A stretch of DNA of 64,000 nt from a phage: sequence record PX915678.1. One strand, written 5' to 3'. Below are positions 1 to 64,000 of this stretch, piece after piece. How positions within the stretch are numbered: the first letter of the stretch is position 1; the number at the start of each line of letters is the position of its first letter. The translations under genes and the position numbers were made by a program. The notes under the pieces are model-generated. The model was not told the DNA's origin. It did no database searches and saw only the letters and a list, made by a program, of their open reading frames with translations.

Positions 1-102
1 GCTCCTAATATTTCTTCACCATTTTTAATCCATGAAATACGTTCCTGACCTTCGCCAGGAACGTATTTCATGGATTAAAAATGGTGAAGAAATATTAGGA
101 GC
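1..102. repeat. perfect 47-bp inverted repeat (arms 1-47 and 56-102, 8-nt spacer) at the window edge
   Basis: Reverse complement of 1-47 is identical to 56-102; the right arm is genuine wac coding sequence ([16 protein letters not shown]). Confidence 0.9.
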
Positions 103-1462
103 TAGTACTAAGTATGGAAACGATGGGTCAATGAATAGACCAACTGTTTCCGTGTTTAAAAACGTCGAGGTTCTCGACGAAAATGTAGGAATTCTTAAAA
201 CTGCCATTGAAACATCTCAGGAAGATATTAAAACTATTCAAGGCATTTTAGATGTATCAGGAGATATAGAAGCGCTATCACAGATCAGCGTTAATAAAAA
301 TGATATATCAAGTTTAAAGACGCTCACAAGTGAACATACTGATATATTAAATGGTACAAATACTACGGTTGATAATATTCTTTCTGATATTGGTCCATTT
401 AATTCGCAAGCAAATTCAGTTTATAGAACGATTAGAAATGATTTGCTGTGGATTAAAAGGGAACTAGGACAATATGCTGGACAAGATATTAATGGTCTTC
501 CTGTTGTAGGAAATAGCAGCACGGGGATGAAGCACCGTATCATTAATAATACAGATGCTATAACTTCCCAAGGAATACGTCTAAGTGATTTGGAAGAAAA
601 ATTTATTGAATCTGATGTAGGTTCGCTTACAATCGAAGTAGGAAATCTTAGACAGGAATTAGGACAAAGACCGCCTTCATTTAGTGAAAGTATATATTCA
701 CGTGTGCATAATTTAGATCAATCACAAATTAATCTTAATTCCGAAATTAAATCTATCAAAACTTCTATTGGATATCCAGGAAATACTTCAATAATCACAG
801 ATGTTAACACTAATACACGAGAAATTTCAGCTTTAACTGATGAGCTAAATAAAAGCGGAGGTGTTAAACAGCGATTAACTGTCATTGAAACATCAATTGG
901 CTCAGATGATATTCCTTCTAGTATTAAAGGTAAAATTAAAGATAATACAACATCTATTGAGTTTTTAAATGGAATTGTTGGTGAAAACACTTCATCTGGA
1001 CTACGAGCAAACGTTTCGTGGTTAAACCAAATTGTTGGAACTGATTCTAGCGGTGGACAACCTTCTCCTCCTGGGTCTCTTTTAAATAGAGTTTCAACAG
1101 TTGAAACTTCCGTTAATAGACTGAATAATGATGTTCAAAACTTGCAAGTTGAAATTGGTAATAACAATTCCGGAATTAAAGGACAGGTTGTAACATTAAA
1201 TAAATTAGTAAATGGAACAAATCCAAATGGTTCAACTGTCGAAGAACGTGGATTAACTAATTCAATAAAAGCTAATGAAACTAACATTTCTTCTATTAAT
1301 CAAGAAATGCGTAGTATTAAAAGTAATGTATCTTCATTACAGGCGGATGTTCAGACTTTACAGGAAGCAGGTTATATTCCTGAAGCTCCAAAAGATGGTC
1401 AAGCTTACGTTCGTAAAGACGGCGAATGGGTATTACTTTCTACCTTTTTATCACCAGCATAA
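32..1462 (+). CDS. wac: fibritin (whisker/neck fibre), 5' end unreliable
   Basis: 476-aa ORF ending in the foldon [27 protein letters not shown]; body matches T4 fibritin from [14 protein letters not shown] onward. First 10 codons lie inside a 47-bp inverted repeat at the window edge, so the true N-terminus is probably missing. Confidence 0.85.
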
Positions 1463-1465
1463 CAT

Positions 1466-1492
1466 GGGGCCGCAAGGCCCCAAAGGATTTTT
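1466..1492 (+). terminator. intrinsic terminator-like hairpin after wac
   Basis: GGGGCC-GCAA-GGCCCC stem-loop followed by a T-rich stretch. Confidence 0.6.
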
Positions 1493-1494
1493 AA

Positions 1495-3196
<1,702 letters not shown>

Positions 3197-3237
3197 TAAA
3201 TATTATAAACTAATTAAAGCCCAGATTAGGAGAAATC

Positions 3238-6378
<3,141 letters not shown>

Positions 6379-6406
6379 TATTAAAGCATATTAAAGAGGA
6401 TTAAAA

Positions 6407-8386
6407 ATGACTTTATTATCTCCGGGCATTGAGCTCAAAGAAACTACGGTTCAAAGCACCGTGGTTAATAACTCTACTGGTACAGCAGCTTTGGCCGGTA
6501 AATTCCAGTGGGGTCCTGCTTTTCAAATTAAACAGGTTACAAATGAAGTAGATTTAGTTAATACTTTTGGTCAACCTACAGCTGAAACTGCTGACTATTT
6601 TATGTCTGCAATGAATTTCTTACAATACGGAAATGATTTGCGAGTTGTGCGTGCTGTCGATAGAGATACCGCTAAAAACTCATCTCCGATTGCCGGTAAT
6701 ATTGAATACACTATTTCTACCCCAGGTAGTAACTACGCGGTTGGAGATAAAATCACGGTTAAGTATGTTTCAGAAGATGTTGAAACAGAATGTAAAGTTA
6801 CCGAAGTAGATGCTGATGGAAAAATTAAGAAAATTAATATTCCTACCGCAAAAATTATCGCTAAAGCGAAAGAAGTAGGCGAATATCCAGCATTAGGTTC
6901 TAACTGGACCGCGGAAATTTCTTCGTCTTCCTCTGGTTTAGCTGCAGTAATAACTCTTGGAAAAATTATTACTGATTCTGGTATTTTATTAGCTGAAATT
7001 GAAAATGCTGAAGCTGCTATGACAGCTGTTGACTTTCAAGCAAATCTCGAAAAATATGGAATTCCAGGAGTAGTAGCTCTTTATCCAGGCGAGTTGGGCG
7101 ATAAAATCGAAATTGAAATCGTATCTAAAGCTGACTACGCAAAAGGTGCTTCTGCATTACTTCCAATTTATCCAGGTGGCGGAACACGCGCATCTACTGC
7201 CAAAGCAGTGTTTGGATATGGACCACAAACTGATTCACAATACGCTATTATAGTTCGTCGCAATGATGCTATTGTTCAAAGCGTTGTTCTTTCAACGAAG
7301 CGTGGTGAAAAAGATATTTACGATAGTAACATCTATATTGATGACTTTTTCGCAAAAGGTGGTTCAGAATATATTTTCGCAACTGCACAAAACTGGCCAG
7401 AAGGCTTCTCTGGAATTTTAACTCTGTCTGGCGGATTATCATCAAATGCTGAAGTAACAGCAGGAGATTTGATGGAAGCTTGGGACTTCTTTGCTGACCG
7501 TGAATCTGTTGATGTTCAGTTGTTTATTGCGGGTTCTTGTGCCGGTGAATCTTTAGAAACAGCATCTACTGTCCAAAAACACGTCGTTTCAATTGGGGAT
7601 GCTCGCCAAGATTGCTTAGTACTGTGCTCGCCACCGCGTGAAACTGTAGTTGGAATTCCTGTAACTCGTGCTGTTGATAACTTAGTCAATTGGAGAACTG
7701 CAGCAGGTTCATACACTGATAATAACTTTAATATCAGTTCAACCTACGCAGCAATTGATGGTAACTACAAGTATCAGTATGACAAATATAATGATGTAAA
7801 TCGTTGGGTTCCATTAGCAGCTGATATTGCTGGTTTATGCGCGAGAACCGATAACGTTTCTCAGACTTGGATGTCTCCAGCTGGTTATAATCGCGGCCAG
7901 ATTTTGAACGTTATTAAACTTGCTATTGAAACTCGCCAGGCGCAGCGCGATCGTTTATACCAAGAAGCTATCAACCCAGTAACTGGTACAGGTGGTGATG
8001 GTTACGTATTGTATGGTGATAAAACAGCTACTTCTGTTCCTTCTCCATTTGATCGTATTAACGTTCGTCGTCTGTTTAATATGTTGAAAACGAATATCGG
8101 ACGTAGTTCAAAATATCGTTTGTTCGAATTAAACAACGCGTTTACTCGTTCATCGTTCCGCACAGAAACTTCCCAGTACTTGCAGGGAATTAAAGCTCTC
8201 GGTGGAATTTATGAATATCGTGTAGTTTGCGATACAACAAATAACACTCCGTCAGTAATTGATAGAAATGAGTTTGTTGCAACATTCTACATCCAACCGG
8301 CTAGAAGCATTAACTACATTACCTTAAACTTCGTAGCAACTGCTACTGGTGCAGATTTCGATGAGTTAACTGGTCTTGCAGGTTAA
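6407..8386 (+). CDS. 18: contractile tail sheath protein
   Basis: 659-aa ORF (T4 gp18 is 659 aa); TATAAATA late promoter about 30 nt upstream. Confidence 0.95.
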   Translation: MTLLSPGIELKETTVQSTVVNNSTGTAALAGKFQWGPAFQIKQVTNEVDLVNTFGQPTAETADYFMSAMNFLQYGNDLRVVRAVDRDTAKNSSPIAGNIEYTISTPGSNYAVGDKITVKYVSEDVETECKVTEVDADGKIKKINIPTAKIIAKAKEVGEYPALGSNWTAEISSSSSGLAAVITLGKIITDSGILLAEIENAEAAMTAVDFQANLEKYGIPGVVALYPGELGDKIEIEIVSKADYAKGASALLPIYPGGGTRASTAKAVFGYGPQTDSQYAIIVRRNDAIVQSVVLSTKRGEKDIYDSNIYIDDFFAKGGSEYIFATAQNWPEGFSGILTLSGGLSSNAEVTAGDLMEAWDFFADRESVDVQLFIAGSCAGESLETASTVQKHVVSIGDARQDCLVLCSPPRETVVGIPVTRAVDNLVNWRTAAGSYTDNNFNISSTYAAIDGNYKYQYDKYNDVNRWVPLAADIAGLCARTDNVSQTWMSPAGYNRGQILNVIKLAIETRQAQRDRLYQEAINPVTGTGGDGYVLYGDKTATSVPSPFDRINVRRLFNMLKTNIGRSSKYRLFELNNAFTRSSFRTETSQYLQGIKALGGIYEYRVVCDTTNNTPSVIDRNEFVATFYIQPARSINYITLNFVATATGADFDELTGLAG

Positions 8387-8402
8387 TACGGTGCATTCTA
8401 AA

Positions 8403-8420
8403 GGCCTGTTTCGGCAGGCC
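8403..8420 (+). terminator. GC stem-loop after gene 18
   Basis: GGCCTG-TTTCGG-CAGGCC hairpin; no clear T-run, so it may be a stabiliser rather than a terminator. Confidence 0.4.
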
Positions 8421-8421
8421 A

Positions 8422-8429
8422 TATAAATA
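8422..8429 (+). promoter_or_regulatory. late promoter (TATAAATA), upstream of gene 19
   Basis: Exact TATAAATA in the 18-19 intergenic region. Confidence 0.55.
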
Positions 8430-8480
8430 CACTATATCCTTAATTCTTTAATTCTATATGCCCTAGGTTAAACATAGGGA

Positions 8481-8488
8481 TATAAATA
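8481..8488 (+). promoter_or_regulatory. late promoter (TATAAATA) for gene 19
   Basis: Exact TATAAATA about 15 nt before the ATG. Confidence 0.7.
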
Positions 8489-8502
8489 CTACAGAGGCTA
8501 AT

Positions 8503-8994
8503 ATGTTTGTAGATGATGTAACACGAGCGTTTGAATCTGGTGATTTTGCTCGACCTAACTTATTCCAAGTAGAAATTTCTTATCTTGGACAAAATTTTAC
8601 GTTTCAATGCAAAGCCACTGCTTTACCAGCTGGTATTGTAGAAAAAATTCCAGTCGGATTTATGAACCGTAAAATTAACGTAGCAGGCGATCGTACATTC
8701 GATGACTGGACTGTTACAGTAATGAACGATGAGGCACATGATGCTCGCCAGAAGTTTGTTGATTGGCAAAGCATTGCTGCTGGGCAAGGGAACGAAATTA
8801 CTGGTGGAAAACCAGCAGAGTATAAAAAGAGCGCTGTTGTTCGCCAATACGCTCGTGATGCTAAAACTGTAACAAAAGAAGTCGAAATTAAAGGCCTGTG
8901 GCCTACTAACGTGGGTGAACTTCAATTAGATTGGGATTCAAACAATGAAATCCAAACCTTTGAAGTAACTCTTGCTCTCGATTATTGGGAATAA
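8503..8994 (+). CDS. 19: tail tube protein
   Basis: 163-aa ORF after gene 18, preceded by two TATAAATA boxes; T4 gp19 size. Confidence 0.95.
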   Translation: MFVDDVTRAFESGDFARPNLFQVEISYLGQNFTFQCKATALPAGIVEKIPVGFMNRKINVAGDRTFDDWTVTVMNDEAHDARQKFVDWQSIAAGQGNEITGGKPAEYKKSAVVRQYARDAKTVTKEVEIKGLWPTNVGELQLDWDSNNEIQTFEVTLALDYWE

Positions 8995-9026
8995 AATGAA
9001 TGGGGAGAAATCCCCATCCTGCTTAA

Positions 9027-10651
<1,625 letters not shown>

Positions 10652-10652
<1 letters not shown>

Positions 10653-10894
10653 TGGAAGGTTTAATTGAAGCTATTAAATCAAACGACCTCGTAGCCGCTC
10701 GTAAATTCTTTGCTGAAGCCATGGCTGCAAGAACGATTGATTTAATTAAAGAAGAAAAAATCGCTATCGCTCGTAATTTCTTAATCGAAGGTGAAGAACC
10801 TGATGATGACGAGGATGATGAAGATAGCGATGATAAAGACGACAAAAAAGACAAAGACTCTGACGAAGATGACGAAGACGAGGATGATGAATAA
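10652..10894 (+). CDS. 67: prohead core protein gp67
   Basis: 80-aa ORF with an extremely acidic D/E-rich C-terminal tail; position between 20 and 68. Confidence 0.85.
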
Positions 10895-11319
10895 TGCTTC
10901 TGATCCCTGAAACTCATGAATTAGTTCTCGAGAATGTCGAAGCACTTATTCCTGAAGCACAGGGTCGCTTTGACGAATTGTCTTCTGCTTTAAATAAAGA
11001 CGATATAAATACAATTGTCGAGAATATGCTTGATGATGAAACTGATTTAGCGATTGCATTAGCTTCTATTAATGAAGATATGCCGCTAAATGAATTCATC
11101 GTTAAACATGTTTCTGCTCGTGGTGAAATTACACGTACCAAAGACCGTAAAACGCGTGAACGTAATGCATTTCAAACCACCGGGCTGTCTAAAGCAAAAC
11201 GTAGACAAATTGCTCGCAAAGCTACCAAAACGAAGATTGCCAACCCAGCAGGTCAATCTCGTGCTCAGCGTAAGCGTAAAAAAGCTCTTAAACGCCGTAA
11301 AGCATTAGGATTAAGCTAA
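10894..11319 (+). CDS. 68: prohead core protein gp68
   Basis: 141-aa ORF with basic K/R-rich C-terminus; between 67 and 21. Confidence 0.85.
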
Positions 11320-11957
11320 TGAATGAACCCCAATTACTAATTGAAACTTGGGGTCAACCTGGCGAAATTATTGATGGCGTGCCAATGCTTGAATCTCACG
11401 ATGGAAAAGACCTAGGTTTAAAACCTGGTTTATACATCGAAGGAATATTCATGCAAGCGGAAGTCGTCAATAGAAATAAACGTCTTTATCCAAAACGCAT
11501 ATTAGAAAAAGCGGTAAAAGACTATATCAATGAGCAAGTTTTAACTAAACAAGCTCTCGGAGAATTAAATCATCCTCCACGCGCTAATGTTGACCCGATG
11601 CAAGCCGCTATCATTATAGAAGATATGTGGTGGAAAGGAAATGACGTATACGGACGAGCTCGTGTTATTGAAGGTGACCATGGTCCTGGAGATAAATTAG
11701 CAGCTAATATTCGTGCCGGATGGATTCCAGGAGTTTCTTCTCGTGGATTAGGTTCATTGACTGACACAAATAAAGGTTATCGTATCGTAAACGAAGGATT
11801 CAAATTAACTGTAGGTGTTGATGCAGTATGGGGTCCAAGTGCTCCAGATGCATGGGTAACTCCTAAGGAAATTACCGAATCACAGACGGCGGAAGCCGAT
11901 ACAAGTGCCGATGACGCCTATATGGCTCTCGCAGAGGCCATGAAAAAAGCGTTATAA
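11319..11957 (+). CDS. 21: prohead core protease
   Basis: 212-aa ORF in T4 gene 21 position and size. Confidence 0.92.
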   Translation: MNEPQLLIETWGQPGEIIDGVPMLESHDGKDLGLKPGLYIEGIFMQAEVVNRNKRLYPKRILEKAVKDYINEQVLTKQALGELNHPPRANVDPMQAAIIIEDMWWKGNDVYGRARVIEGDHGPGDKLAANIRAGWIPGVSSRGLGSLTDTNKGYRIVNEGFKLTVGVDAVWGPSAPDAWVTPKEITESQTAEADTSADDAYMALAEAMKKAL

Positions 11958-11960
11958 ATA
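11953..11960 (+). promoter_or_regulatory. late promoter (TATAAATA) for gene 22
   Basis: Exact TATAAATA about 28 nt before the ATG. Confidence 0.7.
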
Positions 11961-11987
11961 TTATTATCTAAACAACAGGACTACAAA

Positions 11988-12797
11988 ATGCTTAAAGAAC
12001 AACTGATTGCTGAAGCGCAAAAAATTGATGCTTCCGTTGCTCTTGATAGTATTTTCGAATCAGTTAATATTTCTCCGGAAGCAAAAGAAACTTTCGGCAC
12101 TGTATTCGAAGCTACCGTCAAGCAGCACGCCGTTAAATTAGCTGAATCTCATATCGCTAAAATTGCTGAAAAAGCAGAAGAAGAAGTAGAAAAAAATAAA
12201 GAAGAAGCCGAAGAAAAAGCTGAGAAGAAAATCGCTGAGCAAGCTTCTAAATTCATCGACCATCTTGCGAAAGAATGGCTCGCTGAAAATAAATTAGCAG
12301 TTGATAAAGGCATCAAAGCCGAACTGTTTGAATCCATGCTTGGTGGATTAAAAGAGCTCTTTGTTGAACACAACGTTGTTGTTCCAGAAGAATCAGTTGA
12401 TGTTGTAGCTGAAATGGAAGAAGAGCTGCAAGAACATAAAGAAGAATCAGCTCGTCTGTTCGAAGAACTCAATATGCGCGACGCATATATCAATTATGTG
12501 CAGCGTGAAGTGGCATTGAGCGAAAGTACTAAAGATCTGACTGAGTCTCAAAAAGAAAAAGTCTCTGCTCTGGTCGAAGGTATGGATTATTCAGATGCAT
12601 TCTCAAGTAAATTGAGTGCCATCGTAGAAATGGTGAAGAAGTCTAATAAAGATGAAAGCACTATTACTGAGGGTATAAATACTCCTGATACTGAAGCAGC
12701 CGGACTGAATTTCGTCACTGAAGCTGTAGAAGATAAAGCTGCACCTGGTGCAGAAGATATTGTAAGTGTATATGCGAAAGTCGCATCTCGTTTCTAA
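11988..12797 (+). CDS. 22: prohead scaffolding core protein
   Basis: 269-aa strongly acidic, coiled-coil-rich ORF; TATAAATA about 28 nt upstream. Confidence 0.92.
   Translation: MLKEQLIAEAQKIDASVALDSIFESVNISPEAKETFGTVFEATVKQHAVKLAESHIAKIAEKAEEEVEKNKEEAEEKAEKKIAEQASKFIDHLAKEWLAENKLAVDKGIKAELFESMLGGLKELFVEHNVVVPEESVDVVAEMEEELQEHKEESARLFEELNMRDAYINYVQREVALSESTKDLTESQKEKVSALVEGMDYSDAFSSKLSAIVEMVKKSNKDESTITEGINTPDTEAAGLNFVTEAVEDKAAPGAEDIVSVYAKVASRF
12674..12681 (+). promoter_or_regulatory. late promoter (TATAAATA) for gene 23, inside the 3' end of gene 22
   Basis: Exact TATAAATA about 135 nt upstream of the gene 23 ATG. Confidence 0.6.
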
Positions 12798-12815
12798 TTT
12801 TAAAGGTTAACACAA

Positions 12816-14381
12816 ATGACTATCAAAACTAAAGCTGAACTTTTGAACAAATGGAAGCCATTACTGGAAGGTGAAGGTTTACCGGAAATTGCTAATAGCA
12901 AACAAGCGATTATCGCTAAAATCTTTGAAAACCAGGAAAAAGATTTCCAGACAGCTCCAGAGTACAAAGACGAAAAAATCGCTCAGGCGTTCGGTTCTTT
13001 CTTAACAGAAGCTGAAATCGGTGGTGACCACGGTTACAATGCTACTAACATCGCTGCAGGTCAGACTTCTGGTGCAGTAACTCAGATTGGCCCAGCTGTT
13101 ATGGGTATGGTACGTCGTGCTATTCCTAACCTGATTGCTTTCGATATTTGCGGTGTTCAGCCGATGAACAGCCCGACTGGCCAGGTATTCGCACTGCGCG
13201 CAGTATATGGTAAAGACCCAATCGCTGCCGGTGCTAAAGAAGCATTCCACCCAATGTATGGTCCAGATGCAATGTTCTCTGGTCAGGGTGCTGCTAAGAA
13301 ATTCCCAGCTCTGGCTGCTAGTACACAAACCGTTGTAGGTGATATCTATACTCACTTCTTCCAGGAAACTGGTACTGTGTATCTGCAAGCTTCCGCTGTA
13401 GTAACAATCGATGCTAGTGCTAACGATGCAACTAAACTGGATGCTGAAATTAAGAAACAAATGGAAGCTGGTGTACTGGTAGAAATCGCTGAAGGTATGG
13501 CTACTTCTATCGCTGAACTTCAGGAAGGTTTCAACGGTTCTACCGATAACCCATGGAATGAAATGGGCTTCCGTATCGATAAACAAGTTATCGAAGCTAA
13601 ATCTCGTCAGCTGAAAGCTGCTTACTCTATCGAATTAGCACAAGACCTCCGCGCTGTTCACGGTATGGATGCTGATGCTGAACTGTCTGGTATTCTGGCT
13701 ACCGAAATCATGCTGGAAATCAACCGTGAAGTTGTTGATTGGATTAACTACTCAGCTCAGGTTGGTAAATCTGGTATGACCCTGACTCCGGGTTCTAAAG
13801 CTGGTGTATTTGACTTCCAGGATCCGATTGATATTCGTGGTGCTCGCTGGGCGGGTGAATCCTTTAAAGCTCTGTTGTTCCAGATTGACAAAGAAGCAGT
13901 TGAAATTGCTCGTCAGACTGGTCGTGGTGAAGGTAACTTCATTATCGCTTCCCGTAACGTAGTTAACGTTCTGGCTTCAGTTGATACTGGCATTTCTTAT
14001 GCTGCACAGGGTCTGGCTACCGGCTTTAACACTGATACTACCAAGTCAGTATTTGCTGGTGTTCTGGGTGGTAAATACCGTGTATATATCGACCAGTATG
14101 CTAAACAGGATTATTTCACTGTAGGTTATAAAGGTCCGAACGAAATGGATGCTGGTATTTACTACGCTCCATATGTAGCTCTGACTCCGCTGCGTGGTTC
14201 CGATCCGAAGAACTTCCAACCAGTAATGGGATTCAAAACTCGTTACGGTATCGGTATCAACCCATTTGCAGAATCCGCTGCTCAGGCTCCGGCTTCTCGC
14301 ATCCAGAGCGGTATGCCTTCTATTCTGAATAGCCTTGGTAAAAACGCTTACTTCCGCCGTGTATATGTTAAAGGTATCTAA
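12816..14381 (+). CDS. 23: major capsid protein
   Basis: 521-aa ORF recalled as near-identical to T4 gp23 (MTIKTKAELLNKWKPLLEGEG...); strong hairpin terminator downstream. Confidence 0.97.
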   Translation: MTIKTKAELLNKWKPLLEGEGLPEIANSKQAIIAKIFENQEKDFQTAPEYKDEKIAQAFGSFLTEAEIGGDHGYNATNIAAGQTSGAVTQIGPAVMGMVRRAIPNLIAFDICGVQPMNSPTGQVFALRAVYGKDPIAAGAKEAFHPMYGPDAMFSGQGAAKKFPALAASTQTVVGDIYTHFFQETGTVYLQASAVVTIDASANDATKLDAEIKKQMEAGVLVEIAEGMATSIAELQEGFNGSTDNPWNEMGFRIDKQVIEAKSRQLKAAYSIELAQDLRAVHGMDADAELSGILATEIMLEINREVVDWINYSAQVGKSGMTLTPGSKAGVFDFQDPIDIRGARWAGESFKALLFQIDKEAVEIARQTGRGEGNFIIASRNVVNVLASVDTGISYAAQGLATGFNTDTTKSVFAGVLGGKYRVYIDQYAKQDYFTVGYKGPNEMDAGIYYAPYVALTPLRGSDPKNFQPVMGFKTRYGIGINPFAESAAQAPASRIQSGMPSILNSLGKNAYFRRVYVKGI

Positions 14382-14396
14382 TCTTTGACGATTTAA

Positions 14397-14426
14397 GGGA
14401 CCTTCGGGTCCCTTTAGTTGTTTTTA
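14397..14426 (+). terminator. intrinsic terminator after gene 23
   Basis: GGGACC-TTCG-GGTCCC hairpin followed by TTTAGTTGTTTTT. Confidence 0.75.
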
Positions 14427-14429
14427 TGG

Positions 14430-14437
14430 TATAAATA
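14430..14437 (+). promoter_or_regulatory. late promoter (TATAAATA) for gene 24
   Basis: Exact TATAAATA just after the gene 23 terminator. Confidence 0.7.
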
Positions 14438-14464
14438 AATCATATAAACCAAAAGGAAAGCGCA

Positions 14465-15748
14465 ATGGCTAAAATCAACGAACTTCTGCGCGAATCAACC
14501 ACAACGAATAGCAACTCAATCGGTCGCCCAAATCTCGTTGCTTTGACTCGCGCTACCACTAAATTAATATATTCTGACATTGTAGCAACGCAAAGAACTA
14601 ATCAACCTGTTGCTGCTTTTTATGGTATCAAATACCTTAACCCAGATAACGAATTTACATTTAAAACTGGTGCTACTTACGCTGGCGAAGCTGGATACGT
14701 AGACCGAGAACAAATCACAGAATTAACAGAAGAGTCTAAATTAACTCTCAATAAAGGCGATTTATTCAAATATAATAATATCGTTTATAAAGTATTAGAA
14801 AATACACCATTTGCTGATATTGAAGAAAGTGATTTAGAATTAGCTCTTCAGATTGCAATCGTTCTTTTAAAGGTTCGTCTATTTTCTGATGCTGCAGTAA
14901 CAAGCAAATTTGAAAGCTCTGATAGTGAAATTGCGGATGCTAGATTCCAGATTAATAAATGGCAAACCGCAGTTAAATCTCGTAAACTTAAAACTGGCAT
15001 CACAGTCGAATTAGCACAAGATTTAGAAGCAAATGGATTCGATGCTCCTAATTTCTTGGAAGATTTGCTTGCAACTGAAATGGCGGATGAAATCAATAAA
15101 GATATTCTACAGTCTTTGATTACAGTATCAAAACGCTATAAAGTTACAGGAATTACTGATACTGGATTCATTGATTTGAGTTATGCATCTGCACCTGAAG
15201 CTGGTCGTTCATTATACCGAATGGTGTGTGAAATGGTTTCACATATTCAGAAAGAATCAACTTATACAGCAACGTTCTGCGTTGCTTCAGCTCGTGCCGC
15301 TGCGATTCTTGCTGCATCAGGTTGGTTAAAACATAAACCAGAAGATGATAAATATCTTTCACAAAATGCCTACGGGTTCTTAGCTAATGGTTTACCGCTT
15401 TATTGCGATACCAACAGCCCATTGGATTATGTAATCGTGGGTGTAGTAGAAAATATTGGTGAAAAAGAAATTGTTGGATCAATTTTCTATGCTCCGTATA
15501 CAGAAGGCCTTGACTTAGATGACCCTGAACATGTAGGTGCATTTAAAGTTGTAGTTGATCCAGAAAGTTTGCAGCCATCTATCGGTTTATTAGTTAGATA
15601 TGCTTTATCTGCAAATCCTTACACTGTAGCAAAAGATGAAAAAGAAGCAAGAGTAATTGACGGTGGAGACATGGATAAAATGGCGGGTCGTTCAGATTTG
15701 TCTGTTTTATTAGGTGTTAAGCTACCAAAAATTATCATTGATGAATAA
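14465..15748 (+). CDS. 24: capsid vertex protein
   Basis: 427-aa ORF following 23, with TATAAATA upstream; T4 gp24 size. Confidence 0.93.
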   Translation: MAKINELLRESTTTNSNSIGRPNLVALTRATTKLIYSDIVATQRTNQPVAAFYGIKYLNPDNEFTFKTGATYAGEAGYVDREQITELTEESKLTLNKGDLFKYNNIVYKVLENTPFADIEESDLELALQIAIVLLKVRLFSDAAVTSKFESSDSEIADARFQINKWQTAVKSRKLKTGITVELAQDLEANGFDAPNFLEDLLATEMADEINKDILQSLITVSKRYKVTGITDTGFIDLSYASAPEAGRSLYRMVCEMVSHIQKESTYTATFCVASARAAAILAASGWLKHKPEDDKYLSQNAYGFLANGLPLYCDTNSPLDYVIVGVVENIGEKEIVGSIFYAPYTEGLDLDDPEHVGAFKVVVDPESLQPSIGLLVRYALSANPYTVAKDEKEARVIDGGDMDKMAGRSDLSVLLGVKLPKIIIDE

Positions 15749-15752
15749 AACA

Positions 15753-15777
15753 AAGGGACCTTTCGGTCCCTTTTTAT
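15753..15777. terminator. bidirectional terminator between gene 24 and rnlB
   Basis: AAGGGACC-TTTC-GGTCCCTT hairpin flanked by A-run and T-run between convergent genes. Confidence 0.75.
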
Positions 15778-16782
15778 TTAACTTACCAATTCAATCCAAG
15801 CCGGACGAAGTACATCTTGTACCATTTTAACTAATTCCTTCTTAATCAAAGAAGGATTATCCGCTTGAGTTAGAGTAATACCTTCACGAGAAGTTTCTTC
15901 CAAAATATCTTGAACAGTTAGTCCCATCACCTTTCCAAAATCTTTTGGACCAATTTCGCCAATTTTAGAAATAACGTTATTTACTCGGTTCAGTGTAACG
16001 TAACAAGCTAAAATTCCCGCCAATTTGTTATCAGCTTCTGACAGTTCAACTTTAGCTTTAATAGGCTTATCAGACTTTTTCTTTTCGCTAAATTTAGAGT
16101 TCTTGCATTTGATGGCTACACGATTGCCGTTATGCAGCCAAGAAGGATAACAAGGTTTCAATACATATCCTTCAGCGGTAAATACTTCGCCTTTTGCTTC
16201 GGCATTCCAAACGCATTTATTTGCATCAACTAATCCAGCGTGGTCTACCGTAAAATTATAATCTTGGACGACAGAATCTAAATCATTTGGCAATTTAATA
16301 AGTTCTTCAAATTTACCGCGACCTAAAAGTGGAGCCATTTTAAATTTAAATGTATTACAGAATGATTCCATCATATAATCATCGACATAAGTCACATCAC
16401 CACTTTCTGTAGTAACAATAATGTCAAATACATAAAAATCTTTATCGCCATAATCGACATTCTTCTGAATGCCAGGTCCAGCGAATTCGCCAAAAACTTG
16501 ATAAGATACAACTGCTGAAGTTTCCATAATATCTTGTACTGCTTTAATGGAATCAGAGTAATTCTTCAAAATAATTTCATACCCAAAGAAATCTTCAGCA
16601 GGAAGAATAGGACCAGTGCGTTTAGCACAAGTTACTTTATCACGCTCAATAATTAATGAGAAATTTGTGCCATGAATCTTTTCACGAGCTACCCATTCGC
16701 CACCAGTCAATCCTAAACTATAAAGTTTTTCAATGAATTTAGAATTGTAATGATTTTCAAGACTGCTATACTTTTTAAACAT
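15778..16782 (-). CDS. rnlB: RNA ligase 2
   Basis: 334-aa ORF, sequence recalled as T4 Rnl2 ([16 protein letters not shown]...[10 protein letters not shown] with the ligase lysine motif KxHGxN). Confidence 0.93.
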
Positions 16783-16791
16783 AATTAATCC

Positions 16792-17070
16792 TCAAAATGT
16801 AATTTCTAACCAATCACCATCACGCTGATCACTATTGACTTTAAAGCTAAATCCTTCTTTTCTCAGCCAATCACCAATTTCTTCAGTAATCAATTTATCG
16901 CGAGCAGTACAATAATAACTAAAATATGTTTTACCTTGTTCAGCTGCTTTATTAGCAAGTTCCGAAAAATCTTTAATAAAACACTCTAGCTTAAACTGTT
17001 TGCTTTTAAGTGCTTTTTCTCGTAATTGATTAGCAAAAGATTCATTTTCATAAAGATCATACTGTTCCAT
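16792..17070 (-). CDS. hypothetical protein (T4 24.2 position)
   Basis: 92-aa ORF tightly packed between rnlB and hoc on the same strand. Confidence 0.6.
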   Translation of the reverse strand: MEQYDLYENESFANQLREKALKSKQFKLECFIKDFSELANKAAEQGKTYFSYYCTARDKLITEEIGDWLRKEGFSFKVNSDQRDGDWLEITF

Positions 17071-17073
17071 TTT

Positions 17074-17271
17074 TCACCTTTTATTAATATGTCTTTTTCT
17101 ATAGACAACTTTTTCTCGAGTCTCAAATTTATTCTTAGCAGTCATAGCTCGAGCCCATAATACAGCCACTTCTTTCGCCTGTAAGTTCAATTCACGAGCA
17201 ATTTCAATGAATGACTTTCCAGACTCATGGAGTGTAAACACCACAACCTCAGTTCTCATAATCAATCTCAT
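17074..17271 (-). CDS. hypothetical protein (T4 24.3 position)
   Basis: 65-aa ORF with ATG start, co-oriented and tightly spaced. Confidence 0.55.
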   Translation of the reverse strand: MRLIMRTEVVVFTLHESGKSFIEIARELNLQAKEVAVLWARAMTAKNKFETREKVVYRKRHINKR

Positions 17272-17326
17272 GTTATCGAGTTGGTGCCATTATATACATC
17301 ATTTTATGAGTGTGTTTTGTGTGCTT

Positions 17327-17354
17327 TCAAAATGAAGAAAGGGGCCGAAGCCCC
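17327..17354 (-). terminator. terminator after hoc
   Basis: GGGGC-CGAA-GCCCC hairpin with a T-rich tract on the minus strand. Confidence 0.6.
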
Positions 17355-17360
17355 TTATGA

Positions 17361-18779
17361 TTATGGATAGGTATAGATGATACCAGTTTCTAAAGCAGTT
17401 TTATGAATGATGTATCCATTACGTGATTCTTGAACATCAACTTCTGGATAGTCTTTCATCATCTTCTGAAGAGTGTAGCGGTGCAGGTAGTATTTACTAT
17501 CTGGATCTTCAGTTTTCCAATCTTTACCTTCTTCGGTCATTTTTTGGATTTCATCCATAACCCACCAACCGCACCAGATATAAGCTGAAGTACGATGTGG
17601 AAGAGGATGAACATAAGGCAATTCACCTTCTGGTTCCGGAGCAACTTTATCAGTTACCTGAACTTGACCAGTCGCTTTAACTGTTTTACTATCATAGTCA
17701 GTTGCCGTAACGACAGCAGTAACTTCAATAGTTTGACTTCCAATAGATGAGGTGTCAACGGTGTATACGTTAGTTGACCCTTCCACAGGAGAAGAATCTT
17801 TCTTCCATGAATAAGTAATTTGTGCTGCTTCAGGTGCTCCAGTAACATTAGCCGTAAATGTAGCCGAAGCATCTTGCTGAACGTTAATAGAAGGAGGAGT
17901 CAGTGTAACCTGTGGATTCATTGTCTTCTTATTAACTGTCAATGATACTTCATTAGAAGTAACTTCCTTTTCATTGTAATTTTCTGCCGTTACTTGGGCT
18001 ACGCATTTAATTCTTTTTACTCCACTTGTAGTTGGAGTATAGCTAAATGTAGCGGAAGTTGCTTCACTAATTTGTGAATCATCTACATACCACTGATACG
18101 TAGCAGACGCTCCATCAGGTTGAGAAACCAAGGCAGCAGTAAATTGAACTGGGGTTCCAATTACTCCAGCTGAAGGACTATCAGGAGTTACTGCCAAGGT
18201 AGTTGTCTGCGTCTTTTTATTAACTGTTAATGATACTTCATTAGAAGTAACGCTTAGTGCATCATAATCTGCCGCAGTTACTTGAGCTACACACTTGATT
18301 TTTTTAACTCCGCTTGTGTCAGGAGTGTAATTGAATGTAGCGTCAGTTGCTTCGCCAACAGGAGAACCGTCAACGTACCATTGATACGTAGCAGATGCAC
18401 TTGGTGGCTGTGAAGCTAAGGCAGCGGTAAATTCAATTGGAGTTCCAATCACTCCAGCATCAGGGCTACCAGGAGTTACAGCTAAGGTAGTTGTTTGTGT
18501 CTTATTTTGAACTGTGATAGTTGTAGTAACTGTAGCTGTTTCAGGTTCAGCTTCTGGAACTGTATTTGTTGCAACCACCTTAATAGTCTTTTGACCGGCA
18601 GGTCCTTTTAATACATAATCAAAAGTTGCTTCAGCTCCATCCTGTGGAACATTATCTACACTCCAAGCATAGGTAATAGTTCCACCTTCAGTTTGACCAC
18701 TGGGTGCAGCAGTAAACTGCTTGGTTTCATCAATAACTCCTGTTGGTGTTTTAGGAGTTATATCAACTGTAAAAGCCAT
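17361..18779 (-). CDS. hoc: highly immunogenic outer capsid protein Hoc, 4 Ig-like domains
   Basis: 472-aa ORF with the conserved Hoc C-terminal capsid-binding region (PEPEGELPYVHPLPHR...GIIYTYP); contains a 96-aa internal tandem duplication. Confidence 0.92.
   Translation of the reverse strand: MAFTVDITPKTPTGVIDETKQFTAAPSGQTEGGTITYAWSVDNVPQDGAEATFDYVLKGPAGQKTIKVVATNTVPEAEPETATVTTTITVQNKTQTTTLAVTPGSPDAGVIGTPIEFTAALASQPPSASATYQWYVDGSPVGEATDATFNYTPDTSGVKKIKCVAQVTAADYDALSVTSNEVSLTVNKKTQTTTLAVTPDSPSAGVIGTPVQFTAALVSQPDGASATYQWYVDDSQISEATSATFSYTPTTSGVKRIKCVAQVTAENYNEKEVTSNEVSLTVNKKTMNPQVTLTPPSINVQQDASATFTANVTGAPEAAQITYSWKKDSSPVEGSTNVYTVDTSSIGSQTIEVTAVVTATDYDSKTVKATGQVQVTDKVAPEPEGELPYVHPLPHRTSAYIWCGWWVMDEIQKMTEEGKDWKTEDPDSKYYLHRYTLQKMMKDYPEVDVQESRNGYIIHKTALETGIIYTYP
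17928..18503. repeat. tandem direct repeat of about 288 bp (2 copies) inside hoc
   Basis: Encodes two consecutive 96-aa Ig-like units, KTQTTTLAVTP(G/D)SP(D/S)AGVIGTP...SNEVSLTVNK, with high identity. Confidence 0.85.
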
Positions 18780-18788
18780 AAGTTATCC

Positions 18789-19469
18789 TTATTTTAATGT
18801 TACGAAAGAAGAGTTGCGTGTTTCACGAATTAGAACTGATCCGTCACGGTTAATGTAGTAAATTAAGCTAAATAAAGTTTGGTGTGCCGACGCGTGTTCA
18901 AAACTAGTTGGGTGAGATTTCCAATCCGGAGTTTCAGCAATCCATTGGTAAATCCACCAAGGAACAGTGCAGAATCCTGGATTTTTTCCAATCAGCTGAA
19001 GATTCGGACTAAAGTTTTCCGGAAGAGTAAATACAGACGGTTTTTCAGATTCAATAATCTCAGCTACAGCCTGCTCGAATTTTTCTTCAACAAAAGGAGT
19101 ATCTTCAATCAAAACATCGGTATTTTCAGGAATTTTATCCGTTTCTACTACTTCAATTTTAATGTCAGATTTAACCGGAGAATCAATCAGAAGTGCTGCC
19201 TCTGGATTGACTTCTTCATCGTCATATTTTAATCCGTCTGCGGCATCAGCAGCATCAATTAAGTCTTTAATAGATAACCCATCAGTCTCTGGCATAGGTT
19301 CACTAGCGAGCTTCTGGAGGGCTTCTTCAATATCATTAACGATATTATCAAAAGATTTATTCTTTTTGACCTTTATACCAAACTGTTCAGCATATTCAGC
19401 TAATTTAGCTTTAGCTTCTTTATTATCATCAAGAGCCTTCAGCTCTGCAATATAATCTTTATCTATCAT
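18789..19469 (-). CDS. inh: inhibitor of prohead protease Inh
   Basis: 226-aa ORF between hoc and uvsW; T4 Inh size and position. Confidence 0.85.
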   Translation of the reverse strand: MIDKDYIAELKALDDNKEAKAKLAEYAEQFGIKVKKNKSFDNIVNDIEEALQKLASEPMPETDGLSIKDLIDAADAADGLKYDDEEVNPEAALLIDSPVKSDIKIEVVETDKIPENTDVLIEDTPFVEEKFEQAVAEIIESEKPSVFTLPENFSPNLQLIGKNPGFCTVPWWIYQWIAETPDWKSHPTSFEHASAHQTLFSLIYYINRDGSVLIRETRNSSFVTLK

Positions 19470-19483
19470 AATATTTCCTCAGT

Positions 19484-19491
19484 ATAAATAT
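19484..19491 (+). promoter_or_regulatory. late promoter (TATAAATA) for uvsW
   Basis: Exact TATAAATA about 29 nt before the uvsW ATG in the inh-uvsW divergent spacer. Confidence 0.65.
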
Positions 19492-19519
19492 AGATATATT
19501 TATTACATGGTATTTAGAC

Positions 19520-21031
19520 ATGACTGACATTAAAGTACATTTTTATGATTTTAGTCACGTGAGAATTGATTGTGAAGAAAGTACATTTCATGAACTCCGT
19601 GATTTCTTTAGCTTTGAAGCTGATGGGTATCGTTTTAATCCGAAGTACAAATATGGCCACTGGGATGGACGAATTCGTCTTTTAGATTATAATCGCCTTC
19701 TTCCATTCGGTTTAGTCGGGCAAATTAAAAAGTTCTGTGATAACTTTGGCTATAAAGCCTGGATTGACCCGCAAATTAACGAAAAAGAAGAATTATCAAG
19801 AAAAGATTTTGATGAATGGCTTTCTAAATTAGAAATCTATTCAGGAAATAAAAGAATTGAACCACACTGGTATCAAAAAGATGCAGTGTTCGAAGGATTA
19901 GTTAATCGTCGTAGAATTCTTAATCTTCCAACATCCGCTGGTAAATCTTTAATTCAAGCTTTGCTCGCTCGGTATTATTTGGAAAATTATGAAGGTAAAA
20001 TTCTTATCATTGTTCCAACAACTGCTCTGACAACTCAGATGGCTGATGACTTTGTTGACTATCGTTTATTCAGTCATGCAATGATAAAGAAAATCGGCGG
20101 TGGAGCATCAAAAGATGATAAATATAAAAATGATGCACCAGTCGTTGTTGGTACATGGCAAACTGTAGTAAAACAACCAAAAGAATGGTTCTCACAGTTT
20201 GGAATGATGATGAATGATGAATGCCATCTTGCTACAGGAAAAAGTATTTCATCTATCATATCAGGTTTAAATAACTGCATGTTCAAATTTGGTTTGTCTG
20301 GTTCATTACGTGATGGCAAAGCTAATATCATGCAGTATGTTGGAATGTTTGGCGAAATATTTAAGCCAGTAACGACCTCTAAATTAATGGAAGATGGACA
20401 AGTAACTGAGTTAAAAATTAATAGTATTTTTCTTCGCTATCCAGATGAGTTCACTACTAAATTAAAGGGAAAAACTTACCAAGAAGAAATAAAAATTATT
20501 ACTGGACTCAGTAAAAGAAATAAATGGATTGCTAAATTAGCTATTAAGCTTGCACAAAAAGATGAAAACGCTTTTGTCATGTTTAAACATGTATCACATG
20601 GTAAAGCTATTTTCGATTTAATTAAAAATGAATACGATAAAGTTTATTACGTATCAGGGGAAGTTGATACCGAAACCCGCAATATAATGAAAACCTTAGC
20701 TGAAAACGGTAAAGGAATAATTATAGTAGCTAGTTATGGTGTATTTTCTACTGGTATTTCAGTTAAAAATCTGCATCACATTGTTTTAGCACACGGTGTT
20801 AAATCTAAAATTATTGTATTGCAAACAATAGGTCGCGTATTACGTAAGCATGGTTCTAAAACAATCGCAACAGTCTGGGACCTCATAGATGATTGCGGTG
20901 TTAAGCCAAAATCTGCTAATACGAAAAAGAAATACGTTCATTTGAACTATCTTTTAAAACACGGCATTGATCGTATTCAGCGATATGCAGATGAAAAATT
21001 TAATTACGTAATGAAAACAGTTAATTTATAA
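19520..21031 (+). CDS. uvsW: UvsW RNA-DNA / DNA helicase
   Basis: 503-aa ORF with SF2 helicase motifs (Walker A PTSAGKS, DECH box MMNDECHLATG); late promoter upstream. Confidence 0.95.
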   Translation: MTDIKVHFYDFSHVRIDCEESTFHELRDFFSFEADGYRFNPKYKYGHWDGRIRLLDYNRLLPFGLVGQIKKFCDNFGYKAWIDPQINEKEELSRKDFDEWLSKLEIYSGNKRIEPHWYQKDAVFEGLVNRRRILNLPTSAGKSLIQALLARYYLENYEGKILIIVPTTALTTQMADDFVDYRLFSHAMIKKIGGGASKDDKYKNDAPVVVGTWQTVVKQPKEWFSQFGMMMNDECHLATGKSISSIISGLNNCMFKFGLSGSLRDGKANIMQYVGMFGEIFKPVTTSKLMEDGQVTELKINSIFLRYPDEFTTKLKGKTYQEEIKIITGLSKRNKWIAKLAIKLAQKDENAFVMFKHVSHGKAIFDLIKNEYDKVYYVSGEVDTETRNIMKTLAENGKGIIIVASYGVFSTGISVKNLHHIVLAHGVKSKIIVLQTIGRVLRKHGSKTIATVWDLIDDCGVKPKSANTKKKYVHLNYLLKHGIDRIQRYADEKFNYVMKTVNL

Positions 21032-21056
21032 GGGCTTCGGCCCTTTGGAGAAAAAG

Positions 21057-21287
21057 ATGTTACTAGAATTTAAACAATTTCTTTATGAAGCTTCTATTGA
21101 TGAATTTATGGGTAAAATTGCCTCTTGTCAAACGATAGAAGGTCTAGAAGAACTTGAAGCTTATTATAAGAAAAGAGTTAAAGAAACTGAATTGAAAGAT
21201 ACTGATGACATCTCTGTGAGAGATGCTTTGGCAGGAAAAAGAGCTGAATTAGAAGATTCAGACGATGAAGTAGAAGAAAGCTTTTAA
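21057..21287 (+). CDS. uvsW.1: UvsW.1 small protein
   Basis: Track ORF starts at TTG (21045); ATG at 21057 preceded by GGAG gives 76 aa, the T4 UvsW.1 size. Confidence 0.8.
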   Translation: MLLEFKQFLYEASIDEFMGKIASCQTIEGLEELEAYYKKRVKETELKDTDDISVRDALAGKRAELEDSDDEVEESF

Positions 21288-21342
21288 ATTAAAAAAGGCC
21301 CAACCAAAAAGGAAGGGCCAAAACTATAGACTAAAGGTCACA

Positions 21343-21510
21343 CTATAGCAAAAGTTGCGTTTCATTTAATTGTTCTTCCGAACTTTCTGAAACTGGTAGT
21401 TCTTTAATGTAATTATAACAAGGCCCAGGATGTACAGGACCTTTGTCTGTTTCAACAACCAATGCAGAATCGATTGGAGTTTTACAGACAACACAAATCT
21501 TATCTGACAT
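21343..21510 (-). CDS. small Cys-rich protein (T4 uvsY.-2 position)
   Basis: 55-aa ORF found by hand, below the track's 60-aa cutoff: MSDKICVVCKTPIDSALVVETDKGPVHPGPCYNY...; CxxC...C pattern; co-oriented with the uvsY operon. Confidence 0.6.
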   Translation of the reverse strand: MSDKICVVCKTPIDSALVVETDKGPVHPGPCYNYIKELPVSESSEEQLNETQLLL

Positions 21511-21538
21511 GATTGTCTCCTCTAAATTATATATCTAT

Positions 21539-21763
21539 TTATATAACTCTCATATGCATATCAATACCCATATCTTTAGAATAAAAATATTCATCAAGAT
21601 ATCCAGCAAATTTTCCTTTAACATAAAGTACATCTTCACCGCATGAATGGTCGGCCAGGATACGAATATCCTGACGCTTAAGATTATACTTTTTCATTAA
21701 GAATTGAATTTCCGTTTCGAATTCTTCTTCATAATTAAAAGCATCATCAATGCTATATCTCAT
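21539..21763 (-). CDS. hypothetical protein (T4 uvsY.-1 position)
   Basis: 74-aa ORF whose ATG overlaps the uvsY stop (TAATG). Confidence 0.7.
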   Translation of the reverse strand: MRYSIDDAFNYEEEFETEIQFLMKKYNLKRQDIRILADHSCGEDVLYVKGKFAGYLDEYFYSKDMGIDMHMRVI

Positions 21764-22176
21764 TATTTTCCAGCCTCAAATGCTCGCATGTCTTGAATAT
21801 GCTTAATAGCAAATCCGCGTGATTTAATAGCATCAAGAGCTCCGCTACAGAAATCCAATAAAATTCCCCAATATTGCAATGAAGTATCAACTTTTAAAAC
21901 ATCCTTATCAGCTGATAGAACTGTCTTCATTTCTGATTTCTCATAACGGTCCATACTAAATTCATCACCATCTCCTCGTCCCGAGTAGTAGTCTAATTTA
22001 GCTTTAAGAGCAACTTTTTTCTGTGCTTCAATTCTAAGCATTTCCTTTTTAATACTTGAATGCTTATTGAGCCATTTACTATATAACATCACATTATTAG
22101 CTGCTTCATACTGTAATTTAGTCGAATCTATAAACACATCTTTCTTCAATTCTTCTTGAAGATCTTCTAATTTCAT
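21763..22176 (-). CDS. uvsY: recombination mediator UvsY
   Basis: 137-aa ORF (T4 UvsY is 137 aa) with a MotA-box middle promoter upstream. Confidence 0.93.
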   Translation of the reverse strand: MKLEDLQEELKKDVFIDSTKLQYEAANNVMLYSKWLNKHSSIKKEMLRIEAQKKVALKAKLDYYSGRGDGDEFSMDRYEKSEMKTVLSADKDVLKVDTSLQYWGILLDFCSGALDAIKSRGFAIKHIQDMRAFEAGK

Positions 22177-22216
22177 ATTGTTCTCTATTCAATTGTTATT
22201 GGATGGACTTAGATTC

Positions 22217-22244
22217 ATTATACCACGTTTATACGTGAAGCATT
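22217..22244 (-). promoter_or_regulatory. MotA-dependent middle promoter (PuvsY-like)
   Basis: Minus strand reads AATGCTTCA (MotA box) - 13 nt - TATAAT about 40 nt upstream of the uvsY ATG. Confidence 0.7.
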
Positions 22245-22641
22245 ATACTCTGTTACTTGAAGCCAGTTGTAGTTTTATCTGCTCAATATCATCAGGGTTA
22301 TCGATGACTGAAAAGCGTATTTCTACTATCAGAGTATAATCATCATAAACTGGTATTACATTAACTGCTAATTTATCAATACGTGGCTCGTAGTTTCTTA
22401 CTGCGCTTTCAATGTTACGCTCAACAGTATCAGCAGTAAGAGGAGTCATATTCTCAAAAAGCTGATCAGATAAATCACATCCAAATTCTGGGTCAAATGG
22501 CCTTGACCCTTTCCTGGTTGTAATAATTCCTAAAAGGCTATTTTTAATTGACCTTAATCCAAGAGATCTTGAAACATCTTTGTCCCAATCCATTTTCATT
22601 TCTGGGTCAATGTCAGAATAAAGCTTATTAATATTTGCCAT
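22243..22641 (-). CDS. 25: baseplate wedge protein gp25
   Basis: 132-aa ORF; T4 gp25 size and position. Confidence 0.9.
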   Translation of the reverse strand: MANINKLYSDIDPEMKMDWDKDVSRSLGLRSIKNSLLGIITTRKGSRPFDPEFGCDLSDQLFENMTPLTADTVERNIESAVRNYEPRIDKLAVNVIPVYDDYTLIVEIRFSVIDNPDDIEQIKLQLASSNRV

Positions 22642-23267
22642 TACAATAGCTCAAAGAATTCTTTGAGTCCTCTTATTACATGAGCGTGAGTTTTTCCACA
22701 CTCTGGACACTTAATTGGAACAGCCAAATAAACAGTAGGCTTTAAAAGCATATCTTTTATAGCTACAATATCTGACTCTGTGATGATAGAATATAAATCT
22801 TCCAGTTCTTTTTCATTTAAGTCTTCAACTGGAATGCTTTCCCCATTAGCATGAATCGTTTCTATACATGATACTATCATGTGGGCTATATTTTTATCAT
22901 CAAAAATTTTAGGGTAATGGAACTTAATTTTAATGTCACCCAGTGTATACCAGAGGTCTTCTGGTGCATCTATTTGTGTATGTAATAGATTTATATGGGT
23001 TGGTATTTCAGTTCCACAGGTGCACTTCCAGGAGTTTTCGTGATTAACTTCTCCAAGAGAATGCGCCCATAAATGAATCAGCAGTAGTTCTGATTCTTGA
23101 CGGTTTAAATCTTTTGCATTTGTACAGTCTTTAATTAGCTTTTTAACGATCTCTTCTACTGAACCGTTCTTTTTAGCAGTAATAAGTTCTAGATATTCTT
23201 TAAGAGTAAATGCGCGACAGTTGATTATTTTAGAACCAACTCTCACATCAAATTTGTATTCATACAT
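22641..23267 (-). CDS. 26: baseplate hub protein gp26
   Basis: 208-aa ORF divergent from gene 51; late promoter on the minus strand upstream. Confidence 0.88.
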
Positions 23268-23288
23268 ATTTAGCTCCTTTATTTATCA

Positions 23289-23296
23289 TATTTATA
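23289..23296 (-). promoter_or_regulatory. late promoter (TATAAATA, minus strand) for gene 26
   Basis: Plus-strand TATTTATA gives TATAAATA on the minus strand, overlapping the gene 51 promoter. Confidence 0.6.
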
Positions 23297-23300
23297 AATA
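23293..23300 (+). promoter_or_regulatory. late promoter (TATAAATA) for gene 51
   Basis: Exact TATAAATA 18 nt before the ATG; part of the palindrome TATTTATAAATA. Confidence 0.7.
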
Positions 23301-23317
23301 GAATAAAAGGAGCATCT

Positions 23318-24067
23318 ATGGCAAACATTATTCGTTGTAAATTACCAGATGGTGTTCATCGTTTTAAACCATTTACGGTAGAAGATTATCGAGATTTTTT
23401 GTTAGTTCGAAACGATATAGAACATCGGTCACCACAAGAACAAAAAGAAATAATTGCTGATTTAATTGCCGATTATTTTGGAGACTATCCGAAGACTTGG
23501 CAACCATTTATATTTTTACAGGTATTTGTAGGGTCAATAGGCAAAACTAAAGTACCGGTCACATTTGTATGCCCAAAATGTAAAAAAGAAAAGACAGTTC
23601 CATTTGAAATATATCAAAAAGAATTAAAGGAACCTATTTTTGACGTAGCTAATGTTAGAATTAAATTAAATTTTCCTTCTGAGTTTTATGAAAATAAAGC
23701 AAAGATGATTACTGAAAATATTCATTCTGTTCAAGTAGATGAAATATGGTATGATTGGAAGGAAATTAGTGAATCAAGTCAAATAGAACTTGTTGACGCC
23801 ATTGAGATAGAAACATTAGAAAAAATTCTCGATGCAATGAATCCTATTAATTTAACACTGCATATGTCATGTTGTAATAAGTATGTAAAAAAATACACTG
23901 ATATAGTAGATGTGTTTAAGCTATTAGTTAACCCAGATGAAATATTTACTTTTTATCAAATTAATCACACACTCGTAAAAAGTAATTATAGCTTAAATTC
24001 AATAATGAAAATGATTCCTGCTGAGCGCGGATTCGTATTAAAACTGATTGAGAAGGATAAACAATAA
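23318..24067 (+). CDS. 51: baseplate hub assembly catalyst gp51
   Basis: 249-aa ORF; TATAAATA about 18 nt upstream. Confidence 0.88.
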
Positions 24068-25242
24068 TGAGTATGTTGCAACGCCCCGGATATCCAAATC
24101 TCAGCGTTAAATTATTTGAGAGTTATGACGCTTGGAGTAATAATAGATTTGTTGAATTAGCTGCTACTATTACCACATTAACTATGCGGGATTCTCTTTA
24201 TGGTCGAAATGAAGGAATGCTACAGTTTTATGATTCTAAAAATATCCATACAAAAATGGATGGGAACGAAATAATTCAGATTTCTGTAGCTAATGCAAAC
24301 GATATTAATAATGTTAAAACACGAATTTATGGATGTAAGCATTTTTCCGTGTCAGTAGATTCAAAGGGCGATAACATCATTGCTATTGAATTGGGAACTA
24401 TTCATTCCATAGAAAATCTTAAATTTGGCAGACCGTTTTTCTCTGATGTAGGTGAATCTATAAAGGAAATGCTTGGCGTCATTTACCAGGATCGCACATT
24501 ATTAACTCCAGCAATAAATGCTATAAATGCATATGTTCCTGATATTCCATGGACTAGCACATTTGAAAACTATTTGTCATATGTCAGAGAAGTTGCTCTA
24601 GCTGTAGGAAGTGACAAATTTGTATTTGTATGGCAAGACATCATGGGAGTTAACATGATGGACTATGATATGATGATAAATCAAGAACCATATCCAATGA
24701 TTGTCGGTGAGCCATCTTTAATAGGTCAATTCATCCAAGAATTAAAATATCCATTAGCATATGATTTCGTTTGGTTGACTAAATCGAATCCTCACAAACG
24801 TGACCCAATGAAAAATGCTACTATCTATGCTCATTCATTTTTAGATTCTTCATTGCCAATGATTACTACAGGAAAGGGCGAAAACTCTATTGTAGTATCA
24901 AGGTCAGGTGCTTATTCTGAAATGACTTATAGGAATGGCTATGAAGAAGCTATTCGTCTTCAAACTATGGCGCAATATGACGGCTATGCTAAATGTTCTA
25001 CTGTCGGTAATTTTAACTTGACTCCTGGCGTTAAAATTATTTTTAATGATAGTAAAAACCAATTTAAAACAGAATTTTACGTTGATGAAGTTATCCATGA
25101 ATTATCCAATAATAATTCAGTAACTCATCTATATATGTTCACTAATGCAACGAAACTGGAAACAATAGACCCAGTTAAGGTTAAAAATGAATTTAAATCT
25201 GATACTACCACTGAAGAAAGTAGTTCTTCCAATAAGCAATAA
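24067..25242 (+). CDS. 27: baseplate hub protein gp27
   Basis: 391-aa ORF; T4 gp27 size; start overlaps gene 51 stop. Confidence 0.92.
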
Positions 25243-25720
25243 AGAAGTTTCTATTCCTAAAATGGGTCTTAAACATTATAACATTTTAAAAGATGTTAAA
25301 GGTCCTGATGAAAATTTAAAACTTCTTATTGATTCTATTTGCCCGAATTTATCACCAGCAGAAGTTGATTTCGTTTCCATTCATTTATTGGAATTTAATG
25401 GAAAGATTAAATCCCGTAAAGAAATAGATGGTTATACTTATGACATTAATGATGTTTATGTGTGCCAAAGATTAGAATTTCAATACCAAGGAAATACATT
25501 TTATTTTAGACCTCCTGGAAAATTTGAGCAATTTTTGACAGTAAGCGATATGTTATCTAAATGCTTGCTTAAGGTCAATGATGAAGTTAAAGAAATTAAT
25601 TTTCTTGAGATGCCAGCATTTGTATTAAAATGGGCAAATGATATTTCTACAACTTTAGCAATTCCTGGCCCTAATGGTCCAATAACTGGAATTGGCAATA
25701 TTATTGGATTATTTGAATGA
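25187..25720 (+). CDS. 28: baseplate hub distal protein gp28
   Basis: 177-aa ORF starting inside the 3' end of gene 27 in another frame. Confidence 0.85.
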
Positions 25721-27489
25721 AAAAGCCACAAGAAATGCAAACGATGCGTAGAAAAGTTATTTCAGATAATAAACCAGTTCAGGAAGCGGCTAAATCCGCT
25801 TCTAATACTTTATCTGGACTTAACGATATATCTACGAAATTGGATGATGCTCAAGCTGCTTCTGAATTAATTGCTCAAACTGTCGAAGAAAAATCGAATG
25901 AAATAATTGGAGCAATTGACAATGTAGAAAGTGCAGTGGGTGATACTACTGCTGGTTCTGAGTTAATTGCTGAAACTGTTGAAATTGGCAATAATATTAA
26001 TAAAGAAATCGGCGAATCGCTCGGGAGCAAATTAGATAAATTAACAAGTTTACTAGAGCAAAAAATTCAGACAGCTGGAATTCAACAGACTGGAACTAGT
26101 TTAGCCACGGTTGAAAGCGCTATTCCTGTTAAAGTTGTTGAGGACGATACAGCTGAATCTGTGGGTCCTTTATTACCGGCTCCTGAAGCAGTTAATAATG
26201 ATCCTGATGCTGATTTTTTCCCTACCCCTCAGCCAGTTGAACCCAAACAAGAATCGCCAGAAGAAAAACAGAAAAAAGAAGCATTTAATTTAAAATTATC
26301 TCAAGCTTTAGATAAATTAACAAAGACTGTTGATTTTGGATTTAAAAAATCCATTTCAATTACTGATAAAATATCAAGTATGCTATTTAAGTATACTGTC
26401 AGTGCTGCTATTGAAGCTGCTAAAATGGTTGCATTAATAATGGCTGTTGTTATTGGAATAGACCTACTGATGGTTCATTTTAAATATTGGTCAGATAAAT
26501 TTTCAAAAGCCTGGGATTTGTTTAGCACTGATTTTAAAACTTTTTCAAGCGAAACCGGAACTTGGGGTCCTTTATTACAGAGCATCTTTGAATCTATTGA
26601 TGAAATTAAAAAGTTCTGGGAAGCTGGAGACTGGGGTGGATTGACAGTAGCTATTGTGGAAGGACTTGGAAGTGTTCTTTATAATTTAGGAGAACTTATT
26701 CAACTTGGAATGGCTAAATTATCAGCAGCAATTCTTCGAGTTATTCCTGGTATGAAGGATACCGCTGATGAAGTAGAAGGAAGAGCATTAGAAAATTTCC
26801 AAAATTCTACTGGAGCATCTCTCAATAAAGAAGACCAAGAAAAAGTAGCAAATTATCAAGATAAACGAATGAATGACGATCTTGGTCCAATAGCAAAAGG
26901 ATTAGATAAAATTGCTAATTGGAAAACCCGTGCATCTAACTGGATTCGTGGTGTTGATAATAAAGAAGCGTTAACAACTGATGAAGAGCGCGCAGCAGAA
27001 GAAGAAAAATTAAAGCAGCTTTCACCAGAAGAAAGAAAAAACGCTTTAATGAAGGCTAATGAAGCTCGTGCTGCGATGATTCGTTTTGAAAAATATGCCG
27101 ATTCAGCTGATATGAGTAAAGACTCAACAGTTAAATCAATTGAAGCCGCTCATGAAGACCTTAAAAAACGGATGAATGACCCGGATTTAAATAATTCACC
27201 TGCAGTTAAAAAGGAGCTTGCTTCTAGATTTGCTAAAATTGATGCTACTTATCAAGAGCTTAAGAAAAATCAACCTGAGGCCAAACCTGAAACTTCTGCT
27301 AAATCGCCAGAAGCAAAACAAGTCCAGGTAATAGAAAAGAACAAAGCGCAACAAGCTCCTGTTCAACAAACATCTCCTTCAATCAATAATACTAATAATG
27401 TTATTAAGAAAAATACTGTCGTTCATAATATGACACCTGTTACGAGTACAACTGCTCCTGGTGTATTTGGCGCGACTGGAGTTAATTAA
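25717..27489 (+). CDS. 29: baseplate hub / tail tape-measure protein gp29
   Basis: 590-aa ORF, largely alpha-helical and low-complexity; T4 gp29 size. Confidence 0.92.
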   Translation: MKKPQEMQTMRRKVISDNKPVQEAAKSASNTLSGLNDISTKLDDAQAASELIAQTVEEKSNEIIGAIDNVESAVGDTTAGSELIAETVEIGNNINKEIGESLGSKLDKLTSLLEQKIQTAGIQQTGTSLATVESAIPVKVVEDDTAESVGPLLPAPEAVNNDPDADFFPTPQPVEPKQESPEEKQKKEAFNLKLSQALDKLTKTVDFGFKKSISITDKISSMLFKYTVSAAIEAAKMVALIMAVVIGIDLLMVHFKYWSDKFSKAWDLFSTDFKTFSSETGTWGPLLQSIFESIDEIKKFWEAGDWGGLTVAIVEGLGSVLYNLGELIQLGMAKLSAAILRVIPGMKDTADEVEGRALENFQNSTGASLNKEDQEKVANYQDKRMNDDLGPIAKGLDKIANWKTRASNWIRGVDNKEALTTDEERAAEEEKLKQLSPEERKNALMKANEARAAMIRFEKYADSADMSKDSTVKSIEAAHEDLKKRMNDPDLNNSPAVKKELASRFAKIDATYQELKKNQPEAKPETSAKSPEAKQVQVIEKNKAQQAPVQQTSPSINNTNNVIKKNTVVHNMTPVTSTTAPGVFGATGVN

Positions 27490-27497
27490 GGAATAAT

Positions 27498-28592
27498 ATG
27501 GCAATTGTTAAAGAAATAACTGCTGATTTAATTAAAAAGTCTGGCGAGACAATTTCAGCTGGACAGAGTACTAAATCAGAAGTAGGAACTAAAACATACA
27601 CAGCCCAGTTTCCAACTGGGCGTGCTAGTGGAAATGACACTACAGGGGACTTCCAGGTAACAGATCTATATAAGAATGGATTATTATTTACTGCATACAA
27701 TATGTCATCTAGGGATTCTGGAAGTCTCAGAACGATGAGATCTAACTACTCTTCTTCATCTTCTAGTATTTTACGTACAGCCAGAAACACTATCAGTAAT
27801 ACAGTATCAAAACTGTCAAATGGATTAATATCAGATAATAATTCAGGAACAATAAGTAAAGTTCCTGTTGCAAATATTCTTTTACCGAGATCTAAATCCG
27901 ATGTTGATACATCATCACATAGATTTAACGATGTTCAAGATAGTCTTATTACAAAAGGTGGAGGTACTGCTACTGGCGTGTTAAGCAATATGGCTTCAAC
28001 TGCAGTATTTGGAGCACTGGAAAGTATAACACAAGGTATAATGGCTGATAATAATGAACAGATTTATACGACAGCCAGAAGTATGTATGGTGGTGCTGAG
28101 AATAGAACTAAAGTGTTCACTTGGGATTTGACTCCGCGTTCCACGGAAGATTTAATGGCTATTATTAATATCTATCAATATTTTAACTATTTTTCTTATG
28201 GTGAAACAGGTAAATCTCAATATGCTGCTGAAATAAAAGGATATCTAGATGAGTGGTATCGCTCTACTTTTATTGAGCCATTAACTCCAGAAGATGCAGT
28301 TAAAAATAAGACGTTATTTGAGAAAATGACATCGAGTTTAACTAACGTTCTTGTAGTTTCAAACCCGACAATTTGGATGGTTAAAAACTTTGGCGCAACT
28401 TCTAAATTTGACGGAAAAACAGAAGTGTTTGGACCGTGTCAAATTCAAAGTATTAGATTTGATAAAACTCCGAATGGTAATTTTAACGGATTAGCTATTG
28501 CTCCTAACCTTCCAAGTTCTTTTACACTCGAGATTACTATGAGAGAGATTATCACGTTAAACCGTGCTTCTTTATATACGGGGACTTTCTAA
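27498..28592 (+). CDS. 48: baseplate tail-tube junction protein gp48
   Basis: 364-aa ORF; T4 gp48 size and order. Confidence 0.9.
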   Translation: MAIVKEITADLIKKSGETISAGQSTKSEVGTKTYTAQFPTGRASGNDTTGDFQVTDLYKNGLLFTAYNMSSRDSGSLRTMRSNYSSSSSSILRTARNTISNTVSKLSNGLISDNNSGTISKVPVANILLPRSKSDVDTSSHRFNDVQDSLITKGGGTATGVLSNMASTAVFGALESITQGIMADNNEQIYTTARSMYGGAENRTKVFTWDLTPRSTEDLMAIINIYQYFNYFSYGETGKSQYAAEIKGYLDEWYRSTFIEPLTPEDAVKNKTLFEKMTSSLTNVLVVSNPTIWMVKNFGATSKFDGKTEVFGPCQIQSIRFDKTPNGNFNGLAIAPNLPSSFTLEITMREIITLNRASLYTGTF

Positions 28593-29557
28593 TGTATTCT
28601 TTAGAGGAATTTAATAACCAAGCAATAAACGCAGACTTCCAACGTAATAATATGTTTAGCTGCGTTTTTGCCACTACTCCATCAACTAAAAGCTCATCAT
28701 TAATAAGCTCAATTAGTAACTTTGCTTATAACAACTTGGGGCTAAATTCAGACTGGTTAGGATTGTCTCAAGGCGATATTAATCAGGGAATTACCACGCT
28801 AATTACTGCTGGCACACAAAAACTGATAAGAAAATCAGGGGTTAGTAAATATCTTATTGGTGCAATGAGTCAACGCACAGTTCAAAGTTTATTAGGTTCA
28901 TTTACAGTTGGTACATATTTAATTGACTTCTTTAACATGGCATATAACTCATCTGGATTGATGATATATTCTGTAAAAATGCCAGAGAATAGATTATCCT
29001 ATGAAACTGACTGGAACTATAACTCTCCTAATATTCGTATAACTGGGAGAGAATTAGACCCTTTGGTTATTTCATTTAGAATGGATTCAGAAGCTTGTAA
29101 CTATCGTGCAATGCAAGACTGGGTTAACGCTGTTCAAGACCCAGTAACTGGACTGCGTGCTTTGCCGCAAGATGTCGAGGCAGATATTCAGGTTAATCTT
29201 CATGCTCGTAATGGATTACCTCATACTGCAGTGATGTTCACCGGATGCATTCCAATGTCAGTGAGCGCTCCTGAGTTATCATATGATGGAGATAACCAAA
29301 TAACTACGTTTGATGTTACTTTTGCGTATAGAGTCATGCAGGCTGGAGCAGTTGATAGACAAGCTGCCCTTGAATGGCTTGAATCTGCTGCTATAAACGG
29401 TATTCAAAGCGTTCTCGGAAATAGTGGAGGTGTTACTGGATTATCTAATTCGCTTTCACGACTTAGTAGATTAGGGGGAACTGCTGGAAGCATTTCAAAC
29501 ATTAATACTATGACAGGAATTGTCAATTCGCAAAGTAAAATATTAGGAGCAATATAA
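28592..29557 (+). CDS. 54: baseplate tail-tube initiator gp54
   Basis: 321-aa ORF; ATG overlaps gene 48 stop; hairpin terminator downstream. Confidence 0.9.
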   Translation: MYSLEEFNNQAINADFQRNNMFSCVFATTPSTKSSSLISSISNFAYNNLGLNSDWLGLSQGDINQGITTLITAGTQKLIRKSGVSKYLIGAMSQRTVQSLLGSFTVGTYLIDFFNMAYNSSGLMIYSVKMPENRLSYETDWNYNSPNIRITGRELDPLVISFRMDSEACNYRAMQDWVNAVQDPVTGLRALPQDVEADIQVNLHARNGLPHTAVMFTGCIPMSVSAPELSYDGDNQITTFDVTFAYRVMQAGAVDRQAALEWLESAAINGIQSVLGNSGGVTGLSNSLSRLSRLGGTAGSISNINTMTGIVNSQSKILGAI

Positions 29558-29560
29558 CAA

Positions 29561-29590
29561 TGGGGACCGAAAGGTCCCCATATTTTTATT
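29561..29590 (+). terminator. intrinsic terminator after gene 54
   Basis: TGGGGACC-GAAA-GGTCCCCA hairpin followed by TATTTTTATTT. Confidence 0.75.
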
Positions 29591-29876
29591 TACGGAATGA
29601 AATGAAAGCAGCAACTGAAGCAACTAAACTGTCTTCAATATAAACTTCAATTTTTACCGGAGCTTCTGACTCAAATTTACCTGTTACTACACCTTGGAAA
29701 ATGCTTTCAGTCTGTTCTGGCTTTGAAAAATTTTCAGAAGGAAAAATTCCGAACTTTTTATCTGTTCCAAAAATTTTGATAAATTCATCATAAACTGCTT
29801 CATTAAAAGCGTTATCAGCAGGAATAACGCCTTCAACTACAAGTTCTTGACCTAAAAAGCGTAAAGAAGATTTCAT
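29586..29876 (-). CDS. hypothetical protein (alt-downstream ORF)
   Basis: 96-aa ORF immediately downstream of an early-promoter cassette. Confidence 0.6.
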   Translation of the reverse strand: MKSSLRFLGQELVVEGVIPADNAFNEAVYDEFIKIFGTDKKFGIFPSENFSKPEQTESIFQGVVTGKFESEAPVKIEVYIEDSLVASVAAFISFRK

Positions 29877-29907
29877 TTTGTGTTCCTCATGTTATGTCAG
29901 TAAGATT

Positions 29908-29937
29908 ACTATAACACAACACGAGGGACTTGTAAAC
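29908..29937 (-). promoter_or_regulatory. early sigma70-type promoter, repeat copy 1
   Basis: Minus strand GTTTACA - 17 nt with TGt - TATAGT; the -35 overlaps the stop of the alt paralogue. Confidence 0.65.
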
Positions 29938-31994
29938 TACATCTTGAACTTTTTAGACATTCCGTTGATGTTAACCAAAGAAGCCAAGATTTGAGAAACT
30001 TCGTTTTCCTCTTCTTTTGATTCTTCTACAAGGAATTGATTAAATCCAGCCATTGGACGAACTTCACCAGTTTCCATTAGATGATCGCCATCATATACCG
30101 ATTCTTCTAATTGTTCAGAAGGAGGAACGATTGTGCCTTCGATTAGATACTTGTTATAAGCAGTTTCTTTCATCATGTACGTGCTTACTTTATTAATCTT
30201 CAACAAAATTCCACGCGGTAGAATAACTTCAGCTTCTGATGGAAATCCTGATAAATGACCTGGAACGATAACTTTAATTCGCTCAGCTCCTTTTATTACC
30301 ATACCTACGCTAGTTTCAGCATCTTCATTCGCATAAGCAGAGTGACTACCCATATGCATTAAATCTTCAGCATCAACTGAACCTTCTCCTTCGCCAGAAA
30401 ATACTGCACCGGAATCATCTAGAGCCATATAGTTTTTACCATGCTCACCGAAGATATTTGGTTTAAGTGATGTGGATACGAAGTTCTTGAAATAGAACAT
30501 TTTGTTTTCAATATTATGACGTAAAGTTTTAAAAGTAACTTCTTGTCCACGATAAAGCGTAGTTCCTGGAGGAAGAACTGATCCTTTGGCGAATGCAGAA
30601 TCCATCGTCTCGATGTGTTTAATAGCTCGTTCCATGTATTCTTCACGGGTAGAATCTGGTTTACCCAAGAGGAACGAGTTCATTTCAACATATGAATCTG
30701 CACAATAATCTTCTATTACATCAGACTCAGCCTGAGTTAATCCTTTTGGAGTTACTTCGGTGCTTGCGTATTCATATGCCTGAGCAGCAGATTCATTAAT
30801 TAATTTATAAATGCCATTCATGACAAATTGAATAATAGCTACCTTTTCGTCTGGCGTGGCTTTAGAACCTTTAACTAAATCATTGATAATTTTTTTAATA
30901 ACATCAAAGCTATTAGAAATATTAATGTCAGCGAGATCGCTCAAAATTTTATCGGTTTTATAATCAAAAAATTCTTTATTCTTTAAATATTCTTGAGAAC
31001 CTTGATGTGTTATATCGCTCTGCAGTCTGATAGACGGATCACGTAAACGTGCATGGGCCAATGCAATATGATTTCGGAAGCTTTCTAGTTCATAATCGTT
31101 AGATTTAAAACGAGAAGCACTTCTCATACCACCGATAGCTCCTTTGCCGAAGTTTGAACCAATCTGAATAACGCCAGAGTTCATTGGTCCTTCTGCTTTA
31201 TATACCGGAACTTTAGATTCAAACTCTTGATATTTCTTAGCAGCGAAGCTATCGCCCTGGAGTGAAGCATCGACAGTAGAATATTGAGCTTGTGCTGCTA
31301 ATCGACGACTAATTTTAGTTTTCTGAATAACAGCTTGATCCGTGCGCTTATCATTTTCTAAAGCAATAGAAGCAGCAACAGCAACAGCTTTAGGAACAGC
31401 ATTACCTGTTTTGACATCTACATAAACATCACCAACCTTTGATTCAACTTTTGTGAATAACTCAGTTGAAATAGGAGGTACACCTGGAATGTCTTCTAAA
31501 TTGGCATTTTTACGGTAAACCATAATATATGCATACTTTTTATCGTAATCCCAGATTTCCTTTAAAAGAACATATCGACCTGCTCCTTTAGTACGTACTA
31601 AACGGTCAGCAATAACTTGCATTTGACGAGCAGCTCCATTTGTTTTACTTTTTAGTACGCGGAATAGGCATGCGTCAATTTTATACTGTTTCATTGTTTG
31701 AAGAGCAGTATCAAAAACCGCATTAATGACACCAATTGGATTTCCACCCAAGTTTTTAAGTTTAACTAATGATAGTTTCTCATTAACACCTATCATTACG
31801 ATATGCATCATTTTATCGCCTGGCTTAACGTTTTTATTTGTATCACCGCCAGAGGTGTATGTACAAAATCTAAATCCAGGAAGCACACTTTCTTCGCCGG
31901 CTTGAATAGCAAAAATTTGAGGTATTTTATGCTTAGGATTTAAGTTAACAACCGGCGCCGAAGCGCCGTCAAATAATTCTGTAATAAGTTCCAT
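29937..31994 (-). CDS. Alt-like ADP-ribosyltransferase, diverged tandem paralogue
   Basis: 685-aa ORF; N-terminus MELITELFDGASAPVVNLNPKHKIPQIF parallels the upstream alt; retains R/STS/ExE motifs (TLYRGQ...FVSTSLKPNIF...SEAEVILPRG). Confidence 0.88.
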   Translation of the reverse strand: MELITELFDGASAPVVNLNPKHKIPQIFAIQAGEESVLPGFRFCTYTSGGDTNKNVKPGDKMMHIVMIGVNEKLSLVKLKNLGGNPIGVINAVFDTALQTMKQYKIDACLFRVLKSKTNGAARQMQVIADRLVRTKGAGRYVLLKEIWDYDKKYAYIMVYRKNANLEDIPGVPPISTELFTKVESKVGDVYVDVKTGNAVPKAVAVAASIALENDKRTDQAVIQKTKISRRLAAQAQYSTVDASLQGDSFAAKKYQEFESKVPVYKAEGPMNSGVIQIGSNFGKGAIGGMRSASRFKSNDYELESFRNHIALAHARLRDPSIRLQSDITHQGSQEYLKNKEFFDYKTDKILSDLADINISNSFDVIKKIINDLVKGSKATPDEKVAIIQFVMNGIYKLINESAAQAYEYASTEVTPKGLTQAESDVIEDYCADSYVEMNSFLLGKPDSTREEYMERAIKHIETMDSAFAKGSVLPPGTTLYRGQEVTFKTLRHNIENKMFYFKNFVSTSLKPNIFGEHGKNYMALDDSGAVFSGEGEGSVDAEDLMHMGSHSAYANEDAETSVGMVIKGAERIKVIVPGHLSGFPSEAEVILPRGILLKINKVSTYMMKETAYNKYLIEGTIVPPSEQLEESVYDGDHLMETGEVRPMAGFNQFLVEESKEEENEVSQILASLVNINGMSKKFKM

Positions 31995-31997
31995 GAT

Positions 31998-34055
31998 TTA
32001 TCCTTGAACGAACTTGTAAGGCATGTTTGTAATATCTATGCAAGACGCAATAATTCCAAGAGATGATTCTACTTTTTGTTTAACATTTGATGAAACAAAT
32101 GATGCAAAGTCAACTCTGTCTTCTATTTCAATATCACCTGTCATTGCAACTACTTCACCAGTTTCCATTAGACGATCACCGTCATAAATTACTGATTCGG
32201 TGAGTTCTTCCGTAGTCATAACTTCAGCTTGAATAAGCTTGTTGTTAGTTTTAGCTGTTCCATCATTGTAAGATGCATCGGTTATTTTATTAACTTTGAC
32301 CATTAATCCACGTGGTAAAATGACTTCCATTTCATTTGAAGGCGCTAAACTTCCACCTGGTAAAACAACGTTGACTTTATCAGCCCCAGTAATAACCCAT
32401 CCAATTCCAACTAAATTATCGCTAGAATTAACAAGTCCTTCATCGTTTTTATCGATAGAAATGTTTAGACGCTTTTCGTCTGGTAAAACACCCACAGCTG
32501 AATCAGTCATCCAAGTACCAAAAATGTTTGGATATAATGATGTTGATACAAAATTTCTAAAATAAAAAACTCGATTTTTTACCAATGCTTCATATATTGA
32601 AGGTAACATTCGCTGTGAACGATATAAAGTAATACCTTTTGGCAGTCGATCACCATTTTTAAAGGCTGAATCTAAATTATCGATGGCTTGTTCTATTTCT
32701 GGTGCTGTTAAAATACTTGTACGTTCATCTGGATTATATAATCCCAAAAGAGCATTATTCATGTCTACATATCCTGAACCTACGTATTCACGAATTCCAC
32801 GTTTTTGTGCCGGTGTGTATTTAGACGGATCTTTATTTTCGACTATAGAATGCAATGACCATCCAACGGTAAGAGCATATCCACGTAATTCTCTTCGAAT
32901 AATCTTTGTTTTTATTGCATTCCAAGAATTTTGTACTAACTCATTCGCAGCATCTTGATTTAAATGCGAATGCTTGTTAATATTTCTTTCTAACCAAGCA
33001 CCTTTATATTTTTCTAAAGTATCATCGACTATAGAAGCAATAGTTTCTAAAGTTTTTATTGAAGTAATAGATTCTTTTCGTAATCTTTCTAAAGCTTTAT
33101 TTTTTATTTCTGCATTAACATCAGATTCTTTATCTTCAGGAATTATAGAAGCTTCTCTGAATGCCATTCCAGCTGTAACACTATTAAGAGCATTCTCTAA
33201 TGCAAATCCTGAAGTAGAAATAACAGTTAATTCATTAGCATCAGAAATTAAAGGCGCGTCAGCGGGTTTATTTAATTCTGCTGCTGAAGCCTCAAATTTT
33301 TGAAACATTGGTGTTTCAAATCTGGAAGATTCTAACGATTGACTTTGTGCAATTGCTCTACGGGAAATTTTAACTTTAACGATTACAGCTTGGTCAGAAC
33401 GTTTATCGTTTTCTTGTGCAATAGATGCTGCAATTGCCTCATTTTTAGTTACTTGAGCTCCGGTATCTTTATTGATATAAACATCACCGACTTTCGATTC
33501 AACTTTAGTAAAGAGCTCGGTACTAATTTCCGGAACTCCTGGAATGTCTTCTAGTGATACATTTTTGCGATGTATAAGAATATATGCATACTTTTTATCG
33601 TAATCCCAGAGTTCCTTAAGAAGGACGTATCTGCCACCTGAACGACTACGGATAAGTCTATCAGCAATAAGTTGAATTTGACGAGCTTGACCAGCAGTTT
33701 TAGACTTAAGAATACGGAGCATGCAGGCATCAATTTTATACTGACGCATCGTCTGCATCGCAACAGTAAAAACTGAATTGATGTAATTAATTGGGCTTGG
33801 ACCGAGACCTTTTAATTTAGCAATTGAACCTTTGGCAGTTAATGTAAAAGGAACAATATGCATCATTTTATCGCCCATCTTTAAATCGCGATTAGTATCA
33901 CCTCCAGATGTATAGGTACATAAACGAAAGCCTGGCTGTTCAATTGCGTCATCAACATGAACTGAAAAAATTTGTGGTATTTTCTTCTTTGGATTTAAGT
34001 TTGTAATCGGAAGAGTAGTATCTTCGTCAAATAATTCTGTAATGAGTTCCATCAT
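31998..34055 (-). CDS. alt: ADP-ribosyltransferase Alt (packaged internal head protein)
   Basis: 685-aa ORF recalled as very close to T4 Alt; ART motifs YRSQ...FVSTSLYPNIF...EMEVILPRG; minus-strand TATAAATA upstream. True start may be the second Met (34052). Confidence 0.93.
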   Translation of the reverse strand: MMELITELFDEDTTLPITNLNPKKKIPQIFSVHVDDAIEQPGFRLCTYTSGGDTNRDLKMGDKMMHIVPFTLTAKGSIAKLKGLGPSPINYINSVFTVAMQTMRQYKIDACMLRILKSKTAGQARQIQLIADRLIRSRSGGRYVLLKELWDYDKKYAYILIHRKNVSLEDIPGVPEISTELFTKVESKVGDVYINKDTGAQVTKNEAIAASIAQENDKRSDQAVIVKVKISRRAIAQSQSLESSRFETPMFQKFEASAAELNKPADAPLISDANELTVISTSGFALENALNSVTAGMAFREASIIPEDKESDVNAEIKNKALERLRKESITSIKTLETIASIVDDTLEKYKGAWLERNINKHSHLNQDAANELVQNSWNAIKTKIIRRELRGYALTVGWSLHSIVENKDPSKYTPAQKRGIREYVGSGYVDMNNALLGLYNPDERTSILTAPEIEQAIDNLDSAFKNGDRLPKGITLYRSQRMLPSIYEALVKNRVFYFRNFVSTSLYPNIFGTWMTDSAVGVLPDEKRLNISIDKNDEGLVNSSDNLVGIGWVITGADKVNVVLPGGSLAPSNEMEVILPRGLMVKVNKITDASYNDGTAKTNNKLIQAEVMTTEELTESVIYDGDRLMETGEVVAMTGDIEIEDRVDFASFVSSNVKQKVESSLGIIASCIDITNMPYKFVQG

Positions 34056-34075
34056 ATCCTCTCTAGTGTTTATTC

Positions 34076-34083
34076 TATTTATA
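34076..34083 (-). promoter_or_regulatory. late promoter (TATAAATA, minus strand) for alt
   Basis: Plus-strand TATTTATA about 21 nt upstream of the alt ATG. Confidence 0.65.
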
Positions 34084-34090
34084 AAATTAA

Positions 34091-34104
34091 AGGCCCGAAG
34101 GCCT
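34091..34104. terminator. GC hairpin between alt and the 62-aa ORF
   Basis: AGGCC-CGAA-GGCCT stem-loop flanked by AT-rich sequence. Confidence 0.45.
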
Positions 34105-34293
34105 TTAATAATCTATTGGTAAGAGAGTACGATATATTTCAAACTTTGGACCTTTTTCATAGGTATCAAATGTTTCTGTGAATTTATTATAAGCATATGC
34201 ATCTATAAATTCAATCATAATTTGTGATACAGAAGTAGAAACATCTCCGCCTTCTTTTTGAGCAACGACAATTGTTTCTAAGTAAGCTTTCAT
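34105..34293 (-). CDS. hypothetical small protein
   Basis: 62-aa ORF whose stop lies just before the alt late promoter; start overlaps the ligase stop. Confidence 0.55.
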   Translation of the reverse strand: MKAYLETIVVAQKEGGDVSTSVSQIMIEFIDAYAYNKFTETFDTYEKGPKFEIYRTLLPIDY

Positions 34294-35750
34294 AGACCAG
34301 TTACCTCATGAAAATCACCAAATACATCCTCGAATGTATTAGCTTTAGTTTTATCTTCACGTAAACGAATCGCAATCGGAAGAAATAATTTAACGTAATC
34401 AGTGCGGCCGTCAGATTTTAACCAACCATTGCATTCACATTCTAGAATTTTTCCAATATAATAATTTTGGTTTTCCATAATGCGAGTACGGTCAAGTTCA
34501 TGCGATTTTACACCGGCTTTATCTTTTAAGCCTGAACCAGCATTTACTTTAATTTTTCCACACTCTGATTCAAGAATAAATCCACCCGCTTTAGTTGGGT
34601 CTTTACGGTGAGGATAAATTCCTACAATTTTTAAATCAACATCAATTACTTCTTTAAATTTATAGAGATTTTTTGAACGAGAATTTTCCCATAATCCATC
34701 AATATTTTTGAGAATAATACCTTCAAGACCTTGGTCAATATACTTTTTATAAATTACCTTAGCTTCATCTAGGTTATTTACTACCTGGTTTTCAATTAAA
34801 ATTACTTTATCATATCCTGATGTCATTTGTTCTAGTTTAGAAAAACGTACATCATATTTTAAACGAAACGCCGGAAGACCGTATATTTCTACCAATGGGA
34901 CATAATCCCAGACCTGAAACTTCATGCATTTGGCTTCTTTTTCTGAAATAGTTCCCTTTAAAGATTTATTGGCGATTCCATTAGAAGCAGTACGTGATTC
35001 AGCTACTTCGGCAAACTCTTTGACTTTACTATTTTCAGGAGTATCAAAAAGAAAATCTAGGCCTTCTGGCTCCTTTTCAACTTGCTCATGGTATACCAAT
35101 TCGCCATCGATTAAAACACCTTCTGGATGAATCTGGCGGGCTTCAGCGGTCATTTTGATTAACTCTTCCTTAAGAAGATCTAATCCTAGATATTCATTAC
35201 CAGCTCGTGATAAAAGACGAACATCATCTAATTCATCGCCTCGGACTTCAGCAAAACACCGAGCTCCATCTGCTTTTAACTGTGCAAAGGCTGGAAATTT
35301 GATATTCTTACTAATGCCTTTTTCATCATAAGAACTTGCCAGCATTTGAGGTTGTTCAGGAATTAAACCTGGCCAAACTTTATTTGCAATAGATACTGAA
35401 GCACCGCATTCAAGATCTCGCATCATCACTCGACGCAAAACTTCAACATCATCCTTTTTACCGTCGGTGATATATCCAGTTAATTCCTCAATTGCCGCAT
35501 TTCCAGTCAATTTCCGAGTAGCTAACGTGAATTCAATGAAGTCAAGCATATCGGTAATAGTCAGCATTCCAAAACTCTGGGTAGCAATACCAGGTTTAGG
35601 CCATTTCTTGATATAATACTGTAACCCACGAGAATAAGTCAGACGATATACTCGTTTAAGCAATTCATTATCTTTATTCTTTTCAAGAATTGCTTGCTTC
35701 TGCTTAGTTGATCCAATAGATGCTATTTCATTCAGAATTTTAAGAATCAT
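34290..35750 (-). CDS. 30: ATP-dependent DNA ligase
   Basis: 486-aa ORF recalled as near-identical to T4 DNA ligase (MILKILNEIASIGSTKQKQAILEKNKDNELLKRVYRL...); adenylation lysine motif KADGAR. Confidence 0.97.
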   Translation of the reverse strand: MILKILNEIASIGSTKQKQAILEKNKDNELLKRVYRLTYSRGLQYYIKKWPKPGIATQSFGMLTITDMLDFIEFTLATRKLTGNAAIEELTGYITDGKKDDVEVLRRVMMRDLECGASVSIANKVWPGLIPEQPQMLASSYDEKGISKNIKFPAFAQLKADGARCFAEVRGDELDDVRLLSRAGNEYLGLDLLKEELIKMTAEARQIHPEGVLIDGELVYHEQVEKEPEGLDFLFDTPENSKVKEFAEVAESRTASNGIANKSLKGTISEKEAKCMKFQVWDYVPLVEIYGLPAFRLKYDVRFSKLEQMTSGYDKVILIENQVVNNLDEAKVIYKKYIDQGLEGIILKNIDGLWENSRSKNLYKFKEVIDVDLKIVGIYPHRKDPTKAGGFILESECGKIKVNAGSGLKDKAGVKSHELDRTRIMENQNYYIGKILECECNGWLKSDGRTDYVKLFLPIAIRLREDKTKANTFEDVFGDFHEVTGL

Positions 35751-36016
35751 TGCTCATCCTTCAAGGTTTGGTTTACAGCTCTATTATAAATCAATTCATC
35801 ATTAAGCTCAGGCAAAGACTTATGATATGTAGTTCTAACTTTATTTCCTTGCATCCAATGCTTGACGTAAATGAAACCTTGCTCTACGCATTTTTTAAAA
35901 ATTCGTTCGTCTTTTTGAGCTCGGAATTCTGGATTGCATCTAAAGAATTGATTTACGTGACCGTAATCACGTGTAGTATTACCTTCATTTTCATAAATAG
36001 TGTGAACGACAAACAT
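35747..36016 (-). CDS. hypothetical protein (30.x island)
   Basis: 89-aa ORF, ATG start, 4-nt overlap with neighbours. Confidence 0.6.
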   Translation of the reverse strand: MFVVHTIYENEGNTTRDYGHVNQFFRCNPEFRAQKDERIFKKCVEQGFIYVKHWMQGNKVRTTYHKSLPELNDELIYNRAVNQTLKDEQ

Positions 36017-36846
36017 TAGAATGCTCCTTGAAAAATATTATCACCACTAGTAGGTCTATTATACAAATACTCTATGCCACCAGGTTTAATATAGTTCCAT
36101 GTCTGAAATGGATGTGTCTGATATGGATGATTATAAGGATTAAATCCAGGCGTTCTCCAGGTAGTGTTCCAAGGAAAAGAATCGTTTTTAACCATCTTCT
36201 CAATTAAATCTTTTATAGCTTTTTCACTATCAAAACTTTCTTTATTTTCCTTCGGTGAAAAAAGCTTATTTTCTACATCATTCCATGTATAAACTCGCTG
36301 AGCAGTTTTTGGAATATTGTCACGCTCTCCTCGAGCCATCCAATAAACAGGAACATTTAATATTTCACTCGCGTGGTCGCAGTGGTGAGCGAGATCGTCA
36401 ATATAACAAATTACGTTATATTTCTCTTTTGCCTTTTTAAACAACTCTTCTTTTGAAGAATCATGACCACACATCATTACTTCTGAGAATGCACCAGGAA
36501 AAAGAGCATTCAAATTAAATTGACGATTCAGCAGAGCGTCAATAGAATCACCCAATGCTGTAACAGCTACAAAATTATAATCTTCTTTTAGTTTGTTAAT
36601 TACACATAGAGCATCTTTATATGGGGATAAGTAACGAATAAAATCTGATCGATTATATTTTTCAATTAACTTGACACCGAGTTCTTCATCACAATTAAAG
36701 AGTTTACCTGGAGAAATAAATTTCTCATCTTGGATCATTTTTAAAATATGTTCTAACGGAAGATTATATTTCTGAGCAAAATAAGGAAGACCTGATTGCC
36801 AGCTTAAACATACTCCATCAATATCAGTTAAAATAGTAGGCTTCAT
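36016..36846 (-). CDS. HAD-superfamily hydrolase-like protein (putative nucleotidase/phosphatase) with C-terminal extension
   Basis: 276-aa ORF; N-terminal HAD motif I (ILTDIDGVCL) and a downstream acidic motif (VICYIDDLAHH); roughly 100 C-terminal residues lack HAD features. Confidence 0.65.
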   Translation of the reverse strand: MKPTILTDIDGVCLSWQSGLPYFAQKYNLPLEHILKMIQDEKFISPGKLFNCDEELGVKLIEKYNRSDFIRYLSPYKDALCVINKLKEDYNFVAVTALGDSIDALLNRQFNLNALFPGAFSEVMMCGHDSSKEELFKKAKEKYNVICYIDDLAHHCDHASEILNVPVYWMARGERDNIPKTAQRVYTWNDVENKLFSPKENKESFDSEKAIKDLIEKMVKNDSFPWNTTWRTPGFNPYNHPYQTHPFQTWNYIKPGGIEYLYNRPTSGDNIFQGAF

Positions 36847-37301
36847 AGAGAGTCTCTTAATAGGTTTAACACATCAATAAATTCAGCTTCGGTTAGTATT
36901 GTATCATCTTTTGTTAGACCACTAGCCATGCTGTGCTTCAAAACTTTTCCTTTCGAGGCTTGTAATGCATCGCGAAAGCCCTTGTTTTGGAACGCTGCTT
37001 CAAAATATGCATTTGTGTATAATTCTTTCCACGCCGGGGAATATCTTGAAAACGGAGTTCCAAGCCAGAAGAGGGTCCCACGGTCCTGAGCTCTAGCATA
37101 AGACCTTCCAGCTTGTTGGGCGGCAAGCCCGGATAACCCAAATATACGACGTTGTTGTTCAACATTTTTCACCTTACACCCTTGGAGGAATCCTTCTAGA
37201 CCTCCAAATTGAATACCATCCATAACGAAAGGCCATTGGGCAAAATTACTTAATGCGCATGATGGCCATTTAAAATTGCTTCTTATCTCTAGCTCAGACA
37301 T
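36843..37301 (-). CDS. NADAR/YbiA-like (DUF1768-type) protein
   Basis: Track ORF starts at TTG (37307); ATG at 37301. The block LSNFAQWPFVMDGIQFGGLEGFLQGCK resembles the YbiA/NADAR signature (SNFA.WP...DG......E..FQ..K), from memory. Confidence 0.6.
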   Translation of the reverse strand: MSELEIRSNFKWPSCALSNFAQWPFVMDGIQFGGLEGFLQGCKVKNVEQQRRIFGLSGLAAQQAGRSYARAQDRGTLFWLGTPFSRYSPAWKELYTNAYFEAAFQNKGFRDALQASKGKVLKHSMASGLTKDDTILTEAEFIDVLNLLRDSL

Positions 37302-37500
37302 TTTCAATACTTATAATTTCAACATCAGCCCAATGACCATAGCAAGGAAGACGAAATTCAACTGGCCAGTTAGGGTCCTTTTCTAATATAATAGACTGAA
37401 CTTGTGGCTCTTCATATTCATCGGTATACGGACCTTTATACGTTACTTTATATGTGACTTTAATGTATTGAATTCCAAAAATCTTATTAATTATATTCAT
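37294..37500 (-). CDS. hypothetical protein
   Basis: 68-aa ORF, ATG start, in a head-to-tail overlapping array. Confidence 0.5.
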   Translation of the reverse strand: MNIINKIFGIQYIKVTYKVTYKGPYTDEYEEPQVQSIILEKDPNWPVEFRLPCYGHWADVEIISIENV

Positions 37501-37694
37501 ACTAATTCCTTTAATCCGTAAATAGGAGATAATTCATCACCCATACGAAGGTCTTCATTTCCATCTACCCAGGAAACAATATAAGCTTCTTTTATTTGAA
37601 TACCACTCCATTTAAATGGAGGTAGAACCTTAGAAATTAATCCAGGTATACCAACTCCCTTTAATTCAACAGTTTGACCTAAAAAGAATTTCAT
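37497..37694 (-). CDS. hypothetical protein
   Basis: 65-aa ORF, 4-nt overlaps both sides. Confidence 0.5.
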   Translation of the reverse strand: MKFFLGQTVELKGVGIPGLISKVLPPFKWSGIQIKEAYIVSWVDGNEDLRMGDELSPIYGLKELV

Positions 37695-37981
37695 TAGAAC
37701 CTCATCTGAAAACCGTGCGATTTAACATTACCGCCGCCAATATCAGAAATATTAATTTCACGCGCAATTGAAGGGTCAATGTCAATTTCACGATTGAGTT
37801 TAGTGATAGCTAAAGTATCGCGGCCATTTACAGTACGGAACTCTAAAGGACATACTACATTAACATAGTTTTTAATCGATTCACTGGTAGGTTGCAAATG
37901 AGCAGGAAGGTCTTTAGGCGCCTTTGAGAAAACTACTTCACAGAAATTTTTGCGGGTGTCAAAATAAGTAGTCATAAACAT
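37694..37981 (-). CDS. hypothetical protein
   Basis: 95-aa ORF; GC hairpin just beyond its start. Confidence 0.55.
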   Translation of the reverse strand: MFMTTYFDTRKNFCEVVFSKAPKDLPAHLQPTSESIKNYVNVVCPLEFRTVNGRDTLAITKLNREIDIDPSIAREINISDIGGGNVKSHGFQMRF

Positions 37982-38022
37982 AGTATTTTCCTCAATGAGG
38001 GGCCGAAGCCCCTCATTTTATT

Positions 38023-38388
38023 TTAAATATCAAATTCGTTAAGAACTACATCAAAGATTGCTTCAAGATGCTCAGGTTTAGCTCTGTTACTCAAAATATG
38101 ACGAATCCAAGTTTTAACCAGAAGCTTACGATTAACGCCATTCCAGCAAGGATGAGTCCCTAAATCGCGTTGACGAAAATCATCATCCAAAGCGATTTTG
38201 AAGTTGGAACCTTCCATTGTGATTGAAACTGTGATGCCATTTTCAAATCGCATATAAACGTAGTTAGGAGTCATATACTGTTCAATTTCGCATACTGATC
38301 CATTTTGATGTTTCCAAAGGCAAATAGTATCAATAGAACCTGCAATACCATTAGAAACATATTTACGTTCAAAGTTGATGTAGTTCAT
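38023..38388 (-). CDS. hypothetical protein
   Basis: Track ORF starts at TTG (38400); ATG at 38388 preceded by GGAG gives 121 aa. Confidence 0.55.
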   Translation of the reverse strand: MNYINFERKYVSNGIAGSIDTICLWKHQNGSVCEIEQYMTPNYVYMRFENGITVSITMEGSNFKIALDDDFRQRDLGTHPCWNGVNRKLLVKTWIRHILSNRAKPEHLEAIFDVVLNEFDI

Positions 38389-38455
38389 TTTATTCTCCAA
38401 GATGTTTAATTGCGGTACAGGTATATAATATCATATCCTGTACCAAAGTAAACAA

Positions 38456-38788
38456 TTATTTTACTACTTTCCAGTGCTGCATGTCAAGTTTACCAACTTT
38501 TTTCATCTTCTCAATTAAGCGTTCAGCACGTTGGCGAGCTGTAACATAATACCATTCACCCAATTCATTTTGTTCAATTTTTCCAACGATTACTGTATTC
38601 AATTCATAAATCCAACCAGTAAAGAAATTATGAACTTGAATTGTAAAGGTGAAATCTGTTCCCATACCTTCTGTTGTTTCTACTTCAATAATATCACCTT
38701 CAACTGCCATTAAGAACCACATAGTTTCATCATATTTACCATTGAAGCATTTAGTTTTAACTGTAGCGTTCAGATTAATCGTTTTCAT
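38456..38788 (-). CDS. hypothetical protein
   Basis: 110-aa ORF; early-promoter-like GTTTACA-N17-TGnTAGTAT upstream. Confidence 0.55.
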   Translation of the reverse strand: MKTINLNATVKTKCFNGKYDETMWFLMAVEGDIIEVETTEGMGTDFTFTIQVHNFFTGWIYELNTVIVGKIEQNELGEWYYVTARQRAERLIEKMKKVGKLDMQHWKVVK

Positions 38789-38815
38789 TTTATTCTCCTT
38801 TGTTTGTGTAAGATA

Positions 38816-38844
38816 ATACTATCACAAAGGAACCATACTGTAAA
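38816..38844 (-). promoter_or_regulatory. early promoter upstream of the 110-aa ORF
   Basis: Minus strand GTTTACA - 17 nt - TGaTAGTAT. Confidence 0.45.
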
Positions 38845-38865
38845 CAACTTTGTGCAATCTTTGGA

Positions 38866-38893
38866 AAATAAAAAAGGACTCCCGAAGGAGTCC
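38866..38893 (-). terminator. terminator after the small basic protein gene
   Basis: GGACTCC-CGAA-GGAGTCC hairpin followed on the minus strand by a T-run. Confidence 0.65.
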
Positions 38894-38898
38894 TCAAC

Positions 38899-39075
38899 TT
38901 ATGCTTTCTGCTTACCAAAACGAGAAGCATCATCTCGAAGAACCGCACGTGCTCGGCGCATGATCTTCTCAACAGTTTGATTGATACGAGAGTTCGACCC
39001 ACGCTTGTAACCAGCGCGTTTAGAATCACCAACTTTCTTTTCAACTGCTTTCTTTGCTTTAGCTTGTTTTGCCAT
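38899..39075 (-). CDS. small highly basic protein
   Basis: 58 aa from the ATG at 39075 (MAKQAKAKKAVEKKVGDSKRAGYKRG...); the track's longer ORF extends to a non-ATG start; hairpin plus T-run terminator downstream. Confidence 0.55.
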   Translation of the reverse strand: MAKQAKAKKAVEKKVGDSKRAGYKRGSNSRINQTVEKIMRRARAVLRDDASRFGKQKA

Positions 39076-39117
39076 TATAAATTCTCTTTTAAATGAAAAT
39101 GCAGGACTTATTGGCAT

Positions 39118-39470
39118 TGCCTGCGCAAGCCCTCAAGGGGAACATAGGTTTTGTATATTTACCGACAGGATAACCATAAACCCGTCATCATACTTATAAC
39201 TCTTATCTGTTGCACACCGTTAGCTTAAAGGTTCCGGGTTCGATTTCTCGAGGATAAGATATATACTGATGGATATATAGGCCTTGAGGCGTACTCCCGA
39301 TTAGCCATCACCTCGGGGTAGCATGCACTTGCCGCTATAAGAATAACATTCAAGAGGTACACCGTAAAACTGCCGGGGTCTTAAAACTATAATGATTCGC
39401 AAATCATTAATCAGACAGTTCGACGGCTCCTCGATTTTAGCTCACACTAAGGCAGTGAATCTCCAATAAA
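39118..39470. other. ORF-free region of about 350 bp between rIII and the small basic protein gene
   Basis: Stops in all six frames, no ORF of 60 aa or more, in an otherwise almost gap-free genome; contains complementary GC-rich segments. Confidence 0.6.
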
Positions 39471-39719
39471 TTACTTCAGTGTTACCACAAAGTGACGAAC
39501 TGCTTTTCGTGCAGCAGAAGCCAAAGGCTTAGCATATTTAAGTTCATCTTTTTCCTGAAGCTCAGCAGCTAATGCAGTTTGAGCAGGATTCAGATGTTTG
39601 AAATAACGCAGGATTTCAAGAGCTTCGGCTTCAACATCAATAGATGCGCCATAGTTTTCGTGACCATTATTCCATGCGTTTCGTTGCAGTTCAAGAGCGT
39701 GTTGTAATTGTTTAATCAT
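39471..39719 (-). CDS. rIII: rIII lysis-inhibition accessory protein
   Basis: 82-aa ORF (T4 RIII is 82 aa) directly downstream of gene 31. Confidence 0.88.
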   Translation of the reverse strand: MIKQLQHALELQRNAWNNGHENYGASIDVEAEALEILRYFKHLNPAQTALAAELQEKDELKYAKPLASAARKAVRHFVVTLK

Positions 39720-39866
39720 TTAAAAATTCTCGTTAGAGATTAAAACTCGGTAGTCACGTTCTTCTGAATTTCATCTTCTTTCGACAGATCTCTCAGTTGT
39801 AGACTACCACATAGAATTGTTCGGTTAACTTATTATTCCGACACCCAATTCATATTATTATTTATA

Positions 39867-40202
39867 TCACTTATAAAGACACGGAATAGCTTTATAGTGA
39901 CAGGTAACGAATTTTTGTTTAATTTCTTTTGGCTGCTTAAGACCCAGAGCTACAAAAGGATGTGGAACGTTTCGAATTTGACCAACTGGAAGAGAAGTCA
40001 AATCACCAACTTCACAGAAACCTTCAGGAACATCAGGACCAACAGAGTGAACTACACACAGTTCAGGAACTTCACCTTGAACACGTTTACCGATAATAAG
40101 TCCTGATTCTGTAACTTCTTCATCACCGGCTTGTGCAGGTTCAGAAACTAAAATAACATATTCACCGACAGCACGAATTGGTAGCTGTTGTACTTCAGAC
40201 AT
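39867..40202 (-). CDS. 31: co-chaperonin gp31 (GroES-like)
   Basis: [39 protein letters not shown]... recalled as T4 gp31; 111 aa from the second ATG. Confidence 0.95.
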
Positions 40203-40258
40203 CATTTTTCCTTTTTGTTAACAGATGAATTAATAATAACAAATAATTCTTAAAGCAT

Positions 40259-40567
40259 TTATTTACCAATAAATTGAAGCAAATGCTCAACTTTCATACC
40301 ATTAACGGAAATCAATTTGTTAATAGAAAAACCTCGCCACTCGCCAAGCTCAACATCAAATACTGGAATCATATCAGTAGATTCTTTCCGGGCAGATTCA
40401 GTCAATTTACCAGTTTGCATGGTTGGCATAAAATCGGCATCACGAGTACCTTTCATAGTACGAATAGTACCATCAGACTTTTCAAAAACTACGTTTGAAA
40501 TACCCATAGACAATTTAGTTTTCAAAATTTCACGAATTGCTACTTTTTGTTCAGTCGTCAGTTTCAT
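40259..40567 (-). CDS. hypothetical protein (T4 31.1 position)
   Basis: 102-aa ORF between 31 and cd. Confidence 0.65.
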   Translation of the reverse strand: MKLTTEQKVAIREILKTKLSMGISNVVFEKSDGTIRTMKGTRDADFMPTMQTGKLTESARKESTDMIPVFDVELGEWRGFSINKLISVNGMKVEHLLQFIGK

Positions 40568-40804
40568 TTATTTACCTATTACAGTTTTAATATGGGTTGT
40601 TCCACGTTCTTTAAGAGTGGAAAGCAATTTTTGGCATTTTTCTAAATCAGATTTCCAACTATACGGCCTATCAATACTAGTCCAATCAGTTTTATAATAC
40701 TGTTTCCATTTAGAGAAAAAATATTTCTTATACTCTACAGCAAATGAAATGTTCTCGTTAGAATAAGAACTAATTGCTGTGAGCTGTACCAAACGAAATT
40801 TCAT
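40568..40804 (-). CDS. hypothetical protein (T4 31.2 position)
   Basis: 78-aa ORF; ATG overlaps the cd stop. Confidence 0.6.
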   Translation of the reverse strand: MKFRLVQLTAISSYSNENISFAVEYKKYFFSKWKQYYKTDWTSIDRPYSWKSDLEKCQKLLSTLKERGTTHIKTVIGK

Positions 40805-41385
40805 TATTCACCACAGAATTCGTTGATATTTTCCCAGTTTAACTTATTCAAGTTTTTCTTAGGAACATTAAACACTTCAATACCCGCATTTCGCAGAATA
40901 TCATCCCAGCCAGGTTTATTTTTATCGTATGTTTCACAATAAACCAGCTTTTTAATTCCAGATTGAGCTATGGCTTTTGCACAATCCGGACAAGGAGAAA
41001 GCGTTACATACATAGTAGCACCTTCAATTGAAGAACCGTTTCGTGCAGCAAACAAAATTGCATTTAGTTCAGCATGAATTTCATTTTTAGATGACCATTC
41101 AGAGTGAGCGCTACGGTGTTCTTTCGCCAAGACAAAACGATCAGTTGAACCAAATGATACACATTCAGACTTATGACCTTGAATGATAGTGTGTTTAGGC
41201 TTATTCAACAACCAGCCTTGTTCAGCAGCATAATCGCAGCAGTTCACACCACCTGCAGGTGAACCATTATATCCGGTAGAAATAATACGTCCATTCTTTT
41301 CAATTACTGCTCCTACCTTCCAGGAGCAACATTTTGATTCTTGTGATACTAAATATGCAATTTGAAGTACTGTACTCGCTTTCAT
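40804..41385 (-). CDS. cd: dCMP deaminase
   Basis: 193-aa ORF with zinc-dependent cytidine/dCMP deaminase motifs (HAELNAI...SPCPDCAKAI). Confidence 0.95.
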   Translation of the reverse strand: MKASTVLQIAYLVSQESKCCSWKVGAVIEKNGRIISTGYNGSPAGGVNCCDYAAEQGWLLNKPKHTIIQGHKSECVSFGSTDRFVLAKEHRSAHSEWSSKNEIHAELNAILFAARNGSSIEGATMYVTLSPCPDCAKAIAQSGIKKLVYCETYDKNKPGWDDILRNAGIEVFNVPKKNLNKLNWENINEFCGE

Positions 41386-41720
41386 TTCATAATCACCAGA
41401 TAAGCAGATTTAGCAGTTTCAACACGATAAATTTCGTGACGAAGTTTAGTTATACTTTTAATAACAGAACTAATTATATTCTGCCCATCTTTAAAGCGGT
41501 TTTTCTTATCAATAAAAATTGCGCCAACCATCTTTTTGTGAAGCTCAACTGGATACTTCGTCACAATAATAGCATCATACACAGAAGGATGAATACTATT
41601 CACTAGAGTATCATTCATTAAAGTTATTCTAATGAACTGTGCTGTTTCAGAATCAAGCGCTCTATGATCGCCAGTATCATTTTCAAGACAATTATCAATT
41701 ATATCAGTTAAATTCATCAT
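41382..41720 (-). CDS. hypothetical protein (cd.1 position)
   Basis: 112-aa ORF, overlapping array. Confidence 0.6.
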   Translation of the reverse strand: MMNLTDIIDNCLENDTGDHRALDSETAQFIRITLMNDTLVNSIHPSVYDAIIVTKYPVELHKKMVGAIFIDKKNRFKDGQNIISSVIKSITKLRHEIYRVETAKSAYLVIMK

Positions 41721-41953
41721 AGTACGCCATACACCCTTTGTGCTTCAACTAATCCATCAAAATCCAATTTGAGATGTGTTATTTGGTCACCATCACCTGG
41801 ATTCACAATTACTAATACTGAACGAGGAGTTTCGGTAATAACGCGAACCGATGTTTCTGGAAATCGTTCAGAAACTTTATTTACCAATTCCTGAGCAAAT
41901 AGTTTAACTTTTTCTTGGAATTCTTTAACAGTAATTGGTTTTTCACTTAGCAT
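41717..41953 (-). CDS. hypothetical protein (cd.2 position)
   Basis: 78-aa ORF, overlapping array. Confidence 0.55.
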   Translation of the reverse strand: MLSEKPITVKEFQEKVKLFAQELVNKVSERFPETSVRVITETPRSVLVIVNPGDGDQITHLKLDFDGLVEAQRVYGVL

Positions 41954-42474
41954 GTTGATCCTAGCTCCTTACTTTCAACGTTTTTAACTAATTTGACAGA
42001 AACTAATTCGGCATCTTGGGTAATCATTACCGGGCCTTCTTTATACTCTTCAAGATATTCTAGAGCTTTCTTTTTAGCTTCTTCCTTCGTATCAGTTTGA
42101 GCATAGATATAAAACATACAACCAGTAATACCTACTACTTTCCACTTAATTTCTTTATCAGTTTTAATTTCAAATTTACTGACAGAATCATCTTTTTGAA
42201 CTTCTTCGAAAAAAGAATATTCTAACATATAAGCAATTGAAAATAACGGGCTAACTTTATAGGATTCGCCCATTACATCAACAGCTTTATACCAGCGGTC
42301 ATCAATTTCGCGTTTAATGCTAATAACATTTTTCGCAGGATCTATTTTTACTTTAAATGAATTTTCCCCAATAAACTGAGCAATTCGTTTATTGGCCCCA
42401 CAAGTTTCATTAAAAATATCTTTATATCCAGCTTTAAAGCGATAAACCTTATCTTCTTCAAACCATTCGCTCAT
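41947..42474 (-). CDS. hypothetical protein (cd.3 position)
   Basis: 175-aa ORF with an early-type promoter (TTTACT-N17-TGaTATTAT) upstream. Confidence 0.65.
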   Translation of the reverse strand: MSEWFEEDKVYRFKAGYKDIFNETCGANKRIAQFIGENSFKVKIDPAKNVISIKREIDDRWYKAVDVMGESYKVSPLFSIAYMLEYSFFEEVQKDDSVSKFEIKTDKEIKWKVVGITGCMFYIYAQTDTKEEAKKKALEYLEEYKEGPVMITQDAELVSVKLVKNVESKELGSTC

Positions 42475-42504
42475 TTCAATTTCCTCATTTGTTTTGGTAG
42501 AGCT

Positions 42505-42533
42505 ATAATATCACAACTCTACCATAAAGTAAA
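42505..42533 (-). promoter_or_regulatory. early promoter upstream of the cd.3-position ORF
   Basis: Minus strand TTTACT - 17 nt - TGaTATTAT. Confidence 0.5.
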
Positions 42534-42536
42534 CTA

Positions 42537-42818
42537 TTAAATTGCTTTGAATTCTGATGTCTGCGATTCAAAGCGAATATCGCCTTTGATGACTAGCTCA
42601 GCATCAAGACCAAATACGACAATGATATGCGCGGAACCCGGATACAGCGTAATTGCAATAGAATCCACCTGGTCTGGAAGCAAAGTGTTCAATACATGAG
42701 TCACTTGAGCATGAATTCGAAGCTCGGCTGCGTTATCAAGCTTTTCAAACATATTATTAGCGATAATTTGACTAAACACTACTTCTACGATTTTAGAATA
42801 AGTCGGAAACATATTCAC
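42537..42818 (-). CDS. hypothetical protein (cd.4 position)
   Basis: 93-aa ORF. Confidence 0.55.
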   Translation of the reverse strand: MNMFPTYSKIVEVVFSQIIANNMFEKLDNAAELRIHAQVTHVLNTLLPDQVDSIAITLYPGSAHIIVVFGLDAELVIKGDIRFESQTSEFKAI

Positions 42819-43015
42819 CCCACATAATTTTCTTCAAGCCAATTAATAACATCCAACGCATTATCAAAAGTTGAACCATCTACTATGTCTTCTGTTTCAT
42901 AATCAAGAATATCTAAGTCTATTCTTCCATCAACAATAGGCCATAAACAAAATAGATATTTCTTTTCTTTTTCAATTTTATCGCAAAGTTGATAAATCTT
43001 TTCTATGTTATTCAT
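42815..43015 (-). CDS. hypothetical protein (cd.5 position)
   Basis: 66-aa acidic ORF. Confidence 0.5.
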   Translation of the reverse strand: MNNIEKIYQLCDKIEKEKKYLFCLWPIVDGRIDLDILDYETEDIVDGSTFDNALDVINWLEENYVG

Positions 43016-43204
43016 AAGTTTTCCATGGTAAAGGCAGTTTAGTTTTCTTTACTGTTAGTTCAACATCAGGATTCTTTTCTCTTAATTTAAGACATTCCTC
43101 CCAAGCTCTGTTTTCACTAGTGAAAACACAAAATTGCCCATTACTAGTACCAACTAAACCGCTATTTACAATAACAATAGCCCAAGTTTCATGATGCAAA
43201 GCCA

Positions 43205-43205
<1 letters not shown>
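43008..43205 (-). CDS. hypothetical protein
   Basis: 65-aa ORF abutting pseT. Confidence 0.5.
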
Positions 43206-44430
<1,225 letters not shown>

Positions 44431-44433
44431 TTA

Positions 44434-44664
44434 TTATTTCTCAACCAATGATTGAATATAATCATGCAGGTCTTTAGATGCTTTACCCCACTTATTTTGG
44501 TATTCATTTTTAAGATTAGCACGAGATTGAGCTAATAAAACATCATTAGTTGGAGGTAAAGATTCTAACCGCTGAATCTGGCGTCCGTAAATCATTGCAG
44601 CCATCTCGGATTCATAAATCAATCCTTTGAGATGTTCAAATTGATGCCATGAAATCATTTGCAT
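44434..44664 (-). CDS. hypothetical protein
   Basis: 76-aa ORF between the pseT.1-like ORF and the spanin pair. Confidence 0.5.
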   Translation of the reverse strand: MQMISWHQFEHLKGLIYESEMAAMIYGRQIQRLESLPPTNDVLLAQSRANLKNEYQNKWGKASKDLHDYIQSLVEK

Positions 44665-44954
44665 TTATCCTCTTTTAACTCTTGGCGATAATAACATATC
44701 ATAGTTTTCTGATCATGTACATATCGTTTTACATCATTAAGCCAAATACGAAATTCCTGGGAATCTTCGAATGGCATACCGACCCAAGCTTTACCATCAA
44801 TAACCTTAACTTGCCAGGATAGTTTAGCTTCATCGTATGACTTTATTTGTACAGGCCAATTAGGATGAACTGTTTCTTTCTTTACTTCTAGAGGCTTTGT
44901 CGAACAACCAACTAGAAGACCAATAGATAATATTACTGCTGATAGTTTAATCAT
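44655..44954 (-). CDS. outer-membrane spanin lipoprotein (o-spanin)
   Basis: 99 aa; signal peptide plus lipobox (MIKLSAVILSIGLLVGC); adjacent to the i-spanin, as in the T4 pseT.2/pseT.3 pair. Confidence 0.75.
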   Translation of the reverse strand: MIKLSAVILSIGLLVGCSTKPLEVKKETVHPNWPVQIKSYDEAKLSWQVKVIDGKAWVGMPFEDSQEFRIWLNDVKRYVHDQKTMICYYRQELKEDKCK

Positions 44955-45304
44955 TTAGAAAGGTCCTGGATGTCTTCTGCGAACTTGTTGAAGGAGTTGT
45001 TGATTTGTTTTTCAACCAATCCTGGCTTATGAGCCACCACATCCGCCTTCTTTGCGTCTTTGCGCAGTTTTTCATTTTCACGCTCAATAGCAGCAATTGC
45101 CTCACGATTTTTATTATTCATCGCATCAATATAATTATACTGAATTCGCAAATTATTTAATGCTAAAGCGTTTTCATTGGCCGTTTTTGTAATTTCTACA
45201 ACAGACGTTTCTAATCTTTCAATTTTATTTTTTAAAATTAAAGAAGTTCCGCCCAATGCAATTACAATTAATAGCAAGCCTGTTGTCGTATTACTTAATT
45301 GCAT
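44951..45304 (-). CDS. inner-membrane spanin (i-spanin)
   Basis: 117 aa; N-terminal transmembrane helix (GLLLIVIALGGTSLIL) followed by a charged coiled-coil region. Confidence 0.75.
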   Translation of the reverse strand: MQLSNTTTGLLLIVIALGGTSLILKNKIERLETSVVEITKTANENALALNNLRIQYNYIDAMNNKNREAIAAIERENEKLRKDAKKADVVAHKPGLVEKQINNSFNKFAEDIQDLSK

Positions 45305-45801
45305 AAAGTTTTAATAACCTCTATAATATCGTCTTGAGAAAGACCGTTAATTAAAATATGATGTTCAGCAGGAGATTTAGAAATTTTAAAGCATGCCTCA
45401 ACATCTTCTGCCATATCCGATGCGCTACGATTTGGATTACTAATTCCAAGACGATGTTTTCCCGTTAAAGGATTAACGATGATATAGCATTTACAGTTGT
45501 TGATATGAACATTAGGTTGAGTCTGATTAATGAACACATCACAATCATATTTCGCAAGCTGATTTTCTAAAAAGACTTTCATCTCCTCAACCGCATCAGG
45601 AAGCATATCACGGGCTTGCTCAAGACGACGATTTCGATATTCTTTAATGGTCGTTTTCCGCTTGACTTGCTTAGCTAAATCTTTCTTAAGATCGGTGATA
45701 TATCCAACTCGACGATTTCCTTTAAATACAGAAATCCCATCTGTAGTATCACCGTATGCTTCAACGACCATCTCAGTAGTAATAAGCTGTAAATCCATCA
45801 T
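45295..45801 (-). CDS. alc: Alc transcription terminator / host transcription shutoff protein
   Basis: 168-aa ORF in the T4 alc position between the spanins and rnlA (T4 Alc is 167 aa); early promoter upstream. Confidence 0.85.
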   Translation of the reverse strand: MMDLQLITTEMVVEAYGDTTDGISVFKGNRRVGYITDLKKDLAKQVKRKTTIKEYRNRRLEQARDMLPDAVEEMKVFLENQLAKYDCDVFINQTQPNVHINNCKCYIIVNPLTGKHRLGISNPNRSASDMAEDVEACFKISKSPAEHHILINGLSQDDIIEVIKTLCN

Positions 45802-45829
45802 AAAGTCCTCATGTTATGTCAGTAAGACT

Positions 45830-45859
45830 ACTGTAACACAACACGAGGGACTTGTAAAC
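45830..45859 (-). promoter_or_regulatory. early sigma70-type promoter, repeat copy 2 (upstream of alc)
   Basis: Minus strand GTTTACA - 17 nt - TACAGT; a roughly 55-bp block nearly identical to 29883-29937. Confidence 0.65.
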
Positions 45860-45862
45860 AGC

Positions 45863-47450
<1,588 letters not shown>

Positions 47451-47472
47451 AATAAAATGGGCCTTGCGGCCC
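47451..47472 (-). terminator. hairpin between nrdB and denA
   Basis: GGGCC-TTGC-GGCCC hairpin followed on the minus strand by ATTTTATT. Confidence 0.5.
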
Positions 47473-47477
47473 ACTCC

Positions 47478-48656
47478 TTAAAAATATTTTTTAAAACTCA
47501 TCATAACTTTATCATCAACATCATTATCAATCTGTGCAACAAGGTAAGATGACAGTTCTACTTCTTGTGGCGCGGATTGAACATTATCAGAATTAAGATA
47601 TTCACGAATCCAAGGATACGGATGTTTAACCGGAGCATCGGTAATTGGGCATGGAAGACCACACTGTTTCATACGAGATACAGTTAAGTAATCAATAAAG
47701 CTCCACATGCTATTTGTATTTAATCCAGGAACATCACCATCTTTAAATAAATGAACTGCCCAGTCTTTTTCTTGGCGGTTGACTTCCATAAAAATATCAA
47801 CTGCTTCTTGTTCACACTCTTGGGCGATTTTAACCCATTCATCCCCATCAGTGCCAAGCTGAAGTTGACGAATAATATATTGGGTACCTTTAAGGTGAAG
47901 CTGTTCATCACGAGCAATGAACTTCATAATCTTGGCATTACCTTCCATGATTTCCATGTTCTTATGGAAGTTAAAGGTACATGCAAAAGATACATAAAAA
48001 CGAATAGCTTCCAATGCGTTGATTACATGAAGGCAAAGATAAAGAGATTTCATTAGTGCTCGTTTAGCTTCGGCTTCTTGTTTAATAGCTCGATTTAAAC
48101 GAAAATCAGCATCAGGAGATTCTTTAGCTAGTTCTACGAATTCTTTAGCATTTTCCCATTCACGGGTCTTCTTAAGAACATCATCGTAATAGCGACCAAT
48201 GGACTCGGCACGTTTCATAATATCTTCATCTAATACAATCTCATCAAATACCTTTGACGGATCAGTATAAAGATTTCGCATAATATGAGTATATGAACGA
48301 CTGTGAATAGTTTCACTAAAAGTCCATGTAGCAACCCATGTATCAAGACTTGGATCTGAAATTAATGACATAAGTACAGCAGACGGTGCACGACCCTGAA
48401 TGCTATCCAAAAGTGATTGATACTTCAGGTTATTAGTAAAAATATCTTGCTGATACTGAGGAAGCTTGTTAAATTGTGCAGCATCCATCATCAAGTTTAC
48501 TTCTTCAGGACGCCAGAAAAATGACAATTGCTTTTCGGTTAAATCTTCAAAAACTTTATGGCGTTGAATATCATAACGCGCAATACCAAGACCTGAACCG
48601 AAGAACATGGGTTCTTTTAAAACATCAACTGGATTTGTATTAAAAACTGTGCTCAT
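47478..48656 (-). CDS. nrdB: ribonucleotide reductase small subunit, uninterrupted
   Basis: 392-aa continuous ORF with a diiron R2-like fold; no intron or I-TevIII ORF. Confidence 0.93.
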   Translation of the reverse strand: MSTVFNTNPVDVLKEPMFFGSGLGIARYDIQRHKVFEDLTEKQLSFFWRPEEVNLMMDAAQFNKLPQYQQDIFTNNLKYQSLLDSIQGRAPSAVLMSLISDPSLDTWVATWTFSETIHSRSYTHIMRNLYTDPSKVFDEIVLDEDIMKRAESIGRYYDDVLKKTREWENAKEFVELAKESPDADFRLNRAIKQEAEAKRALMKSLYLCLHVINALEAIRFYVSFACTFNFHKNMEIMEGNAKIMKFIARDEQLHLKGTQYIIRQLQLGTDGDEWVKIAQECEQEAVDIFMEVNRQEKDWAVHLFKDGDVPGLNTNSMWSFIDYLTVSRMKQCGLPCPITDAPVKHPYPWIREYLNSDNVQSAPQEVELSSYLVAQIDNDVDDKVMMSFKKYF

Positions 48657-48707
48657 AAATTTTCCGCTTAGTTAATAGATAGTGACTCGTCCGTGAGTCA
48701 AATTATA

Positions 48708-50972
48708 TCATAATTTACAGGATGAACAATCTTCAGCTTTTGGAGTTTCTATTTCATAATCATCAGTACCAGAACCGTCACGGGTATTATGATAATAGAA
48801 ATTTTTTCCGCCAAAATACCAAAAATATAAAAGGTCATCAATCATTATTGACATTGGAACCTTTCCTTTTGGAAAAATCTGCGGGTCATAATATGTATTC
48901 GCTGAAGCTGATTGACACACCCATTTAAGCATAATAGCTACCTGCGTAAGATAAGGTTTATTACCTTTCTTAGCTAATTTCCACGTATAATCATATAGGT
49001 CTATGTTATGCTCAATATTGGGCACGACTTGATTAAAGGAACCCTCTTTTGATTCTTTAACAGAGACTGGTCCACGTGGAGGCTCGATACCGTTTGTACT
49101 GTTAGAAACTTGGGAAGATGACTCACATGGCATAAGTGCTGATAATGTGCTATTACGGATGCCAAAGAGCTTAAGGTCTTCCCGCAGCGACGACCAGTCA
49201 CAAACGTATTTTGGAGCTGCGATTTGGTCAATCTTTTTATTGTACCAGTCGATAGGTAATTCGCCTCGAGACCAACGAGTGTCTGAATAATATTCGCAAG
49301 GTCCTTTTTCTTTGGCGAGCTTAATGGATGCTTTAATGAGTCCATACTGTAATCTCTCAAATAGTTCGTGTGTTAAATCGTTAGCATCTTCATAAGAAGC
49401 AAAATTACTTGCCAGCCAAGCTGCATAGTTAGTAACACCTACACCAAGGTTTCGACGCTTTTTGGCTTTTTCTGCTTCAGGAACTGGATATCCTTGGTAA
49501 TCCAAAAGATTATCAAGAGCACGAACTTGGACTTCTGCCAATTCATTAATTTTATCTTGGTCTTGCCAATCGAAGTTATCTAACACAAATGCAGATAACG
49601 TGCACAATCCAATTTCAGCATCAGGACTATTCACATCATTTGTTGGAATAGCAATTTCACAACACAAGTTGCTCTGACGAATAGGTGCCTTTTCACGAAT
49701 AAACGGAGTATAGTTATTCGTATTATCAATGAACTGTACATAAATCCTTGCTGTTCCTGAGCGTTCAGTCATGAGCAATTCAAACAGTTCACGGGCTTTA
49801 ATACGCTTTTTACGAATATTAGGGTCTTTTTCTGCAGCTTCATATAATTCACGGAAACGGTCTTGGTCTTTAAAATAAGAATAATAAAGTTCGCCACCCA
49901 TTTCATGCGGACTGAACAAAGTAATGTAATCATTCTTTCCGAATCGTTCCATCATCAAATCATTCAGCTGGACGCCATAATCCATATGACGGATACGGTT
50001 TTCTTCTACACCTTTGTTATTTTTCAAAACGAGAAGATTTTCAACTTCCAAATGCCAAATAGGATAATAAGCAGTAGCAGCGCCGCCACGAATTCCACCC
50101 TGTGAGCATGATTTAACAGCAGTCTGAAAATGTTTCCAAAAAGGAATAACGCCAGTATGGCGTACTTCACCTGTGCCAATCTTAGAACCTTCGGCACGAA
50201 TCATACCAACGTTAATACCAATTCCAGCACGTTTGGAGATATATTCAACAATTGAAGCAGAAGCCTTATTGATAGACTTTAATGAATCACCTGCTTCAAT
50301 AACAACGCATGAACTAAACTGCCGAGTTGGAGTACGGCAACCAGCCATAATAGGAGTTGGCAGTGAAATCTGTCGAGTAGATACTGCTTCATAAAAACGA
50401 ATAACATGTTTTAATCTATCAACAGGTTCATCTTGATGCAATGCCATTCCAATAGTCATAAATGCAAACTGTGGAGTTTCATAAATTTGACCAGTGGTTT
50501 TATCTTTAACTAGATATTTTTCTTTTAATTGCATCGCCCCGGAATAAGTAAATTCCATATCCCGTTCGTGCTTAATTTTTGATTCTAAAAATGTAATTTC
50601 TTCTGCTGAATATTTTGACAACAATTCAGGGTCGTATTTACCTTCATTTACACAGTAAGAAATATGGTCAATAAATGAACGTGGTTCATACTGCCCGTAA
50701 ACATGCTTACGAAGAGCGAACATTAAACAGCGTGCAGCTACGTATTGATAATCAGGCTCTTCAACTGAAATAGAATTCGCAGCAGCCTTAATTACAATGG
50801 TTTGAATGTCATCAGTTGTCATTCCATCACGGAGATATGATTTAATATTTTCATATAATTCATAAGGATCTACAGATGTTCCTTCAGCTGCCCAAGATAA
50901 AACTTTAATAATTTTTTGTGGGTCAAAGCTCTGAGAAACACCACTACTTTTGATAACATTAATTAATTGCAT
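48708..50972 (-). CDS. nrdA: ribonucleotide reductase large subunit
   Basis: 754-aa ORF (T4 NrdA is 754 aa); class I RNR signature near the C-terminus. Confidence 0.96.
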   Translation of the reverse strand: MQLINVIKSSGVSQSFDPQKIIKVLSWAAEGTSVDPYELYENIKSYLRDGMTTDDIQTIVIKAAANSISVEEPDYQYVAARCLMFALRKHVYGQYEPRSFIDHISYCVNEGKYDPELLSKYSAEEITFLESKIKHERDMEFTYSGAMQLKEKYLVKDKTTGQIYETPQFAFMTIGMALHQDEPVDRLKHVIRFYEAVSTRQISLPTPIMAGCRTPTRQFSSCVVIEAGDSLKSINKASASIVEYISKRAGIGINVGMIRAEGSKIGTGEVRHTGVIPFWKHFQTAVKSCSQGGIRGGAATAYYPIWHLEVENLLVLKNNKGVEENRIRHMDYGVQLNDLMMERFGKNDYITLFSPHEMGGELYYSYFKDQDRFRELYEAAEKDPNIRKKRIKARELFELLMTERSGTARIYVQFIDNTNNYTPFIREKAPIRQSNLCCEIAIPTNDVNSPDAEIGLCTLSAFVLDNFDWQDQDKINELAEVQVRALDNLLDYQGYPVPEAEKAKKRRNLGVGVTNYAAWLASNFASYEDANDLTHELFERLQYGLIKASIKLAKEKGPCEYYSDTRWSRGELPIDWYNKKIDQIAAPKYVCDWSSLREDLKLFGIRNSTLSALMPCESSSQVSNSTNGIEPPRGPVSVKESKEGSFNQVVPNIEHNIDLYDYTWKLAKKGNKPYLTQVAIMLKWVCQSASANTYYDPQIFPKGKVPMSIMIDDLLYFWYFGGKNFYYHNTRDGSGTDDYEIETPKAEDCSSCKL

Positions 50973-51289
50973 AAGTCCTCAACTTGAAAATCGTCTTTAA
51001 ACAATCGGTTAACTATATGAGCTATTATATCACCATGACACGGCTTCGGTTTACATGTGCATCCTAGCCTCATTCCACGTAAAGGCTCTAAATGTGCTTT
51101 AGTTATTTCTCCGGATTTAATTCGACGTATAAAATCTTTTTTGAATAATTCAATGGCAGCCTCCCGGCTGCCAGCATCTTTACCGACGTAATTTCCCCAA
51201 AATGTACCACGGTGAATATTAACATCAAAGTCGGATTTATATTTATTCACTACCTGGCATAGACGGCCCGCGCGGTGATAATTCGTCAT
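50963..51289 (-). CDS. hypothetical conserved protein (nrdA.1 position)
   Basis: 108-aa ORF; start may lie downstream since it overlaps the next ORF by about 47 nt. Confidence 0.6.
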
Positions 51290-51518
51290 ATTGTTGTTCC
51301 GTTAAAACAGTAATATCATAATAACAATCAGAAGAAGTTTTAACTGTGGAAATTTTATTATCAAAATACTCACGGGTCATTTTATGAGTATAATATTTTT
51401 TGCCATAAATGATAATAGGCTGATTTGGTCCTGGAACTTCTAACTCACTTGGATTAGGAAGTGTAAAAAGAACGACACCAGAAGTATCCTTAAATCGTAA
51501 AATCATATATCCTCTCAA
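51243..51518 (-). CDS. hypothetical protein (nrdA.2 position)
   Basis: 91-aa ORF between td and nrdA. Confidence 0.55.
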
Positions 51519-51529
51519 TTAAATTAAAA

Positions 51530-52389
51530 TTACACCGCCATCTTTCCTTTAATTGGCGGGTGAGATACATAGTTGTTAAGAACAAAATTATGCGGCTTTG
51601 CGAATTGACTCAACCAAAATACCTGCGATTCTGTGTCCCATTCATCAAATTCATCTGGAAATTTTAATTGTAATTCGCATAAATCCATAGGTTCACGACG
51701 CAAAATTTCTTTACATTGTTCTACGTGATTCATATAGATATGAGTATTACCACCAGAAAATATCAAATCTCCAGGAATAAGATTACACATCTTAGCTACA
51801 ATATGAACTAACGTAGCATATGATGCAATATTAAATGGAAGACCGAGGAAAACATCTACCGAACGTTGATACCACTGCAAATCCAAATAGCCATTACGCA
51901 CATTAAACTGATAGAACATATGACAAGGTGGTAATGCCATATATTTAAGTTCAGCTGGATTCCATGCAGAAACAATTTGACGCCTATCATTTGGTAGTTT
52001 TTTAATACGATCAACAACTTCTATAATTTGGTCTACACCACCAAAATCGCGCCATTGTTTTCCATAAATTGGACCAAGTTCACCACTATGGTATCCTAAA
52101 TCTTTTGCTTGATTTTCGTAATTTTCATCCCAGACTGTTTTGCCTTGAATTAATGAATCATGTTGAATTAATCGCAAATCATTGACATTTGTGCTTCCCG
52201 ATAAAAACCATATTAGTTCAGCAATGCAAGCTTTCCAGGCGAGCTTCTTAGTCGTTACTGCAGGAAAACCTTTAGTTAAATCCCAGCGTAATTTAGTACC
52301 GAACAAAGCAATTGTTCCTGTGCCTGTTCGGTCATCGGTTTCGTAGCCATTTTCTAGGATATCTTTAATTAAAAATTGGTATTGTTTCA

Positions 52390-52390
<1 letters not shown>
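51530..52390 (-). CDS. td: thymidylate synthase, uninterrupted
   Basis: From the internal ATG: MKQYQFLIKDILENGYETDDRTGTGT...; catalytic Cys motif ALPPCHMFYQF; 286 aa continuous, no intron. Confidence 0.95.
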
Positions 52391-53419
<1,029 letters not shown>

Positions 53420-53427
53420 TTTATCTC

Positions 53428-53763
53428 CTAATATAAAGGATCGGGAACATATCCACTAGCTTTAATCATTTTAATTAATGTTAACATTCCTTTATTAACT
53501 GCTAGTGAAATTTCATCAAAAACTTCATCACTAAAAAGTTCTAACACGCCCTTCTGAACTTTTAGTTTACAGCCAACAATTTCGTCATCGCCTATAGTAA
53601 ATTCGTTTCCGCCAATTCCACCGAAAAACTTAATTACGCCAGTTAACTGTCTTCCACGAGAATATGGGTCGTGCGATAAAGTAATATGAGTCACCCCAGG
53701 TACAGTTTTAAATTGGCAGCGGATGTTTACTTGAGCAATTCCAGTTACATGAATGTCAGACAT
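53428..53763 (-). CDS. hypothetical protein (frd.2 position)
   Basis: 111-aa ORF. Confidence 0.6.
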   Translation of the reverse strand: MSDIHVTGIAQVNIRCQFKTVPGVTHITLSHDPYSRGRQLTGVIKFFGGIGGNEFTIGDDEIVGCKLKVQKGVLELFSDEVFDEISLAVNKGMLTLIKMIKASGYVPDPLY

Positions 53764-53773
53764 AATATTTTCC

Positions 53774-54016
53774 TCAAACAGTCTTTTTCACAATTTTCCA
53801 ATCAGCTTTAAACTGTTCAACATCAGAATGGTAAATCCAGAATCCTGCGCTTTCTCCATCCTCATAAAGAGGGCATCCATCACATTCATCTTCCCATCCC
53901 ATATCACGCAAAAGATGTTCAGCTTTTTCAACAAGTTCAGAATCTTTACCGATGATATTAAAATACCATTTACCTCTAACTTCTGAATCTTTAATACTCT
54001 GACGTTGTAATCTCAT
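53774..54016 (-). CDS. hypothetical protein (frd.3 position)
   Basis: 80-aa ORF with an early-type promoter upstream. Confidence 0.6.
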   Translation of the reverse strand: MRLQRQSIKDSEVRGKWYFNIIGKDSELVEKAEHLLRDMGWEDECDGCPLYEDGESAGFWIYHSDVEQFKADWKIVKKTV

Positions 54017-54041
54017 TTTATTCTCCTTAGTTGATAGGGTA

Positions 54042-54070
54042 ATAGTATCACACTACTACCCTACTGTAAA
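54042..54070 (-). promoter_or_regulatory. early promoter upstream of the frd.3-position ORF
   Basis: Minus strand GTTTACA - 17 nt - TGaTACTAT. Confidence 0.5.
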
Positions 54071-54436
54071 CTACTTTTTGAAAGTTTTTCGCAAAAGTTC
54101 AATGATTTCGTCGACGTTATTTTCGTCTACAATGCAGTGAATTTTTGTTACGCCAGAAACCTTGTCTTCGATTTCATCTTCTTCAGAAGTCGGTTCTTTA
54201 TATTCACGGAAACAATGAAATTCATCTTCGCAAACGTTAAAGTAAAAATGCTTTCCATTTGCGCATTCAATGTGTTTTATTACTCTAAATCCATCGGCAA
54301 AGAAAGCTTCTTTAACTTCAAACCATCCGCCATTTTCTTGAATAATTTTAACTATTGATGAATTAGAACGTGGGCGATAATTAATAAATGTATTAATAAG
54401 TCTTGGAACAAGCTCATACTTTTTGCCGATATACAT
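54071..54436 (-). CDS. hypothetical protein
   Basis: 121-aa ORF between gene 32 and the frd.x ORFs. Confidence 0.55.
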   Translation of the reverse strand: MYIGKKYELVPRLINTFINYRPRSNSSIVKIIQENGGWFEVKEAFFADGFRVIKHIECANGKHFYFNVCEDEFHCFREYKEPTSEEDEIEDKVSGVTKIHCIVDENNVDEIIELLRKTFKK

Positions 54437-54479
54437 TGTGTTTCCTCATTTTAATAGGGGCTTTATAGCCCCTTGATAA

Positions 54480-54710
54480 TTATTGTTCAATTAATCCCAT
54501 GTAAAATTCTGTGTCTTCAGAATCCATACCATCACAATATTCATTAGCCATAAAGCGGGTGAGGTCTTCAAGAGGACCTTCAATGACAATAGAAAAATTG
54601 CAATAATTGGGATCATCGTGAATACTTGTGATACTAAGCTCAGGATAACGATTACGAATAATTTCTTCAATATATTCAAAATCAACGATGTCAATATCAA
54701 CTTTAGCCAT
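54480..54710 (-). CDS. hypothetical acidic protein
   Basis: 76 aa from the internal ATG ([11 protein letters not shown]...) with AAAGAGGAAA upstream; the track ORF starts 7 codons earlier. Confidence 0.55.
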
Positions 54711-54753
54711 ATTATTTTCCTCTTTAATCATCAGCAGTATTGCCGATAGTTGT

Positions 54754-54782
54754 ATAGTACCACAGTCCTTGTGGTATGTAAA
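54754..54782 (-). promoter_or_regulatory. early promoter upstream of the 76-aa acidic ORF
   Basis: Minus strand GTTTACA - 17 nt - TGgTACTAT. Confidence 0.5.
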
Positions 54783-54803
54783 CTGTTTTGTGAAAAAATT
54801 TTT

Positions 54804-54833
54804 GAAATAAAAAAGGGGACCTCTAGGGTCCCC
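54804..54833 (-). terminator. strong intrinsic terminator after gene 32
   Basis: GGGGACC-loop-GGTCCCC hairpin followed on the minus strand by TTTTTTATTTC. Confidence 0.8.
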
Positions 54834-54855
54834 AATTAATTAGTAATATAATCTA

Positions 54856-55764
54856 TTAAAGGTCATTCAAAAGGTCATCCAGGTCCGTGTCATCAGCACT
54901 AGATGAACTGCCAGAGCTTGAGCTCATAAAATCATCTTCAGTTTTTGTATTGAAGTCGTCAACATTGAATGCATCCAAATCATCAGCAACTTTATCAGCT
55001 TTCTTAGCGGCAGTCGCTGCGGCACCACCCATAGCAGCAGTTCCCATAACTTGACTGAATTTAGTGCTCAGTTCTTCAAACGATTTGAATTTATCTTTAG
55101 AAGTCATTTCAGAAAGGTCAACCATTTGTTCGAACAGTTCTTTCTGGAAAGATTCATCATCAATGTTTGGAATCGCAGATTGATTCAGGAATTTAGATTC
55201 GTCGTAGTTACTAAAACCAGAAACTTGTTTAACTTTCAGTACAAAGTTAGCACCTTCCCACGGACAAGTTACATCAACCGGAGTTTCACCCATTTCAACA
55301 TCAACTGCAATCATTGCATTGATTTTATCCCAGATTTTCTTACCGAAACGGTATTTAAATACTTTACCTTCATTTTCTGGAGCAGCCGGGTCTTTTACTA
55401 CAAGAATGTTAGCCCAGTAAGAAGTTTTACGTTTAACAAGACCGTACTCTTTATTGTCAGTGTTATACAAATCATTTTTACTGATGTACTGACATACTGG
55501 ACAAGAATCGTAATCACCGTGGGTAGATGAACAGTTTTCAATATACCATTTACCATTTTTCTTGAAACCGTGATTTACAAGAATTGCGAATGGTGCTTGT
55601 TCATCATTTTTAGACGGAAGAAAACGAATTACTGCTTGACCGTTACCCGCGTTATCGAGTTTCAGTTTCCACTCACCTTTATCTTCAGAAGAAAAACCAC
55701 CTTTATTTCCAGCCAGTTTAGCCATTTGTGCAGCGAGTTCAGCAGTAGATTTACGTTTAAACAT
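54856..55764 (-). CDS. 32: single-stranded DNA-binding protein gp32
   Basis: 302-aa ORF ([17 protein letters not shown]...) with a zinc-binding His/Cys cluster and acidic Ser/Asp-rich C-terminus; strong terminator downstream. Confidence 0.96.
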
Positions 55765-55863
55765 TTTTATTTCCTTTTTAATTTAATTAACAGTTGGTGC
55801 TATGACGATGTATGACCTCATAGCTGGTCAGTGAGATAATTATAATCTATTTATAATAAGCAA

Positions 55864-56517
55864 TTAATACTTGCAAGATTTCACAGTTTCAATAAAAACA
55901 CTTTTAGCTTTCTGTGAATCAATATTTAAAATTTTTCTATAAGCCTTTAACTTTATAGAATAATTATTCCAGACTAAATTATCAGTCTGTTCATCATGTT
56001 TATCGATTATATTTAAAAACGAATCAAGCAAGATAAACGTCTCAAACGAAATTATATTCGATTGAAGTAGTTTAAAAATATAACTTGATTGGACTTTTGG
56101 ATTATACTCAAAGATTTCTTTAAAAGCAGAAACTTCAACTTTTTTACTAAAATAATAAATGTTGCGAATATCTTCTTCAAACTTAAATTTAATTTGCTTT
56201 AAGCGTCCGATATATTCACGATAAAACACAAGTGCATCAGCGTCAGAGATGTCACCAATCCAAGCATCTTGGTTAGCAACCAGATTGCTTATAAAGATTA
56301 AAGCAAGTTCCTTTAATTTATATTTTTCTGATAACTTCTGGAAAAAATACTTATCCCTTCGCTTTTGATAAGCGGCATCAGACACCCGCATGCACCAATT
56401 ATACTTAATTACATCATACTTTCCATTCATATGCTGTTTTATCATTAAGTATAATTTATAAACTGATTTACCATCAATATATCTTTCACCACCAGCAGGC
56501 ATGCGGAGTTTAATCAT
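55864..56517 (-). CDS. 59: helicase loader gp59
   Basis: 217-aa ORF (T4 gp59 is 217 aa), directly between 32 and 33. Confidence 0.93.
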   Translation of the reverse strand: MIKLRMPAGGERYIDGKSVYKLYLMIKQHMNGKYDVIKYNWCMRVSDAAYQKRRDKYFFQKLSEKYKLKELALIFISNLVANQDAWIGDISDADALVFYREYIGRLKQIKFKFEEDIRNIYYFSKKVEVSAFKEIFEYNPKVQSSYIFKLLQSNIISFETFILLDSFLNIIDKHDEQTDNLVWNNYSIKLKAYRKILNIDSQKAKSVFIETVKSCKY

Positions 56518-56852
56518 AGTAGAAAATCTAATGTATTAGTTTTTTCACAACGAACAACAGAAGGACGTAAAAGATTTTCGTCAATAGCTTCTGACTGAAT
56601 TTTTTCAATTATACCCGAAGGAATAAATTTAGCAAATTGAGTTTCAGGAATAGAATTTTCTTCTAAGAATGCTGTTGTAGCTTCAAGATAACTCATTCCA
56701 AACTCTTCTACCATTTTTTCAATAATAAATCCATTTTCTTGACGGTCAAGAAGCTTTGCAATTTCATCCTTTTCTTTCTTAATTGAAAGTTCTTTTTCTG
56801 AAAGACCGGTCTCATCGACCGGACGAATATCATTTAGAGAAAACTGTGTCAT
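56514..56852 (-). CDS. 33: late transcription co-activator gp33
   Basis: 112 aa from the internal ATG (MTQFSLNDIRPVDETGLSEKE...); the track ORF is extended by 3 codons. Confidence 0.92.
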   Translation of the reverse strand: MTQFSLNDIRPVDETGLSEKELSIKKEKDEIAKLLDRQENGFIIEKMVEEFGMSYLEATTAFLEENSIPETQFAKFIPSGIIEKIQSEAIDENLLRPSVVRCEKTNTLDFLL

Positions 56853-57099
56853 AAAGTTCAACTACCTCTTCAGTTTCAGCTTCAAACACATCACGGTTAT
56901 CTTTATGATACAAAGCTAACAGACGATTAAACATCTTTCCATCAACACCAAGTTCATCTTTGGCACGAATTCGAATATCTTTAATCAATTCATTATAACC
57001 AGAAATTTTCAGTTTATGATCAGATGCTTCTTTAATAAATTTAGCCAAATCTTCGCCATGGATAGCTTCATCAAATTCAACCATTTCTTTTTTAGCCAT
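56830..57099 (-). CDS. dsbA: double-stranded DNA-binding protein DsbA
   Basis: 89-aa ORF overlapping the gene 33 start; T4 DsbA size and position. Confidence 0.88.
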   Translation of the reverse strand: MAKKEMVEFDEAIHGEDLAKFIKEASDHKLKISGYNELIKDIRIRAKDELGVDGKMFNRLLALYHKDNRDVFEAETEEVVELYDTVFSK

Positions 57100-57107
57100 T
57101 ATTCACC

Positions 57108-58025
57108 TCAAAATTCATTAATGCTATTAGTTAATTTAGAAAGACCCGCTTTTACAAAATATGAATAAATTTTGCCACGCGGTGGTAATTTATATGAATT
57201 ATAATAATTCACAATGTTTGAAGCAATATTATCAGGAATATAATCAAAATCAATTAGAACTAAATTTTCTTTATATCGATTATATTCAGATTCTGTGAGA
57301 AGCACCTTAGCTTGCTCACGGTCATTAGCAATAGCTTCAACAATAGAGGTTTTCATTGAAGGAGTTCGTTCACCTTCAACTCTAGTAAACCAAAAGTCAG
57401 ATCGTACTTTAACTGAAGCAACGTTATCCTTTTTGTCGCCTTTAAGGATTTTAGTCATACAGTCAACTTCAGCAGAACCGCTTTTAATTTTAACCCATTT
57501 CTTGTGCATCGGTGACCATTGCTTAACATTTGGGTATTTATGAAGTTGAGTAAAGTCACCATCCGACGAAATGATTAAAATCTTATGTCCTTCTAAAGAG
57601 AACTTTTTAACAAGAACAGCAATATGGTCATCTGCTTCATACTTATCAATATCCATAACGATGTATGGCATATAAGCTTTCAATTCATCTATAACTTTAT
57701 GACTGGATTCAAAATAACCTTCCCAGTCCCAAGTAGATTCTTCTCGTGCTTTTCCACGGTTTTTCTTATAATAATAAGCAAAATCACGACGCCAGTATCC
57801 AGATTTCGCGTTATCAATACACAGTACAATTTTAGTGTATCCAAGAGTTTTTGCTTTTTTGACATTAAACTTAATTGAGTTCAATATCAAATGACGAACC
57901 ATTGATAAATTAATTTTTTCTTTATCTGGAAAGTTTACCAAAGCAGTTGAAAGCGCAATCTGACTAAAGTCAATTAAGCAGATTCCTTCTTTGTAATCTT
58001 CATCCAGCATCATTTCTAAATCCAT
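57108..58025 (-). CDS. rnh: RNase H / 5'-3' flap exonuclease
   Basis: 305 aa from the internal ATG (MDLEMMLDEDYKEGICLIDFSQIAL...); the track ORF starts at an upstream non-ATG codon. My hand count was 1 nt off the track here. Confidence 0.93.
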   Translation of the reverse strand: MDLEMMLDEDYKEGICLIDFSQIALSTALVNFPDKEKINLSMVRHLILNSIKFNVKKAKTLGYTKIVLCIDNAKSGYWRRDFAYYYKKNRGKAREESTWDWEGYFESSHKVIDELKAYMPYIVMDIDKYEADDHIAVLVKKFSLEGHKILIISSDGDFTQLHKYPNVKQWSPMHKKWVKIKSGSAEVDCMTKILKGDKKDNVASVKVRSDFWFTRVEGERTPSMKTSIVEAIANDREQAKVLLTESEYNRYKENLVLIDFDYIPDNIASNIVNYYNSYKLPPRGKIYSYFVKAGLSKLTNSINEF

Positions 58026-58087
58026 ATGAACCTCGTTCAATTAGTGAGATTTCTATTATATACTATCCAAATCTTAAAGTAAACAAG

Positions 58088-58095
58088 TATAAATA
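58088..58095 (+). promoter_or_regulatory. late promoter (TATAAATA) for gene 34
   Basis: Exact TATAAATA about 35 nt before the ATG. Confidence 0.7.
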
Positions 58096-58129
58096 CTTAT
58101 TATTGAAAACACAATAGGAGCCCGGGAGA

Positions 58130-61100
58130 ATGGCCGAGATTAAAAGAAAGTTCAGAGCAGAAGATGGTCTGGACGCAGGTGGCGATAAAATAATCAACGT
58201 AGCTTTAGCTGATCGTGCCGTAGGAACTGACGGTGTTAACGTTGATTACCTAATTCAAGAAAACACAGTTCAACAATACGATCCAACTCGTGGATATTTA
58301 AAAGATTTTGTAATCATTTATGATAACCGCTTTTGGGCTGCTATAAATGATATTCCAAAACCGGCAGGAGCTTTTAATAGCGTGCGCTGGAGAGCATTAC
58401 GTACTGATGCAAACTGGACAACTGTTTCATCAGGACCTTATCAATTAAAGTCAGGTGAATCAATTTCAGTTAATACTGCAGCAGGAAATGATATCACATT
58501 TACTTTGCCAACTTCTCCAATTGATGGAGATACTATCGTTCTTCAAGATATTGGTGGAAAACCTGGAGTTAACCAAGTTTTAATTGTAGCTCCAGTGCAA
58601 AGTATTGTAAACTTTAGAGGCGAACAAGTACGATCAGTACTAATGACCCATCCAAAATCACAGATAGTTTTAATTTTTAGTAATCGTCTGTGGCAAATGT
58701 ATGTGGCTGATTATAGTAGAGAAGCGGTAGTTGTGACGCCAGCAAGTCTCTACCAGGCGCAGTCAAACGATTTTATCGTACGCAGATTTACTTCTGCTGC
58801 ACCGATAAATATTAAACTTCCGAGATTTGCTAATCATGGCGATATTATTAATTTCGTTGATTTAGATAAATTAAATCCTCTTTATCATACAATTGTTACT
58901 ACATATGATGAAACTACATCAGTACAAGAAGATGGAACTCATTCCATTGAAGGCCGTACATCTATTGATGGTTTCTTGATGTATGATGATAATGAGAAAT
59001 TATGGAGATTATTTGACGGGGATAGTAAAGCACGTTTACGCGTTATAACAACTAATTCTAATATTCGTCCAAACGAAGAAGTTATGGTATTTGGTGCGAA
59101 TAATGGAACAACTCAAACAATTGAACTTCAGCTTCCGACCGATATTTCCATTGGCGATACTGTTAAAATTTCCATGAATTACATGAGAAAAGGCCAAACA
59201 GTTAAAATCAAAGCTGCCGGTGAAGATAAAATTGCTTCTTCAGTTCAATTGCTGCAATTCCCAAAACGTTCAGAATATCCACCTGAAGCTGAATGGGTGA
59301 CTGTTCAAGAATTAGTTTTTAACGGTGAAACTAATTATGTTCCAGTTTTACAACTTGCTTATATCGAAGATTCTGACGGAAAATACTGGGTTGTACAGCA
59401 AAACGTTCCAACTGTAGAAAGAGTTGATTCTTTAAATGATTCTACTAGAGCAAGATTAGGCGTGATTGCTTTAGCTACACAAGCTCAAGCTAACGTCGAT
59501 TTAGAAAATTCTCCACAAAAAGAATTAGCAATTACTCCAGAAACATTAGCTAACCGTACTGCTACAGAAACTCGTAGAGGTATCGCAAGAATAGCAACCA
59601 CTGCTCAAGTGAACCAGGACACTACATTCTCTTTTGCTGACGATATTATCGTCACTCCTAAAAAGCTGAATGAAAGAACTGCTACAGAAACTCGTAGAGG
59701 TGTTGCTGAAATTGCTACACAGCAAGAAACTAACGCAGGTACTGATGATACTACAATCATCACTCCTAAAAAGCTTCAAGCTCGACAAGGTTCTGAATCA
59801 TTATCTGGTATTGTAACCTTTGTATCTACTGCAGGAGCTACTCCAGCTTCTAGTCGTGAATTAAATGGTACAAATGTTTATAATAAAAACACTAATAATT
59901 TAGTTGTTTCGCCTAAAGCGCTGGATCAGTATAAAGCTACTCCAACACAACAAGGTGCAGTAATTTTAGCAGTTGAAAGTGAAGTAATTGCTGGACAAAG
60001 CCAAGAAGGATGGGCAAATGCGGTTGTAACACCAGAAACGTTACATAAAAAGACATCAACTGATGGAAGAATTGGTTTAATTGAAATTGCTACGCAAAGC
60101 GAAGTTAATACAGGAACTGATTATACTCGCGCAGTCACTCCTAAAACTTTAAATGACCGTAAAGCAACTGAAAGTTTAAGTGGTATAGCTGAAATTGCTA
60201 CGCAAGTTGAATTCGACGCAGGCGTCGACGATACTCGTATCTCTACACCATTAAAAATTAAAACCAGATTTAATAGTACTGATCGTACTTCTGTTGTTGC
60301 TCTATCTGGATTAGTTGAATCAGGAACTCTCTGGGACCATTATACCCTTAATATTCTTGAAGCAAATGAGACACAGCGTGGTACACTTCGTGTGGCTACA
60401 CAAGTTGAAGCTGCTGCAGGAACATTAGATAATGTTCTAATAACTCCTAAAAAGCTTTTAGGTACTAAATCTACTGAAGCGCAAGAAGGCGTTATTAAAG
60501 TTGCAACTCAATCTGAAACTGTAGCTGGAACGTCAGCAAATACTGCTGTATCTCCAAAAAATTTAAAATGGATTGTGCAGAGCGAACCTACTTGGGCAGC
60601 AACTACTTTGGTAAGAGGTTTTGTTAAAACTTCATCTGGTTCAATTACATTCGTTGGTAATGATACAGTTGGTTCAACGCAGTCATTAGACTTGTACGAG
60701 AAAAATAGCTATGCAGTATCGCCATATGAATTAAACCGTGTATTAGCAAATTATTTGCCTTTAAAGGCAAAAGCTGCTGACACGAATTTATTGGATGGTC
60801 TAGATTCATCCCAGTTCATTCGTAGGGATATTGCGCAGACGGTTAATGGTTCACTAACCTTAACTCAACAAACGAATCTGAGTGCCCCTCTTGTATCATC
60901 TAGTACTGCTACGTTTGGTGGATCAGTTTCGGCAAATAGTACACTAACTATTTCTAATACTGATGGAACAGCAACTCGTCTGATTTTTGAGAAAGGACCT
61001 CAAACTGGAACGAACCCGGCTCAAACGATGACAGTCAGCGTGTGGGGGAATCAATTTAGTGGGGAATCAAACACAACACGTTCTACCGTATTTGAAGTTA

Positions 61101-62002
61101 GTGATGAAACATCTTATCACTTTTATTCTCAACGCGATAAAGATGGTAATATAGCATTTAGCATTAATGGTACTGTAATGCCAATAAATGTGAATGCTTT
61201 AGGAACATTGAATGCAAATGGTGTAGCAACATTTGGTAATTCAGTCACTGCAAGTGGTGAAATTATTTCTCGAAGCGCAAATGCTTTCCGTGCTATTAAC
61301 GGAAATTATGGTTTTATTGTTCGCAATGACGGGTCAGTAACGAATTTTATGCTTACTGCATCGGGCGATCAGACTGGTGGATTTAATGGATTACGTCCAT
61401 TAACTATTAATAATGCATCTGGTCAAGTAACGATTGGTGAAAGCTTAATCATTGCCAAAGGTGCTACTATAAATTCAGGCGGTTTAACTGTTAACTCGAG
61501 AATTCGTTCTCAAGGTGTTAAAACATCTGACTTATATACCCGTGCGCCAACATCTGATACTGTAGGATTCTGGTCAATCGATATTAATGATTCAGCCACT
61601 TATAACCAGTTCCCGGGTTATTTTGAAATGGTTGAAAAAACTAATGAAGTGACTGGGCTTCCATACTTAGAACGTGGCGAAGAGGTTAAATCTCCTGGTA
61701 CATTGACTCAGTTTGGTAACACACTCGATTCACTTTACCAAGATTGGATTACTTATCCAACGACTCCAGAAGCACGTACCACTCGCTGGACGCGTACATG
61801 GCAGAAAACCAAAAACTCTTGGTCAAGTTTTGTTCAGGTATTTGATGGAGGTAACCCTCCTCAGCCATCTGATATCGGTGCTTTACCATCTGATAATGCT
61901 ATAATGGGGAATCTTACTATTCGTGATTTCTTACGAATTGGTAATGTTCGCATTATTCCTGACCCAGTGAATAAAACGGTTAAATTTGAATGGGTTGAAT
62001 AA
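58130..62002 (+). CDS. 34: long tail fibre proximal subunit
   Basis: 1290-aa ORF (T4 gp34 is 1289 aa) with an internal array of ITPKKL...TE..G...IAT repeats; late promoter upstream. Confidence 0.96.
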   Translation: MAEIKRKFRAEDGLDAGGDKIINVALADRAVGTDGVNVDYLIQENTVQQYDPTRGYLKDFVIIYDNRFWAAINDIPKPAGAFNSVRWRALRTDANWTTVSSGPYQLKSGESISVNTAAGNDITFTLPTSPIDGDTIVLQDIGGKPGVNQVLIVAPVQSIVNFRGEQVRSVLMTHPKSQIVLIFSNRLWQMYVADYSREAVVVTPASLYQAQSNDFIVRRFTSAAPINIKLPRFANHGDIINFVDLDKLNPLYHTIVTTYDETTSVQEDGTHSIEGRTSIDGFLMYDDNEKLWRLFDGDSKARLRVITTNSNIRPNEEVMVFGANNGTTQTIELQLPTDISIGDTVKISMNYMRKGQTVKIKAAGEDKIASSVQLLQFPKRSEYPPEAEWVTVQELVFNGETNYVPVLQLAYIEDSDGKYWVVQQNVPTVERVDSLNDSTRARLGVIALATQAQANVDLENSPQKELAITPETLANRTATETRRGIARIATTAQVNQDTTFSFADDIIVTPKKLNERTATETRRGVAEIATQQETNAGTDDTTIITPKKLQARQGSESLSGIVTFVSTAGATPASSRELNGTNVYNKNTNNLVVSPKALDQYKATPTQQGAVILAVESEVIAGQSQEGWANAVVTPETLHKKTSTDGRIGLIEIATQSEVNTGTDYTRAVTPKTLNDRKATESLSGIAEIATQVEFDAGVDDTRISTPLKIKTRFNSTDRTSVVALSGLVESGTLWDHYTLNILEANETQRGTLRVATQVEAAAGTLDNVLITPKKLLGTKSTEAQEGVIKVATQSETVAGTSANTAVSPKNLKWIVQSEPTWAATTLVRGFVKTSSGSITFVGNDTVGSTQSLDLYEKNSYAVSPYELNRVLANYLPLKAKAADTNLLDGLDSSQFIRRDIAQTVNGSLTLTQQTNLSAPLVSSSTATFGGSVSANSTLTISNTDGTATRLIFEKGPQTGTNPAQTMTVSVWGNQFSGESNTTRSTVFEVSDETSYHFYSQRDKDGNIAFSINGTVMPINVNALGTLNANGVATFGNSVTASGEIISRSANAFRAINGNYGFIVRNDGSVTNFMLTASGDQTGGFNGLRPLTINNASGQVTIGESLIIAKGATINSGGLTVNSRIRSQGVKTSDLYTRAPTSDTVGFWSIDINDSATYNQFPGYFEMVEKTNEVTGLPYLERGEEVKSPGTLTQFGNTLDSLYQDWITYPTTPEARTTRWTRTWQKTKNSWSSFVQVFDGGNPPQPSDIGALPSDNAIMGNLTIRDFLRIGNVRIIPDPVNKTVKFEWVE

Positions 62003-62010
62003 GAGGTATT

Positions 62011-63126
62011 ATGGAAAAATTTATGGCAGAGTTTGGACAAGGATATGTCCAAACGCCATTTTTATCGGAAAGCAATTCAGTAAGATATAAAATAAGTATA
62101 GCGGGTTCTTGCCCGCTTTCTACAGCAGGTCCATATGTTAAATTTCAGGATAATCTTGTTGGAAGCCAAACATTTAGCGCGGGTCTTCATTTAAGAGTTT
62201 TTGACCCTTCCACCGGAGCATTAGTTGACAGTAAGTCATATGCTTTTTCGACTTCAAATGATACTGCATCAGCTGCTTTTGTTAGTTTCATGAATTCTTT
62301 TTCAAACAACAGACTTGTTGCTATATTAACTAGCGGAAAGGTTAATTTTCCTCCTGAAGTAGTATCTTGGCTAAGAACCGCAGGAACGTCTGCTTTTCCA
62401 TCTGATTCTATATTGTCAAGATTTGACGTATCATATGCTGCTTTTTATACTTCTTCTAAAAGAGCTATTGCATTAGAGCATGTTAAACTGAGCAACAGAA
62501 AAAGCACAGATGACTATCAAACTATCTTAGATGTTGTATTTGATAGTTTAGAAGATGTTGGAGCTACAGGATTTCCTAAAAGAACATATGAAAGCGTGGA
62601 GCAATTTATGTCAGCAGTCGGTGGAACTAATAACGAAATTGCACGTTTACCAACTTCATCTGCGATAAGTAAACTCTCTGACTATAATTTAATTCCTGGC
62701 GATGTTCTTTATCTTAAAGCGCAGTTATATGCTGATGCAGATTTACTTGCGCTTGGAACTACAAATATATCTATCCGTTTTTATGATGAATCGAATGGAT
62801 ATATTTCTTCAACACACGCTGAGTTTACTGGACAAGCTGAGTCATGGGAATTAAAGGAAGATTATGTAGTTATTCCAGAAAATGCAGTAGGATTTACGAT
62901 ATATGCACAAAGAACTGCACAAGCAGGTCAAGGCGGCATGAGAAATTTAAGCTTTTCTGAAGTATCAAGAAATGGTGGAATTTCAAAACCTGCTGAATTT
63001 GGCGTCAATGGTATTCGAGTTAATTATGTCTGTGAATCTGCTTCACCTCCGGATATAATGGTACTTCCTACGCAAGCATCGTCTAAAACTGGTAAAGTGT
63101 TTGGACAAGAATTTAGAGAAGTTTAA
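62011..63126 (+). CDS. 35: long tail fibre hinge connector
   Basis: 371-aa ORF after gene 34; hairpin terminator downstream. Confidence 0.92.
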   Translation: MEKFMAEFGQGYVQTPFLSESNSVRYKISIAGSCPLSTAGPYVKFQDNLVGSQTFSAGLHLRVFDPSTGALVDSKSYAFSTSNDTASAAFVSFMNSFSNNRLVAILTSGKVNFPPEVVSWLRTAGTSAFPSDSILSRFDVSYAAFYTSSKRAIALEHVKLSNRKSTDDYQTILDVVFDSLEDVGATGFPKRTYESVEQFMSAVGGTNNEIARLPTSSAISKLSDYNLIPGDVLYLKAQLYADADLLALGTTNISIRFYDESNGYISSTHAEFTGQAESWELKEDYVVIPENAVGFTIYAQRTAQAGQGGMRNLSFSEVSRNGGISKPAEFGVNGIRVNYVCESASPPDIMVLPTQASSKTGKVFGQEFREV

Positions 63127-63131
63127 ATTGA

Positions 63132-63157
63132 GGGAGCCTTCGGGTTCCCTTTTTCTT
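63132..63157 (+). terminator. intrinsic terminator after gene 35
   Basis: GGGAGCC-TTCG-GGTTCCC hairpin followed by TTTTTCTTT. Confidence 0.7.
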
Positions 63158-63165
63158 TATAAATA
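63158..63165 (+). promoter_or_regulatory. late promoter (TATAAATA) for gene 36
   Basis: Exact TATAAATA about 24 nt before the ATG, right after the gene 35 terminator. Confidence 0.7.
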
Positions 63166-63188
63166 CTATTAAAATAAAGGGGCATACA

Positions 63189-63845
63189 ATGGCTGATTTA
63201 AAAGTAGGTTCAACAACTGGAGGCTCTGTCATTTGGCATCAAGGAAATTTTCCATTGAATCCGGCCGGTGACGATGTACTCTATAAATCATTTAAAATAT
63301 ATTCAGAATATAATAAACCACAAGCTGTTGATAACGATTTCGTTTCTAAAGCTAATGGTGGCACGTATTTAAATAAAGTAATTTTTAATAAAGGAATGAC
63401 TGTTCCTGGTGCAGGGTCAGGTGGCAATGGTATTTTTGCTGGTCCTGGTGATAATGCCACGTATGATACTACAAATATGGATATTGTTTCGTGGTATGGT
63501 ATCGGTTTTAAATCATCACAAGGAACAGCAGGTAGAACTGTAGTAATTAACACACGAAATGGAGATATTAGCTCAAAGGGCGTAATTGAAGCATCGCAAA
63601 TACGCGCAACTTCATTATCTCCAGTAAATAATTATGACCTCACGCGGAAAGATTATGTCGATGGAGCAATAAATATTGTTACAGCAAACGCAAACTCTAG
63701 GGTATTACGCTCTGGAGATACTATGACAGGTAACTTAACCGCGCCAAACCTTTTTTCGCAGAATCCTGCATCTCAACCATCACATGTTCCACGATTTGAT
63801 CAAATTGTTATTAAGGATTCTGTTCAAGATTTCGGCTATTATTAA
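63189..63845 (+). CDS. 36: long tail fibre distal connector subunit
   Basis: 218-aa ORF with TATAAATA upstream. Confidence 0.92.
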
Positions 63846-63853
63846 GAGGACTT

Positions 63854-64000
63854 ATGGCTACTTTAAAACAAATACAATTTAAAAGAAGCAAAACCGCAGG
63901 AGCACGTCCTGCCGCTTCAGTATTAGCCGAAGGTGAATTGGCTATAAACTTAAAAGACCGTGTACTTTTTACTAAAGATGACCAAGGAAATATTATTGAT
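63854..64000 (+). CDS. 37: long tail fibre distal subunit, 5' fragment (truncated by window end)
   Basis: ATG at about 63854 opens [39 protein letters not shown]..., the conserved gp37 N-terminus; runs off the window. Confidence 0.85.

Follow-up and report, generated by a model that had tools for sequence, protein, structure and literature searches.

Positions 1-55 of the window, the whole 64,000-nt stretch of phage DNA analysed here, probably represent an in-vitro fold-back (snap-back, hairpin-primed) chimera that was joined to the contig at this place or opened it, a reading to which we give a probability of roughly 0.85. The window is a Tequatrovirus (T4-like) segment running from wac, the fibritin gene, to the start of gene 37, and the palindrome with which it begins is almost certainly an artefact rather than a feature of the phage. 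An earlier note on this DNA had interpreted the hairpin at the window edge as a fold-back or chimeric artefact, and that interpretation gains support from three features of the sequence, namely a natural 8-bp repeat at the site, an inverted loop, and a junction that is absent from the records and contigs searched. The derivation of the palindrome from a natural mini-hairpin within wac is a new point that goes beyond the earlier note.

A perfect palindrome at the window edge

Recomputation reproduced the exact reverse complementarity between positions 1-47 and 56-102 that had been reported earlier, with arms of 47 nt, 100% complementarity and an 8-nt spacer (Table 1). As single-stranded DNA, 1-102 folds into a single perfect hairpin of -52.6 kcal/mol, compared with an average of -6.8 kcal/mol for shuffles of the same sequence (z = -21; 0 of 200 shuffles equally stable). 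Nucleotides 1-34 were found at 1-34 (+) and 69-102 (-) only, with 0 chance matches expected. A scan of the whole 64-kb window for local inverted repeats returned no other long perfect one, the runners-up being 20-38 nt long with 70-85% complementarity. The palindrome at 1-102 is genuinely present in the sequence, far beyond chance. Its arms lie 8 nt apart at one end of the window, not at opposite ends, and both are copies of one single-copy locus, of which relatives have the sequence once; the left arm matches these relatives on the minus strand only.

Table 1. Features at the start of the window (the artefactual status of the left arm and of the first Wac residues is almost certain)
Feature	Coordinates	Strand	Description
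Left arm	1..47	+	Reverse-complement copy of wac 56-102; almost certainly artefactual; 40-47 (CGTTCCTG) corresponds to the natural left stem too
Spacer ACCTTCGC	48..55	+	Natural 8-nt loop of wac, GCGAAGGT, inverted
Switch point	56..63	+	8-nt microhomology CAGGAACG, the natural right stem
Right arm	56..102	+	Authentic wac codons 18 to 33; identical to pSs-1 L001:2501-2547 and beyond
Chimeric wac (fibritin) ORF, 476 aa	32..1462	+	Residues 1-8 almost certainly artefactual, 9-476 authentic
Spurious ORF, 60 aa	25..207	-	Antisense to wac, through the palindrome; no separate explanation needed

The wac gene and its upstream neighbour in relatives

Over wac and gene 13, the window is 99.9% identical to the Shigella phages pSs-1, ESh16, ESh34 and KNP5 and to the Escherichia phages HY03 and KNP1, and the top matches listed all begin at window position 56. 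The claim that the true 5' end of wac has been replaced is thereby supported, relatives of 99.9% identity in wac aligning only from 56. In a few more distant relatives the alignment starts at 37 or 54 instead, owing to a loop that is partly the same as the inverted spacer. From 56 onward the window is colinear with its relatives in the comparison with the phage collection, which covered 1-25000 and 39001-64000, and identity to this collection is approximately 98.5% in the first 25 kb of the window and 97.5% in the last. The genome of pSs-1 is colinear with window 56-49447 except that one insert is missing from the window and one stretch diverges.

In pSs-1, gene 12 (tail collar/short tail fibre) ends 9 nt before wac, which encodes a protein of 485 aa, and window position 56 corresponds to codon 18 of this gene. 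Ten independent assemblies (ENA, Logan, NCBI) with an identical gp17, each of which extends at least 10 kb further upstream, show gene 12, followed by a wac of 485 or 487 aa and then gene 13. Comparison of the wac 5' end with that of relatives, which the earlier note had proposed, consistently placed gene 12 upstream of a full-length wac, and the normal gene 12-wac junction could be reconstructed from pSs-1 L001:2380-2500 and window 56 onward as ...GATAG/CGTTCCTGGCGAAGGT.

The right arm had been regarded as authentic fibritin coding sequence, and it matches pSs-1 from position 56 over 644 nt with 0 mismatches; residues 9-476 of the window Wac are identical to residues 18-485 of the pSs-1 protein, and the wac gene of the relatives is annotated as fibritin neck whisker, with PF07921 present. 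The left arm and spacer had been credited with the apparent start codon and the first 10 residues of the protein. The start is almost certainly false, but the residues supplied in this way number 8 (MKYVPDLR), since Q9 and E10 are the authentic Q18 and E19. Missing from the wac of the window are 17 authentic codons (MIELKELPFVDSVPGEG), or 51 nt, beginning with ATGATTGAATTAAAAGAG. The exact chimeric Wac protein has no match on record.

A natural mini-hairpin at the centre of the palindrome

At the homologous place, the authentic wac genes of pSs-1 and KNP1 contain a mini-hairpin, CGTTCCTG-GCGAAGGT-CAGGAACG, and the same stems enclose the loop ACGAAGGT instead in ESh36, T4_ev240 and RB14. The pattern CGTTCCTG-N8-CAGGAACG occurs at the homologous position in nine of the 15 related loci fetched (the natural site at L001:2485-2508 and its homologues in L002-L006, L009, L010 and L013; loop consensus RCGAAGGT), and the loci without it mostly have the 487-aa wac allele. 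The mini-hairpin is an 8-bp inverted repeat within wac codons 13-20 and is probably a by-product of the wac coding sequence. On the antisense strand around the site, the minimum-energy fold is the same hairpin with its 8-bp stem and 8-nt loop, at -8 kcal/mol.

The spacer, which the earlier note had treated as new sequence, turned out to be the opposite strand of the authentic 8-nt loop: the reverse complement of 48-55 is GCGAAGGT, the same as the loop in the closest relatives pSs-1 and KNP1. Because the spacer ACCTTCGC is the inverted natural loop, window 1-63 reads as the authentic wac antisense strand without interruption, and the palindrome centre consists of 8 nt of native sequence with the native 8-bp repeat on both sides. 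The window departs from the genome at position 64, where CTATCAACAAAA would be expected over 64-75 and TATTTCATGGAT is observed, the latter being the complement of the window's own 28-39.

The 24-mer at window 40-63 reads the same as the minus strand of the natural site in L001, L005, L010 and L013; this stem-loop-stem pattern matches the minus strand of relatives, so it does not discriminate the junction, and a junction-specific 36-mer, GAAATACGTTCCTGACCTTCGCCAGGAACGTATTTC, was formed from the 24-mer and six flanking bases on each side. It had 0 exact matches in IMG/VR contigs, GTDB species genomes and JGI metagenome contigs, E. coli genomes and plasmids gave no match at all, and the window did not find itself in the phage collection. 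All 504 phage records with a homologue of wac lack the palindrome itself (at least 80% of window 1-110).

Comparable natural hairpins are common in the window, which contains 36 perfect ones with a stem of at least 8 bp and a loop of 3-12 nt. The seed hairpin is one of these 36 and in no way special, as would be expected if chance had picked one site among many. As a separate observation, the 36 short perfect hairpins in window 111-64000 represent a mild excess over the 7-24 found in five mononucleotide shuffles, to which terminators probably contribute.

Proposed origin of the chimera

Judged from the sequence, the junction pattern is the product of a single intrastrand template switch. The natural 8-bp inverted repeat at the junction, together with the inverted loop, is the specific signature of hairpin-primed self-copying (PMC3946424, PMC10908179). 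In the route that we propose, a single antisense strand of wac would have ended, or been trimmed back, at ...CAGGAACG-3', and this 3' end would have paired with CGTTCCTG, located 8 nt upstream on the same strand, via the natural 8-bp inverted repeat. A polymerase, which could be the end-repair, amplification or PCR enzyme, would then have extended the 3' end with the strand's own 5' part as the template, and the product would run through antisense wac, the inverted loop and sense wac, the order of window 1-102. The genuine wac sequence in its right half overlaps the real genome and could have been joined on this basis, in place of gene 12 and the 51 nt with which wac begins. When self-priming of the 63-nt antisense strand of pSs-1 (opposite L001:2485-2547) was simulated, by pairing the 3'-terminal 8 nt with their internal complement and extending to the 5' end, 102 of 102 bases of the product were identical to window 1-102, with 0 differences.

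The event would have happened in vitro, and the fold-back molecules were presumably a minority. Position 1 is very probably the end of a contig, and the argument is strong on probability grounds, because a window boundary would fall by chance within 47 nt of the palindrome centre in only about 0.1% of cases (47/64000) and because the end of a contig is always where its first window begins. Chimeric molecules are as a rule scarce, and k-mer arithmetic offers a hint of how one may have reached the consensus: junction-unique k-mers start at 65-k, so that k = 64, or k = 63 in a graph with k+1-mer edges, puts the first of them at position 1. Another possibility is that position 1 is the 5' end of a 102-nt hairpin insert. 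The chimeric branch may have opened a circular assembly graph at this place.

Resemblance to known library artefacts

The fold-back proposed here closely resembles the hairpin-primed 'interrupted palindrome' artefacts of Illumina library preparation described by Star et al. 2014 (PMC3946424), in which a natural short reverse complement forms a single-stranded DNA hairpin, the 3' end is extended on the strand's own 5' part, and an authentic inner part is joined to an added arm that is its reverse complement. Those artefacts occurred in reads from degraded DNA, whereas ours is in an assembled consensus, at the probable start of a contig. Chimeric reads at natural inverted repeats, with the intervening sequence inverted relative to the reference, were also reported from sonicated and end-repaired libraries (PMC10908179, 2024). 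They share with our case a natural inverted repeat, 8 bp or longer, at the junction and an inverted inter-arm sequence; the model put forward for them differs in also permitting the pairing of two molecules, and our sequence fits intra- and inter-molecular pairing alike. Among the chimeras of multiple displacement amplification (MDA; Lasken and Stockwell 2007, PMC1855051), more than 85% are inverted and more than 70% of the junctions were primed on 2-21 nt of complementarity. The inverted junction and short complementarity are common to both, the 8 nt observed here lying within the range of 2-21 nt, but MDA chimeras usually have an intervening deletion, whereas here the parts lie 8 nt apart on a true hairpin. 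Ligation-based nanopore preparation also gives inverted-repeat chimeras (PMC13141652). A literature search brought up nothing specific on fold-backs at contig ends in phage assemblies.

Alternative explanations

The palindrome could be a purely computational mis-join, in which the assembler crossed the short inverted repeat to the opposite strand without any chimeric read. We consider this unlikely. Its location at position 1 would suit such an event, as would the k-mer arithmetic, which gives a start at position 1 for k = 64 (or 63 with k+1-mer edges), and de Bruijn graph assemblers are known to treat palindromic paths specially (bioRxiv 10.1101/2022.01.20.477068), which also speaks for a mis-join. 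However, the natural repeat is just 8 bp long and its 8-nt loop is non-palindromic, far under any usual k, and all k-mers across 55-64 must exist in the reads, as the graph cannot invent the inverted-loop junction.

Alternatively, the chimera could have been real DNA in the cell, a broken or replicating phage DNA end having primed itself on the short inverted repeat or a replisome having switched template within the strand, with hairpin-capped or inverted-dimer molecules then packaged or co-purified. The chemistry would be the same as in the in-vitro model, and the mini-hairpin and the simulation fit both equally. Template switching at short inverted repeats with inversion of the spacer is documented in vivo, and the quasipalindrome switches described in PMC8604942 and PMC7202029 are likewise intrastrand switches between short repeat arms that invert the spacer. 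In those accounts, however, the switch is followed by a return that leaves both flanks intact, whereas in the window no return is visible and the left flank is replaced. In addition, molecules that have lost the start of wac and the connection to gene 12, its immediate upstream neighbour in all relatives examined, would form a dead-end minority, and the junction occurs in no other assembly searched; the sequence does not require an origin in the cell, which we hold to be less probable still than a mis-join. A particular form of it, in which T4-type replication or recombination gave an intermediate whose single-stranded 3' end, at a break, primed itself on the 8-bp repeat, and the hairpin-capped or inverted-dimer product was abundant enough in the lysate to be assembled, is less probable again. 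If true, such a fold-back during infection would mean that snap-back synthesis in vivo had left its direct footprint in the sequence of a T-even phage.

A genuine genome rearrangement, in which the left arm continues past position 1 and an inverted duplication or two-switch mutation destroys the wac start, ranks below these and is highly improbable in our judgement. The window edge does cut the left arm, 47 bp being a formal lower bound for its length, and wac is dispensable as a matter of general T4 knowledge. Against this, a tile boundary would lie within about 50 nt of the palindrome centre by chance in only about 0.1% of cases, and the arrangement is seen in no relative (504 records, ten assemblies). 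Long perfect palindromes are moreover unstable in vivo, which also counts against a rearrangement.

A linear genome that ends here in a genuine, covalently closed hairpin telomere, as in N15, PY54 or Borrelia, can be practically dismissed as an explanation of the palindrome. Real hairpin telomeres (N15, Borrelia, Agrobacterium) do show in assemblies as contig ends where reads turn to the opposite strand (PMC13293297), and the sequence turns in the same way here. Such telomeres, however, need a protelomerase and a dedicated conserved site, whereas our site, in wac codons 13-20, belongs to a coding sequence that is uninterrupted in all relatives, which read through from gene 12; it is a short repeat of an ordinary kind, of which the window has 36. 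The annotation of the pSs-1 region that is colinear with window 1-49447 lists ordinary T4-type genes only, with no protelomerase among them; about 100 kb of the genome lies outside the window. The headful packaging of T4-type phages, with its circularly permuted, terminally redundant genomes, further counts against a telomere.

Three other candidates were rejected. Missed-adapter (SMRTbell) or template-complement read-through on long-read platforms does not suit a centre that is native and contains no adapter or non-genomic sequence; the terminal inverted repeats of protein-primed or transposon-like linear elements do not suit arms that are 8 nt apart at one end; and an intrinsic terminator or regulatory hairpin does not suit arms that are coding and a long stem that is absent from all relatives.

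Consequences for the record

As it stands, the record would carry a false wac start, with 8 wrong residues and 17 missing ones, and 55 misplaced bases, and users could mistake the interruption between gene 12 and wac for a genome terminus or for an N-terminal variant of Wac. The N-terminus of Wac anchors fibritin to the neck, and a false one could therefore mislead comparative or structural work. The main value of the fold-back reading lies in quality control: positions 1-55 are to be trimmed and the gene 12-wac junction restored. The case may also serve as a clean example of how an artefact can be diagnosed from sequence alone, through a short natural inverted repeat that relatives have at the palindrome centre and a loop that is inverted.

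Other observations on the segment

No tRNA genes were found by ARAGORN in the whole window (1-64000). Between gp18 (tail sheath) and gp19, at window 8387-8395, there is no ORF; at this place pSs-1 has an insert of about 650 bp that codes for a hypothetical protein of 205 aa (L016 8486-9103). An ORF of this kind, 201-212 aa long and with no match in Pfam, is found in some other assemblies but not in others (L007, L010 and L013); the gp18-gp19 ORF is a presence/absence polymorphism, and it is possibly a mobile ORF. Window 37353-37688 does not align with pSs-1, with 335 nt here versus 155 nt there, and is overlapped by two small minus-strand ORFs at 37294-37500 (68 aa) and 37497-37694 (65 aa). 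The record of Shigella phage KNP5 (KX452698.1/NC_055713.1) is 193,624 bp long, about 25 kb above the other complete Tequatrovirus records listed (about 165-171 kb), and its extra length may reflect redundancy or mis-assembly in that record.

Follow-up and report, generated by a model that had tools for sequence, protein, structure and literature searches.

The window, by which we mean the whole 64,000-nucleotide stretch of phage DNA analysed here (record PX915678.1), carries a gene for a 472-residue protein that is hoc, an ordinary structural gene, in a close Tequatrovirus relative of Shigella phage pSs-1. In T4-like phages Hoc, the highly immunogenic outer capsid (head decoration) protein, occupies the middle of every gp23 hexamer of the mature capsid as a single copy and is dispensable for growth. 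The predicted protein aligns to the T4 Hoc chains (5vf3_Z and related entries) with an E-value of 8.7e-225, and its residues 189-472 match T4 Hoc residues 93-376 end to end (E 1.2e-165). Synteny points the same way: homologues of T4 24.3, 24.2 and rnlB lie downstream, inh and then uvsW lie upstream, and the order rnlB-24.2-24.3-hoc-inh-uvsW is common to the window, T4 and pSs-1. Directly past the hoc stop codon stands a likely intrinsic terminator, and the records of NBG2 and ATK48 have a terminator annotated at the place corresponding to this hairpin. Scans for sigma-70-type promoters around hoc, a type of scan that excludes T4 late promoters, gave matches at chance level only.

Five domains can be distinguished along the protein (Table 1), namely D1, two consecutive copies of D2 which we call units A and B, D3 and a C-terminal domain, D4. 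Matches to the Pfam families PKD, Ig_3, Ig_2 and I-set exceed the gathering scores, the PKD match in unit B covering residues 195-267 with 33.9 bits (cut-off 23.5). An HMM of the 96-residue unit finds four matches in the window Hoc, at 190 and 193 bits for the two units and about 30 bits for D1 and D3, versus three in T4 Hoc. An AlphaFold2 model, made with 30 five-domain homologues and having a mean pLDDT of 83.4, contains four all-beta domains across residues 1-378 (pLDDT 78-96 by blocks of ten residues, mostly above 85), with the C-terminal domain of low pLDDT in isolation. When the model is searched with Foldseek against the PDB, it retrieves four-Ig fragments of Dscam and ICAM-5 as well as the RB49 Hoc structure 3shs. 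The window Hoc thus has one Ig-like module more than T4 Hoc. The initial annotation had read an extra Ig-like domain from the length of the protein and the repeat, and this is borne out: Hoc has 472 residues here and 376 in T4 (1131 nt), the difference of exactly 96 residues equals one in-frame 288-nt unit, and the domain count of T4 Hoc does differ from that of the window.

Table 1. Positions of hoc, its domains and the adjoining hairpin in the window
Feature	Position	Strand	Evidence
hoc CDS, 472 aa + stop, five-domain allele	17361..18779	(-)	ORF; alignment to T4 Hoc; synteny
Ig-like domain 1 (D1), aa 1-93	18501..18779	(-)	weak unit-HMM match, 32 bits; beta-strand domain, block pLDDT 86-94
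Repeat unit A, A-type, first copy of Ig-like domain 2 (D2), aa 94-189	18213..18500	(-)	unit HMM, 190 bits
Repeat unit B, B-type, second D2 copy, aa 190-285	17925..18212	(-)	unit HMM, 193 bits; Pfam PKD
Ig-like domain 3 (D3), aa 286-378	17646..17924	(-)	Pfam Ig_3 and I-set at aa 289-374; block pLDDT 78-95
C-terminal capsid-binding domain (D4), aa 379-472	17364..17645	(-)	alignment with T4 Hoc reaches its residue 376
GC-rich hairpin AAGGGGCTTCGGCCCCTT and T-run, likely intrinsic terminator	17339..17356	(-)	directly past hoc stop codon

The tandem 288-bp repeat that the initial annotation had placed at 17928-18503 is the same repeat, in another phase, as the single array that Tandem Repeats Finder reports at 17923-18515 (period 288, 2.1 copies, 77% matches, score 699), and a second repeat search returns two 288-nt copies, 17923-18210 and 18211-18498, with 76% identity. 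The best 288-nt self-identity within hoc is 76.4%, at offset 288; 20 codon-shuffled versions of the gene averaged 41% and did not exceed 44%, and the repeat is therefore real and far beyond chance. The two units are nevertheless far from the near identity in protein and DNA that had been claimed for them. In register they differ at 68 of 288 nucleotides (76% identity), with 41 of the 68 mismatches at third codon positions and a longest identical run of 23 nt, and their products match at 75 of 96 residues (78%). By the Nei-Gojobori method the comparison of A with B within the window gives a dS of 0.96, a dN of 0.15 and a dN/dS of 0.16, where a dS of about 1 is near saturation and the value is imprecise. 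The single unit of T4 matches the two window units at 80 and 81 of 96 residues, about as close as A is to B.

A search of viral contigs for related loci gave 21, few of them from Tequatrovirus, and we therefore drew representative hoc genes from an annotated phage collection; to place the units among their relatives, the hoc genes of 16 phages and viral contigs were cut into modules. T2 was excluded from the unit analysis, its record holding three annotated fragments and no intact hoc ORF. In a neighbour-joining tree the resulting 26 D2-type units split by their position in the array, not by genome. Clade A holds all first copies plus the single units of ATK48 and of vc5, an IMG/VR contig, while clade B holds second copies plus the single units of T4, RB55, KNP1 and two contigs, vc3 included; a third type, C, comprises unit 2 of pSs-1 and unit 3 of UGKSEcP2. 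Unit A of the window is 96% identical in nucleotides to copy 1 of CHD2BS1 and UGKSEcP2, and unit B is 94% identical to copy 2 of CHD2BS1, JoYop and vc2, versus 74-78% when A is compared with B across phages. Typing of units by the nearest protein reference is blurred by mosaicism at the level of loops, and diagnostic sites and clustering at the DNA level are clearer: at 25 such sites first copies are A and second copies are B in every array examined, with unit B of the window carrying a short A-type patch at diagnostic nucleotides 149/152 of the unit. At the protein level, among 122 Hocs, 39 of 40 multi-unit arrays open with an A-type unit.

Synonymous divergence gives the depth of this split. 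Across phages the dS between A and B has a median of 1.03 and a minimum of 0.71, compared with 0.33 within A, 0.23 within B, and 0.32, 0.35 and 0.20 among orthologues of D1, D3 and D4, respectively; in eight other phages with two or three units A versus B gives 0.55-1.30. In these phages no Hoc domain is as diverse as A and B are divergent, the A/B split being deeper by several-fold. Within each type dN/dS is 0.13-0.25, which indicates that both copies have been maintained by purifying selection.

The arrangement is also widespread. As a whole-gene megablast joins both query halves onto one unit and is unsuited to counting five-domain alleles, we used an 80-nt query spanning the border between A and B, at E<=1e-15 to exclude half-matches. 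This junction is found in 227 phage records, among them RB27, PP01, wV7, NBG2, phiD1 and pSs-1, out of 681 records that match hoc at all and 594 that cover most of it, and 21 of the 227 have two junctions and hence three units. Among the best 120 protein clusters of a search of 5.8 billion sequences, Hoc lengths of 376 residues occur 79 times, 472 residues 29 times and 567-570 residues nine times. A corresponding query for the junction without any D2 unit returned mostly partial matches of 55 nt, with a full match in three records representing two phages, F2 and JQD51, and alleles with zero, one, two and three D2-type units are thus all found. The five-domain Hoc is a common allele, found in roughly one in three of the phage records that match hoc.

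Compared along 20 kb, the window shows 98.2% identity with pSs-1 and 98.0% with KNP1, a phage of the same species which has a single B unit only. In 100-nt windows against pSs-1 the flanks of hoc are 94-100% identical, mostly 98-100%, versus 74-97% in the Ig-coding part. Aligned domain by domain with other phages, D1 is 80-95% and D3 84-97% identical in nucleotides, D4 is 93-99% identical among all Hocs compared with a median dN of 0.004, and D1, D2 and D3 of the window each have a different nearest relative. The best whole-gene identity of the window hoc is 94%, as is its best protein identity, and the exact protein was not found in a collection of 15 billion proteins; the window allele is a new mosaic combination. 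All domain borders share a similar linker, ACNGTTAAnAAnAAGAC, of the form ACNGTT-AAnAAnAAG-AC, which encodes TV(Q/N)(N/K)K followed across the border by T, and the best-conserved stretch of the D2 unit is its last ~35 nt (VTSNEVSLTVNKK). The point at which D1 and D3 are fused in F2 falls inside this shared linker. The middle unit of UGKSEcP2 and the single unit of T4 have a B-type 5' end and an A-type 3' end, and some single-unit Hocs have an A-type centre with a B-type tail; hybrid units of this kind are the pattern expected from recombination between units, with no particular history proven by them. In T4 the combination of a B-type 5' end and an A-type 3' end is not what a simple history of loss of A predicts. 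In vc5, D1 is 96% identical to that of T4, yet the D2 unit is of A type.

We propose that the window carries a common five-domain Tequatrovirus hoc allele, arranged as D1, A, B, D3 and the C-terminal domain, which contains an old duplication of D2, and we consider this reading likely to be correct. The 288-nt D2 module would have been duplicated in tandem and in frame, producing the A-B array before the sampled hoc alleles diversified, and purifying selection would since have kept both copies. The number of units, polymorphic from zero to three among T4-like coliphages, would then have changed most plausibly via recombination between co-infecting phages, with the conserved unit ends and linkers (..VTSNEVSLTVNKK followed by TQTTTLAVTP..) as the probable sites of exchange. 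The same recombination at linkers and unit ends would also explain why hoc is mosaic throughout its Ig-coding part.

The duplication is old, as follows from the A-B dS of about 1, the position-specific clades and the presence of the junction in 227 records. The initial annotation had instead described a recent duplication, and a recent event in the window phage itself, private to it and leaving near-identical, unstable copies, would account for the exact head-to-tail repetition, in frame, of a single unit the size of a domain. It is very improbable given that 68 of 288 nucleotides differ between the copies at a dS of 0.96, that each copy is 94-96% identical to the copy at the same position elsewhere and 74-78% identical to the copy at the other position, and that so many public phage records contain the same junction. 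Still less credible is a spurious expansion of the repeat during assembly, which we consider very unlikely, since the two copies have diverged and other, independent genomes have the same layout: at 24% divergence and with at most 23 identical nucleotides in a run, reads are placed uniquely, the hoc reading frame is intact, and the same 1419-bp gene is present in many phages sequenced independently, among them RB27, PP01, wV7, pSs-1 and NBG2. The suggestion that the repeat is a hotspot of copy-number change holds for the population, where alleles with zero to three units exist, and not for the window phage, in which high instability would not be expected because a maximum identical run of 23 nt should hardly favour slippage by homology. 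Given the general knowledge of how much homology T4 recombination needs, changes in copy number are more likely in mixed infections.

An origin in which the array was diverged from the start deserves more weight, although we regard it as unlikely. Here unequal or illegitimate recombination at linkers, in a cell co-infected by phages with single units of A and B type, would have joined the two in tandem, and the divergence of A from B would date the alleles and not the joining event. Pure A single-unit alleles (ATK48, vc5) and pure B single-unit alleles (KNP1, vc3) do exist, domains have been swapped as modules, as in the pairing of a T4-like D1 with an A-type D2 in vc5, and the ACNGTTAAnAAnAAGAC linker common to all borders would suit such an exchange. 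Against this, the A-B dS of about 1.0 is greater than that of any orthologous pair of D1 or D3, the maxima of which are 0.91 and 0.57, and the A-first order of 39 of 40 arrays implies one or very few founding events. As recombination has scrambled the flanks, duplication followed by divergence and the joining of diverged alleles are not cleanly separable. The founding event or events must themselves be old, seeing that dS within arrays reaches 0.2-0.5 for A-A and B-B comparisons, and whichever origin applies, the allele is not a recent one.

A broader interpretation, which we offer tentatively and as a doubtful possibility, is that the D2 region is an ancient cassette polymorphism under balancing selection, with at least three long-lived types (A, B and C) in fixed order and zero to three copies, moving between Tequatrovirus genomes that are otherwise 98-100% identical. 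This is compatible with the trough of identity at hoc, the deep position-specific clades and the parallel gain of a domain elsewhere, selection on copy number itself not being demonstrated. If true, the length of the fibre, its valency for glycans and its escape from anti-Hoc antibodies would be tuned by the number and type of units, and hoc would be a capsid-surface counterpart of the tail-fibre host-range cassettes.

Returning to the old duplication that we favour, the C-terminal domain would anchor Hoc at the centre of the gp23 hexamer as in T4, and the extra module would lengthen the projecting fibre by one Ig domain and add a second D2 surface. Reach, valency and epitope content should be altered in this way, and not capsid binding; indeed, attachment to the capsid should be unchanged because D4 is 95-99% identical to that of its relatives, with a dN of 0.004. 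The T4 Hoc fibre is put at 180 Å for four domains (PMC10385173), and by proportion to these 18 nm one more Ig module might extend the fibre by ~4-4.5 nm. In PNJ-9, the residues S183-L184-T185, which close D2, have been mapped as the site of MUC2/fucose binding (PMC11853027). The sequence NEVSLTVNKK ends both window units and places these residues at S183, L184 and T185 in A and at S279, L280 and T281 in B; an alignment of 30 five-domain Hocs shows no variation at S183, L184, S279, L280 and T281 and almost none at T185. The window Hoc may, as a candidate, present two SLT sites of the MUC2-binding type per fibre. Phages that share the SLT motif still differ in adhesion strength (PMC13390416), and other studies assign the binding determinants to D1 or D3 (PMC11853027). 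The change in adherence or antigenicity that the initial annotation had considered possible is plausible by analogy with this literature.

Phage therapy and work on mucus adherence take T4, with four domains, as their reference, although roughly one in three hoc-matching records has an extra D2 module and a second copy of the SLT motif; for vaccine and Hoc-display platforms, it is relevant that alleles differ in fibre length and in epitopes. As the repeat is old and diverged, the locus should not be treated as unstable or assembly-prone. Our literature search found no paper that explicitly describes the 472-residue Tequatrovirus Hoc, the A and B units or the series of zero to three copies. Five-domain Hoc sequences have long been public and annotated as Hoc, and variation in domain number is already known from the literature: T4 Hoc comprises three Ig-like domains and a C-terminal capsid-binding domain, 650 Hoc homologues have from 1 to 10 Ig-like domains (PMC10385173), and the Klebsiella phage PMBT63 has an additional Ig-like domain relative to T4, with the number of Hoc domains varying widely (PMC13435897).

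Compared with these known proteins, the T4 Hoc (NP_049793, 376 aa; 5vf3 chain Z) is the product of the same gene at the same locus, with D4 95% identical in nucleotides and with D1, D3 and one D2 homologous; it differs in having a single D2 unit, which is of B type but A-like at its 3' end, and so three Ig-like domains, whereas the window has A plus B and four. The architecture of the window is that of RB27, PP01, wV7, pSs-1, CHD2BS1, NBG2 and ~220 other Tequatrovirus records, whose Hocs of 472-474 residues have an A-type first unit and a B- or C-type second unit, at a whole-gene nucleotide identity to the window of 90-94%. Even the nearest genome, pSs-1, has a C-type second unit (84% nucleotide identity) where the window has B. 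The six-domain Hoc of UGKSEcP1/UGKSEcP2 and similar alleles (568-570 aa) has the same flanks and A and B units 96% and 90% identical in nucleotides to those of the window, and differs by one further D2-type unit, of C type. At the other end of the series the Hoc of F2 and JQD51 (280 aa) keeps the same borders but has no D2 unit, D1 being joined directly to D3, and the three-domain Hoc of PNJ-9 is without domain 3 according to its authors (PMC11853027). These three Hocs show that whole Ig modules have been lost in register.

Outside this group, the Hoc-like protein of PMBT63 and two IMG/VR homologues, L006 and L007 (472 and 471 aa), have four Ig-like domains and a capsid-binding domain as in the window, while being only 46-50% identical to it. 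The extra domain of L006 duplicates the D3 equivalent (57% amino acid identity with the adjacent domain) rather than D2, so that the gain in the PMBT63-like lineage was independent and is older. Finally, the N-terminal Ig-like domains of RB49 Hoc (3shs) form a linear string as in the window (Foldseek E 2.7e-10, probability 1.00), with 15% sequence identity and three Ig-like domains, and with a low global TM-score because the angles between domains differ.

The drop in identity to pSs-1, the nearest genome, is sharp and local, lying in the Ig-coding part of hoc. Across window positions 17646-18779 identity to pSs-1 is 74-97% in 100-nt windows, whereas in windows of the same size both flanks (15861-17360 and 18780-20279) hold 94-100%, and mostly 98-100%. 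When the Ig domains of hoc are compared one by one, the nearest relative differs from one domain to another. A further local mosaic patch is the divergence of PP01 in the rnlB region, where, inside rnlB at window positions ~16180-16580, its identity to the window is only 55-70% across ~400 nt, the remaining five compared phages holding 94-100%.

Genes neighbouring hoc in the window
Feature	Window position	Length
24.3 homologue	17074-17271	65 aa
inh	18789-19469	
uvsW	19520-21031	

On examination of the ORF order, the homing-endonuclease gene segE was found to be absent from the inh-uvsW interval of the window (19470-19519), while T4 and RB55 carry segE at exactly this position. SegE mediates non-reciprocal exchange. 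The segE-less locus adjoining hoc could be a recipient of homing-associated co-conversion, and such putative co-conversion might have contributed to the mosaicism of the hoc region. Downstream of hoc, close relatives differ in the length of the small ORFs. The 24.3 homologue of the window exceeds that of T4 (56 aa), and the 24.2 homologue has 92 aa, as against a CDS of only 102 nt annotated there in pSs-1 (L024 1015-1116).

Two database records call for comment. In the T2 record PV648363.1 (L032 1501-2617) hoc is annotated as three short CDS, no intact hoc ORF was found in this interval, and the gene looks like a pseudogene. Positions 18685-20103 of MG010123.1, a 32-kb record named 'Staphylococcus phage SAJK-IND', hold a five-domain hoc of T4 type that is 92.7% identical to the window hoc and matches the 80-nt query across the junction of the two 288-nt units at 100%; the organism and host label of this record looks wrong for its sequence.

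Finally, Hoc lengths of ~280, 375 and 472 aa occur in more distant T4-like lineages (IMG/VR contigs L006/L007 versus L008-L013 and L012/L016). The additional domain of the L006 Hoc is a neighbour copy of the D3-equivalent, to which it is 57% identical, and because it is this domain that was copied, Ig-domain gain and loss took place independently in the distant Hoc lineages. The length series is like in kind to that of the window's own relatives.

Follow-up and report, generated by a model that had tools for sequence, protein, structure and literature searches.

Of the elements described in T4-type phages, the promoter-early-stem-loop (PeSL) cassettes come closest to the two sites considered here. 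A PeSL comprises an upstream stop codon, sigma-70-like -35 and -10 boxes, a stem-loop overlapping the -10, a Shine-Dalgarno (SD) sequence and an ATG (Arbiol et al., 2010, PMC2839356; Comeau et al., 2014, PMC4122927), the PST/T4 promoter consensus being TTTACW-N17-TAYWAT (PMC2839356; PMC4122927). One stem-loop of RB49 lowers the expression of a downstream reporter, and the authors read the stems as terminators or attenuators (PMC2839356). A second precedent is found in the T4 genes e, soc, 49 and I-TevI, whose SD and/or AUG are buried in long transcripts, and where an internal promoter gives a shorter, translated RNA without the 5' arm (PMC3014915). Finally, repeats of an early promoter with its leader are known from the internal-protein (IP) locus of T-even phages (Repoila et al., 1994, as cited in PMC2839356 and PMC4122927).

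Here we describe two early promoters in a 64,000-nt stretch of phage DNA (sequence record PX915678.1; "the window" denotes this entire stretch) that are built on one 54-nt repeat, copy A upstream of alt.-3 and copy B upstream of alc. A sequence-only reading of the window had likened the two sites to PeSLs, and the anatomy bears this out, from the stop codon through the sigma-70-like -35 and -10, the stem-loop and the SD to the ATG. As in PeSLs, the promoter boxes lie about 17 nt apart, a stable predicted stem-loop encloses the -10, the element is intergenic between a stop and an SD with its start codon, and the repeated copies are able to serve as homology patches. However, PeSLs flank small ORFans, whereas A and B are 16 kb apart with essential genes in between, and most of about 500 genomes have the same genes beside them, with no link to insertions, deletions or replacements. 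The other half of the comparison, a shuffling of flanking genes at the cassette edges, was thus not seen; here it is the interior of the cassette that has seemingly been swapped rather than the genes beside it. The A/B stem also differs in that it lacks a terminator-like U-tract and has the SD as its 3' arm, while the PeSL paper does not discuss translation.

By prediction, A and B share with the e, soc, 49 and I-TevI gates an SD that is paired in upstream transcripts and a promoter that lies inside the structure. The internal promoter of those gates is late (TATAAATA) and delays translation, whereas that of A and B is of the early sigma-70 type, so that the predicted effect would be reversed, with translation confined to the immediate-early RNA. 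The IP-locus repeats, as the PeSL papers describe them, are likewise conserved T4 early-promoter elements that occur at several loci and have been proposed to support exchange of the intervening DNA. They flank highly variable internal-protein genes, whereas the genes around A and B are conserved.

Two copies of one early promoter cassette

Copies A and B (Table 1) are 54 nt each and agree at 52 of the 54 positions. The near-identical block of about 55 bp that the sequence-only reading had placed at the two sites is therefore real, with two differing positions in place of the three or four it had counted: a T/C difference in the -10 hexamer (TATAGT in A, TACAGT in B) and an A/G difference 4 bases further on. 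Identity ends abruptly, as the 54 nt adjoining the repeat match at only 21 positions upstream and 18 downstream. When the whole window was searched for the pattern with up to 3 mismatches, copies A and B alone were returned, and 100 shuffles yielded none. For the 27 other pairings of the 8 clear T4-type early promoters on the minus strand, the mean is 24.6 and the maximum 37 shared positions out of 54. What A and B have in common is thus more than generic hexamers: the spacer and the leader are identical through to the SD. No Rfam family matches anywhere in the window, and the spacer sequence had no match in a full-text literature search.

In order, each copy comprises GTTTACA (-35), a 17-nt spacer, TGt-TATAGT (TACAGT in B), about 20 nt of leader and the SD GAGGA. 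This is the minus-strand GTTTACA-N17-TA(T/C)AGT arrangement that had been proposed, with a TG at the extended -10, and both -10 hexamers agree with the PST/T4 consensus in 5 of 6 bases. From the spacing conserved in the other early promoters of the window, transcription is predicted to start near 29901 in A and near 45823 in B. The earlier statement that both copies begin at the preceding stop codon is roughly right: repeat A opens with the G of the alt.-2 TAG, and the TAA of rnlA lies 3 nt upstream of repeat B. At the other end, the ATG of alt.-3 follows repeat A by 7 nt, and ATGs of alc lie 4 and 7 nt past repeat B, the second of them (at 45798) being the start in the T4 annotation. The tract upstream of the -35 is AT-rich in B (gaattttttgaaaaattataaaaaattt) and less so in A, and is within coding sequence in both. 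As a side observation, the TACAGT -10 of the alc copy (45830-45835, minus strand) reads TATAGT in T4 and adds a C-G pair to the apical helix of the predicted fold; several further Tequatrovirus genomes have this T-to-C change too, at either of the two loci.

Table 1. Positions in the window of the two cassettes, their predicted parts and neighbouring features
Feature	Position	Strand	Remarks
Copy A cassette	29884..29937	-	Between the stop of alt.-2 (full-length alt paralogue) and alt.-3; covariance-model score 27.3 bits
Copy A promoter	29908..29936	-	-35 TTTACA 29936-29931, 17-nt spacer, TG and -10 TATAGT 29913-29908; consensus scan
Copy A, predicted 5' arm CCTCGTGTTGTGTT	29913..29926	-	In promoter spacer; in read-through RNA only
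Copy A, predicted 3' arm GACATAACATGAGG	29885..29898	-	Holds SD GAGG at 29888-29885
alt.-3 (96 aa)	29586..29876	-	Served by copy A; T4 annotation; early RNA and early protein in T4
alt.-2, full-length second Alt paralogue (685 aa)	29937..31994	-	Stop overlaps base 1 of copy A; source of read-through RNA
T4 late-promoter consensus TATAAATA	34076..34083	-	21 nt upstream of alt ATG
Bidirectional terminator-like hairpin	29560..29581	.	Between convergent alt.-3 and gene 54
Copy B cassette	45806..45859	-	Between the stop of rnlA and alc; covariance-model score 23.4 bits
Copy B promoter	45830..45858	-	-35 TTTACA 45858-45853, 17-nt spacer, TG and -10 TACAGT 45835-45830; consensus scan
Copy B, predicted 5' arm	45835..45848	-	In promoter spacer
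Copy B, predicted 3' arm	45807..45820	-	Holds SD GAGG at 45810-45807
alc (inhibitor of host transcription)	45295..45801	-	Served by copy B; T4 annotation; early RNA and early protein in T4
rnlA (RNA ligase 1 / gp63) ORF	45863..47023	-	Ends 3 nt before copy B; source of read-through RNA

The window belongs to Tequatrovirus, the 2 kb around both sites being 98-99% identical to Shigella phage pSs-1, KNP1 and hundreds of T4-like phages. When the 54-mer was used as a BLAST query, 999 places in 500 phage records were hit, all at least 92% identical, with two per complete genome, T4 and T2 included; the two copies of T4 itself differ at 1 position. Since essentially all of the approximately 500 records carry two copies, the repeat is fixed in the genus and not peculiar to the genome of the window. 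An exact-word scan of IMG/VR for the spacer retrieved 7 stretches, all from Tequatrovirus, too few for population analysis. For the A region, 402 of 501 records have the same flanking genes, and for the B region 497 of 503; no gene shuffling at the cassette edges was found in the approximately 500 Tequatrovirus records. Nor does a comparison of the junction with T4, as the sequence-only reading had proposed, place a change at the repeat boundary: the one clear difference beside copy A, in alt.-2, ends about 10 nt upstream of the cassette. The truncated alt.-2 of T4 corresponds to a 1,699-bp deletion between two CTAAAAAGT repeats (9-bp direct repeats at 31655 and 29956 of the window, minus strand; the T4 junction lies in locus L002, 5566-5951). 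In the window itself, two Alt ADP-ribosyltransferase paralogues, each full-length and 685 aa long, stand in tandem (29937-31994 and 31998-34055, minus strand), and the small T4 ORFs alt.-1 and alt.-2 are a remnant of the second paralogue.

Neither copy contains the late-promoter consensus TATAAATA. One such promoter precedes alt, and a scan of the minus strand from there (34076-34083) to 29581 found no terminator-like site, so late alt transcripts should run through alt and alt.-2 into copy A and alt.-3. The hairpin at 29560-29581, a perfect 9-bp GC-rich stem with T-runs on both strands, is likely a bidirectional terminator that forms the 3' end of alt.-3 transcripts.

A predicted hairpin between promoter spacer and Shine-Dalgarno sequence

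Folding adds a point that the earlier reading did not contain: as modelled, the repeated unit is a single hairpin that pairs the promoter spacer with the SD, which would explain why identity runs on through the leader as far as the SD. In the predicted fold, CCTCGTGTTGTGTT of the spacer pairs with GACATAACATGAGG of the leader and SD, and an apical AGUA/UACU helix on top brings the stem to about 19 bp. All 4 SD bases are paired with the promoter-side arm, and the loop holds the -10 box together with the predicted +1, which lies 3' of the 5' arm. The read-through context of 81 nt folds at -23.0 kcal/mol in A (z -3.8) and -27.5 kcal/mol in B (z -3.9), with z-scores of -4.9 and -5.5, respectively, for the element alone. 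The 38-nt RNA that begins just past the -10 reaches only -1.6 (A) and -5.0 kcal/mol (B), with z about 0 in both. The predicted energy for opening the region from SD to AUG is 13.5 (A) and 17.5 kcal/mol (B) in read-through RNA versus 3.2 and 4.4 kcal/mol in RNA from the internal promoter. Own-promoter alt.-3 RNA shows weak local pairing of the SD with the coding start and an unpaired probability of 0.02, yet 3.2 kcal/mol suffices to open it. As for known T4 regulators of mRNA, RegB was dropped as a candidate because the SD is GAGGA and no GGAG is present, and no similarity to a RegA operator was evident on direct reading, both judged against the motifs quoted in PMC3014915. A short out-of-frame mini-ORF, spotted by eye, starts at the ATG within CATGAGGA and has no SD before it.

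The regions upstream of alc and alt.-3 were sampled from RB69, VR7 and AS6 (GenBank) and from 27 plus 19 IMG/VR loci. Upstream of alc, a predicted spacer-to-SD hairpin, in which the spacer bases next to the -35 are complementary to the SD region, is present in most of the non-Tequatrovirus elements tested, with differing arm sequences (CTCCATTTGG/CCAAATGGAG, CCTCATTTTGTTG/CAACAAAATGAGG, CCTCGTTTGTT/AACAAACGAGG and CCTCATCAG/CTGATGAGG) and z-scores of -2.9 to -7.0. Thus at least 6 other T4-like lineages keep the alc architecture with different, compensating arms, and of the 19 tabulated elements, 5 of them from Tequatrovirus, 18 have the SD paired with the promoter-side arm. RNAalifold predicted no pairs on a plain MAFFT alignment of the alc cassettes. 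The arms are shifted by 1-3 nt between lineages, and a covariance model and per-sequence folds anchored on the -35 were used instead. The model, built from 6 alc-type elements, detects both copies of the window (scores in Table 1). In its alignment of 24 distinct elements, which is fitted to the model structure and hence biased in its favour, 96% of the cells are canonical pairs, and changes on both sides are seen in 9 of the 15 pairs; the 96% was reached by none of 500 column shuffles (mean 77%), and slid partners gave 35-50%. Within Tequatrovirus, one genome combines C15T with G50A, a full compensatory change from C-G to U-A of which others hold the U.G intermediate, and G16A turns a G.U into an A-U pair. 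This tolerance of wobbles, together with a 3' arm consistently provided by the SD, points to a function at the level of RNA.

The architecture is nonetheless common rather than universal, given three exceptions: an SD-pairing hairpin upstream of alc is absent from RB69-type (Mosigvirus) phages and from one other lineage (L029), and in L032 the alc hairpin stops short of the SD. Two further observations were made in these genomes. In VR7-type phages (L004, Gaprivervirus, 16511-16744; IMG/VR loci L023, L024 and L038), rnlA and alc are separated by an additional 77-aa ORF whose annotation notes a similarity to Alc, and an early-promoter-like element (GTGTACA...) precedes that ORF and not alc directly. 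In Enterobacter phage AS6 (L005, Karamvirus), the early promoter of another gene, in the gene-30 region (7402-7473, minus strand), has a spacer, CTCCGTTGTAT, that is complementary to the SD region, ATACAACGGAG, and scores 25.4 bits with the covariance model.

A proposed translational gate and its alternatives

Alc has been described as an immediate-early product (PMC2988021). In T4 omics data, alt.-3 and alc are early both in RNA and in protein, and of the genes upstream, alt is middle in RNA and late in protein, alt.-1/-2 are middle in RNA, and rnlA is early in RNA and late in protein (PMC9697503 supplement). Along with the consensus match, these data are the basis for reading the two elements as early promoters. 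The omics classes also fit a gating of translation but fall short of proof. A literature search found no T4 data set of transcription starts that covers the two sites.

In our preferred scenario, each copy is a full early-expression cassette in which a strong early promoter of the sigma-70 type is joined to a 5' leader of about 25 nt and to the SD of the downstream gene. Read-through RNA, coming from alt/alt.-2 into alt.-3 or from rnlA into alc, would have both arms, fold and bury the SD. RNA from the internal early promoter would be without the 5' arm and keep the SD accessible. In this way alt.-3 and alc would be translated mainly from their own immediate-early transcripts, and be shielded from translation on middle and late read-through RNA. 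The logic would be that of the e, soc, 49 and I-TevI gates, with an early instead of a late promoter in the hairpin. Taken as a whole, from the early promoter within an SD-burying hairpin and the translational gating to an ancestral alc cassette that was copied to alt.-3 (see below), this model seems to us reasonably probable. If gating is true, the cassettes represent an early-gene counterpart of the classic late-gene translational gates of T4, and PeSL stems so far treated as terminators gain a functional reading as SD occluders. It would also account for the early-protein behaviour of alt.-3 and alc directly downstream of genes with late-accumulating products. A modest practical consequence would be that T4 engineers who move or delete these intergenic regions alter the translation of the downstream gene along with its transcription.

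The stem-loop may instead terminate or attenuate transcription of the upstream gene, insulating alt.-3 and alc from upstream transcription rather than upstream-derived translation. Indeed, one PeSL stem-loop cut a downstream lacZ reporter about as much as rrnB T1 did (Arbiol et al., PMC2839356), the stems of A and B are long and stable, and the temporal class of the RNA differs across both cassettes in T4. However, no U-tract follows either stem (A GAGGAACACAAAAUG; B GAGGACUUUAUGAUG), neither site was flagged by the terminator scan, and termination alone leaves unexplained that the 3' arm is the SD in 18 of 19 elements. We consider this explanation unlikely, though deserving of attention.

Alternatively, freeing the SD on read-through RNA might require that the 5' arm be melted by a ribosome that completes alt.-2 or rnlA, and translation of the downstream gene would be tied to that of the upstream one instead of being turned off. 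The 5' arm begins 8-14 nt past the upstream stop codon, and the usual ribosome footprint would cover outer stem pairs near that stop, placing them within reach of a terminating ribosome. Such a ribosome would, however, open only the outer 3-5 pairs of a stem of about 19 bp. A distance of 0-5 nt separates the stop from the -35 in A and B and, VR7-type loci excepted, in the alc cassettes compared from other lineages; this tight spacing would suit translational coupling, but it may merely reflect genome compaction. Coupling of this kind strikes us as improbable.

That the hairpin is incidental, the strong promoter having been duplicated and kept for its strength or surviving as the neutral remnant of a recent duplication, or that it is a DNA-level site for protein binding or recombination, is in our judgement quite improbable. 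Across genera, the spacer varies freely while staying complementary to the SD region, G.U-type wobbles are tolerated and resolved to A-U, which points to RNA and not to duplex DNA, and the spacers of the other early promoters of the window are unrelated. These features speak against a simple promoter duplication even though T4 early promoters hold conserved information beyond the hexamers (PMC2988021) and the A-B distances (mean 2.2-2.5 nt) resemble the orthologous ones (A-A 3.2, B-B 1.8), a pattern that a duplication at the base of the genus would produce.

The stem of about 19 bp is also long and stable enough to recall an RNA processing or stability element. It could act in read-through RNA as an RNase III-type site, for which the processing sites of phage T7 are a general analogue, or as a 3'-end stabiliser of the upstream message. 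We regard this as very improbable, since no Rfam family matches, the constant involvement of the SD is left unexplained, and a review of RNA decay in T4 mentions no processing at these sites (PMC3014915).

Origin of the alt.-3 copy and related promoters in the window

Among the lineages compared, the alc-type hairpin is found at alt.-3 in Tequatrovirus only. The regions upstream of alt.-3 in Mosigvirus, Gaprivervirus, Karamvirus and the lineage L045-L053, which we take to be JS98-like, contain a 4-6-bp hairpin that lies wholly within the spacer (e.g. CACA-AGGA-TGTG). These elements have z-scores of about 0 to -1.2 and a read-through opening energy of 2.8-5.7 kcal/mol, with no SD occlusion. Because the alc-type hairpin is restricted to Tequatrovirus at this site, parsimony suggests that the alc version is probably ancestral and was copied over an older alt.-3 promoter in the ancestor of the genus. 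Where the repeat begins and ends, the outgroups have short stretches shared by both promoter types, GTTTACAAG on the 5' side and ACATGAGGA on the 3' side, and copying could have occurred by recombination within these stretches, already present in both promoters. Past the repeat, copy A retains an alt.-3-type leader (ACACAAAATG; compare AAACAAAATG in VR7). It appears that what moved was the cassette itself, an alc-type promoter-hairpin taking the place of the older alt.-3 promoter, and not the neighbouring genes.

Perhaps the two copies have also exchanged sequence since. In the 9 genomes compared, no position separates all A from all B copies: G32A is found at A in the window and in one UViG and at B in PinkRuby and TB004, T27C at B in 4 genomes and at A in 2, and G16A at both loci. 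The A-B differences within genomes (mean 2.2) are not significantly smaller than those between genomes (2.5; permutation P = 0.25, 9 genomes), so that concerted evolution is suggested by the shared polymorphisms alone; gene conversion between A and B is possible.

More broadly, we put forward a plausible but tentative proposal. T-even phages would possess a subclass of early promoters in which the SD, as the 3' arm of a hairpin, confines translation to the promoter's own immediate-early RNA, the mirror image of the late gate of e and soc. Such a gate would be transplantable as a unit, and the alc cassette would have replaced an ungated alt.-3 promoter in the Tequatrovirus ancestor, rewiring alt.-3 expression, with copies that may still exchange sequence today. 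SD-occluding early promoters may, judging from predicted folds, be a recurrent subclass. If the transfer from alc to alt.-3 is true, it is a clean case of regulatory rewiring in which short shared boxes delimit the part of a promoter cassette that is swapped, its interior. The T4 genome record has contained the repeat sequence for a long time; what may be new is the early gate that occludes the SD, along with the transfer of the cassette.

PeSL-like stems are carried by 7 of the 8 early promoters tested in the window. At 38785-38845 and 42470-42534 (minus strand), early promoters GTTTACAG... and GTTTACTT... have hairpins predicted to pair bases of the promoter region with the SD (z -1.9 and -4.1), and the former element scores 24.3 bits with the alc-cassette covariance model. 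Three more early promoters, at about 38385-38452, 54013-54071 and 54707-54783 (minus strand), have strong stems (z -3.3 to -5.1) that enclose or precede the -10 and do not touch the SD. The promoter at 54782 has a spacer hairpin, ACCACA-AGGAC-TGTGGT, of the same type as that of alt.-3 in L045-type (probably JS98-like) phages.

Elsewhere in the window, a 472-aa ORF (17361-18779, minus strand) consists of repeated units of about 96 aa and includes a 288-nt tandem duplication (17923-18210 and 18211-18498) with 76% identity. Its map position suggests that this ORF may be Hoc, presumably with one more Ig-like domain than the Hoc of T4, which is 376 aa long.

Follow-up and report, generated by a model that had tools for sequence, protein, structure and literature searches.

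The two-gene alt operon of T-even phages and its paralogue Alt2, a probable second injected ADP-ribosyltransferase

Within the window analysed here, a 64,000-nucleotide stretch of phage DNA (PX915678.1), two alt genes lie in tandem on the minus strand between gene 30/alt.1 and alt.-3/gene 54, in the same gene order as in T4, T2, and pSs-1. This is the ordinary arrangement in T-even phages (genus Tequatrovirus), a two-gene operon in which alt is followed by an old and selectively maintained paralogue, alt2, and we consider it probable that Alt2 is a late, packaged, and injected arginine ADP-ribosyltransferase (ART) whose substrates differ from those of Alt. The pair itself is already known and annotated, and is usual in T-even phages, with T4 as the exception. 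About 402 phage records, T2, T6, RB32, and AR1 among them, contain Alt2 at an amino acid identity of at least 90%, while the junction of a T4-type deletion was found in 91 records, T4 included, so that the intact pair is present in about 80% of related phage records. The pair is not unusual by these counts and has already been annotated and discussed; the situation that the preliminary description of this DNA had named as speaking against its own reading, an identical pair in all relatives, is nearly what we observed, except for the 91 records with the deletion. The genes of the locus are as follows:

31998..34052, minus strand: alt, canonical Alt of the T4-type allele, 684 aa, 96% identity to T4 Alt; PF03496 at 117.9 bits, phrog_802 over the full length at 878 bits
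29937..31994, minus strand: alt2, 685 aa; PF03496 at 72.8 bits, phrog_802 over aa 1-685 at 851 bits
29586..29876, minus strand: alt.-3 homologue, 96 aa, DUF5498 (PF17602, E = 1.4e-64), positioned as T4 alt.-3

Based on the open reading frame list and the sequence, alt and alt2 are separated by 3 nt (junction TAA-atc-ATG), and the alt.-3 homologue closes this leftward gene block. The upstream frame as listed spans 31998..34055 on the minus strand (685 aa) and begins MMELITE. Since the ATG at 34052, the second in the frame, is better spaced from the Shine-Dalgarno sequence and is the annotated start in T4 and pSs-1, the first ATG (34055) is most likely not the start, and the gene most likely covers 31998..34052. 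Of the two 685-aa frames originally described as lying 3 nt apart, the spacing and the downstream length therefore stand, and the upstream product is most likely one residue shorter. Both proteins, of ~76 kDa each, have the same layout, in which an alpha/beta N-domain specific to Alt precedes a helical region, an ART domain, and an acidic tail:

Alt: N-domain aa 1-238; helical middle aa 239-410; ART aa 411-620; acidic tail aa 621-684
Alt2: N-domain aa 1-238 (nt 31281-31994); helical middle aa 239-415; ART aa 416-625; acidic disordered tail aa 626-685

Several candidate expression signals surround these genes:

34089..34106, minus strand: GC-rich hairpin AAAGGCC-TTCG-GGCCTTT, then AATTTTAT; overlaps the alt.1 homologue at its stop codon
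34076..34083, minus strand: T4-type late promoter core TATAAATA, from an exact-match search and sequence context
32001..32005, minus strand: Shine-Dalgarno AAGGA of alt2, within the last alt codons and 6 nt before the Alt2 ATG
29908..29936, minus strand: site resembling an early-type sigma-70 promoter (TTTACA, 17-nt spacer, TATAGT, plus an upstream TG), by consensus match only
29560..29581, both strands: bidirectional intrinsic terminator, 9-bp stem with 6 GC pairs

As the preliminary description had noted, only the upstream gene has its own late promoter: the TATAAATA ahead of alt is the only exact minus-strand copy near the locus, and the exact-match search returned none between alt and alt2. 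Judging from these signals, a single late promoter probably serves both genes, and the 3-nt stop-start gap, which recurs between the three alt copies of phage MX01, is consistent with translational coupling. The hairpin upstream of the promoter (RNA fold of 34070-34125 on the minus strand, -15.2 kcal/mol, z = -3.8 vs shuffles) was not in the output of a simple terminator scan; it is terminator-like and may insulate the alt operon from early transcription upstream. At the other end, the promoter-like site lies directly 3' of the Alt2 stop codon, ahead of the alt.-3 homologue, and the bidirectional terminator sits between that homologue and the converging gene 54.

Alt and Alt2 align end to end (BLASTP E = 5e-158, 41% identity), and phrog_802 likewise covers both over their full length. 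The families PF26846 (Tevenvirinae_ADPRT) and PF03496 are precomputed on P0001, the near-identical (99%) representative of the Alt2 cluster, as well as on every full-length relative, while an NCBIfam profile search gave no match for either protein. With its Alt-specific N-terminal domain and its full-length colinearity with Alt, Alt2 is a member of the T-even Alt family. The upstream protein had been described as very close to T4 Alt, in agreement with the 96% identity found; the corresponding value for Alt2 is 41%. The first 9 residues, MELITE/LFD, are identical in the two proteins and include the I-x-E site for the gp21 protease, and the shared N-terminal signature (MELITELFD...NLNPK.KIPQIF...C.YTSGGDTN) reads as previously described. 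Beyond this, identity between the two is highly uneven, at 55-82% for aa 1-235, 7-22% for aa 238-400, and 7-17% for aa 513-545. Alt2 thus resembles T4 Alt in length, domain order, N-terminal peptide, R/STS/ExE residues, YDGDxLMETGE motif, and operon, but it has no sequence relationship to Alt in the helical region (aa 238-400) or between STS and ExE, where it is acidic and carries an insertion, and it ends in ...KKFKM instead of ...KFVQG. The downstream copy had been characterized as the diverged one, which is correct for the middle of the protein; across phage populations, however, the picture is inverted, with Alt2 98-100% conserved in eight T-even phages and canonical Alt dimorphic, with a differing central cassette that lowers the identity of its two alleles to only 73%.

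Catalytic residues are retained in both copies, as the earlier motif reading had it, and both score well above the PF03496 (ADPrib_exo_Tox) cut-off of 23.4 bits:

R motif: TLYRSQ in Alt (R478); TLYRGQ in Alt2 (R482)
STS motif: FVSTSL in both, at about 503-505 in Alt and S507-T-S509 in Alt2
ExE motif: EMEVILPRG in Alt (E574/E576); EAEVILPRG in Alt2 (E587/E589)

An AlphaFold (AF2) model of Alt2 is of moderate confidence (pLDDT 72), with an ART core mostly at 75-90 and substrate loops among the weaker parts. Foldseek searches with this model retrieved the Vis toxin (4xzj, E = 3.5e-7), Certhrax, C3bot, CDTa, and VIP2, with a probability of 1.0 for 4xzj, 1gzf, 1qs1, and 2wn8, and a TM of about 0.6 on target length and E down to 3.5e-7 across these R-S-E toxins, NAD-bound ones included. 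Alt2 is therefore predicted to have a C3/VIP2-like ART fold of the R-S-E type with ExE, sharing catalytic fold and motifs with C3-like, VIP2, iota-CDTa, and Vis toxins. A PDB sequence search with Alt and Alt2 gave no match at E <= 0.01, so that no solved Alt structure was at hand.

The dN/dS ratio of Alt2 is 0.042 (Nei-Gojobori, 28 pairs, dS 0.20), with values of 0.029 for the N-domain, 0.067 for the middle, 0.033 for the ART domain, and 0.027 for the tail, next to 0.060 and 0.061 for the two Alt alleles. Hence, purifying selection on alt2 is strong in all of its domains. R482, S507/S509, and E587/E589 are moreover invariant in a 20-sequence alignment, and on these results we reject a pseudogene or decaying copy. 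They bear out the earlier reading that the downstream gene keeps its catalytic motifs. More broadly, it is very improbable that Alt2 is a pseudoenzyme, a structural head-core protein devoid of catalysis, or a decaying duplicate. Its PF03496 score is below that of Alt (72.8 vs 117.9 bits) and T4 shows that alt2 can decay, but the invariant residues, the constraint on the ART domain, the presence of an intact gene in about 400 genomes, and the predicted fold with its matches to NAD-bound toxins all argue against this.

Decay of alt2 in T4 can be traced to two 9-bp direct repeats:

31647..31655, minus strand: upstream CTAAAAAGT repeat, 5' breakpoint of the T4 deletion
29948..29956, minus strand: downstream CTAAAAAGT repeat, 3' breakpoint, 1,699 bp away from the upstream repeat

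Whether T4 has an intact equivalent had been left open in the preliminary description, and the answer is that it does not: T4 alt.-1/alt.-2 are the 5' remnant of alt2. They occupy the same locus, share 95% nucleotide identity with the first ~116 Alt2 codons, and correspond to phrog_23015 and phrog_15247, which match Alt2 aa 1-56 and 62-117. While alt2 is intact in the window, T4 lost 1,699 bp between the repeats, and thereby Alt2 aa ~117-680, by microhomology deletion; its remnant also has a frameshift near codon 55. The same deletion occurs in phage SG1, which has a stop at codon 6 instead of this frameshift. The T4 GenBank note describes alt.-1/alt.-2 as the first part of alt, duplicated long ago, and RB32 and T6 records describe an "apparent insertion" in alt.-2. 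We reject the latter in favor of a deletion in T4, because the full-length gene is colinear with Alt, a Dhakavirus orthologue exists, and the T4 junction falls on one copy of the 9-bp repeat. As a consequence of this deletion, Alt2 was never studied in the model phage. Since 91 records including T4 do without Alt2, the gene is dispensable at least under some conditions.

Elsewhere, alt2 is annotated as "Alt-like", as "Alt2" (BASEL phages), or as "alt.-2 with apparent insertion" (RB32/T6), and further annotated second alt genes include T2_202, MX01 ORF194-196, Ac42 alt.-1, and 44RR ORF187c. Duplications of alt were described in 2006, 2014, and 2026 (PMC1524935, PMC4177764, PMC13600099), the most recent of these papers giving the same "diverged targets" reading. 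The second alt genes of Tequatrovirus are orthologues of alt2 (98-100% amino acid identity), and in Dhakavirus MX01 the copy MX01_c is a positional orthologue of Alt2, 50% identical and also ending ...KFKM; the duplication thus predates the Tequatrovirus/Dhakavirus split. Copy number varies: MX01 has three alt genes and most Tequatrovirus have two, and a single copy was seen in the sampled records of Mosigvirus and of T4-like Klebsiella phages, each of which had one matching place. In Melville and ZZ1, alt is split, and the transcription of the Ac42 pair relative to gene 30 is reversed.

Natural single-copy A1N::A2 chimeras, each known from a single metagenome contig, have the Alt2 effector alone downstream of the alt promoter. 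This suggests that the Alt2 effector is no dispensable appendage of Alt, although viability is unproven from single contigs. The crossovers fall in 8-14 nt stretches of identity and one contig comes from an assembly with k = 99, making an assembly artefact unlikely; the P0005-type junction was absent from the isolate genomes searched. Either effector, Alt or Alt2, can therefore be lost by a simple recombination event. Such losses in both directions, along with the shared architecture, arginine-type ExE motif, and operon, would fit an Alt2 largely redundant with Alt, acting as back-up or dosage on the same targets, RNA polymerase alpha Arg265 among others. We consider this unlikely, given an overall identity of 41%, the unrelated helical region and STS-ExE stretch, a duplication older than the Tequatrovirus/Dhakavirus split, and long-term purifying selection on both copies, which would not be expected if they were simply redundant.

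In T4, about 40 copies of gpAlt reside in the scaffolding core, and gp21 removes a small N-terminal peptide from gpAlt; this core localisation has been termed "mysterious" and its packaging determinant is undefined (PMC9958956). Once in the host, Alt ADP-ribosylates Arg265 of RNA polymerase alpha (PMC2988021). We found nothing on Alt2 function, biochemistry, or virion proteomics in the literature searched. By analogy with Alt, Alt2 would be made late together with Alt, and its shared N-terminal module, with the identical MELITE and I-x-E site, would carry it into the prohead scaffolding core, a packaging role of the N-domain that we assume. Trimming by gp21 and putative injection with the DNA would follow, and injected Alt2 may then mono-ADP-ribosylate arginines on host proteins. 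Its substrate range probably differs from that of Alt because the helical region and the STS-ExE stretch are unrelated between the two; C3-like ARTs place their substrate-recognition loops between STS and ExE.

An active Alt2 could also be made late and left unpackaged, acting on host or phage proteins in the producing cell. T4-type phages do use non-packaged ARTs, namely ModA and ModB (PMC2988021), and the undefined packaging determinant of Alt would be compatible with this scenario. We nonetheless regard it as improbable: a pro-peptide retained with all 9 residues and the I-x-E site identical to Alt is hard to explain, and the N-domain is both close to that of Alt (55-82%) and, the tail aside, under the strongest constraint (dN/dS 0.029). 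The N-domain family is also tiny, with 73 clusters in 1.84 billion proteins, and nearly all members are on T4-like phage ART proteins, 55 of the 61 long representatives carrying the same ART domain. This rules out a general delivery module for varied effectors.

Beyond the favored reading of Alt2 as a packaged and injected ART with its own substrates, a more far-reaching and tentative possibility is that Alt2, not Alt, is the conserved injected T-even ART, acting on host proteins that Alt spares, while the effector part of Alt would be a cassette that exists as two alleles, is exchanged between genera, and sits on an invariant delivery module. The existence of the alt/alt2 pair is in itself no discovery, and its practical value is modest. 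Alt2 nevertheless merits study, being more conserved than Alt, with the central cassette of Alt swapped and either effector losable. What is known of Alt function derives entirely from T4, which belongs to the minority of T-even phages lacking Alt2, and T2, T6, or BASEL phages are therefore the right systems in which to study a second injected ART. Overall, if Alt2 is indeed a separate injected effector, the textbook account of immediate-early host takeover, for which T4 is the basis, would lack one of the injected effectors.

The window belongs to a T4-like (Tequatrovirus) genome, with Shigella phage pSs-1 as its closest record (98.6% nucleotide identity across 4.9 kb). A preliminary description had reported a tandem pair of 685-aa ADP-ribosyltransferase (ART) reading frames, 3 nt apart on the minus strand, and this pair was recovered with a single adjustment to a start codon:

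31998-34055, minus strand: longest open reading frame of Alt, the upstream gene (685 aa)
29937-31994, minus strand: open reading frame of Alt2, the downstream paralogue (685 aa)

The Alt stop and the Alt2 start are separated as TAA-atc-ATG. The longest Alt frame opens MMELITE, and its extra leading Met codon (34053-34055) is annotated in AR1 and PaulHMueller and absent from the T4 and pSs-1 annotations. Because the second ATG (34052) is better spaced to a GAGG box and is the annotated start in both T4 and pSs-1, the Alt gene is best taken as 31998-34052 (684 aa), the longest frame starting one codon early. The two proteins align colinearly over their full length (41% identity, E = 5e-158), and the upstream copy is indeed very close to T4 Alt (96% identity, vs 41% for Alt2). 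Both score far over threshold for the Pfam ART domain PF03496 and are covered full length by phrog_802 (“Alt-like RNA polymerase ADP-ribosyltransferase”). The R (TLYR), STS (FVSTSL), and ExE (E-x-EVILPRG) motifs had been correctly read in both copies, and these catalytic residues are invariant among relatives in a 20-sequence alignment; the explanation that Alt2 is catalytically dead is ranked lower.

The pair is thus real, but it is a standard, already annotated T-even gene pair, and the same interpretation has been published. A 2026 genome paper describes a Tequatrovirus with two paralogous Alt-like proteins (43% identity) and proposes that their targets have diverged (PMC13600099). Existing annotations of Alt2 include “Alt-like RNA polymerase ADP-ribosyltransferase”, “NAD(+)--arginine ADP-ribosyltransferase”, and “ADP-ribosyltransferase Alt2”, and our literature searches on the function of this second copy found no paper. 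Whether T4 carries an intact equivalent had been left as a question: T4 holds only a remnant, while the segment that it lacks is present at full length, within an intact pair, in 402 phage records, including T2, RB32, RB9, AR1, PP01, and PST. Protein searches added T6 to the carriers and gave a best match of at least 80% identity in 403 records (nearly all at least 95%), beyond which relatives fall to 49% identity or less. Variation in alt copy number is likewise already in print (Nolan et al. 2006, PMC1524935; ZZ1 genome paper, 2014, PMC4177764).

Organization of the alt locus across phages
Dhakavirus MX01: three full-length tandem copies, 3 nt apart
Most Tequatrovirus, Ac42 (“alt gene duplication”), and 44RR (reported in Nolan et al.): two copies
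Krischvirus: one full copy and a shorter ART gene
Sampled records of Mosigvirus and of Klebsiella T4-like phages: a single matching place in each
Melville: a single gene split by a frameshift

In T4, the gene order is alt, alt.-1 (61 aa), alt.-2 (67 aa), and alt.-3, and alt.-1/alt.-2 are already described in the GenBank note as the start of alt, duplicated long ago. By blastn, T4 is colinear with the window save for segment 29957-31646, with breakpoints at a 9-bp direct repeat:

31647-31655: CTAAAAAGT, one breakpoint
29948-29956: CTAAAAAGT, the other breakpoint, 1,699 bp from the first copy

T4 keeps one copy of this repeat, and for the PHROG families of its alt.-1 and alt.-2, Alt2 (matched at aa 1-56 and 62-117) scores higher than Alt. 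Judged from this comparison, alt.-1/alt.-2 are the product of a 1,699-bp deletion between the repeats, and the “apparent insertion in alt.-2” annotated in RB32 and T6 hence more plausibly reflects sequence deleted from T4. The T4-type junction occurs in 91 of 499 records. Salmonella phage SG1 shares this junction but has a different lesion, a stop at codon 6, whereas in T4 a frameshift near codon 55 splits the Alt2 remnant into two small frames; there was therefore one deletion, followed by independent decay in T4 and SG1.

Where it is intact, Alt2 has the substitution pattern of a constrained protein-coding gene, since across eight Tequatrovirus orthologues (window, pSs-1, T2, T6, RB32, AR1, REP2, and PaulHMueller) the protein is 98-100% identical despite synonymous divergence of up to 0.31, with a mean dN/dS of 0.042 (N-domain 0.029, middle 0.067, ART 0.033, tail 0.027). 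These values rule out a decaying duplicate; the corresponding values for the two Alt alleles are 0.060 and 0.061. By sequence relationships, the duplication is older than the Tequatrovirus/Dhakavirus split, because the third MX01 copy resembles Alt2 (50% identity, same ...KFKM end) and the first clusters with Alt. The MX01 locus (L004:864-7124) holds its three full-length paralogues in tandem, and the middle copy, ~49% identical to each neighbour, is a third effector type. A further protein, P0009 (694 aa, 74% identity to Alt2), is a diverged Alt2 allele, ~90-100% identical in the N-domain and 35-90% in the middle and ART regions, Alt2 thus not being strictly monomorphic in nature. The longest contigs of P0009 and of P0018, an Alt-type protein, are both 14,051 bp, and the two may lie on one contig.

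Expression signals were identified on both sides of the pair:

34076-34083, minus strand: exact late-promoter core TATAAATA, after a hairpin and upstream of Alt
29908-29936, minus strand: early-type promoter-like site (TTTACA-17-TATAGT with TG), directly 3' of the Alt2 stop codon
29586-29876, minus strand: alt.-3 homologue (small DUF5498 gene), downstream of the promoter-like site

The GC-rich hairpin (z = -3.8) overlaps the alt.1 stop codon. An exact-match search found no second late-promoter core near the locus on the minus strand, in agreement with the earlier assignment of a late promoter to the upstream copy only, and this supports a single late transcription unit for Alt and Alt2. Translational coupling is suggested by the 3-nt spacing and by the Alt2 Shine-Dalgarno sequence (AAGGA) within the final codons of Alt. 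Because the promoter-like site directly follows the Alt2 stop, the alt.-3 homologue, which is followed by a bidirectional terminator, may be transcribed early and apart from the late alt operon.

gpAlt is located in the prohead scaffolding core (~40 copies), is trimmed by the gp21 protease, which removes a short N-terminal peptide, enters the host with the DNA, and modifies Arg265 on one of the RNA polymerase alpha subunits, as well as other proteins, by ADP-ribosylation (PMC9958956, PMC2988021). Alt2 would similarly be made late, packaged, processed, and injected, and would act as an arginine-specific mono-ART given its ExE motif. Its first nine residues are identical to those of Alt, I-T-E site included, and its N-domain is highly conserved; that Alt2 is not packaged is ranked lower. 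Both proteins also contain YDGDxLMETGE, which provides another (L/I)-x-E site like those cut by the T4 prohead protease:

30063-30080: LMETGE in Alt2
32154-32171: LMETGE in Alt

The Tevenvirinae alt paralogues compared share this motif, which is less well preserved in Ac42 and in the Krischvirus protein, and the ~45-residue acidic tail beyond it is predicted to be disordered. LMETGE may be a C-terminal processing site, although a review mentions solely N-terminal trimming of gpAlt (PMC9958956); cutting Alt2 at both sites would leave ~70 kDa.

An AlphaFold model of Alt2 (pLDDT 72) has four parts:

aa 1-220: alpha/beta N-domain
aa 230-470: all-helical region
aa 480-622: ART beta-core
aa 629-685: low-confidence acidic tail

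Foldseek matches of this model in the PDB are toxins of the R-S-E class, namely Vis, Certhrax, C3bot, CDTa, VIP2, and iota Ia (lowest E-value 3.5e-7). In C3-like enzymes, substrate-contacting loops are located between STS and ExE. This segment and the helical region are unrelated between Alt and Alt2, and in Alt2 the former is acidic (11 D+E vs 2 K+R) and carries an insertion. The most economical reading of these sequence differences is that the substrate range of Alt2 differs from that of Alt; a redundant Alt2 is ranked lower. The N-domain profile matched just 73 clusters in 1.84 billion representatives, and PF03496 is also present in 55 of the 61 long members, so that the N-domain is an Alt-family feature, and a general delivery module was rejected. 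Four distant proteins (P0180, P0182 with 1142 aa, P0183, and P0187) have an Alt N-domain and no Pfam-detectable ART domain elsewhere; in these, the N-terminal module may be joined to different effectors.

Across phages, the variable gene is canonical Alt, with two alleles only 73% identical: a T4-type (window, pSs-1, AR1, T4; ~175 records) and a T2-type (T2, T6, RB32, REP2, PaulHMueller, SG1; ~324 records). Because identity between them is ~100% at aa 1-230 and from aa 606 to the end, but drops to 17-35% at aa 240-400 (60-70% in the ART domain), the alignment identifies the dimorphism as replacement of a central cassette:

32193-33338: Alt central cassette region, within the upstream alt gene

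In the ART region, the T2-type allele and the first MX01 copy share 85-100% identity, as against only 40-50% in their N-domains, a pattern suggesting that the effector cassette has been exchanged laterally between genera. Separately, four metagenome-derived proteins (P0003, P0004, P0005, and P0007) have an Alt-type N-terminus fused to Alt2, and are each encoded by the single alt gene of a metagenomic T4-like contig:

L014:5001-7055, chimeric alt gene
L015:4001-6061, chimeric alt gene
L016:4001-6061, chimeric alt gene
L017:4001-6061, chimeric alt gene

Their crossovers fall at four separate places in the N-domain (aa ~45, ~100, ~180, and ~220), each within an 8-14 nt identity stretch, and no alt gene other than the chimera lies between alt.1 and alt.-3 on L014 or L015, the two long contigs (65 kb and 110 kb; k = 99 was used for the 110-kb assembly). 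Such fusions look like products of unequal crossing-over within the tandem pair, in which the Alt effector was lost and the Alt2 effector kept. A search of the phage collection found no P0005-type junction in isolate genomes, and the chimeras are known from assemblies alone. Overall, Alt2 is the member of this T-even gene pair that T4 has deleted, and its biology is therefore beyond the reach of T4.

Follow-up and report, generated by a model that had tools for sequence, protein, structure and literature searches.

The island of overlapping genes between DNA ligase and rIII in phage record PX915678.1 is the T4 30.1–30.9 block

What are the tightly packed genes lying between DNA ligase and rIII, and which functions do they serve? 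In the phage DNA analysed here (64,000 nucleotides of record PX915678.1, referred to as the window), a first-pass annotation had described positions 35747–39117 as an accessory island of nine tightly overlapping small ORFs of the 30.x type, likely devoted to host interaction or anti-defence. We found that this island is the gene-for-gene orthologue of the already catalogued T4 30.1–30.9 block, and the earlier recognition of a 30.x region was correct. As a whole, we explain the locus as a dispensable cassette comprising AdfN, a 30.2 phosphatase and condition-specific small proteins, a reading to which we assign a probability of about 0.9. The block contains the following ORFs:

35747..36016, minus strand: 30.1 orthologue, 89 aa, DUF3045 (96.6% identical to T4 30.1; Pfam PF11243, 209 bits)
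36016..36846, minus strand: 30.2 orthologue, 276 aa (97.1% identical to T4 30.2)
36843..37301, minus strand: 30.3, adfN orthologue, 152 aa, predicted NADAR DNA ADP-ribosylglycohydrolase against DarTG1 (97.4% identical to T4 30.3)
36938..37165, minus strand: 30.3', 75 aa, DUF2883, out of frame within 30.3, annotated in T4 (allele comparison)
37294..37500, minus strand: 30.4 orthologue, 68 aa, acidic (92.6% identical to T4 30.4; phrog_2042)
37497..37694, minus strand: 30.5 orthologue, 65 aa (100% identical to T4 30.5)
37694..37981, minus strand: 30.6 orthologue, 95 aa (97.9% identical to T4 30.6; phrog_2153)
38023..38388, minus strand: 30.7 orthologue, 121 aa, PF06919 (98.3% identical to T4 30.7)
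38456..38788, minus strand: 30.8 orthologue, 110 aa, PF06019 (98.2% identical to T4 30.8)
38899..39075, minus strand: 30.9 orthologue, 58 aa, pI 11.4 (100% identical to T4 30.9)

Specifically, blastp comparison with T4 showed 92.6–100% amino acid identity over the full length of ten ORFs (the nine plus 30.3') and of both flanking genes, and the gene order between gene 30 (DNA ligase) and rIII is that of the T4 annotation. The T4 block (NC_000866, 127205–130540) shares with the window the nine genes plus 30.3', their order and strand, and overlaps such as that of 8 nt between 30.4 and 30.3; inside the block the two phages differ by point substitutions only. In addition, 780 phage records match the block, 475 of them covering at least 80% of it. 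The genes of the island are not new, and the finding is already known.

All nine ORFs are present at the positions first assigned to them, on the minus strand, and the seven small ones, counted from the T4-equivalent ATG starts, measure 89, 68, 65, 95, 121, 110 and 58 aa, in agreement with the 58–121 aa range given before. The description of all nine as small does not hold, since 30.2 reaches 276 aa. The mechanical ORF list overextends 30.3, 30.7 and 30.9 upstream to TTG or ATG codons devoid of a Shine-Dalgarno sequence, as for the ATG at 39117 upstream of 30.9, while the real starts are ATG 37301 for 30.3, ATG 38388 for 30.7 and ATG 39075 for 30.9. The seven small ORFs had also been said to lack recognisable motifs: this does not apply to 30.1, 30.7 and 30.8, which belong to the Pfam families DUF3045, PF06919 and PF06019, and every ORF falls in a PHROG family, yet all these families are without assigned function.

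The tenth annotated ORF, 30.3', is nested within 30.3 and behaves differently from the others. Its identity is only 58–64% where 30.3 is 86% identical, its start codon is lost in three of 11 alleles (L004, L012 and L028) and a fourth (L021) carries an internal stop. Third codon positions of 30.3 are equally variable in both parts of the gene, at 45 sites within the overlap and at 44 beyond it, and no sign of purifying selection on 30.3' was seen among the 11 alleles. On this allele comparison, 30.3' is probably not a gene. The same could be asked of the remaining small ORFs, which might be open frames that arose by chance and persist only in annotations, as 30.3' probably does. We consider this very improbable: the nine main ORFs are conserved as proteins, with 38–91% identity in divergent genera, each has its own PHROG family, homologues of 30.8 down to 34% identity keep the conserved columns, and every main ORF either is preceded by a Shine-Dalgarno sequence or starts by coupling.

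The way in which these genes are joined bears on their expression. From 30.9 down to gene 30 there are nine junctions, and the earlier statement that most are 4-nt overlaps is overstated, as only three (30.5/30.4, 30.3/30.2 and 30.1/30, the last joining the stop of 30.1 to the ligase start) are 4-nt ATGA overlaps. Two further junctions are 1-nt TAATG overlaps and one is the 8-nt overlap, while at the other three the genes lie 110, 67 and 41 nt apart, and in these gaps we found promoter-like or terminator-like signals:

37996..38015, minus strand: GC-rich hairpin, UUCG loop, in the 30.7/30.6 gap (read from the sequence)
38425..38452, minus strand: early-promoter-like site upstream of 30.7, TTTACT, 16-nt spacer, TATTAT (consensus match only)
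38816..38844, minus strand: early-promoter-like site upstream of 30.8, TTTACA, 17-nt spacer, TAGTAT, with TG (scan and sequence)
38874..38895, minus strand: intrinsic-terminator-like hairpin, UUCG loop and T-run, directly 3' of the 30.9 stop (scan and sequence)

The hairpin at 37996..38015, a palindrome that the scan flagged on the plus strand, has no T-run on the gene strand and adjoins the Shine-Dalgarno sequence of 30.6. Neither promoter-like sites (24 versus 21.8±4.2) nor terminator-like sites (4 versus 3.4±2.0) were enriched over shuffled sequence; therefore, the transcription units are drawn from position and T4 precedent only. The early-promoter-like sites before 30.8 and 30.7 suggest an early transcription of the block. 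We infer four putative expression units, in which 30.9, 30.8 and 30.7 would each stand apart and 30.6–30.1 would be expressed together, with borders at the promoter-like sites before 30.8 and 30.7, at the terminator-like hairpin after 30.9 and at the GC-rich hairpin after 30.7. Translational coupling would link the genes from 30.6 through 30.1 among themselves and with ligase, in a cassette that precedes the essential DNA ligase gene and is read in the ligase direction. This arrangement recalls the PeSL cassettes of T4-type hyperplastic regions (PMC2839356, PMC4122927), by layout and not by the published PeSL consensus: in the 30.9/30.8 spacer an early-promoter-like site comes after a terminator-like stem-loop, a second such site lies in the 30.8/30.7 spacer, and L006, LZ9 and JS10 are without the 30.7–30.8 pair that these spacers flank. 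The 30.x locus is not mentioned in the two PeSL papers.

The sole unexpected feature at the locus is a structured RNA, which lies 81 nt beyond 35747–39117 and hence outside the island coordinates, always in the order rIII, RNA, 30.9:

39198..39339, minus strand: conserved 142-nt structured RNA element (covariation, covariance model)
39076..39197, minus strand: 30.9 leader with several hairpins (alignments read by eye)

The element occurs in 404 phage records, mostly at 90–99% identity, and is absent from T4, T2 and RB69; its covariance model recovered a single copy in the window, at 173 bits, and gave no hit in T4, L002 or RB69. The rIII–30.9 spacer measures 395 nt in the window and 244 nt in T4, a difference due to an indel: the window has a 152-nt segment containing the structured RNA. 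The structure consists of 41 pairs, with 99.0% of cells paired on the gene strand compared to 95.4% on the opposite strand. Compensatory change was observed at 14 pairs, a kissing loop included, against 3.5±1.5 in shuffles (none of 500 reaching 14) and 1–3 in slid controls. Searches of Rfam 15 gave no match at E≤1 for this region (scan of 34000–40300) nor, over 39080–39400, even at E≤10, and neither tRNA nor tmRNA was found. In the 30.9 leader, the stem sequence of the last hairpin differs by lineage and is followed by a U-rich tract which, judged by eye, is able to base-pair with the Shine-Dalgarno sequence of 30.9; RNAalifold on the gappy leader alignment returned no consensus. As in 5' leaders of the riboswitch or attenuator type, a highly conserved domain of several helices, with a kissing loop as tertiary contact, is followed by a stem, a U-tract and then the next gene's Shine-Dalgarno sequence. 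Unlike these leaders, the element belongs to no Rfam family and 30.9 is expressed without it in T4; a small RNA acting on its own is an equally likely reading.

Returning to the block itself, its gene content differs between genera, consistent with the plastic ("hyperplastic") region proposed at the outset. The Mosigvirus RB69 lacks 30.5, while both 30.7 and 30.8 are missing from Dhakavirus JS10, phage LZ9 and locus L006. Loci L007–L011 show no match to 30.1, 30.3, 30.4 and 30.6, and other ORFs occupy those slots. In file 7 of the supplement to a transposon screen, T4 30.1–30.9 are all classed as "Non-essential" and genes 30 and 31 as "Essential" (10.1101/2025.11.20.689424). The first-pass annotation had set its host-interaction reading against a one-to-one conservation with T4 30.1–30.9 combined with known housekeeping roles: the one-to-one correspondence is what we found, while housekeeping roles are at odds with nine genes listed as non-essential. 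In conclusion, the block is a dispensable accessory cassette.

Within this cassette, the function of 30.3 is the best defined. T4 30.3 is AdfN (anti-DarT factor NADAR), experimentally found to neutralise DarTG1, with support from genetics, biochemistry and the E36A and K43A mutants (PMC11825919). In addition, T4 30.3 is reported as conditionally essential, transposon insertions being lost only when DarTG1 is present (bioRxiv 10.1101/2025.11.20.689424). In T4, the protein strips the ADP-ribose that the DarT1 toxin adds to guanines of phage DNA, so that replication goes on in DarTG1-carrying hosts. The label "NADAR-like" is borne out by a match to Pfam PF08010 (Phage_30_3; 232 bits, the cut-off being 36) and by the published work on the T4 orthologue. 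Both proteins are 152 aa long, and the window allele carries the substitutions R11K, V83T, I105F and I126M with respect to T4 AdfN (PMC11825919). Numbering from the T4 start, it keeps E36, K43 and the single His (in VLKHSM), the phage-type catalytic His being located on the last strand of NADAR (PMC11125620). It is full length, with an intact C-terminal helix and an end identical to that of T4 (LNLLRDSL), whereas this helix is missing from the RB69 allele (137 aa as annotated), a loss which lowers activity (PMC11825919). From the 97.4% identity and the retained catalytic residues, the window allele should act as T4 AdfN. A phage-encoded partner has been proposed, since AdfN is fully effective only in T-even infection (PMC11825919).

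The adjacent 30.2 had been called HAD-like, and both motifs and structure uphold this. D8, D10, G11 and K132 are invariant among 42 homologues, in which T96, D150 and D151 are nearly invariant (at least 90% conserved), and these residues correspond to the HAD motif set (I, DxD(G/x)(T/V); II, S/T; III, K; IV, DD). In the AF2 model, whose pLDDT averages 84.5 and exceeds 90 for residues 1–190, residues 1 to about 195 make up a phosphatase domain of HAD fold bearing a helical C1 cap, followed by a low-confidence, variable C-terminal tail of about 80 residues. Foldseek returned 107 PDB matches at E≤0.001 with probability 1.00; the best 50 of these are all HAD-superfamily proteins or enzymes engineered on a HAD scaffold, and the lowest rmsd among the matches listed belongs to 5'(3')-deoxyribonucleotidases (2jao, 2i7d, 4yih, 4mum, 3bwv). 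The best match of the 30.2 profile to the PDB, 2jao, is marginal (E=0.019). No match to Pfam (even at E≤10) or NCBIfam was obtained, so the superfamily placement rests on structure and motifs. With the mouse and human cdN enzymes (2jao, 2i7d), 30.2 shares the Rossmann-like core, the DxD/T/K/DD motifs and the helical C1 cap, at 4.3–5.3 Å rmsd over about 200–220 columns; it differs in sequence (13–19% identity only, with no Pfam HAD/NT5C match) and in its extra tail. The tie to the NT5C family consists of this structural proximity and of the source-given names of two homologues. The fold and motifs obtained here make 30.2 a C1-capped phosphatase of the HAD superfamily, with an Asp nucleophile. 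Its substrate would be small and phosphorylated, most likely a (deoxy)nucleotide. The substrate cannot be read from the fold alone.

A metagenomic protein (P0015) carries a 30.2-type HAD domain fused to a 30.1 domain, on one short contig of 1378 nt. Such a natural fusion, together with the 4-nt and 1-nt overlaps that chain 30.3 to 30.2, 30.1 and ligase, would fit a role of the promoter-distal 30.2–30.1 part, coupled to DNA ligase, in nucleotide or DNA-end metabolism rather than in host conflict, for example as a nucleotidase trimming the dNMP pool or clearing phosphorylated products such as those left after AdfN. The proximity to deoxyribonucleotidases, the conservation of 30.2, wider than that of any other gene in the block, and the proposed partner of AdfN point the same way. 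We regard this as unlikely, however, given that the C1 cap speaks against a DNA-end substrate, that 30.2 is among the genes listed as non-essential and that the fusion is known from that single contig. Moreover, 30.2 occurs in lineages without 30.3 and is therefore no obligate AdfN partner.

The dispensable cassette with AdfN, the 30.2 phosphatase and condition-specific small proteins thus remains our preferred reading, and its last component is the seven small proteins. No Pfam match beyond DUF-type families and none in NCBIfam was found for them, nor any match to PADLOC models at E≤1, and nothing better than E=0.4 in the PDB; 30.4 and 30.6 gave no match to any of these four collections. The 30.5 protein is among the more widely kept ones, with 41–68% identity in the divergent loci L007–L012. 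The homologues found for 30.7 form only 18 clusters, with no conservation of the cysteines, and its AF2 model (pLDDT 67.8; six strands and two helices) matched no PDB fold at E≤0.001. An exhaustive HMMER search for 30.8 gave 21 representative clusters; almost all of these homologues stand alone, at about 105–121 aa, and a profile of 15 homologues found nothing in the PDB.

Could the entire block then be an anti-defence island, with most or all of 30.1 and 30.4–30.9 inhibiting specific bacterial immune systems? One member, 30.3, is a proven counter-defence gene, all nine are listed as non-essential on K-12, gene content varies even between close relatives (as in the loss of 30.7 and 30.8), and 30.7, 30.8 and 30.9 form separate units amid their own intergenic signals. 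Nevertheless, we find this generalisation doubtful: the small ORFs have no homology to known inhibitors or defence components (PADLOC, PDB), 30.2 resembles a metabolic enzyme, and 30.2, 30.5, 30.7 and 30.9, which are retained across genera, are more stable than typical anti-defence cargo. The main-text passages of the HIDEN-SEQ preprint covered here name no 30.x hit except 30.3, and the anti-DarTG2 hit of that work, tk.4, is located elsewhere in the genome. As for the anti-defence function first suggested, it stands for one gene, 30.3 (AdfN versus DarTG1), whose role is already published, so that nothing in it is new; the position between injected ART genes and host-takeover genes, from which it had been argued, does not count as evidence for it. 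Conserved and restricted to phages, the seven small proteins are dispensable in the laboratory host, and by analogy they most likely serve condition-specific host interaction, counter-defence included.

On the minus strand, positions 35747-39117 hold an unbroken run of ORFs between the DNA ligase gene (34290-35750) and rIII (39471-39719). A megablast search with this region matched 780 phage records, the majority being T4-type phages of Escherichia, Shigella or Yersinia; 475 records cover at least 80% of the region, and the best match is 97.9% identical. A protein-by-protein comparison with the T4 reference annotation (NC_000866) assigned each ORF of the island to a T4 gene as its one-to-one orthologue.

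Amino-acid identity of the island proteins to T4
30.1: 96.6%
30.2: 97.1%
30.3: 97.4%
30.3': 93.3%
30.4: 92.6%
30.5: 100%
30.6: 97.9%
30.7: 98.3%
30.8: 98.2%
30.9: 100%

The flanking proteins match as well (ligase 98.2%, alt.1 98.4% and rIII 100% identical to T4), and therefore the window derives from a phage closely related to T4, and the island can be identified as the T4 30.x block, a catalogued set of genes that is already known. The first-pass annotation, which had described an accessory island of nine tightly overlapping small ORFs, was essentially correct as an observation, apart from minor overstatements. It had also weighed the possibility that all the ORFs correspond to T4 30.1-30.9 and have housekeeping roles: the correspondence is indeed one-to-one, but the housekeeping part does not hold, since in T4 grown on E. 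coli K-12 all nine genes are scored 'Non-essential', insertions being present at 95-100% of their sites; T4 genes 30 and 31 are scored 'Essential' (10.1101/2025.11.20.689424 supplement).

Counted from the T4-equivalent ATG starts, which are all either coupled or preceded by a Shine-Dalgarno sequence, the seven small proteins measure 89, 68, 65, 95, 121, 110 and 58 aa. The gene junctions, said before to be mostly 4-nt overlaps, turned out to be three ATGA overlaps, two 1-nt TAATG overlaps, one 8-nt overlap and three gaps of 110, 67 and 41 nt. Signals can be recognised in these gaps: a UUCG-loop hairpin with a T-run lies immediately 3' of 30.9, early-promoter-like sites of the GTTTAC type precede 30.8 and 30.7, and a GC-rich hairpin separates 30.7 from 30.6. 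As promoter- and terminator-like sites are no more frequent in the region than in shuffled sequence, it is their position that suggests, rather than proves, that they act as such.

The one understood gene of the block, published in 2024-2025, is 30.3. Renamed adfN (anti-DarT factor NADAR), it encodes in T4 a NADAR-fold DNA ADP-ribosylglycohydrolase, which removes the ADP-ribose put on phage DNA by DarT1, the toxin of the bacterial defence system DarTG1 (Johannesman et al., Nat Commun 2025, PMC11825919). According to the same study, T4 resistance to DarTG1 requires adfN, the mutants E36A and K43A are impaired, and host-expressed adfN suffices to rescue RB69, whose own allele is weak and lacks the C-terminal helix. 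AdfN did not detoxify DarT1 outside T-even infection (PMC11825919), so that a phage partner of AdfN is suspected. T4 gp30.3 has also been assayed in vitro, in work that takes a catalytic His in the last strand as the defining feature of phage NADARs (PMC11125620), and a 2025 preprint reports that 30.3 transposon insertions are lost only with DarTG1 present (10.1101/2025.11.20.689424). The window protein (152 aa; 232 bits against Pfam PF08010) keeps E36, K43, the sole His and the C-terminus. Judged by its sequence, it is an intact AdfN allele, and the phage is predicted to resist DarTG1. The proposal that the island serves host interaction or anti-defence is thus supported in part, solely through previously published work.

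Within 30.3 lies a further annotated ORF:

36938-37165, minus strand: 30.3', a T4-annotated internal, out-of-frame ORF (Pfam DUF2883)

Among eleven distinct 30.3 alleles, 30.3' is much the faster to diverge, being 58-64% identical where its host gene 30.3 is 86% identical; the 30.3' start codon is lost in three alleles and an internal stop is gained in one. Moreover, synonymous-site variability of 30.3 is equal inside (45 sites) and outside (44 sites) the overlap. With no sign of purifying selection on 30.3' among these alleles, it is probably a spurious annotation turned Pfam family, and probably to be dropped from annotations.

The 30.2 product matched no Pfam or NCBIfam model, even at lax thresholds. 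A search for its homologues yielded 100 clusters, from T4-type phages that infect many hosts. Numerous homologues are only about 200 aa long, which makes the C-terminal third an optional part. Across 42 aligned homologues, no change is seen at D8, D10, G11 and K132 and hardly any at T96, D150 and D151; together these residues make up the four HAD motifs. The profile gave as top PDB match the 5'(3')-deoxyribonucleotidase 2jao (E=0.019). The AF2 model, with pLDDT above 90 over residues 1-190 and a poor tail, had 107 Foldseek matches in the PDB at E<=0.001; the 50 listed are all HAD-fold proteins, and among these 50 the lowest rmsd belongs to cytosolic/mitochondrial deoxyribonucleotidases. Motifs, model and structural matches together bear out the earlier 'HAD-like' label, and we regard 30.2 with some confidence as a HAD-fold phosphatase. 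The helices inserted between motifs I and II form a C1 cap, which in HAD enzymes points to a small-molecule rather than a polynucleotide substrate. The tail (36016-36270, about 80 C-terminal residues) is Pro/aromatic-rich, of low confidence and missing from many homologues; distant homologues share a near-terminal motif, G-I-E-Y-L-x-x-(Q/R)-P-T, which could be a docking peptide. In the window, 30.1 and 30.2 (35747-36846) overlap by 1 nt, and in the metagenomic protein P0015, encoded on one 1378-nt contig, a 30.2-type HAD domain is fused directly to a 30.1-type DUF3045 domain. This fusion is a weak hint that the two proteins work together, or may be spurious, created by assembly or a frameshift.

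For 30.1 and 30.4-30.9, Pfam returned DUF-type or eponymous families only, every PHROG family carries the label 'unknown function', neither PADLOC nor NCBIfam gave a match, and phmmer against the PDB gave none better than E=0.4. For 30.7, with only 18 homologue clusters, a shallow alignment of 12 sequences yielded a mediocre model (pLDDT 67.8) that had no Foldseek match in the PDB at E<=0.001; a zinc site was rejected, the cysteines not being conserved. For 30.8, an exhaustive HMMER search of 1.84 billion representatives found 21 clusters, essentially all stand-alone and with no informative fusions, and the profile of its homologues did not match the PDB. The 30.9 protein is strongly basic (pI 11.4). 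Literature searches on gp30.1/2/6/7/8/9 and the numeric gene names found nothing relevant, and the main text of the CRISPRi-ART paper does not mention the 30.x genes. By default, we infer a condition-specific role in host interaction for these proteins. The block is a reasonable, although unproven, place to seek more counter-defence genes, as well as the T-even factor on which AdfN apparently depends. Short ENA metagenome proteins (P0102 and P0103) join Pfam 30.3 with 30.7, and SH3_3 with 30.8; these may have arisen by deletion and fusion within the block, or may be artefacts of assembly.

Among related loci, the scaffold of the block is conserved and some of its slots vary. Specifically, 30.7 and 30.8 are missing in L006 (a close T4 relative), in phage LZ9 (L014) and in Dhakavirus JS10 (L017), where 30.9 is directly followed by 30.6 (7394-7749 in L006); one phage with this deletion has a ligase 98% identical to that of the window. 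The deletion end points fall in spacers that bear promoter-like or hairpin signals in the window. RB69 is without 30.5 and has a truncated 30.3. At greater distance, loci with a ligase about 72% identical retain 30.2, 30.5, 30.7, 30.9 and, in most cases, 30.8; 30.1, 30.3, 30.4 and 30.6 are unmatched there, their slots being occupied by unrelated ORFs. In L012 (IMGVR_UViG_2706795401, 6000-10000), identity to the window is high for 30.7 (91%), rIII (89%) and 30.3 (86%) and low for the ligase (69%), 30.1 (45%), 30.4 (43%) and 30.8 (38%), a mosaic that suggests recombination within the block. Such slots fit the published hyperplastic regions shuffled at promoter/stem-loop cassettes, in a paper that does not discuss this locus (PMC4122927).

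Just outside the island, the rIII-30.9 spacer measures 395 nt in the window versus 244 nt in T4, and the difference is one 152-nt segment. The spacer contains the following features:

39198-39339, minus strand: structured RNA of 142 nt between rIII and 30.9, 81 nt beyond the island, identified by covariation (the element)
39076-39197, minus strand: leader, common to T4

The 152-nt segment occurs in 404 phage records, 158 of them from Klebsiella phages, mostly at 90-99% identity. The element is carried by Tequatrovirus, Dhakavirus, Jiaodavirus and Enterobacter phages; in the last two groups the match is confined to spacer positions 137-273 and the surroundings are unalignable. Across genera its nucleotides are 85-99% conserved where the flanking proteins are only 51-77% identical. 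The order rIII, element, 30.9 holds in every locus with enough flank, over a range of 63-100% identity for rIII and 51-100% for 30.9. A free-roaming mobile element was rejected on the constant locus and orientation and the single copy per genome. In five Jiaodavirus-like loci (L016, L033, L035, L036 and L066), 30.9 and the T4-type protein share 88-97% identity, and rIII is only 63-76% identical; 30.9 itself is unusually conserved in these lineages.

Eighteen distinct copies of the element were aligned (A4), most of them fetched with a 17-mer that is thereby invariant by construction. RNAalifold proposed 39 pairs, 12 with compensatory changes. Three weak inner pairs were then swapped for a kissing interaction between the loops GAUGG and CCAUC, which covary to UAUGG/CCAUA and AAUGA/UCAUU, giving a final structure of 41 pairs. 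Five helices, the kissing interaction included, are supported by covariation; two others never vary and thus lack such support. Both sides are changed in 14 pairs, compared to 3.5+-1.5 in shuffles (0/500 reach 14) and 1-3 in slid controls, counts that are not probabilities because the aligned copies are related. On the opposite strand, 27 G-U cells would become A-C mismatches (99.0% versus 95.4% of cells paired), indicating that the RNA reads in the gene sense. The folding energy is unremarkable (z about 0 on both strands), so that it is covariation only that argues for an RNA.

In the 64-kb window, the covariance model detects a single copy (173 bits); it detects none in T4, RB69, L002 (a locus with a 99% identical ligase) or the other loci without the segment; T2 lacks the element too. 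Scans of metagenomes and bacterial genomes recovered it on T4-like contigs only. A wider family was rejected: 50 metagenome and 10 bacterial-genome pattern matches outside such contigs are attributable to chance, the covariance model recognising just one of them (L098, 16.3 bits, E=0.21). Rfam gave no match even at E<=10, no tRNA or tmRNA was detected within the element, and no description of it surfaced in text searches, although one may exist elsewhere. A tRNA remnant was considered on account of a T-arm-like GGTTCGATT, and dismissed: this belongs to the antisense strand, ARAGORN makes no prediction, and similarity to T4 rnaC, rnaD and tRNAs does not exceed 10-12-mers. As for a host mimic, blastn against 5,426 E. 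coli genomes gave no match with the threshold relaxed to E<=10, and the resemblance to tmRNA PK1 proved unsupported. A small protein gene does not account for the variation, which is explained by compensatory pair changes and not by codon-wobble patterns.

In the L004 and L012 spacers, a third allele occupies the indel site, namely an unrelated insert of about 45 nt with a good -10 hexamer (TACTAT) 17 nt past the conserved TTTTAC. The spot is thus a three-allele swap point, with a promoter-like -10 inside the variable segment.

Read by eye, the leader holds a hairpin whose stem differs entirely between lineages while its pairing is kept (GCAGG/CCUGC, GAACUGG/CCAGUUC, GAGAGG/CCUCUC and GGGAGC/GCUCCC), and after the last leader hairpin comes a U-rich tract that can base-pair with the Shine-Dalgarno sequence of 30.9. 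RNAalifold returned no consensus for the gappy alignment of the 30.9-proximal leader. This hairpin and tract before 30.9 look like an attenuator or a Shine-Dalgarno-sequestering arrangement. Most likely, the element forms a structured domain at the 5' end of an early transcript, with controlled read-through into 30.9; alternatively, it may be a stand-alone small RNA ending at the leader hairpin. We give slightly less than an even chance (roughly 0.45) to the reading that the element belongs to an undescribed functional class of structured RNA in enterobacterial T4-type phages, either a riboswitch-like or attenuator leader that senses a ligand or factor and gates read-through into 30.9, or a stand-alone small RNA acting on the host.

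In conclusion, the RNA beside the island would matter more than the island itself and is the sole item worth follow-up, for which natural alleles with and without the element allow a direct test by comparison. Its covariation-supported fold is kept across several Tevenvirinae genera and missing from the model phages; loss from T4, T2 and RB69 would explain its escape from study. If our reading is true, the element would add a new regulatory or effector RNA to one of the best-studied groups of viruses.

Follow-up and report, generated by a model that had tools for sequence, protein, structure and literature searches.

The gene 30.2 product from a T4-type phage: probable capped HAD phosphatase, neighbour of the NT5C deoxyribonucleotidases, with a disordered C-terminal tail

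We propose that gp30.2, the product of gene 30.2 in a 64,000-nucleotide stretch of T4-type phage DNA (record PX915678.1, the window in what follows), belongs to the HAD phosphomonoesterases, soluble and Mg2+-dependent, in a branch spread across phages and sister to the NT5C family, likely acting on (deoxy)nucleoside monophosphates and carrying a non-catalytic tail which would serve as a tether. Alignments and structural models lead us to lean, modestly, towards this proposal as a whole. What the analysis establishes is the gene itself, its fold and motifs, its family placement, synteny and the evolution of its tail; activity, substrate, biological role and the function of the tail are inferred. 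Although no phage is better studied than T4, its gene 30.2, kept beside the DNA ligase gene in T4-like phages of many hosts, has no assigned function: it is a long-known gene, and its product is a divergent but ordinary member of a known enzyme class.

Gene 30.2 and its setting

The genes relevant to the argument lie on the same strand of the window and are listed in the order of transcription:

36843..37307, minus strand: gene 30.3, encoding AdfN (NADAR DNA ADP-ribosylglycohydrolase), upstream of 30.2 and overlapping it by 4 nt; Pfam Phage_30_3 at 2e-69, T4 annotation
36016..36846, minus strand: gene 30.2, ATG start, 276 aa plus stop; orthologue of T4T 30.2, phrog_420
35747..36016, minus strand: gene 30.1 (DUF3045), downstream of 30.2; Pfam DUF3045 at 5.6e-63
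34290..35750, minus strand: DNA ligase gp30, conserved downstream neighbour; T4 annotation

The 276-aa frame had been singled out in a preceding sequence-only reading of the window, and was found as described there, on the minus strand and opening with ATG; the two motifs quoted in that reading, TDIDGVCL and CYIDDLAHH, correspond to residues 7-14 and 147-155. The surrounding DNA is 97% identical, at the nucleotide level, to sequenced Tequatrovirus (T4-type) phages, and shares the order annotated in T4T on the gp30.2 strand: 31, rIII, 30.9 to 30.4, 30.3, 30.2, 30.1, 30 (DNA ligase), alt.1, alt. The orthologue in bacteriophage T4, gp30.2, shows 98% amino acid identity and the same position between 30.3 and 30.1/ligase, the window protein differing by a few substitutions and by two residues in the repeat region of the tail. 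PHROG 420, a group of T4-like phage proteins of no known function, is matched at 9e-93.

Homologues are numerous: a first protein search returned at least 100, and an exhaustive profile search over 1.84 billion cluster representatives selected 1460 of them at E<=1e-3 and 654 at E<=1e-10, mostly 190-215 aa long, a size shared by almost all distant relatives. Among Tequatroviruses the dN/dS of the gp30.2 core does not exceed 0.05. Given the identity to T4 gp30.2, the many homologues and the low core dN/dS, the frame is a genuine gene, not a chance ORF. In sequence records its product is in some cases labelled 'hypothetical protein', in a few HAD-like hydrolase or 5'(3')-deoxyribonucleotidase. 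The gene has been catalogued in T4 since the 1990s (a 1994 Gene paper, as cited in PMC11125620); our literature search found no biochemical, genetic or functional study of 30.2 or gp30.2, the locus being mentioned by the AdfN papers only.

A scan for promoters and terminators gave the same counts as in shuffled sequence. At the 3' end of the gene, the AAGGAG ribosome-binding site of 30.1 lies inside the last 30.2 codons (CAA GGA GCA TTC TAA TG; junction CAAGGAGCATTCTAATG), which may explain the invariant ...FQGAF terminus in Tequatroviruses. Conservation of the neighbourhood was evaluated in 73 loci of IMG/VR that carry an orthologue of 30.2, from samples of 80 loci, with an upstream flank of 5 kb.

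The catalytic core, its family and its likely chemistry

The features of the core are the following:

36259..36846, minus strand: HAD phosphatase core with cap, residues 1-196, confidently folded by AlphaFold2
36811..36825, minus strand: HAD motif I, DIDGV (Asp8 predicted nucleophile, Asp10 predicted acid/base); D8 and D10 invariant in both sets of sequences (36 and 111)
36589..36801, minus strand: C1 helical cap, residues 16-86, beginning with the near-invariant Trp16; AlphaFold2 helices
36556..36570, minus strand: HAD motif II, VAVTA (Thr96), closing strand 91-96; T96 near-invariant, A97 invariant
36451..36453, minus strand: HAD motif III, Lys132, invariant in the alignments of 36 and 111 sequences and aligned to the Lys of 3bwv
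36391..36405, minus strand: HAD motif IV, YIDDL (Asp150 and Asp151, predicted Mg2+ ligands), with D150/D151 conservation of 90% or more, aligned to IDDNP of 3bwv

AlphaFold2 predicts a Rossmannoid core with a five-to-six-helix insertion right after motif I, that is a C1 cap (helices 16-26, 32-40, 46-49, 54-65, 68-72 and 77-86); block-mean pLDDT is 89-98 over residues 1-190. Motifs I-IV follow one another along the core strands as expected for a HAD enzyme. Conservation was evaluated in two sets, 36 orthologues and 111 distant relatives at 20-46% identity. D8, D10, G11, A97, R108, K132 and R172 are invariant in the first set, with T96, D150 and D151 nearly so; D8, D10, R108 and K132 are invariant in the second, where W16, N111, L112 and D151 reach 90% conservation or more. 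A point against the proposal is that certain natural alleles (the T2 record, P0015 and P0034) have Glu or Asp in place of the motif I Gly11.

The assignment of gp30.2 as a HAD-fold phosphatase with a complete set of catalytic residues is thus supported by sequence and predicted fold. A HAD hydrolase had already been proposed from the letters alone, and the proposal had been staked on a HAD fold and on properly aligned catalytic Asp residues: the model provides the former, and the alignments contain the latter along with the other catalytic motifs.

Family assignment was less direct. Pfam and NCBIfam models, NT5C (PF06941) included, do not match gp30.2 even at E<=1, and phmmer against PDB returned noise only, so that profiles built from homologues were needed. 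The profile of orthologues matches mouse cdN at E=0.02, with an alignment spanning motif I and the cap, in which Trp16 falls opposite the mouse cdN Phe located eight residues past the nucleophile; in cdN and mdN this Phe contacts the nucleotide. With a broader family profile, 3bwv is matched from end to end (E=5e-7) and mdN/cdN at 0.004-0.09, other matches including the nucleotide phosphatases SSM1/Sdt1, which are weak, and XMP phosphatase. Among the 111 distant relatives, 43 match Pfam NT5C at E<=0.01 (best 4e-10), and one, P0200, passes its gathering score with 29.4 bits against a cut-off of 24.8. In Foldseek the top matches include the deoxyribonucleotidases of mouse and human, cytosolic as well as mitochondrial, together with 3bwv, and these give the best TM-scores (target) and rmsd; the closest viral models carry the annotation 5'-nucleotidase or deoxyribonucleotidase.

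Sequence profiles support NT5C/5'(3')-deoxyribonucleotidase as the nearest family, with the fold comparisons suggesting the same. The profile searches against HAD and NT5C families which the sequence-only reading had suggested therefore do lead to NT5C, by way of homologue profiles. The placement is transitive, at the level of a family neighbour, gp30.2 lying outside the family by the Pfam threshold; on the strength of the profile links and of the NT5C matches among distant relatives, we treat it as a divergent sister branch.

If gp30.2 works as HAD enzymes do, Asp8 would attack the substrate phosphate to form an aspartyl-phosphate, while Asp10 would protonate the leaving group and then activate a water molecule. 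Thr96 and Lys132 would hold the phosphoryl group, Asp150 and Asp151 would bind Mg2+, and the cap would shut over a small substrate, Trp16 possibly taking the place of the nucleotide-contacting Phe of cdN/mdN. Capped HADs act on small molecules, and by this rule the large C1 cap suggests a small-molecule substrate; the NT5C placement makes (deoxy)nucleoside monophosphates the most likely ones, and offers a concrete substrate panel. During infection the enzyme might trim or edit the nucleotide pool, and would do so early, if expressed like the T4 early/middle region.

T4 salvages host dNMPs, which raises the question of why such a phage should encode a nucleotide phosphatase. A general dNMPase would oppose salvage; the true substrate may therefore be a particular mononucleotide, either aberrant, 3'- or non-DNA, and we consider such a specific substrate as likely as bulk dNMPs.

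The C-terminal extension

Downstream of the core, the protein continues with the following features:

36181..36258, minus strand: linker and amphipathic helix, residues 197-222; helix 207-220 with pLDDT about 86 (205-220 in a second model)
36019..36180, minus strand: disordered tail, residues 223-276, enriched in Pro, Asn, Thr and aromatics; both models give pLDDT <50
36100..36129, minus strand: tandem repeat, two copies of 15 nt, encoding HPYQT-HPFQT; from TRF and translation
36049..36078, minus strand: short linear motif GIEYLYNRPT, of the form E[YW][LWYMF]...P[TRK], found near the C-terminus of 18 long homologues

About 100 C-terminal residues, Trp/Pro/Asn-rich and devoid of HAD features, had been noticed beforehand. 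HAD features are indeed missing, over a shorter stretch of about 80 residues (197-276), and the biased composition is confined to residues 223-276, better described as rich in Pro, Asn, Thr and aromatics: 13% P, 11% N, 11% T and 24% F+Y+W over 54 residues. Fold prediction, which had been recommended for this region, resolves it into a helix at 207-220 and disorder at 223-276. A second AlphaFold2 run, on a tail-rich alignment, had lower overall confidence, with the tail again below a pLDDT of 50 and a weak helical propensity at 258-263, within the GIEYLYNRPT region; in neither model does the tail fold back and dock onto the enzyme.

The tail is missing from 46 of the 73 orthologous loci, which encode short forms of less than 245 aa, the other 27 encoding long forms. 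Together with the 190-215 aa size of the distant relatives, this indicates a derived addition to the enzyme. Among Tequatroviruses the dN/dS of the tail ranges from 0.06 to 0.42, against values up to 0.05 for the core: selection on the tail appears weaker, yet still purifying. Two allelic forms occur, ...GGIEYLYNRPT... and ...GDAGYFNRLT..., the RB69 tail is different again, and a repeat related to HPYQT-HPFQT is expanded in phage BYEP01; across alleles the tail is always in frame.

A motif resembling GIEY(L/W)xxQPT is located near the C-terminus of the 18 long homologues, which come from other genera and share 46-73% overall identity, and other clades have terminal motifs of their own. The expression given above for the motif occurs a single time in the 64-kb window; in phages the tail sequence is found once per genome and always on gene 30.2, among the matches listed by tblastn (at least 500 records). 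We know of no resemblance between this tail and the clamp-binding C-terminal peptides of T4.

Most plausibly, judging from these comparisons and from the models, the extension consists of a non-catalytic linker helix and of a disordered tether with clade-specific short linear motifs, which would dock to a partner protein or complex. The tail provides a clean natural case of a conserved phage enzyme extended by disordered, motif-bearing sequence that evolves fast.

Neighbouring genes, other roles and known systems

The proximity of the ligase gene could suggest a different role, in which gp30.2 is a 3'-phosphatase healing DNA ends for the ligase encoded downstream, the two forming a split, PNKP-like repair pair. 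In 71 of the 73 T4-like loci a ligase gene follows 30.2 on the same strand, at 400 nt or less in 63 and at 100 nt or less in 26. Further hints are a polynucleotide kinase PHROG matched weakly by residues 74-177 (E=0.002), one of the 111 relatives touching Pfam HAD_PNKP, and the distant relative P0150, in which a fused domain matches a PHROG labelled 'DNA polymerase' (phrog_24943, 1.4e-34); fusion partners of distant relatives are mostly unannotatable, and P0150 alone gave a match. The whole gp31-to-alt block, however, is broadly syntenic (gp31 in 58 and alt in 55 of the 73 loci), so that adjacency to the ligase gene may be inherited order, not function, and probably does not imply a DNA-end phosphatase.

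The protein itself also argues against end healing. PNKP-type phosphatases are capless, and gp30.2 has a large C1 cap, typical of small-molecule HADs, and a motif I of the form DxDGV, not DxDGT: it falls outside the PNKP type, defined as capless C0 HADs with DxDGT, accessible to polynucleotide ends. Moreover, the phage already has a Pnk with a 3'-phosphatase domain (43205..44113), to which hhalign aligns gp30.2 at motif IV only, with a probability of 5.6%. T4 pseT mutants, lacking 3'-phosphatase activity, have classically been reported. A role in end healing is accordingly considered unlikely.

Similarly improbable, in our judgement, is a counter-defence role, whereby the enzyme would destroy a nucleoside monophosphate acting as danger or signal, such as m6-dAMP in the PUA-Cal-HAD system, or a nicotinamide- or ADP-ribose-derived mononucleotide linked to alt and adfN. 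The nucleotidase-like fold, the SSM1/Sdt1-type nucleotidases among the weak profile matches and a fast-evolving tail, which fits an arms race, are consistent with it; tail-less orthologues are, however, common, 30.2 has no genetic link to any defence system, and the idea is drawn purely from the enzyme class. PUA-Cal-HAD defence is triggered by m6-dAMP from phage-induced breakdown of host DNA (bioRxiv 10.64898/2026.01.15.699771); we set aside its countering by gp30.2 because the Tequatroviruses T2 and Bas36-38 are still restricted and the immunity of T4 is ascribed to Arn (same source).

The upstream gene, previously labelled NADAR-like, was correctly recognized: it is T4 30.3, whose product has been renamed AdfN, has a NADAR fold and strips ADP-ribose from guanine in DNA (PMC11825919), an activity shown in vitro also by an independent study (PMC11125620). 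T-even resistance to DarTG1 requires AdfN, which also suffices for it (PMC11825919). In uninfected E. coli, AdfN-T4, though active in vitro, gives no rescue from DarT1 toxicity, and non-T-even phages are rescued just partly; an unknown T-even factor has been proposed (PMC11825919, PMC11125620).

Gene 30.2 might encode that factor: gp30.2 would be needed by AdfN in vivo, either processing a phosphorylated product or intermediate, or stabilizing or localizing AdfN, and the gene overlap would ensure stoichiometric co-production. T4, T2 and the window all have the ATGA overlap of 30.3 and 30.2, each of the two genes is common among T4-like genomes, and 30.2 is intact in RB69, a phage in which ectopic AdfN-T4 is effective. 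Adjacency is not conserved, however: of the 73 loci, 16 have AdfN abutting 30.2, 20 have it 65-1252 nt upstream, and 37 have none in the 5-kb flank. A separate AdfN scan located it about 47-118 kb from 30.2 in at least 15 of these 37, all near-complete genomes, where neither a 30.2-like gene nor anything else from the 64-kb window was found beside it. Tail and adjacency do not co-vary, AdfN abutting in 7 of 27 long-form and 9 of 46 short-form loci. 30.2 and AdfN were thus found neither as a conserved neighbourhood nor as a unit inherited together.

The overlap is no better guide. The 4-nt ATGA reported in the sequence-only reading, where it was taken to mean probable co-translation of the two genes, is real, and is not special to the pair: overlaps of 1-14 nt recur at 30.5/30.4, 30.4/30.3, 30.3/30.2, 30.2/30.1, 30.1/30 and 30/alt.1, and, running through seven consecutive genes, say little about any two of them. 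From these comparisons, the overlap of 30.2 with the NADAR gene is best described as a lineage-specific accident of gene packing, not a conserved module. The related suggestion of a HAD-NADAR module for nucleotide or ADP-ribose processing is not supported, given how seldom the genes abut and given that the substrate of AdfN, which removes ADP-ribose from guanine in DNA, is DNA and not free nucleotides.

In addition, NADAR enzymes cut the base-ribose bond, leaving no obvious phosphomonoester, and 30.2 is not implicated by the AdfN papers (PMC11825919). We therefore regard a helper role as having only a small chance of being right, and a slimmer one still attaches to its fuller form, in which gp30.2 is the T-even factor for AdfN against DarT1 and its clade-specific disordered tail attaches both proteins to replicating DNA of the phage or to a phage complex. 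If true, the result would be a two-component HAD and NADAR counter-defence unit; unlikely as comparative genomics makes it, gp30.2 is the cheapest candidate to test as an AdfN helper.

We return, then, to gp30.2 as an NT5C-like phosphatase with a tether, and compare it with known systems. DarT1-NADAR (DarTG1) and other NADAR pairs resemble the arrangement seen here in that a NADAR gene lies directly upstream of 30.2, with a 4-nt overlap. In contrast, the known partners of NADAR proteins are ADP-ribosyltransferase toxins, not HAD phosphatases, and the HAD-NADAR adjacency at 30.2 is not conserved across T4-like phages.

Pnk/PseT, with its PNKP phosphatase domain, shares with gp30.2 the HAD superfamily and the DxD nucleophile motif; it is a phage enzyme tied to ligation and repair, as 30.2 is genomically close to ligase. 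Pnk is, however, capless, features DxDGT and is fused to a kinase, whereas gp30.2 lacks a kinase and bears a large C1 cap.

The closest parallel is with NT5C (human and mouse cdN and mdN; PF06941) and S. epidermidis 3bwv. The common elements are the HAD core, the helical C1 cap, a DxDGV motif I, motifs II-IV, an aromatic residue at nucleophile+8 (Trp16 in gp30.2, Phe in cdN) and a catalytic unit of about 190-200 residues. Identity is just 13-21%, and gp30.2 stays below the PF06941 threshold; it differs also by a strongly conserved cap signature of its own, SGLPYFAQKYNLP, SDFIRYL and LNRQFNLNALFPGAF, and by the 80-residue extension with its disordered tail.

Variation in gp30.2 and its homologues

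The glycine at position 11 of HAD motif I (DIDGV) is otherwise near-invariant, but natural variants exist: it is replaced by Glu in the phage T2 record (MH751506, L159:907-1749) and by Asp in two homologues, P0015 and P0034. These alleles could be weakened ones.

The C-terminal tail varies as well. In phage BYEP01 (L160:907-1794) an NPYYTHPY-type repeat is expanded, the protein being 295 aa long vs 276 aa in the window, which shows that repeat slippage occurs in this part of gp30.2. In RB69, 30.2 is intact and its tail is devoid of the GIEYL motif.

Some distant HADs of the 30.2 family are joined to further domains, namely P0150 (591 aa), P0142 (365 aa), P0102 (430 aa) and P0208 (660 aa). In P0150, the N-terminal part hits phrog_24943 (1.4e-34), a PHROG that bears the label "DNA polymerase"; the partners in the other three carry no annotation.

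The junction with 30.1 and the flanking genes

The end of 30.2 also accommodates a signal of the downstream gene, 30.1 (DUF3045):

36014-36030, minus strand: ribosome-binding site (AAGGAG) of gene 30.1, inside the final four codons of 30.2

Because of this placement, the C-terminus of 30.2 (...QGAF) is constrained. P0015 (302 aa), encoded on a 1378-nt Logan contig, joins a short-form 30.2 in frame to 30.1; this is either a genuine 30.2-30.1 fusion or the result of a stop codon lost at the TAATG junction.

When alt (31998-34055) was compared with its counterparts in four related loci (L001-L004), identity was 97% in two and 71% in the other two, in which the ligase and 30.x genes are nonetheless 96-100% identical to the window. 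This drop appears to mark a recombination or mosaic boundary directly downstream of ligase.

On the other side of 30.2, one element looks like a terminator:

37994-38017: GC-rich hairpin of 10 bp (AATGAGGGGCCGAAGCCCCTCATT), between the 30.7 and 30.6 orthologues

In the promoter/terminator scan, overall counts did not differ from those in shuffles.

Position and integrity of AdfN

In many non-Tequatrovirus T4-like genomes (L098, L107, L109, L121, L125-L127, L131, L142, L144, L146, L151, L152, L157 and L158), roughly 47-118 kb separate the AdfN homologue from the 30.2-ligase block, and the region around it has no other gene in common with the window. AdfN has moved in the course of Straboviridae evolution.

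Within 30.3/AdfN, a second frame is open:

36938-37165, minus strand: 75-aa ORF, corresponding to the internal gene 30.3' annotated in T4

The RB69 30.3 (L161:12268-12681) is annotated as 137 aa, which is consistent with the published frameshift inactivating AdfN.
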